Of a DNA stretch of 64,000 nucleotides, positions 1 through 64,000 are shown piece after piece. The notes under the pieces were generated by a model. The model was not told the DNA's origin and ran no database searches. It saw only the letters and a list, made by a program, of their open reading frames with translations. The stretch covers positions 8,779 to 72,778 of the forward strand of contig CAMOKM010000001.1 of assembly GCA_946617585.1 (NCBI GenBank). The letters run 5' to 3'. The translations under genes were made by a program, and so were the position numbers. Positions within the stretch are counted from its first letter, which is position 1; every line of letters starts with the position of its first letter. This DNA is from an uncultured Lachnospiraceae bacterium. GTDB lineage: Bacteria; Bacillota; Clostridia; Lachnospirales; Lachnospiraceae.

Positions 1-39168: not shown

Positions 39169-41172
39169 ATGGATAATAAGGGCAGTCATGTCTTTAAACT
39201 GCATTCGGAATATAAGCCTACAGGCGACCAGCCACAGGCGATAGAAGCGCTTGTAAACGGATTCAGGGAGGGCAATCAGGCGCAGACTCTTCTCGGGGTC
39301 ACGGGATCGGGCAAGACGTTTACCATGGCCAACGTGATCGCATCGCTGAATCTTCCGACGCTGATAATCAGCCATAACAAGACTCTCGCCGGACAATTGT
39401 ACGGCGAGATGAAGGAATTCTTCCCCGAGAACGCGGTGGAGTATTTTGTGTCCTACTATGATTATTATCAGCCCGAGGCATATGTCCCTTCATCTGACAC
39501 ATATATTGAGAAGGATTCATCGATAAACGATGAGATAGACAAGCTCCGTCTGTCGGCGACCGCAGCTCTTTCCGAAAGGAATGATGTGGTGGTGGTGGCC
39601 TCTGTATCCTGTATCTACGGCCTGGGATCTCCCGACGACTATATGCAGATGATGATCTCCCTGAGACCCGGGATGCAAAAAGACAGGGATGAGGTGATCC
39701 ACGAGCTGATCGGGATCAGATACGACAGGGCCGTGGCGGATTTTAAGCGTTCGACCTTCAGAGTGAACGGAGATGTGCTGGATATCTTCCCTGCGGAATC
39801 CGACGATACCGGTGTCAGAGTAGAGTTCTTCGGAGACGAGATAGACCGTATAGTGGAGTTCGACGTGCTCACGGGGCACCTGAGATCCGAGCTGAAGCAT
39901 GTGGCCATCTTTCCGGCATCCCACTATGTGGTCACGCAGGACAAGATGGAGAGAGGCATCGCCGAGATCGAGAAGGAGCTGAAAGAGCGAGTCGAATATT
40001 TCCGTTCCGAGGACAGGCTCATAGAGGCACAGAGGATATCCGAAAGAACGAACTTTGATATAGAAATGATGAGAGAGACAGGCTTCTGCTCGGGGATAGA
40101 GAACTATTCGAGACCTCTGTCCGGGAGGGCTCCGGGCTCTGCGCCCCTCACACTCATGGATTTCTTCCCGGACGACTATCTGCTGATAGTGGATGAGAGC
40201 CATATAACCATTCCCCAGATAGGCGGCATGTATAACGGCGATCAGGCCAGAAAGACCTCTTTGGTCGATTACGGATTCAGACTTCCTTCGGCAAAGGACA
40301 ACAGACCCCTGTCATTTGAAGAGTGGGAAGGACACCTGGACAAGATACTGTTCGTATCGGCTACTCCGGCCGAATACGAGGCAGAACACGAGCTGCTCCG
40401 TGCAGAGCAGATCATACGGCCTACGGGTCTGCTGGATCCTGAGATCTCGGTACGGCCTACGGAGGGTCAGGTGGATGATCTGGTGTCCGAGATCAACAAA
40501 GAGACGGCCAAAAAGGGAAAGATACTCGTCACGACCCTCACGAAACGTATGGCTGAGGATCTCACGGATTATCTCAGAGAGACGGGGATCAGGGTGAAGT
40601 ATCTTCATTCCGACATAGATACTCTCGAGCGGGCCCAGATCATAAGAGATATGCGCCTGGATGTATTTGATGTGCTGGTAGGCATCAACCTGCTGAGGGA
40701 GGGACTGGACATACCGGAGATATCTCTGGTGGCTATCATAGATGCCGACAAGGAGGGCTTCCTTCGCTCTGCCACATCGCTGATACAGACCGTGGGAAGA
40801 GCAGCCAGAAATGCCGAAGGACACGTGATAATGTATGCGGATACCGTCACGGGCTCCATGAAAGAGTGTATAGACGAAACAAACAGAAGACGAAAACTGC
40901 AAATGGAGTATAATGAGAAGAACGGTATCACCCCTCAGACCATAAAGAAAGCGGTCAGAGACCTGATATCCATCTCAAGATCTATCGCAAAGAGCGAATA
41001 CGAGCTCGAAAAGGATCCCGAATCAATGAGCAGAGATGAGCTGAAGAAGGTGATAGATAAGATCGAGAAGCAGATGAGGAAGGCGGCAGCAGAGCTGGAC
41101 TTCGAGACGGCAGCGATGCTGCGTGATAAGATGATAGAGCTTAAGCGTAATCTGATACAGGAGGAGAGATGA
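39169..41172 (+). CDS. uvrB: Excinuclease ABC subunit B
   Basis: [35 protein letters not shown] domain. Confidence 0.97.
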
Positions 41173-41957
41173 TGGGAAAGAAACTGTCTGTAGTCGTACC
41201 CACGTTCAATGAGGCCGGCAATGTGGCGGAGCTTGCCGCCCAGATAGGAGAGGCATTGAAGGGGGTGGATTATAATATCTGGTTCATAGATGACTCAAAT
41301 GACAATACGCCGGAGGTGCTGGAGGCACTGTGCAAAGAGGATGCGCATTGTCATTTCCATCACAGAGAGGGGGATCAGCAGACAGGGCTTGCGACGGCTG
41401 TGATAGAGGGCTTTCATATGGCGGACGGTGATTTCCTCGCCTGCATGGATGCCGATCTTCAGCACCCGCCCAAGGTGCTCCGTCCCATGTATGCCGCCAT
41501 GCTTTCCGGGGCAGACATCTGTGTGCCCTCAAGACTCATCAGGGGCGGCTCCGACGGCGGGCTGAACATAGTGCGCAAGGTGGTGTCAGGGACTGCCAGG
41601 TGGATGGGCAAATTTGCACTGTCTTCTCTCAGGAATATATCCGATCCCACCTCCGGGCTTTTCATGTTCAGAAAGGGGATGCTGGATGGGGCAGACCTCA
41701 GACCGATAGGCTGGAAGATCATGGTCGAAGTGCTGGCAATGTGCGAATACAGGCTCGTGATAGAGATACCATATGAATTCCACGACAGGAATGCGGGAGA
41801 ATCCAAGATATCGAAGAAGGTCTCCATGCAGTATATGGAACAGCTGAAAGACCTGAGAGGACGTGAGATACGTCACGACTCGGTGATCGTGACCAGATGG
41901 TCTCCGGCATTTACCGAATCCATGATCCGCAAGTATTGTCCGACAGAGGAAGTATGA
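41169..41957 (+). CDS. GT2 polyprenol-phosphate hexosyltransferase (DPM1/Ppm1-like)
   Basis: [34 protein letters not shown]. Confidence 0.85.
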
Positions 41958-44812
41958 AAAAGAAAGAAGCAGACATCAGGAAATTTATAAAGATAAGAGG
42001 GGCGAGAGAGCACAATCTGAAGTCTCTCTCGGTGGATATACCGAGGAATCAGCTGGTAGTGATGACAGGCTTGTCCGGATCGGGCAAGTCTTCTCTGGCT
42101 TTTGACACGATATATGCAGAGGGACAGCGACGGTATATGCAGTCACTGTCAAGCTATGCACGTATGTTCCTGGGACAGATGGACAAGCCGGACGTAGAAT
42201 CCATAGAAGGGCTCCCGCCCGCCATATCCATAGACCAGAAGTCCACAAACCGGAACCCGCGCTCCACGGTCGGTACGGTGACGGAGATATATGATTACCT
42301 GAGACTTCTCTATGCGAGGATAGGCATACCCCATTGCCCGGAATGCGGCAAGGTGATAGAGAGACAGACTGCAGATCAGATGGCGGATGCGCTGATGAAG
42401 CTTCCGGAGAGGACGAAGATACAGCTGCTGGCTCCGGTGGTAAGGGGCAAGAAGGGACGCCACGAGAAGGTATTGGAGAGGGCCAGGAAATCCGGATATG
42501 TCAGAGCCATCGTAGACGGATCTCAATATGATCTGTCTGAGGAGATAGAGCTCGATAAGAATATACGTCATTCTATCGATATCGTGGTAGACAGACTGAT
42601 AGTAAAGCAGGGTATAGAGACCCGGCTTGCGGATTCCATAGAGAACGTGCTGGAGATCTCCGATGGTCTGCTGAACGTGGATGTGGACGGCGGAAAAGAG
42701 ACCCTGGCTTTTTCAAACAGCTTTTCCTGTCCGGACTGCGGTATATCGATCCCTCCCATAGAGCCCAGGAGCTTTTCTTTCAACAATCCGTTCGGGGCCT
42801 GTCCCACCTGTGCAGGGCTGGGATACAAGATGGAATTCGATGAAGACCTGATGATCCCGGACAAGACACTGTCTTTCAATGAGGGCTGTGTGAGCTGCAT
42901 GGGATGGATGAACTCCAAGGATCCCGGGAGCTATTCACATGCCCTGCTGGAGGCACTGGCAAAAAAATACAGGTTTTCGCTGGATACCCCTTATGAAAAG
43001 CTTTCCGAAAAGGCAAAGGATATCTTTATTCACGGTACAGGCGGAGAAGCAGTAAAAGTCCACTACAAAGGTCAGCGTTCAGAGGGAGTGTATGAAGACG
43101 CTTTCGAGGGTCTGATAAAGAACATGGAACGCAGATACAGAGAAACCTTTTCGGACTCTGCCAAAGCGGAATACGAGCAGTATATGAGGATCTCTCCCTG
43201 CGAGACATGTAAAGGGCAGCGGCTGAAAAAGGAATCTCTGGCCGTCACGGTGGACGACAAGAACATATTTGAACTGACCGAAATGTCGGTAAAGCAGCTG
43301 CTGAAGTATTTTGATACCATACCGGAGTCTATCACCGAGCAGCAGCAGAGGATAGGCACACAGATAATAAAAGAGATTCATTCGCGGATCCGCTTCATGA
43401 ATGACGTGGGACTGGATTATCTCACTCTTTCCAGAGCGACGGGCACTCTTTCCGGAGGGGAGGCTCAGCGTATCAGGCTCGCCACGCAGATAGGCAGCGG
43501 TCTGGTCGGAGTGGCATATATCCTGGATGAGCCGTCCATAGGACTGCATCAAAGAGACAACGACAAGCTGCTGGCTACGCTCAGGCATCTGCGAGACCTC
43601 GGGAATACGCTGATCGTGGTGGAGCATGACGAGGATACCATGCTGGCGGCAGACCATATCATAGATATAGGACCGGGTGCCGGGATACGCGGCGGTGAGC
43701 TTGTAGCCGAGGGTACTGCGGATGAGATAATGAAGGTGAAGAAGTCGATCACCGGCAGATATCTGTCCGGGGAGCTGTCCATACCGGTGCCGAAGGAGAG
43801 AAGGAAGCCTGCCGGATGGATAGAGATCAGAAAGGCAAGAGAAAATAACCTCAAGAACACAGATGTCAGGATACCGCTGGGTGTGATGACCATAGTGACG
43901 GGGGTGTCCGGATCGGGCAAGTCTTCTCTGATAAACGAGATCCTGTTTAAGACAGCTGCAAAAAAGCTGAACCGCGCGCGTATCATACCGGGGGCGTCCG
44001 ACGGGATAAAGGGTCTGGAGGAGCTGGATAAAGTCATCAATATAGACCAGTCGCCCATCGGGAGGACACCGAGATCCAATCCGGCCACATATACGGGTGT
44101 ATTCGACCTGATCAGGGATCTTTTCGCGGGGACGCAGGAGGCACGTGCAAGAGGTTACAAGAAGGGCCGGTTCTCGTTTAACGTAAAGGGAGGACGATGC
44201 GAAGCCTGCAGCGGAGACGGCATAATAAAGATAGAGATGCATTTCCTGCCGGACGTGTTCGTACCCTGCGATGTATGCCACGGCAAGCGGTACAACAGAG
44301 AGACTCTCGATATCACCTATAAGGGCAGGAATATAGCCGATGTTCTGGACATGACGGTGGAGGAGGCCCTTGATTTCTTTGAGAATGTACCTTCGATAAG
44401 AAACAAGATCCAGACTCTCTATGATGTCGGGCTCGGATATGTAAAGCTGGGTCAGCCTTCCACAGAGCTTTCAGGAGGAGAGGCCCAGAGGATAAAGCTG
44501 GCAGCGGAGCTTTCGAGAAAGAGTACAGGAAGGACCCTGTACATCCTGGATGAGCCGACTACGGGTCTGCACTTCGATGATGTGAAGAAGCTCGTCACCA
44601 TCCTCCAGAGACTTGCCGATATGGGAAATACCGTGGTGGTGATAGAGCACAACCTGGATGTGATCAAATGCGGTGATTATATAGTTGATATGGGGCCGGA
44701 AGGCGGAGACGGCGGGGGTACAGTCGTAGCCTGCGGTACGCCGGAAGAGGTAGCAAAGGTAAAGAAAAGCTATACAGGGTACTACATAGCAAAGATGCTC
44801 GGAAAAAAATAA
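41954..44812 (+). CDS. uvrA: Excinuclease ABC subunit A
   Basis: [18 protein letters not shown], two ABC modules, zinc fingers; ATG 41954 overlaps the GT2 stop. Confidence 0.97.
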
Positions 44813-44826
44813 ATCAAAACAGGGGT

Positions 44827-44853
44827 TAAGAAAACCGGAAAAACTGCCGATGT
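44827..44853 (+). promoter_or_regulatory. Sigma28 (SigD/FliA)-type promoter
   Basis: TAAG-N15-GCCGATGT versus consensus TAAA-N15-GCCGATAW, upstream of flagellar rod genes. Confidence 0.65.
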
Positions 44854-44859
44854 AATATC

Positions 44860-44934
44860 TACATGGAAGTTTTCAGGCGCTCAGCGCTTTCATATATGCA
44901 CGGATGCAGAACACATACTGCATCCGTGTTTTTT
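44860..44934 (+). ncRNA. Candidate small RNA or attenuator leader with two CsrA-type GGA sites
   Basis: Lies between the sigma28 promoter and a terminator; ACATGGAAGT (44861-70) and GCACGGATGC (44898-907). Confidence 0.35.
44898..44934 (+). terminator. Intrinsic terminator
   Basis: GCACGGATGCAG / CTGCATCCGTGT plus TTTTT. Confidence 0.8.
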
Positions 44935-45010
44935 GATTGAAAGTTTTCCGGTTTCGTGGCAATATATAGTATTGGCATTTTGTTGGCAGAAATAGCGAAA
45001 CGAGGAAAAT

Positions 45011-46009
45011 ATGAGCGGAACGGATATAGGAATAGATCTGGGCACGGCCAGTGTGCTGGTGTATATCAGAGGCAAAGGGGTGGTCCTCAAGGAGCCGTCG
45101 GTCGTAGCCTTTGACAGAGATACGAATAAGATAATGGCCATTGGTGAGGAAGCCCGTCTGATGCTTGGGCGTACTCCCGGAAATATCGTAGCGATAAGGC
45201 CCATGAGACAGGGTGTCATCTCGAACTACACTGTCACGGAGAAGATGCTGAAGTACTTCATACAGAAGGCTGTAGGCAAGAGAACGTTCAGGAAGCCCAG
45301 AGTGTGCGTGGGAGTGCCGTCTGCGGCATCCGAAGTCGAGAGGAAGGCCGTGGAGGATGCGGCATACCAGGCGGGAGCAAGAGATGTAAAGATCATCGAG
45401 GAGCCGCTGGCAGCGGCCATCGGAGCCGGGATAGATATCATAAAGGCCTGCGGCAATATGGTCGTGGATATAGGAGGCGGGACCTCCGACATAGCGGTCA
45501 TATCCCTGGGCGGACCGGTGGAGTCGACATCCATAAAGGTGGCAGGCGACGACTTTGACGAGGCTATCGTCAGATACATGAGAAAGAAGCACAATCTTCT
45601 GATAGGCGAGCCGACGGCTGAGGATCTGAAGATCAGTATAGGAGCGGTATTCAAGCAGCCGGAGGTCGACTACATGGATGTAAGGGGCAGAAACCTGCTG
45701 ACGGGACTCCCGGTGACAGTCAAGGTGTCGTCGGAGGAGACGGAAGAGGCCCTGAGAGAGTCGACATCCCAGATCATAGAGGCCATACACAGCGTATTGG
45801 AGCGCACGCCTCCGGAGCTAGCGGCAGATATTGCATCCAGAGGGATAGTGCTCACGGGCGGAGGAGCGATGCTCAGAGGCCTGGAGGAGCTGATAACGGA
45901 AAAGACAGGTATCAACACCATGACGGCAGAGGATCCCATGACCGCCGTGGCGGTGGGTACGGGTAAATACGTAGACTTCATAGCGGGATATCAGGAAGAG
46001 GATAATTAA
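45011..46009 (+). CDS. mreB: MreB-family actin homolog (Mbl-like)
   Basis: GIDLGT, EPSVVA, VDIGGGTSD, LTGGGA. Confidence 0.92.
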   Translation: MSGTDIGIDLGTASVLVYIRGKGVVLKEPSVVAFDRDTNKIMAIGEEARLMLGRTPGNIVAIRPMRQGVISNYTVTEKMLKYFIQKAVGKRTFRKPRVCVGVPSAASEVERKAVEDAAYQAGARDVKIIEEPLAAAIGAGIDIIKACGNMVVDIGGGTSDIAVISLGGPVESTSIKVAGDDFDEAIVRYMRKKHNLLIGEPTAEDLKISIGAVFKQPEVDYMDVRGRNLLTGLPVTVKVSSEETEEALRESTSQIIEAIHSVLERTPPELAADIASRGIVLTGGGAMLRGLEELITEKTGINTMTAEDPMTAVAVGTGKYVDFIAGYQEEDN

Positions 46010-46011
46010 GC

Positions 46012-46812
46012 ATGGTAAAGGGGCTCTACACAGCACACAGCGCAATGATCAACGAACAGCACAGGATGGACACGATGACCAACAACCTGGCTAACGTGTC
46101 GACCACCGGGTACAAGAAGGAGGGTGCTACTTCTCAGACCTTTGCGGACGCGCTCGCAGTAAAGCTCAAGGATTCTTCCGAGTGGTATCTGTCCAGAAGA
46201 CTCGGCAATATGCAGCCGGGAGTTAAGATAGGTGAGAACTATACAGATTGGTCCGAGGGCGGCTTCAGAGGTACGGACAACACCTTTGACCTCGCACTTT
46301 CGGATTCCGGATTCTTCCGCATAGAATTCCAGGATAAAAACGGCAACGTGAGCGAGAAGTACACGAGAGACGGATCCTTCACTCTGACCAAAGAAGGGGT
46401 ACTGGTGACCAAGGACGGAGACTTTGTCCTTGACTCCAACGGCAACCACATCCAGCTGGATCCCATGCAGGATACCACCATTGACAGACAGGGAAACATC
46501 ACTCAGGGGGCCAACAATCAGATCATAGCGACGATAGGAGTCGTCGATTTCGAGAGAAACGAAGAGGGCACGGACTATTATTATCTGGAAAAGTACGGAG
46601 AGAATATGTGGCAGACGGTGGACGGAGCCACGGAGATCCCCTCGAATGCACAGATATACTCCGGCTATCTTGAGCAGTCCAATGTGGAGACAGTTCAGGA
46701 GATGGTCAATATGATAGCGATAAACAGGCAATATGAGATAAACCAGAAAGTGATACAGACTATGGACACGAGTCTGGAAACGGCTGTGAATCAGCTCGGT
46801 AAACTGAGATAA
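46012..46812 (+). CDS. flgF: Flagellar hook-basal body rod protein (FlgF/FlhO-like)
   Basis: NNLANVSTTGYK, YTRDGSF, LEQSNV..V.EM. Confidence 0.8.
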   Translation: MVKGLYTAHSAMINEQHRMDTMTNNLANVSTTGYKKEGATSQTFADALAVKLKDSSEWYLSRRLGNMQPGVKIGENYTDWSEGGFRGTDNTFDLALSDSGFFRIEFQDKNGNVSEKYTRDGSFTLTKEGVLVTKDGDFVLDSNGNHIQLDPMQDTTIDRQGNITQGANNQIIATIGVVDFERNEEGTDYYYLEKYGENMWQTVDGATEIPSNAQIYSGYLEQSNVETVQEMVNMIAINRQYEINQKVIQTMDTSLETAVNQLGKLR

Positions 46813-46831
46813 GAAAGGGAGGGGTGTACTG

Positions 46832-47656
46832 ATGGTTAGATCGCTTTGGACCGCAGCAACTGGAATGATAGCCCAGCAGAACAATGTGGATACTATCGCA
46901 AACAATCTTGCCAATGTGAACACGACAGGGTATAAGACGGAGACGAATGAATTCAAGAGCCTCCTGTATCAGACACTCCAGACAAAGACCACTACAGCTC
47001 ATGCGGTGGAGAATAAGCCCATAGGAGCACAGGTAGGACTGGGTGTGAGAAATGCTTCCATCACGTCACAGTTTACCAACGGCGCTCTGCTGGAGTCAGA
47101 GAGTGCTACCAGCTTTGCCATTCAGGGCAAAGGTTTCTTTGCGGTAAGGGGAAATGACGGGCAGACATATTATACGAGAAACGGCGATTTCAACTTCATG
47201 ATGAACGCCCAGGGAGGACTCACCCTCGCGAACTCCGACGGTCTCCCGGTACTGAATACGAACGGTCAGCCGATCACACTGAACGGGAACTACATCGCCA
47301 ACCGGGTCGAGGTGGATGCCACGGGACAGCTCATGTATCCTGATGCTCAGAACAACCCGCAGCCCATTGCCGGGATGCAGATAGGCATGACGCAGTTCCA
47401 GAATCCCAAGGGCCTTACCAAGGAGGGAGATTCCCTGTATGCGGTTTCTGCCGCATCCGGACAGCCGATGAACGAAGCGACCAACAACAACCTGGAGAAA
47501 TCCGTGATCAGACAGGGATATCTGGAGGGATCCAATGTCCAGGTTGCCGATGAGATGGTCAACCTGATCGTGGCACAGAGAGCTTACGAGCTTAACTCCA
47601 AAGCCATAACCACAACCGATGACATGATGCAGACAGCGAACCAGCTGAAGAGATGA
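46832..47656 (+). CDS. flgG: Flagellar distal rod protein FlgG (FlhP-like)
   Basis: ANNLANVNTTGYK, YTRNGDF, QGYLEGSNV..EMVNLIVAQRAYE.NSK. Confidence 0.88.
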   Translation: MVRSLWTAATGMIAQQNNVDTIANNLANVNTTGYKTETNEFKSLLYQTLQTKTTTAHAVENKPIGAQVGLGVRNASITSQFTNGALLESESATSFAIQGKGFFAVRGNDGQTYYTRNGDFNFMMNAQGGLTLANSDGLPVLNTNGQPITLNGNYIANRVEVDATGQLMYPDAQNNPQPIAGMQIGMTQFQNPKGLTKEGDSLYAVSAASGQPMNEATNNNLEKSVIRQGYLEGSNVQVADEMVNLIVAQRAYELNSKAITTTDDMMQTANQLKR

Positions 47657-47677
47657 TAGGCTGAGAGCAGACACGAT

Positions 47678-48115
47678 ATGGATATAGACAGCAGTTATCT
47701 GACAAATCTATCAAGCCAGGCGGTTTCCGAGGCCAATGCGTCAAAGCTGAAGAGCACGCTCTCGAGCATTTCTGAGAACGGCAGCAGGGTAAAGGCCAAG
47801 GGAAGCGGTGTAAACTCGGCTGAAGAGGAAAAGCTTCTCGATGCATGCAAGCAGTTCGAGAGTTATTTTGTCGAGCAGATGTTCAAGGAGATGATGAAGA
47901 CCGTTCCCAAGGATGCCCTTGACACGGGGTCCAACAGCATGCTTGTGGACTATTACAAGGATAATCTTGTGAAGGAATATGCTGCAGAGGCTACGGAAAA
48001 GGAGAGTCTCGGACTCGCTCAGATGCTTTATGAGCAGATGAAGCGTAATATCGGTATCACTCCGGAGGAGGCAGATGCAAAAGCGGCAGCGGCATCGGGC
48101 TCCGGAAAAAAGTAA
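47678..48115 (+). CDS. flgJ: Rod-binding protein (FlgJ N-domain only)
   Basis: ACKQFESYF.EQMFKEM, GLAQMLYEQM. Confidence 0.8.
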   Translation: MDIDSSYLTNLSSQAVSEANASKLKSTLSSISENGSRVKAKGSGVNSAEEEKLLDACKQFESYFVEQMFKEMMKTVPKDALDTGSNSMLVDYYKDNLVKEYAAEATEKESLGLAQMLYEQMKRNIGITPEEADAKAAAASGSGKK

Positions 48116-50332
48116 ATGCTCTTAAAAGGCATAATAGATCATATCGTTTACCGGAATCCGGAGAATTCCTATACAGTACTTATATTGAACACAGCAGACG
48201 GAGGTGATATCACCTGCGTCGGAAATCTGCCTGAGCTCGATCCCGGGGAGGCCGTATCTTACGAGGGGGACTATACCGACAATCCCAAGTACGGGATACA
48301 GTTCTCCGTGACATCTTTCACGATAGATCCCTTAAATGATGCCGCCTCCATATTCAGATACCTTTCATCGGGAGCCGTGAAGGGGATAGGAGCCGGACTG
48401 GCCAAAAGGATAGTGGACAGGTTCGGTGAGGAAACCTTCCGGATCATGGAGGAGGAGCCCGAAAGACTTTCCGAGATCAAGGGGATATCCTTAAGAAAAG
48501 CCATATCCATATCAGAGGCATTCGAGGCCAAAGCCGGGAGCAGACAGGCACTGTCGTTTCTGGGAAACTATTCCATATCACCCCATCTGGGCCAGAAAAT
48601 ATATGACAGATATAAAGAGCGTGTATATGATGTGATCCGTACGAATCCCTACAGACTGATAGAGGATATCGAGGGTGTAGGATTCCTTACGGCAGACAGG
48701 ATAGCGGCGGAAGCGGGAATAGAGAGAGATTCGGAGTATCGCATCAGATCGGCTGTGCTGTATCTGCTGTCAGAGGCATCGGCATCGGGGAGCCTGTGTC
48801 TGCCGGAAAAAGACCTGACGGACAGGACCGCGGAGATGCTGGGGCTGGACAGGGAACCGGTGATACGCCAGATAGATGCCCTCTCCATAGAACGAAGGCT
48901 CATCAGAGAAATATATGAGGATGTGGAGTACTGCTACTCTGATACGGCATATTACGCGGAGGCCGAGGCGGCAGCCCTGCTGCATGATCTGTGTGTGGAT
49001 GAAAAGGCTGATGAGGCAGAGGTTTACGACAGGATATCGGCCATAGAGAAGGAAACGGGAATATCTCTGGAAGACAGCCAGAGGGAGGCCGTAAGGAGTG
49101 CCATCTGTAATATGGTCTCCATCATCACGGGAGGACCCGGCACCGGAAAGACCACCATAATAAACCTTATGATAAGTTACTTTGAAGCAAAAGGGCTGGA
49201 TGTAACTCTCGCAGCACCGACCGGGAGAGCCGCCAAGCGGATGACAGAAGCATCGGGACACGAGGCAAAGACCATACACAGGCTTCTGGGGGCGGGTGCC
49301 GTGATGGGCGGCAATCCATCTGCCGGATTTGAACGCAACGCAGACAATCCGCTGGAAACTGACGTGATCATACTGGATGAGATGTCCATGGTGGATATAT
49401 TCATCTTCAGGTCGCTCCTTCGAGCTGTGGTGCCGGGAACCAGGCTGATACTCGTGGGAGATGCCGACCAGCTGCCGTCTGTCGGACCCGGGGCCGTGCT
49501 AAAGGATATGATACGGTCGGAGTATATCCATGTGACGAGGCTGAAAAAGATCTACAGACAGGCAGCAGCATCTGCCATCGTAAAAAACGCTCACCTGATA
49601 ATAGAAGGAAAGCCCATAACGCTCGATGCCAGGAACGAGGATTTCTTCTTCCTTGAAAGAAATGATGCAGGGAGGATCATACAGGGGATCATCTATCTGG
49701 CAGGAGAAAAGCTGCCCAGACATCTGCACTGTACTCCTGTGGACATTCAGGTGCTGACGCCGGTCAGAAAAGGTCCGCTGGGTGTAGACAATCTGAACCT
49801 CAGGCTGCAGGAGGCCATGAACCCCCCGGGAAGGATGAAGAAGGAGATCGGGACGGTGAACGGCATAATAAGGACAGGCGACAAGGTGATGCAGATAAAG
49901 AACAACTACGAGATGTCGTGGATCGTATCCAACGGCAGGGGTATGGTCACCGAAACAGGGGAGGGAGTATATAACGGTGATATAGGCAGAGTGCTTTCAG
50001 TATCATCGGACAGTGCTTATATCAGGTTTGATGACGGACGGGAGGCCGAGTATAAGGGGGAGGCGCTGTCCGAACTCGAGCTCGCTTATGCCATTACCAT
50101 CCACAAATCCCAGGGAAGCGAATACAGGGCTGTGATACTGCCGCTGCTGTCCGGTCCGCGCATGCTCATGAACCGGAATCTACTCTACACTGCCGTGACG
50201 AGAGCGAAGACAATGGTATGTATCCTGGGACAGAGCCGGACCGTAGAGGATATGATATACAATGAGAGCGAAGAGAAGAGAAATACAGGATTTGAAAGAA
50301 GGATCCGGGAGATGGCTGAAATGGACAGCTGA
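48116..50332 (+). CDS. recD2: ATP-dependent RecD2 DNA helicase
   Basis: HhH KGIG, GGPGTGKT, APTGRAA, DEMSM, AYAITIHKSQGSE, YTAVTRA. Confidence 0.92.
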   Translation: MLLKGIIDHIVYRNPENSYTVLILNTADGGDITCVGNLPELDPGEAVSYEGDYTDNPKYGIQFSVTSFTIDPLNDAASIFRYLSSGAVKGIGAGLAKRIVDRFGEETFRIMEEEPERLSEIKGISLRKAISISEAFEAKAGSRQALSFLGNYSISPHLGQKIYDRYKERVYDVIRTNPYRLIEDIEGVGFLTADRIAAEAGIERDSEYRIRSAVLYLLSEASASGSLCLPEKDLTDRTAEMLGLDREPVIRQIDALSIERRLIREIYEDVEYCYSDTAYYAEAEAAALLHDLCVDEKADEAEVYDRISAIEKETGISLEDSQREAVRSAICNMVSIITGGPGTGKTTIINLMISYFEAKGLDVTLAAPTGRAAKRMTEASGHEAKTIHRLLGAGAVMGGNPSAGFERNADNPLETDVIILDEMSMVDIFIFRSLLRAVVPGTRLILVGDADQLPSVGPGAVLKDMIRSEYIHVTRLKKIYRQAAASAIVKNAHLIIEGKPITLDARNEDFFFLERNDAGRIIQGIIYLAGEKLPRHLHCTPVDIQVLTPVRKGPLGVDNLNLRLQEAMNPPGRMKKEIGTVNGIIRTGDKVMQIKNNYEMSWIVSNGRGMVTETGEGVYNGDIGRVLSVSSDSAYIRFDDGREAEYKGEALSELELAYAITIHKSQGSEYRAVILPLLSGPRMLMNRNLLYTAVTRAKTMVCILGQSRTVEDMIYNESEEKRNTGFERRIREMAEMDS

Positions 50333-64000: not shown

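What the first reader, a model, noticed from the sequence alone, without database searches (positions are those of the whole stretch)
44827..44934. Candidate sigma28-dependent CsrA-binding small RNA or antiterminator ahead of the mreB-flgFGJ operon
Seen: a sigma28 promoter (TAAG-N15-GCCGATGT) is followed immediately by CTACATGGAAGT, a small GC hairpin, then ATGCACGGATGC, which is also the 5' arm of a strong terminator ending at 44934. Known: both sites fit the CsrA consensus RUACARGGAUGU (GGA in a hairpin loop), and in Bacillus CsrA is checked by the FliW protein rather than by CsrB-like sRNAs. Inference: either a roughly 75-nt CsrA sponge made in the late flagellar phase, or an attenuator where CsrA binding to the second site blocks the terminator and allows read-through into the rod genes. 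To my knowledge neither is described in Firmicutes. Mundane alternative: the hairpin is only the uvrA terminator.
Basis: partly seen in the sequence, partly recalled or inferred. Interest (0 to 1): 0.7.

Follow-up and report, generated by a model that had tools for sequence, protein, structure and literature searches.

The report
CsrA-opened terminator before flagellar rod genes
In many gut and rumen Lachnospiraceae, a short RNA leader hides a binding site for the protein CsrA inside a transcription stop signal, so CsrA probably works here as an ON switch for flagellar rod genes, a role I did not find described for it in Gram-positive bacteria.

Summary
A sigma28 promoter (44827-44853) drives a ~75-nt leader with two CsrA-type sites; the second (44898-44907) is the 5' arm of an intrinsic terminator. 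Across 195 Lachnospiraceae-centred mbl(mreB) loci, 75 have promoter plus motif GCA-N-GGA-N-GC. All 75 have a terminator, and in 74 it overlaps the motif. Of 41 loci with the promoter but no motif, 39 have no terminator. No non-flagellar locus (0/27) has promoter or motif. The stem covaries. The same motif sits before flagellin genes, which points to CsrA as the ligand. csrA, fliW and fliA are in this genome. It is not just the uvrA terminator, because it persists where the upstream gene is divergent. A stand-alone sponge is unlikely: nine loci have a single site, and it lies in the stem. Best reading: a CsrA-gated, kinetically controlled antiterminator, built like ANTAR leaders, that adds sigma28 read-through to mbl-flgF-flgG-flgJ when CsrA is free of FliW. 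Binding, start site and antitermination are untested; RNA contig support is weak.

The parts
41897..44812 (+). uvrA, upstream neighbour; not an obligatory part of the element
   Evidence: NCBIfam UvrA above cut-off; not found within about 700 bp upstream in 16 of 75 element loci
44827..44853 (+). sigma28 (FliA) promoter: -35 TAAG 44827-44830, N15, -10 GCCGATGT 44846-44853; start site inferred near 44860
   Evidence: sequence; same form as the flgM promoter on C98 of this genome; Butyrivibrio sigma28 consensus in PMC3720852; never found at non-flagellar mbl loci, 0/27; start site not measured
44861..44870 (+). CsrA-type site 1, the putative tether for one half of the CsrA dimer
   Evidence: conserved ANGGA 8-11 nt after the -10 box in most type A relatives; only partly unpaired (0.15-0.44) in nascent folds of this genome
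44875..44889 (+). lineage-specific spacer hairpin; shortens the 37-nt distance between the sites
   Evidence: missing in close relatives, where the sites are 18-23 nt apart; most long-spaced relatives also carry inserted hairpins
44898..44907 (+). CsrA-type site 2 (GCA-N-GGA-N-GC), also the 5' base of the terminator stem
   Evidence: 8 of 10 positions invariant in 38 loci, both N positions take all four bases; forms its own GGA-loop hairpin in nascent RNA
44898..44934 (+). intrinsic terminator: 12-bp stem 44898-44929, then U-run
   Evidence: covariation on A1: 89% of cells paired, 15 cells changed on both sides, 0/500 shuffles
44937..44965 (+). sigmaA-type promoter for mbl, downstream of the terminator (TTGAAA, N17, weak -10 CAATAT)
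   Evidence: position conserved in relatives, many with TATAAT, including loci without the sigma28 promoter; inferred, not mapped
45011..46009 (+). mbl / mreB-like gene (ribosome-binding site 45002-45006)
   Evidence: mbl-flgF-flgG-flgJ operon described in PMC3720852
46012..46812 (+). flgF (FlhO-like rod protein)
46832..47656 (+). flgG (FlhP-like rod protein)
47678..48115 (+). flgJ, rod-binding domain only (145 aa)

Best explanation
A CsrA-dependent transcription antiterminator. Sigma28 RNA polymerase starts near 44860. As the leader emerges, site 2 folds briefly into a small GGA-loop hairpin. If free CsrA dimer is present (tethered at site 1, or at the apical hexaloop in the second architecture), it captures site 2 before the 3' arm is made. 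The terminator base cannot pair, and transcription reads into mbl-flgF-flgG-flgJ, on top of basal sigmaA transcription. If FliW holds CsrA, the terminator forms and a ~75-nt RNA is released. By analogy with the Bacillus Hag-FliW-CsrA switch, CsrA is free before the hook is finished, when unexported flagellin holds FliW. The leader would then act as an AND gate (sigma28 on, export not yet running) that boosts rod parts while basal bodies are unfinished and shuts the boost off afterwards. SHOWN: anatomy, conservation, overlap, covariation, joint presence and absence of site and terminator, presence of csrA, fliW and fliA. INFERRED: promoter use, CsrA binding, antitermination, direction of control, physiological logic.
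For: (1) Among 116 loci with the promoter, motif-positive loci have a terminator in 75/75, overlapping in 74; motif-negative loci in 2/41. The mostly new GTDB set gave 42/42 versus 3/23. (2) The promoter persists in 41 loci without the RNA element and then reads straight toward mbl, so the promoter serves the operon. (3) Nine loci have a single site and it lies in the stem. (4) Two architectures keep the same rule: second site upstream (type A) or in the apical hexaloop (type B), typically 18-24 nt away. CsrA bridges sites 10-63 nt apart, best above 18 (PMC7652899). (5) Both N positions covary with the 3' arm. (6) The same motif lies 27 nt before the start codon of four flagellin genes, as in the known Bacillus hag target. 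CsrA proteins from Lachnospiraceae inhibit motility in a Bacillus hag assay (PMC13443453). (7) csrA, fliW and fliA are present; CsrA keeps R44. (8) In this genome only 1 of 161 terminator-like hairpins has the full motif in its 5' arm, and it is this one. (9) Nascent folds expose site 2 (unpaired 0.98-0.99) until the 3' arm appears. (10) Weak: RNA contigs from two metatranscriptome studies begin inside the leader (44872, 44884) and cross the terminator, with no cover at the uvrA end.
Against: No binding or transcription data. Opening the finished leader at both sites costs about 17 kcal/mol, so the switch must be kinetic, and the window is short (about 15 nt plus a pause) in type A. Single-site forms would need monovalent capture. 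Site 1 is partly paired in this genome. Phylogenetically independent contrasts are few: 12 state changes, only 4 pairs on well-supported branches, mostly concordant (3.8 of 4 on average) and none opposite, p = 0.125. Many flagellated, csrA-positive relatives lack the element, so it is dispensable. csrA was not found in 6 of 37 element-bearing genomes, all fragmented assemblies of 66-92% completeness. The RNA contigs cannot show starts or strand and may hold DNA; no DNA run was laid.
Confidence: 0.68

Rival explanations
1. A stand-alone sigma28-made small RNA that sponges CsrA; the overlap of a site with the terminator is only economy of sequence.
For: Own promoter and terminator, with a separate downstream promoter for mbl. 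Type B forms expose a good ANGGAN hexaloop even when terminated. One relative (L017) has four or more sites. A side role as a weak sponge cannot be excluded.
Against: The most conserved site is the buried one. Nine loci have only that site. The promoter is kept after loss of the RNA (41 loci). One strong copy per genome, at mbl wherever checked. Known sponges present their sites in loops (PMC7652899, PMC4333381).
Confidence: 0.14
2. An ANTAR-protein antiterminator: the loops have A at position 1 and G at position 4, and the second hairpin overlaps the terminator.
For: The architecture matches ANTAR leaders (PMC3369931). One ANTAR response regulator is in this genome and in 42 of 48 relatives.
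Against: That regulator lies directly after glnA, a nitrogen context. GGA is invariant here, whereas ANTAR loop conservation centres on positions 1 and 4. The linker between the hairpins is about 25 nt here, while 14 nt already cripples EutV induction. Single-hairpin forms exist. The motif is shared with flagellin leaders and tied to sigma28.
Confidence: 0.06
3. CsrA acts with the opposite sign or on stability: binding site 1 or the apical loop promotes termination or protects the 5' end.
For: Site 1 can pair with the terminator's 3' arm in constrained folds. CsrA protects the flhDC 5' end in E. coli.
Against: The terminator dominates the unconstrained folds without help. This reading does not explain the invariant buried site or the single-site forms.
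Confidence: 0.06
4. Only the uvrA terminator, with chance GGA motifs.
For: It lies about 85 nt after the uvrA stop. A few ordinary terminators in the genus have GGATGC-like arms. It may stop uvrA transcripts as a side effect.
Against: It is kept where the upstream gene is divergent (L024, L052) or different (L025, L049, L056). It is absent at many uvrA-mbl junctions. L021 and L022 have a separate hairpin with a U-run between uvrA and the promoter. Stem length and loop vary freely while 8 motif positions do not.
Confidence: 0.03

Closest known systems
ANTAR-protein antiterminators (EutV, NasR, AmiR leaders; PMC3369931)
   Same: A dimeric protein binds two small hexaloop hairpins; one overlaps the 5' arm of an intrinsic terminator; default is termination.
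   Different: Ligand inferred to be CsrA (invariant GGA); longer and more variable spacing; single-site and apical-loop forms; sigma28 flagellar context.
Legionella pneumophila gap operon CsrA antitermination (PMC5338858)
   Same: An ANGGA buried in a helix in the terminating fold; CsrA stabilises the looped form and allows read-through.
   Different: There termination is Rho-dependent and inside an operon. Here it is an intrinsic terminator in a dedicated 5' leader of a Gram-positive, FliW-controlled system.
Bacillus subtilis hag leader and the Hag-FliW-CsrA switch (PMC7652899)
   Same: SigD/sigma28 transcript with two CsrA sites; the same motif occurs in Lachnospiraceae flagellin leaders.
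   Different: hag is repressed at the ribosome-binding site. Here both sites are about 95 nt or more from any ribosome-binding site and are coupled to a terminator, so the predicted sign is positive.
CsrB/CsrC/RsmXYZ sponges and TwoAYGGAY RNA (Rfam RF01731; PMC2864571, PMC4333381)
   Same: Small RNA with GGA hairpin motifs. TwoAYGGAY is a proposed CsrA binder in Clostridia and occurs three times elsewhere in this genome.
   Different: No Rfam match to this element; fewer sites, the key one buried; single copy, fixed ahead of mbl.
mbl-flgF-flgG-flgJ operon (PMC3720852); B. subtilis mbl-flhO-flhP
   Same: Same gene order; flhO-flhP are needed for hook completion and have their own promoter (PMC5540618); SigD control of that promoter is from my own knowledge.
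   Different: The paper describes no leader or terminator for the operon.

Membership tests
CsrA/RsmA binding site | ANGGAN core able to sit in a short hairpin loop closed by C-G | tested here: met
   consensus from PMC7652899
CsrA/RsmA binding site | Two sites 10-63 nt apart for dimer bridging | tested here: met
   37 nt here, 18-24 nt typical; not met in the nine single-site loci
CsrA/RsmA binding site | CsrA encoded, with RNA-binding residue R44 | tested here: met
   found in 31 of 37 element-bearing relatives
CsrA/RsmA binding site | Demonstrated binding | not testable with these tools
   needs gel shift or footprint
Protein-dependent transcription antiterminator | Protein site overlaps the 5' arm of an intrinsic terminator, mutually exclusive folds | tested here: met
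   74 of 75 loci
Protein-dependent transcription antiterminator | Lies between a promoter and co-oriented downstream genes | tested here: met
   upstream of mbl-flgFG wherever checked; promoter activity itself is inferred
Protein-dependent transcription antiterminator | Read-through depends on the protein | not testable with these tools
   RNA contigs cross the terminator in two studies, but cannot show dependence
Csr/Rsm sponge sRNA | Multiple GGA sites exposed in the mature RNA | tested here: not met
   site 2 unpaired probability 0.0 in the finished RNA; nine loci have only the buried site
Csr/Rsm sponge sRNA | Match to an Rfam Csr/Rsm clan model | tested here: not met
   the only clan hit is a separate TwoAYGGAY element downstream in L247
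Csr/Rsm sponge sRNA | Acts in trans on CsrA targets | not testable with these tools
   needs expression in trans
ANTAR target RNA | Hexaloops with A1 and G4, second hairpin overlapping a terminator | tested here: met
ANTAR target RNA | Two tandem hairpins with a 5-12 nt linker | tested here: not met
   about 25-nt linker here; single-hairpin forms in relatives (PMC3369931)
ANTAR target RNA | Cognate ANTAR protein linked to the regulated function | tested here: inconclusive
   one ANTAR regulator, located after glnA, present in 42 of 48 genomes

The most novel reading that the evidence does not exclude
CsrA serves as an ANTAR-like antiterminator at an intrinsic terminator. This makes the mbl-flgFGJ leader a positive output of the flagellin-FliW-CsrA checkpoint: rod-gene transcription from sigma28 is on only while flagellin cannot yet be exported. 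Related sigma28-driven GGA leaders in glycosylation-type gene clusters may extend the class.
Probability: 0.5. Interest if true: 0.82.

Novelty: new variant of a known kind. Interest (0 to 1): 0.72.

Why it matters
In Firmicutes, CsrA is known mainly as the translational repressor of flagellin, and a 2025 review of RNA-binding antiterminators does not mention it. A conserved CsrA-opened intrinsic terminator would add a new mechanism and a positive sign to the FliW-CsrA switch. It would explain how a late (sigma28) promoter can sensibly drive early rod parts without overproducing them once hooks are finished. It gives a regulatory handle on the mbl-flgJ operon, whose significance was called unknown (PMC3720852). 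The element is under 80 nt and can be tested directly in vitro or in B. subtilis, where Lachnospiraceae CsrA proteins already work (PMC13443453).

Tried and rejected
Rfam: no credible match for the element in the window or in the relatives scanned. Leader peptide: a 25-aa ORF starts in site 1 (44863-44940), but it has no ribosome-binding site and its ATG lies on the variable N position, lost in many relatives; rejected. The GC hairpin as a conserved part: rejected; it is an insert whose core occurs twice in the genome. Multi-copy family: the covariance model found one strong copy per genome; the weak hits inspected were mostly ordinary terminators without a sigma28 promoter. Spread beyond Lachnospiraceae: a pattern search of 400 Clostridia genomes showed no mbl-linked, terminator-coupled case among the 30 loci inspected. 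That pattern misses long-spaced forms, including this window's own, so this means not found rather than absent. csrA presence does not separate element-positive from element-negative flagellated genomes. ANTAR presence was uninformative. Equilibrium opening of the finished terminator by CsrA: rejected on energy. RNA runs X6 and X10 gave no listed contig over the leader, and no run could show a separate 75-nt RNA; contigs cannot show absence. Literature searches for CsrA with antitermination, antiterminator or Lachnospiraceae found no description of this element; the library lacks many subscription papers.

Full report
Observation. In order: a sigma28-type promoter at 44827-44853, a GGA site at 44861-44870, a GC hairpin at 44875-44889, and a second GGA site at 44898-44907. 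The second site is the 5' arm of a 12-bp stem ending at 44929, followed by a U-run. The leader folds at -29.5 kcal/mol, better than all 200 shuffles. There is no credible Rfam match. The genome encodes FliW and CsrA side by side, and FliA. The host is an unnamed Lachnospiraceae whose closest relatives are rumen genomes. The downstream genes form the mbl-flgF-flgG-flgJ operon described for this family, for which the paper reports no leader (PMC3720852).

Conservation. In 27 of 30 same-genus loci, this one included, promoter, motif and terminator are all present. Seven further genera in an even family sample carried it. In the first 38 cases the site at the terminator base reads GCA-N-GGA-N-GC with eight invariant positions; both N positions take all four bases. 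On an alignment of 16 distinct stems, 89% of cells pair and 15 cells change on both sides; none of 500 shuffles reaches the paired fraction, that count or the covariation score, and slid registers fall to 30-51%. The tool warns that related sequences can beat shuffles. Still, the changes fall on the two N positions and the loop-closing pair, as expected if both a protein site and a helix are under selection.

Joint presence and absence. I applied fixed rules to 80 further GTDB loci, some duplicating earlier ones, and then to all 195 non-redundant loci. The 27 loci without flgF/flgG downstream have neither promoter nor motif. Of 116 loci with the promoter, 75 have the motif; all 75 have a terminator and 74 overlap it. 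Of the 41 without the motif, 39 have no terminator. Kin are not independent: a MreB tree needs 12 changes of state but gives only 4 independent pairs on well-supported branches, mostly concordant and none opposite, p = 0.125. In this genome 1 of 161 terminator-like hairpins has the full motif in its 5' arm, and it is this one.

Two architectures, one rule. In type A (this window) the partner site lies upstream near the 5' end. The sites are usually 18-23 nt apart; most longer cases, such as this one at 37 nt, carry an inserted hairpin. In type B the conserved site comes first, at the base of a long terminator, and the partner is an ANGGAN hexaloop on top of it, about 19-24 nt away. Nine loci have one site only, and it lies in the stem. 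CsrA dimers bridge sites 10-63 nt apart, best above 18 (PMC7652899).

Which protein. The loops also satisfy the A1/G4 rule of ANTAR targets, and the layout is that of ANTAR antiterminators (PMC3369931). The genome has one ANTAR regulator, but it follows glnA. The linker here is far longer than EutV tolerates, and GGA is invariant. The same sigma28-plus-motif pattern retrieved four flagellin leaders, with the motif 27 nt before the start codon and a second site over the ribosome-binding site. That is the layout of the Bacillus hag target. CsrA proteins from this family inhibit motility in a B. subtilis hag assay (PMC13443453). CsrA is therefore the likely ligand. This is inference, not a binding result.

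Not just the uvrA terminator. The element stays where the upstream gene is divergent (L024, L052) or different, and many uvrA-mbl junctions lack it. It may still stop uvrA transcripts as a side effect.

Sponge or attenuator. A sigmaA-type promoter lies just after the terminator throughout the family, including loci without the sigma28 promoter, so mbl does not depend on read-through. That leaves room for an independent small RNA. Against it: the most conserved site is the buried one; single-site forms would expose nothing; the promoter outlives the RNA element in 41 loci; and a covariance model finds one strong copy per genome, at mbl wherever checked. Type B RNAs would still expose one loop after termination, so a minor titrating role is possible.

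Mechanism. Folding of nascent prefixes shows site 2 in its own hairpin with GGA unpaired (0.98-0.99) until the 3' arm emerges, then fully paired. Opening both sites in the finished RNA costs about 17 kcal/mol, so control must be co-transcriptional. The window is short, which would explain the tethering site. Site 1 is only partly open in this genome (0.15-0.44), a weak point. In Bacillus, CsrA is free before hook completion, when cytoplasmic flagellin holds FliW (PMC7652899), and FlhO/FlhP are needed for hook completion (PMC5540618). If this family works alike, the leader passes sigma28 transcription into the rod genes only while export is not yet running. This last step is analogy.

Expression. 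In two of four rumen or gut metatranscriptomes from different studies, a contig starts inside the leader (44872 and 44884), about 90-100 nt upstream of the inferred sigmaA start, and crosses the terminator. None of the four covers 44728-44868. This fits a start near 44860 with read-through. But contigs show neither ends nor strand, may include DNA, and no DNA run was laid: a weak hint only.

Novelty. CsrA is known to promote Rho-dependent termination (pgaA) and to prevent it in the Legionella gap operon; a role at the Legionella thi riboswitch terminator was also proposed (PMC5338858). CsrA-binding small RNAs in Clostridia were proposed from motifs (PMC4333381). I found no report of this element, nor of CsrA opening an intrinsic terminator in a Gram-positive flagellar leader, within a library that lacks many subscription papers. 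Verdict: real, conserved, most likely a CsrA-gated antiterminator (0.68); a new variant of a known kind; interest 0.72.

Noticed in passing
L284:6290 and L282:1586 (genome G537, two copies): Sigma28 promoter, then 5-7 GGA motifs and a terminator-like hairpin with a U-run, between genes that look like a sugar-modification (glycosylation) cluster. A better sponge candidate than the finding itself, or a second attenuator class.
   Followed up: partly
L235:1567 minus strand (G078); L283:912 (G266): Similar sigma28-driven GGA leaders ahead of genes that look glycosylation-related. L235 follows fliS-like flagellar genes and has a strong terminator with a weaker GGA at its 5' base.
   Followed up: partly
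own genome C144:30-194, C62:1-127, C62:212-431; L247:1638-1800: Three TwoAYGGAY (RF01731) matches above cut-off elsewhere in this genome. In one relative a TwoAYGGAY element sits between the leader's terminator and mbl.
   Followed up: partly
window 48116-51451: recD2 starts on the base after the flgJ stop and is followed by overlapping comF and yvyF-family genes, so read-through may extend into them. flgM lies elsewhere (C98) with its own sigma28 promoter.
   Followed up: no
own genome C98 (flgM), C105 (flaG-like), C42:12980, C5:28289: Other sigma28 leaders carry one to four ANGGA sites near or over the ribosome-binding site, suggesting a wider translational CsrA regulon than flagellin alone.
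   Followed up: partly
L027 and L028 versus L030: Near-identical spacers and identical MreB, but L027 and L028 lack the sites and the terminator while keeping the promoter: probably a recent loss, and a natural control pair.
   Followed up: partly
L017:1270-1429: Leader expanded to four or more GGA sites ahead of the usual terminator.
   Followed up: no
L108, L129, L142 (and similar -10 boxes in L131, L136, L139): In more distant relatives a sigma28 -10 box sits only about 20-35 nt before the mbl start codon, with no leader element.
   Followed up: no
G025 contig C181:2001-2062: A second mbl copy in that genome has a weak model hit just upstream, as if the leader was duplicated with the gene.
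   Followed up: no
window 51452-51856 and 51849-52802: Two ORFs (134 and 317 aa) between yvyF and the diadenylate cyclase gene have no Pfam match.
   Followed up: no

What the first reader, a model, noticed from the sequence alone, without database searches (positions are those of the whole stretch)
44827..44934. Candidate sigma28-dependent CsrA-binding small RNA or antiterminator ahead of the mreB-flgFGJ operon
Seen: a sigma28 promoter (TAAG-N15-GCCGATGT) is followed immediately by CTACATGGAAGT, a small GC hairpin, then ATGCACGGATGC, which is also the 5' arm of a strong terminator ending at 44934. Known: both sites fit the CsrA consensus RUACARGGAUGU (GGA in a hairpin loop), and in Bacillus CsrA is checked by the FliW protein rather than by CsrB-like sRNAs. 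Inference: either a roughly 75-nt CsrA sponge made in the late flagellar phase, or an attenuator where CsrA binding to the second site blocks the terminator and allows read-through into the rod genes. To my knowledge neither is described in Firmicutes. Mundane alternative: the hairpin is only the uvrA terminator.
Basis: partly seen in the sequence, partly recalled or inferred. Interest (0 to 1): 0.7.

Follow-up and report, generated by a model that had tools for sequence, protein, structure and literature searches.

The report
Sigma-28 leader RNA with CsrA sites
A flagellar (sigma-28) promoter just upstream of the rod-gene operon makes a short RNA whose terminator hairpin contains a GGA motif of the kind bound by the regulator CsrA; the unit is conserved in 64 of 103 distinct Lachnospiraceae loci, matches no Rfam family, and may link flagellum assembly state to rod-gene transcription.

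Summary
Inside the window alone only the sigma-28 promoter beats chance. The two "CsrA consensus" matches do not (224 such matches against about 149 expected).

Comparison with relatives makes the feature real. In 64 of 103 distinct Lachnospiraceae mreB-upstream regions the exact word GCANGGAYGC lies in the 5' arm of an intrinsic terminator. That is about 190-fold above its density elsewhere in the same loci. In 55 of the 64 a CCGAT sigma-28 -10 box lies within 75 nt upstream.

The terminator stem covaries, but the GGA side never changes. Most relatives carry a second site, an ANGGAA hexaloop at the hairpin tip. The same hexaloop sits in flagellin leaders of three related genomes.

The element is single-copy and always precedes mreB-flgF. 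It persists in 11 loci where uvrA is not upstream, so it is not merely the uvrA terminator. No Rfam family matches it. csrA, fliW and fliA are present in the genome.

Best reading (about 0.45): a sigma-28 leader in which CsrA binding to the terminator arm permits read-through into the rod genes. The main rival is a small CsrA-titrating RNA. CsrA binding is inferred, not tested.

The parts
41897..44812 (+). uvrA (context); stop codon TAA at 44810-44812
   Evidence: Pfam UvrA_inter, UvrA_DNA-bind and ABC_tran.
44826..44830 (+). Sigma-28 -35 element, TTAAG (TAAG at 44827-44830)
   Evidence: Sequence. T.AAG is 85-98% conserved at this spacing in 55 relatives.
44846..44853 (+). Sigma-28 -10 element GCCGATGT. 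The transcription start is inferred at about 44860-44862.
   Evidence: One pattern match in the window against 0.06 expected. Three matches in the genome; the others precede flagellin and flgM. CCGAT is invariant in relatives. The start site is inferred, not mapped.
44859..44870 (+). 5' GGA site CTACATGGAAGT (GGA 44865-44867). Clade-specific second CsrA-like site at the RNA's 5' end.
   Evidence: Kept as ACAKGGAMG, 11 nt after the -10 box, in the closest relatives L004, L005, L007, L009 and L012. It is replaced by an apical-loop site in most other genera.
44875..44889 (+). Small GC hairpin AGGCGC-TCA-GCGCTT. Not conserved.
   Evidence: Fold. Present only here and in L004.
44898..44907 (+). Conserved site 1, GCACGGATGC (GCANGGAYGC; GGA 44902-44904), within the 5' arm of the terminator
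   Evidence: The exact word is in 64 of 103 distinct mreB-upstream regions, against 8 in 988 kb elsewhere in the same loci. These are invariant columns in alignments A1 and A2. It is the only one of 56 genome-wide copies that lies in a terminator arm.
44898..44934 (+). Intrinsic terminator: 12-bp stem 44898-44909 / 44918-44929, loop 44910-44917, T run 44929-44934
   Evidence: Terminator scan and fold. Model R1 matches 44892-44934 at 29.2 bits, E = 1.6e-4. In relatives 14 of 17 pairs show compensatory changes.
44937..44965 (+). Likely housekeeping (sigma-A type) promoter of the operon: TTGAAA 44937-44942, TG 44957-44958, CAATAT 44960-44965
   Evidence: Sequence. TTGAAA or ATGAAA, 16-18 nt, then TATAAT at the same place in at least 40 of 64 element-bearing relatives. 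The -10 box is weak in this genome. Inferred.
45011..48115 (+). Downstream operon: mreB/mbl paralogue 45011-46009, flgF-like 46012-46812, flgG-like 46832-47656, rod-binding FlgJ-like 47678-48115
   Evidence: Pfam MreB_Mbl; Flg_bb_rod and Flg_bbr_C twice; Rod-binding. flgF follows mreB in 61 of 61 element-bearing loci with enough sequence.

Best explanation
This is a sigma-28 (SigD/FliA)-dependent leader RNA of the mreB-flgF-flgG-flgJ operon. Its intrinsic terminator carries a CsrA-type binding site (GCANGGAYGC) in the 5' strand of the stem base. A second GGA site lies a few tens of nucleotides away: at the RNA's 5' end in this genome, and in the apical ANGGAA loop in most relatives.

Proposed mechanism (inferred):
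1. Site 1 emerges first from the polymerase.
2. A free CsrA dimer binds it, together with the second site, before the 3' arm is made.
3. The 6-10 basal stem pairs next to the U tract cannot form, so the polymerase reads through into the rod genes.
4. When FliW sequesters CsrA, as it does after hook-basal-body completion in the Bacillus subtilis model, the hairpin forms. Only a short RNA of about 55-75 nt is then made.

This would add rod-gene transcription to the operon's own housekeeping promoter only while CsrA is free. The terminated RNA may also hold some CsrA.

Shown: the anatomy, its conservation, the stem covariation, single-copy linkage to mreB-flgF, and the presence of csrA, fliW and fliA.
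Inferred: the transcription start, CsrA as the ligand, and the direction of the effect.
For: Promoter:
- One match in the window against 0.06 expected.
- Three strict matches in the genome, the other two before flagellin and flgM; a looser one before flaG-fliD.
- The -35 box is conserved although it was not used for selection.
- fliA is present.

Site 1:
- The exact word occurs in 64 of 103 distinct upstream regions, 1.56e-3 per nt against 8.1e-6 per nt elsewhere in the same loci.
- The G, G and A columns are fixed on the 5' side while their partners switch between C and U. In L007 and L009 the A faces a C. Neighbouring stem pairs change on both sides.
- In minimal forms (L006, L010, L014, L015, L036) the only GGA sits inside the stem.
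- Site 1 starts a median of 13 nt after the -10 box, which leaves no room for an RNA antiterminator.

Second site:
- It is an ANGGAA hexaloop, the same loop found about 12 nt upstream of the Shine-Dalgarno sequence in sigma-28-driven flagellin leaders of three related genomes.

Context:
- One copy per genome in five genomes.
- All six strong hits in a blind scan of 150 genera lie upstream of mreB-flgF.
- 61 of 61 loci have flgF downstream, and 11 lack uvrA upstream.

Transcripts:
- Contigs from two RNA libraries of different studies run across the termination point into mreB: 44872-46230 and 44884-45082.

Literature:
- Lachnospiraceae CsrAs repress the B. subtilis hag leader (PMC13443453).
- CsrA is known to remodel a leader hairpin and so change termination at pgaA (PMC7652899).
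Against: - No binding or termination data exist.
- csrA is present equally in genomes with the element (22 of 25) and without it (22 of 25), so co-occurrence does not discriminate.
- A near-consensus housekeeping promoter lies between the terminator and mreB in most relatives, so the operon does not need read-through.
- Site 1 is fully paired in a stable stem, so binding must win a kinetic race.
- The RNA-library evidence is from assembled contigs. They cannot show starts, strand or level, and may contain DNA.
- The in-window match to the CsrA consensus is at chance level.
- Conserved synteny could also keep an independent small-RNA gene in place.
Confidence: 0.45

Rival explanations
1. A stand-alone sigma-28-dependent small RNA of about 55-75 nt acts in trans by binding CsrA as a decoy or sponge. 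It would reinforce FliW in relieving flagellin repression once sigma-28 is active. The terminator merely ends the RNA and read-through is incidental.
For: - In most relatives the apical ANGGAA loop is exposed in the finished hairpin and matches the flagellin-leader loop.
- L011 carries five GGA motifs before its terminator.
- The operon has its own promoter downstream of the terminator.
- There is a weak CsrC-model match, 15.7 bits, E = 0.036.
- flaA mRNA titrates CsrA in Campylobacter (PMC4894983).
Against: - There are only one to three sites per RNA, against 13-22 in CsrB/CsrC (PMC6546359).
- The one universally conserved site is buried in the stem.
- The minimal forms have no exposed GGA at all.
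- The element is never found away from mreB-flgF and is always co-oriented with it.
- The CsrC score is far below the family cut-off of 61 bits.
Confidence: 0.25
2. An ordinary arrangement: the hairpin is the uvrA terminator and an insulator for the operon's promoter. The sigma-28 promoter is a relic or a minor extra promoter, and the GGA word is conserved for reasons unrelated to CsrA.
For: - uvrA ends 14-60 nt upstream in 61 of 72 element-bearing loci.
- GGA-containing 12-mers of this quality are common.
- Other families of the order have a sigma-28 -10 box directly before mreB with no terminator, so the promoter could be ancestral.
Against: - Eleven loci keep the element without uvrA upstream.
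- A ten-base word is invariant on one strand of a stem that otherwise covaries freely.
- The word is enriched about 190-fold at this spot.
- The promoter's -35 and -10 boxes are kept where the surrounding spacer no longer aligns.
Confidence: 0.12
3. CsrA, or another RNA-binding protein, binds but with a different outcome: it stabilises the hairpin and increases termination, or it protects the 5' end of the transcript from RNases. Alternatively the RNA is a base-pairing small RNA like the sigma-28-dependent small RNAs of E. coli.
For: - Site 1 lies within a few nucleotides of the inferred 5' end. CsrA protects flhDC mRNA by binding near its 5' end (PMC7652899).
- Sigma-28- or FliA-dependent base-pairing small RNAs exist (PMC10578931, PMC11187230).
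Against: - A site inside the stem strand cannot be bound without opening the stem.
- G-rich GGA loops are an unusual seed for pairing with ribosome-binding sites (own knowledge).
- No target complementarity was looked for.
Confidence: 0.18

Closest known systems
Bacillus subtilis hag leader and the Hag-FliW-CsrA partner switch (Yakhnin 2007 and Mukherjee 2011, as summarised in PMC7652899 and PMC13443453)
   Same: A sigma-D/sigma-28 transcript with two GGA sites, one in a hairpin loop. FliW and CsrA are encoded side by side in this genome. The same ANGGAA loop occurs in flagellin leaders of related genomes.
   Different: No site overlaps a Shine-Dalgarno sequence; the sites lie at least 100 nt upstream of mreB. 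The conserved site overlaps an intrinsic terminator, so the predicted control is of transcription, not translation.
CsrB/CsrC/RsmZ CsrA-sequestering small RNAs (Rfam clan CL00106)
   Same: A non-coding RNA with GGA motifs in hairpin contexts that ends in an intrinsic terminator.
   Different: It has one to three sites (five in L011) rather than 13-22. It fails the Rfam models (CsrC 15.7 bits against a cut-off of 61). It has a sigma-28 promoter. It occurs in a FliW-bearing Firmicute, where such RNAs are not described (PMC6546359, PMC7652899).
E. coli pgaA leader: CsrA binding prevents a hairpin and promotes Rho-dependent termination (PMC7652899)
   Same: CsrA sites overlap a leader hairpin, so binding would remodel the RNA and change transcript elongation.
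   Different: Here the hairpin is itself an intrinsic terminator. Binding is therefore predicted to prevent termination, the opposite outcome, and Rho is not involved.
Protein-dependent attenuators of Bacillus (HutP, PyrR, TRAP, LicT/SacY) - from my own knowledge
   Same: A terminator lies in the 5' leader, and a protein site overlaps a terminator or antiterminator strand.
   Different: There is no alternative antiterminator helix, because the RNA starts only about 5 nt before the site. The presumed protein is CsrA. The signal would be flagellar assembly state rather than a metabolite.
Sigma-28/FliA-dependent small RNAs MotR, FliX, UhpU and FlgO in E. coli (PMC10578931) and the FliA-dependent small RNA of C. 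jejuni (PMC11187230)
   Same: Short RNAs made from late flagellar promoters next to flagellar genes.
   Different: Those act by base pairing. This RNA shows no sequence relation to them. Its conserved features are protein-site-like GGA motifs.

Membership tests
Sigma-28 (SigD/FliA) promoter | -35 TAAA-like and -10 GCCGATAT-like boxes separated by about 15 nt | tested here: met
   TAAG, 15 nt, GCCGATGT. One match against 0.06 expected. The consensus in 55 relatives is T.AAG, 15 nt, CCGATA. It agrees with the Butyrivibrio sigma-28 consensus quoted in PMC3720852.
Sigma-28 (SigD/FliA) promoter | The sigma factor is encoded in the genome, and the same motif precedes late flagellar genes | tested here: met
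   FliA_WhiG at 267.9 bits against a cut-off of 189.6. The other genome matches precede flagellin, flgM and flaG-fliD.
Sigma-28 (SigD/FliA) promoter | A mapped transcription start that depends on sigma-28 | not testable with these tools
   Only assembled contigs of RNA libraries were available.
Intrinsic terminator | A GC-rich hairpin directly followed by a U tract, with the stem kept through compensatory changes | tested here: met
   12 pairs plus a T run. In 49 relatives 94.9% of cells are paired and 14 of 17 pairs have changes on both sides; 0 of 500 shuffles reach this. The alignment was fitted to the model.
CsrB/CsrC/RsmZ-type CsrA sponge RNA | Many (about 7-22) GGA motifs, mostly in loops | tested here: not met
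   Two GGA sites here and one to five in relatives.
CsrB/CsrC/RsmZ-type CsrA sponge RNA | A match to a curated family model | tested here: not met
   CsrC 15.7 bits against a cut-off of 61. Nothing matched at the element in 10 canonical loci.
CsrA-binding RNA (any kind) | GGA within an A(N)GGA context, in a short hairpin loop or single strand, usually two sites 10-60 nt apart | tested here: met
   GCA-NGGA-YGC can form a 3-bp mini-hairpin. The ANGGAA hexaloop is closed by CGG/CCG in relatives. Site spacing is about 15-40 nt. In this window the match is 9 of 12 to the SELEX consensus, which is chance level on its own.
CsrA-binding RNA (any kind) | Specific binding by CsrA that is lost on GGA mutation | not testable with these tools
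Indirect support: csrA is present, and Lachnospiraceae CsrAs act on the B. subtilis hag leader (PMC13443453).
hag-type CsrA-repressed leader | One CsrA site overlaps the Shine-Dalgarno sequence or start codon | tested here: not met
   The sites end at 44907 and mreB starts at 45011. A terminator and a promoter lie in between.
Protein-dependent transcription attenuator | A terminator between the promoter and the first gene, with the protein site overlapping a terminator strand | tested here: met
   Site 1 forms the 5' basal strand in every variant.
Protein-dependent transcription attenuator | Read-through transcripts exist and change with the protein | tested here: inconclusive
   Two RNA-library contigs bridge the termination point. 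Dependence on CsrA could not be tested.

The most novel reading that the evidence does not exclude
This would be the first intrinsic terminator controlled directly by CsrA. In this reading the Hag-FliW-CsrA checkpoint reports flagellar assembly state back to transcription of the distal-rod genes (flgF/flgG, equivalent to flhO/flhP). The terminated product would double as a small CsrA-binding RNA, so that a FliW-type system and a CsrA-binding RNA act together in one organism.
Probability: 0.35. Interest if true: 0.85.

Novelty: new variant of a known kind. Interest (0 to 1): 0.72.

Why it matters
In Firmicutes CsrA is thought to have essentially one job, repressing flagellin translation, and to be checked by the protein FliW rather than by RNAs (PMC6546359). 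A 2020 review states that whether FliW and small RNAs act together in any species "remains to be determined" (PMC7652899).

A conserved sigma-28-driven RNA with a CsrA-type site built into its own terminator would do three things:
- extend the CsrA regulon to rod genes;
- add control of intrinsic termination to CsrA's known mechanisms;
- explain how rod genes that sit behind a late promoter, a known puzzle for flhO/flhP in B. subtilis (PMC5540618), are matched to assembly state.

The element is short and sharply defined. It is present in cultured strains (Lachnospiraceae bacterium 10-1, and the cultured species Acetatifactor muris, seen here in a metagenome-assembled genome), so it can be tested directly. 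It also gives a function to the unexplained mbl-flgF-flgG-flgJ locus of gut Lachnospiraceae (PMC3720852).

Tried and rejected
- **Rfam.** Searches of the window and of 10 canonical loci gave nothing at the element. The CsrC hit at 15.7 bits is far below its cut-off.
- **csrA co-occurrence.** CsrA is present in 22 of 25 genomes with the element and 22 of 25 without, so the test says nothing.
- **A 25-codon reading frame** from ATG 44863 to TGA 44938-44940. Rejected: the ATG is absent in the nearest relative L004.
- **Weak model hits elsewhere** (L118, L125, L126, L128, L159-L161, and the operon 3' ends in L075, L083, L085 and L095). The eight inspected are plain terminators without site 1; L159-L161 were not inspected.
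- **Relocated copies.** None was found in five genomes that lack the element upstream of mreB.
- **Missing RNA-contig cover over the uvrA 3' part (44002-44809).** This cannot be used as evidence for a start site, because contigs prove nothing by absence.
- **In-window match to the CsrA SELEX consensus.** It is at chance level.
- **Reverse strand.** The hairpin is not followed by a T run there, so the terminator is one-directional.
- **Literature.** Mukherjee 2011 (PMC3192257) is not held, so the exact B. subtilis hag site sequences could not be compared. The paper searches run here found no description of this element.
- **Class-level look at 29 mreB loci.** mreB-flgF linkage is widespread in Clostridia, but this module was not seen outside the family.

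Full report
**What is in the window.** uvrA ends at 44812. Fourteen bases later lies TAAG (44827-44830), then a 15-nt spacer, then GCCGATGT (44846-44853). After that come CTACATGGAAGT (44859-44870), a small GC hairpin (44875-44889) and ATGCACGGATGC (44896-44907). The last ten bases of that word open a 12-bp terminator stem (44898-44929, loop of 8), followed by a T run to 44934. The 79-nt RNA folds at -28.9 kcal/mol, z = -4.8. TTGAAA follows at 44937. An mreB/mbl paralogue starts at 45011 and is followed by two flgF/flgG-type rod genes and a rod-binding FlgJ-like gene.

**Chance.** The sigma-28 pattern occurs once in the window against 0.06 expected. With a 14-16 nt spacer it occurs three times in the 2.04-Mb genome. 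The other two hits precede a flagellin gene and flgM, and a looser match precedes flaG-fliD, next to fliW-csrA. fliA is present. The 9-of-12 fits of the two sites to RUACARGGAUGU are not significant: 224 matches in the window against about 149 expected. Within this window alone the CsrA idea rests on very little.

**Relatives.** A DNA search of 40 related genomes and a protein-seeded scan of public genomes gave 109 mreB loci, 103 of them distinct. The organism is an uncultured rumen Lachnospiraceae. The hits include Acetatifactor species and Lachnospiraceae bacterium 10-1.
- The exact word GCANGGAYGC is present on the sense strand in 64 of the 103 upstream regions (400 nt each).
- Its density there is 1.56e-3 per nt, against 8.1e-6 per nt (chance level) in the remaining 988 kb of the same loci.
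- In 55 of the 64 an NCCGATRN box lies within 75 nt upstream.
- The -35 box T.AAG was not used for selection, yet it is 85-98% conserved at the right spacing.
- In every variant the word forms the 5' basal strand of a hairpin followed by a U tract.

**Variants.**
- The closest relatives share this window's layout: a 5' site, ACAKGGAMG, 11 nt after the -10 box, plus the site in the stem.
- Minimal forms (L006, L010, L014, L015, L036) have only the stem site, starting 7 nt after the -10 box.
- The commonest form (Acetatifactor and others) has the stem site plus an inner hairpin CGG-ANGGAA-CCG at the tip.
- L011 carries five GGA motifs.

**Structure and constraint.** RNAalifold on 24 canonical copies gives 17 pairs, 11 of them with compensatory changes. 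On 49 model-aligned copies 94.9% of cells are paired and 14 of 17 pairs change on both sides; 0 of 500 shuffles reach this. The alignment was fitted to the model. The three pairs made by the G, G and A of site 1 behave differently. Their 5' letters never change, while the partner switches between C and U. In L007 and L009 the A even faces a C. The 5' strand is therefore under sequence constraint beyond what pairing requires.

**Distribution and context.**
- No Rfam family matches.
- A covariance model (R1) finds exactly one copy in each of five canonical genomes.
- It finds no relocated copy in five genomes that lack the element.
- In a scan of one genome from each of 150 genera of the family, all six strong hits lie directly upstream of mreB-flgF. 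The weak hits that were inspected are plain terminators.
- In 150 genomes spread over the order, the only strong hit is in the same family.
- flgF follows mreB in 61 of 61 element-bearing loci with enough sequence. uvrA is upstream in 61 of 72, so 11 loci keep the element without uvrA.
- The element therefore belongs to the mreB-flgF side and is not just the uvrA terminator.
- A near-consensus housekeeping promoter (TTGAAA or ATGAAA, 16-18 nt, TATAAT) lies between the terminator and mreB in at least 40 of 64 loci. It is weaker in this genome.
- In other families of the order, a sigma-28 -10 box abuts the mreB ribosome-binding site with no terminator.

**Link to CsrA.**
- fliW and csrA are adjacent in this genome.
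- In three related genomes, sigma-28-driven flagellin leaders carry a GC-ANGGAA-GC hairpin about 12 nt upstream of the Shine-Dalgarno sequence. This is the layout described for B. subtilis hag, and the loop is the same hexaloop as the element's apical loop.
- Lachnospiraceae CsrAs repress the B. subtilis hag leader (PMC13443453).
- CsrA presence does not discriminate: 22 of 25 genomes with the element and 22 of 25 without.
- Binding itself is untested.

**Transcripts.** Only assembled contigs of metatranscriptome runs were available. One contig from each of two studies runs across the termination point into mreB: 44872-46230 and 44884-45082. This is compatible with read-through from a start near 44860. 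Contigs cannot show starts, strand or amount, and may contain DNA.

**Mechanism.** Site 1 begins a median of 13 nt after the -10 box, so the RNA has no room for an alternative antiterminator helix. Any control must act on the terminator itself. Occupying site 1 would remove the 6-10 basal pairs next to the U tract, which are the pairs needed for intrinsic termination (established knowledge). I therefore favour CsrA-dependent read-through (0.45).

In the B. subtilis model CsrA is free while flagellin is retained in the cell and is held by FliW while flagellin is exported (PMC7652899). Rod-gene transcription from the late promoter would then be confined to cells that still need basal bodies. This logic is inference.

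The chief rival is a trans-acting CsrA decoy RNA (0.25). The exposed apical loop and the operon's own promoter favour it. The buried universal site, the minimal forms and the strict linkage to mreB-flgF count against it. The remaining rivals are a plain terminator with a relic promoter (0.12) and other outcomes of binding or a base-pairing small RNA (0.18).

**Novelty.** The paper searches run here found no description of this element. Each part is of a known kind: sigma-28 promoters, CsrA sites and protein-controlled terminators. Their combination is new, and so is its occurrence in a FliW-bearing Firmicute.

Noticed in passing
own genome G000: C98:2070-2044 (-), C42:394-367 (-), C105:952-978 (+): The other sigma-28-type promoters of this genome precede flgM, a flagellin gene and flaG-fliD. 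Each leader carries GGA motifs. The flgM leader has GCAAA-CGGAU-UUUGC plus a GGA next to the Shine-Dalgarno sequence. CsrA may therefore act on more late flagellar transcripts than flagellin alone.
   Followed up: partly
L017, L019, L028, L030 (other families of the order); L169, L186, L187, L189: Outside the family a sigma-28 -10-like box (CCGATAA or CGATAT) sits 10-25 nt before the mreB start with no terminator. The flagellar-linked MreB paralogue itself therefore looks like a sigma-28 regulon member. This genome has a second MreB paralogue on contig C3.
   Followed up: partly
L064:5235-5359 (+): A Clostridiales-1 RNA (RF01699) match at 48.2 bits, just over its cut-off of 48, lies downstream of the flg operon in an Acetatifactor muris MAG.
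   Followed up: no
L168 (G284), about 130-90 nt upstream of mreB: A different architecture: the sigma-28 -10 box TCCGATAT lies inside the 5' arm of the uvrA terminator (GGGGATATCC...GGATATCCCC, then TTTT). A sigma-28 transcript would then contain only the 3' arm and would not terminate.
   Followed up: no
L011:1644-1758: An expanded version with five GGA motifs between the promoter and the terminator. It is the most sponge-like copy seen.
   Followed up: no
window 41169-41957: A family-2 glycosyltransferase gene sits between uvrB (39169-41172) and uvrA (ORF from 41897). It overlaps both listed reading frames, an unusual insert in a uvrB-uvrA pair.
   Followed up: no
L045, L048, L052, L053, L055, L065, L074 (Acetatifactor-type loci): These relatives have lost the hairpin. 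Some keep a sigma-28-like box (TCCGATGC, GCCGAAAT) directly upstream of the housekeeping promoter, so the element has been lost repeatedly within the family.
   Followed up: partly
window 25060-25071: The identical 12-mer ATGCACGGATGC occurs once more in the window with no promoter or terminator context. This shows that the word alone can arise by chance.
   Followed up: no

Follow-up and report, generated by a model that had tools for sequence, protein, structure and literature searches.

What is the short, structured stretch between uvrA and mreB in a genome of an uncultured Lachnospiraceae bacterium from the rumen, and does it govern expression of the flagellar rod genes that follow? We analyzed a 64,000-nucleotide stretch of this genome, referred to here as the window. 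An initial annotation made from the sequence alone had noted in the uvrA-mreB spacer a sigma-28 promoter, two GGA sites resembling CsrA-binding sites, a small GC hairpin and a strong terminator, and had proposed either a CsrA sponge of roughly 75 nt or an attenuator in which CsrA binding permits read-through into the rod genes. Its mundane alternative was that the hairpin is only the uvrA terminator. We wanted to know whether these elements are really present, to which gene they belong, and which of these readings fits best. The features of the region, all on the + strand, are as follows.

41897-44812 (+): uvrA, the upstream neighbor (Pfam UvrA domains), with its stop codon at 44810-44812 and no terminator of its own before the element.
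44826-44853 (+): sigma-28 (SigD/FliA) type promoter, TTAAGAAA, 12 nt, GCCGATGT; read the other way, TAAG (44827-30), 15 nt, GCCGATGT (44846-53).
44859-44870 (+): GGA site 1 (CUACAUGGAAGU), at the predicted 5' end of the RNA, whose start site near 44860 is inferred.
44875-44889 (+): small 6-bp GC hairpin, not conserved and probably an insertion without a role of its own.
44896-44907 (+): GGA site 2 (AUGCACGGAUGC), overlapping the 5' arm of the terminator.
44898-44934 (+): intrinsic terminator, with a 12-bp stem (44898-44909 paired with 44918-44929), an 8-nt loop and a T6 run ending at 44934.
44937-44966 (+): probable sigma-A promoter of the operon (TTGAAA, 17-18 nt, CAATAT/AATATA), inferred from conservation.
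45011-46009 (+): mreB/mbl-like gene, the first gene of the operon (Pfam MreB_Mbl, 461 bits).
46012-47656 (+): flgF-like (46012-46812) and flgG-like (46832-47656) distal rod genes (Pfam Flg_bb_rod, LlgE_F_G_D1 and Flg_bbr_C).
47678-48115 (+): flgJ-like gene for a rod-binding protein (Pfam Rod-binding).

The sequence elements described in the initial annotation are all present in the 198-nt spacer, and its observation is therefore confirmed. The two GGA sites read CTACATGGAAGT and ATGCACGGATGC. The 86-nt stretch 44855-44940 folds at -29.5 kcal/mol (z = -4.5 against shuffles), and a terminator scan identified this hairpin as the only + strand terminator between positions 44000 and 46000. Default folding gives a strong terminator, and no competing antiterminator structure is evident. 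Two points of the earlier description need correction. First, the small GC hairpin is an insertion shared only with the closest relative (genome G023), and no role for it is supported. Second, the GGA of site 2, described as lying in a hairpin loop, is inside the terminator stem in the finished RNA; it sits in a loop (UGCA[CGGA]UGCA, -2.4 kcal/mol) only in the nascent RNA, before the 3' arm is made. The sigma-A promoter between the terminator and mreB had been missed. A sigma-70 consensus scan did not call it either, and we infer it from the conservation of TTGAAA-N17-TAnnnT/TATAAT at this place in nearly all relatives. Upstream of uvrA, in the region 39169-44812, an ORF for a family-2 glycosyltransferase (41169-41957) sits between uvrB and uvrA and overlaps the uvrB stop by 4 nt and the longest uvrA ORF by 61 nt, so the true uvrA start is probably later.

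Next, we analyzed whether the GGA sites stand out by sequence alone. Each of them matches the CsrA SELEX consensus RUACARGGAUGU at 9 of 12 positions, but such matches are common: the + strand of the window contains 86 of them, and GCANGGAYGC occurs 56 times in the genome against about 31 expected. Single-genome statistics therefore give no support, and the significance comes from conservation instead of from the match. The two sites are 37 nt apart in the window, within the 10-63 nt that one CsrA dimer is reported to span (Mercante et al. 2009).

The presence of csrA and the conservation of the GGA sites had been set beforehand as conditions on which the CsrA idea would stand or fall, and both came out in its favor. 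The genome (a MAG of 2.04 Mb, 84% complete, in 180 contigs) encodes fliW and csrA, which overlap by one base and are followed by a flaG-like gene, and it also encodes a FliA/SigD sigma factor (FliA_WhiG, 268 bits, above the 190-bit cut-off). The promoter matches the Butyrivibrio sigma-28 consensus TAAA-N16-17-MCGATAa cited in PMC3720852, and it is conserved in species of the same genus and in other genera as TAAAG/TTAAG/TCAG-N15-16-GCCGATAT/AA. A promoter of this type is expected to start transcription 7-9 nt after the -10 element.

Other sigma-28-like promoters in the genome stand ahead of a flagellin-like gene, a FlgM-like gene, a YjfB-type gene and others. Outside the window (contigs C5, C40, C42 and C98), four of five such leaders, which include those of the FlgM-like gene and of three ORFs, carry short hairpins with NGGA in the loop (AAACGGAUUU, AUCAACGGAUUGAU, GUAUCUGGAUGAUAC), and the fifth, ahead of the flagellin-like gene, has two GGA motifs. 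Most of the leaders of these other promoters have such hairpins ahead of the ribosome-binding site, which is the layout known for CsrA control of flagellin in B. subtilis (PMC7652899), and this suggests a broad CsrA-type regulon among late flagellar genes, although the comparison of flagellin leaders within this genome was limited by contig breaks. Within the window, a second sigma-28-like promoter (TTAGGAAC...GACCGATAT, 33885-33911) stands 57 nt ahead of a 70-aa ORF of the YjfB_motility family (33969-34181, Pfam 72 bits); its leader has a hairpin but no clear GGA loop. A repeated sequence, GCATGGATGCGAATAA..CCGTCC.CGTGA, at both ends of contig C62 and at the start of contig C144 may be the termini of a mobile element and is unrelated to the finding.

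We then compared the uvrA-mreB spacers of about 20 species of the same genus. They keep the promoter, a GGA site inside or at the 5' base of a terminator, and a sigma-A promoter behind it, in three architectures. The first, that of the window, has site 1 at the 5' end plus GCACGGAYGC as the 5' arm. The second is a minimal type with only UGCAGGGACGCA plus the 3' arm, giving an RNA of about 38 nt. The third has UCAAAGGAAUUG plus ACGCAnGGAUGCAU at the base of a long terminator hairpin. In an alignment of ten species of the first type, which belong to the clade of the window, the CCGAT core of the -10 element, the core of site 1 (TnCAnGGA), site 2 (GCAnGGAnGC) and the 3' arm are invariant, while loops and spacers vary. 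The possibility that the leader encodes a small peptide, MEVFRR..., starting from the ATG at 44863 within site 1, was rejected because this ATG is not conserved, being lost in G023 and in another species (G017). One species of the genus (genome G020, locus L007, 1924-2058) has an expanded version with five GGA motifs between the promoter and the terminator (AAAUGGACGG, CGGAUGC, AUAUGGACAG, ACAAGGAUGG, GCACGGACGC), which is the most sponge-like copy seen.

To rule out the possibility that the hairpin is conserved only as the terminator of uvrA, we examined loci in which uvrA is not the upstream gene. The module is still directly ahead of mreB at locus L020, where a divergent gene lies upstream, and at locus L025, where the end of a glycyl-radical-enzyme-like gene lies upstream. 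Conversely, downstream of uvrA in a genome where mreB is not adjacent (L016), an unrelated terminator is found. Among 72 further loci with enough flanking sequence, the module is present in 41 of 59 with uvrA upstream and in 8 of 13 without it. Thus, in 10 loci without uvrA upstream the module stays with mreB. The hairpin probably also ends uvrA transcripts in this window, but that is not why it is conserved.

By covariance-model match or inspection, the module is present in about 51 of 80 loci from other Lachnospiraceae, upstream of mbl-flgF-flgG in many genera, with records labelled Acetatifactor, Roseburia and Eisenbergiella among them. Its usual parts are TAAAG-N15/16-GCCGATAA, then 8-16 nt, AAGCAYGGAYGCAG, an inner hairpin ACGG[AnGGAA]CCGU, a 3' arm that pairs with GGAYGCAG, a U run, and a conserved sigma-A promoter, CCCTTTGAAAA-N17-TATAAT. 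In an alignment of 29 such canonical copies from other genera and species, GCAnGGAnGC is invariant and CGG-A-n-GG-A-A-C-C-G is invariant or nearly so. RNAalifold gives an outer and an inner stem with the second GGA in the apical loop, and in 27 canonical copies the two GGAs are 20-24 nt apart (median 22). The stem is kept by compensatory changes: 94.6% of cells are paired, against 36-58% when the partners are slid, and 8 of 13 pairs show changes on both sides. In the outer stem the site bases G, G, G, C never change while their partners change only between C and U, whereas pairs outside the site change on both sides, which is the pattern expected when one arm must keep both a sequence and a pairing. 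About 60-120 nt upstream of mreB in loci L063-L142 of other genera, and at 44937-44966 in the window, the -35 region of the sigma-A promoter is unusually conserved (AAACCCCTTTGAAAA), more than a -35 hexamer needs, so it may be an extra regulator site or an UP element.

Searches of Rfam 15 with the window (E up to 10) and with 16 relatives (E up to 1) gave no match to a Csr/Rsm model and no family of this kind, only noise (rli24 at E 8, PVX_3 at E 0.13). Literature searches found no description of the motif, and no CsrA-binding small RNA or CsrA-controlled terminator in Firmicutes. To determine copy number, we built a covariance model of the canonical form (R1). In the genome of the window it finds only the window copy (29 bits), and in each of five other genomes of 3-4.8 Mb exactly one copy. 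Among 150 genera of the family it gives six strong hits, of which five lie next to the independently found flgF locus and the sixth at a contig end; weak hits in four further genomes (G060, G075, G080 and G087; E 0.0003-0.007) were treated as noise. Over 100 loci it matches only 100-260 nt upstream of mreB, apart from weak reverse-strand echoes of the same hairpins. A gene for CsrA is present in all six genomes checked, that of the window and the five others.

A search with R1 of 150 genomes across the class gave only three weak hits (33-35 bits), which are ordinary terminators in unrelated contexts; as this sample contained only three Lachnospiraceae and variants like that of the window score low, it does not show absence elsewhere. 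At one locus from another Clostridia family (L169, 1501-1556, reverse strand; 34.8 bits, E 1.5e-4), a sigma-A promoter is followed by AGCAAGGACGC...GAGGAAUAUCCUC...GCGGCGUC-U7 ahead of an ORF that looks like an ATP-synthase a subunit. The layout of a GGA site at the terminator base is the same, in an unrelated context, and it could be chance or a second use of the same device. A pattern search for CCGATA-N4-34-GCANGGAYG in five genomes found, apart from four of the five known copies, only coding-region matches at the level of the reversed-pattern control.

Several genera have the sigma-28 promoter at the same place, upstream of the sigma-A promoter, but no terminator and at most one GGA (loci L046, L062, L068, L071, L075, L085, L132 and L136-138, with records labelled Agathobacter, Roseburia, Acetatifactor and Kineothrix among them). 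The ancestral task of this promoter is therefore to drive the rod operon. This fits B. subtilis, where flhO, the first gene of the homologous flhO-flhP operon, is listed among SigD-controlled genes (PMC5540618; the homology and the mbl linkage are noted in PMC3720852). Where the terminator is present, sigma-D transcription can only reach the operon by read-through.

Six runs on record as RNA contain part of the window, of which four were compared with it, all as assembled contigs. In one metatranscriptome run (X5), a single contig of 1359 nt covers 44872-46230. It begins 12 nt after the predicted start site, crosses the terminator and the 44935-44970 gap between the terminator and the sigma-A start region, and ends inside flgF. 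None of the four runs covers 44300-44835, which includes the uvrA 3' end, and contigs of the other three begin at 45044-45055. Because contigs show neither strand nor true ends and DNA carry-over cannot be excluded, this single contig is a hint, not proof, that molecules starting at the sigma-28 promoter read through. No short RNA is visible, but a 75-nt RNA would not be seen in such data, and we do not use any of this as evidence of absence.

Taken together, the interpretation offered in the initial annotation is partly supported, with the evidence leaning to the attenuator over the sponge: the element is single-copy and stays ahead of mreB-flgFG, its most conserved GGA overlaps the base of the terminator, relatives without the terminator keep the sigma-28 promoter, and an RNA-library contig bridges the terminator. 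Our tentative reading, which we favor over each rival while holding it slightly less likely than not, is that the element is the sigma-D dependent leader of the mbl-flgF-flgG-flgJ operon and works as a protein-controlled attenuator. In this view, sigma-D RNA polymerase starts near 44860 and by default the transcript ends at the terminator, yielding an RNA of about 75 nt. A CsrA dimer gripping both GGAs on the nascent RNA, the second one being at the 5' end in this clade and in the apical loop in most other genera, would hold open the basal pairs next to the U run, and polymerase would then read through into the rod genes, while the downstream sigma-A promoter would supply basal expression. Free CsrA signals that flagellin is not being exported, because FliW is then tied up by flagellin, and the circuit would therefore raise rod and basal-body synthesis when it is needed. 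The layout fits an attenuator, in that the terminator lies between a promoter and the genes it serves, on the same strand and with no gene between, as in all relatives, and GCAnGGAnGC overlaps the basal 5' arm in all architectures, although this last point concerns sequence geometry only. What the analysis itself establishes is the anatomy, its conservation, its single-copy linkage to the operon, the presence of csrA, fliW and fliA, and one bridging contig; binding by CsrA, the direction of its effect, the dependence of the start on sigma-28 and of read-through on CsrA, and the physiological logic are inferred.

Several facts weigh against this reading. The CsrA sites are putative, resting on sequence resemblance and flagellar context, and could serve another factor. 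Some relatives (L010, L014, L015, L020 and L066) have a single GGA and an RNA of about 38 nt, a poor substrate for a two-site clamp. In several canonical copies the inner hairpin is itself followed by a short U run and might terminate even if the basal stem is held open. CsrA is not known to control any intrinsic terminator, and the downstream sigma-A promoter means that the operon does not need read-through.

The rival that survives best, although we consider it unlikely, is a stand-alone sigma-D dependent small RNA of about 75 nt here and 40-70 nt elsewhere, which would titrate CsrA in trans as a mimic of the flagellin leader and boost flagellin translation once sigma-D is active, its position ahead of mbl being inherited synteny. 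It would explain the element's own promoter and strong terminator with a separate sigma-A promoter behind them, and the exposed apical GGA of canonical copies, which have 3-5 GGA per RNA. The layout GGCA[YGGA]UGCC plus a GGA-loop hairpin also resembles CsrA-binding hairpins of flagellin leaders, such as BS1 of B. subtilis hag. However, it does not explain the single copy at the same operon even after the upstream neighbor changed, a linkage that argues for action in cis, nor why the best-conserved GGA is buried in, or abuts, a stem whose pairing is conserved. The sites are also few: Rsm/Csr RNAs have 4-22, the window copy has two, one of them paired, and the shortest copies have one and would bind poorly. 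The bridging contig speaks against it as well. The two readings can coexist, the small RNA being the terminated product of the same leader.

Somewhat less likely still is a sigma-D leader with a leaky or otherwise tuned terminator that does not involve CsrA, the GGA-containing sequence being kept for another RNA-binding protein, RNA stability or processing, or pausing. GGA-containing 12-mers are common, and read-through may simply be constitutive. Against it, ten positions, GCAnGGAnGC, conserved together with a second GGA at fixed spacing across many genera go far beyond what a terminator needs, their core is the known CsrA recognition triplet, csrA is present in all six genomes checked, and GGA hairpins of the same kind occur in other sigma-28 leaders. 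That the hairpin is only the uvrA terminator, with chance promoter and GGA matches, is rejected as very unlikely although it is the only terminator after uvrA in the window, because the module stays with mreB without uvrA, is missing after uvrA where mreB is elsewhere, and has its promoter and GGA sites conserved across genera.

Among the closest known systems is the hag (flagellin) leader of B. subtilis, the target of the CsrA-FliW-Hag partner switch, which likewise belongs to the flagellar regulon and has a sigma-D promoter and GGA sites, one of them in a small hairpin, in a Firmicute with fliW next to csrA. In hag, however, the second site overlaps the Shine-Dalgarno sequence and CsrA blocks translation, whereas here there is no Shine-Dalgarno sequence or start codon within the RNA, the conserved site overlaps an intrinsic terminator, and mreB starts 76 nt after that terminator, behind another promoter. 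Protein-dependent antitermination leaders (LicT/SacY-RAT, HutP and, by contrast, TRAP and PyrR) share a promoter-proximal terminator whose 5' arm overlaps the presumed protein site, so that binding and termination exclude each other, and the small alternative hairpin UGCA[CGGA]UGCA can form from the 5' arm, like a RAT. The present element differs in its presumed protein, in having a second, constitutive promoter downstream, and in showing no sequence or Rfam relationship to RAT or other known leaders. In the E. coli pgaA leader, CsrA binding to two sites also changes an RNA hairpin and thereby transcript elongation (PMC7652899), but there it exposes rut sites and promotes Rho-dependent termination, while here it would open an intrinsic terminator and prevent termination. 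Finally, the Csr/Rsm sponge RNAs (CsrB/C, RsmX/Y/Z) and the C. jejuni flaA mRNA, a CsrA titrator, share GGA motifs in hairpin loops, including the terminator loop in canonical copies, and the present RNA would likewise antagonize CsrA in a flagellar circuit. It has only 2-5 GGA with the most conserved one paired, is sigma-28 driven instead of GacA/UvrY driven, is single-copy and linked to one operon, and has no Rfam match. No CsrA-titrating small RNA was found for Firmicutes in the literature searched, which names FliW as the antagonist.

CsrA is among the most widespread bacterial RNA-binding regulators, and in Firmicutes its known repertoire is almost limited to blocking flagellin translation under the control of FliW. 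It is possible, though more likely wrong than right, that CsrA acts here as an antiterminator at an intrinsic terminator, clamping a GGA at the base of the 5' arm and a second one 20-37 nt away, and so couples the FliW-CsrA-flagellin secretion checkpoint to transcription of the distal rod genes. This would be a new regulatory mode for CsrA and the first conserved non-coding CsrA-binding RNA motif in Firmicutes, where only the protein FliW is known as a partner, and the terminated product might in addition titrate CsrA; even under the sponge reading it would be the first CsrA-titrating small RNA in Firmicutes. With 40-75 nt, two sites and one hairpin, it is also a small and directly testable system. 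If it works as proposed, this widely conserved leader RNA would add a transcriptional output of CsrA, a feedback from the state of flagellin export to basal-body synthesis, and a meaning for the conserved but unexplained mbl-flgF-flgG-flgJ locus of gut and rumen Lachnospiraceae, the significance of which is called unknown in PMC3720852.
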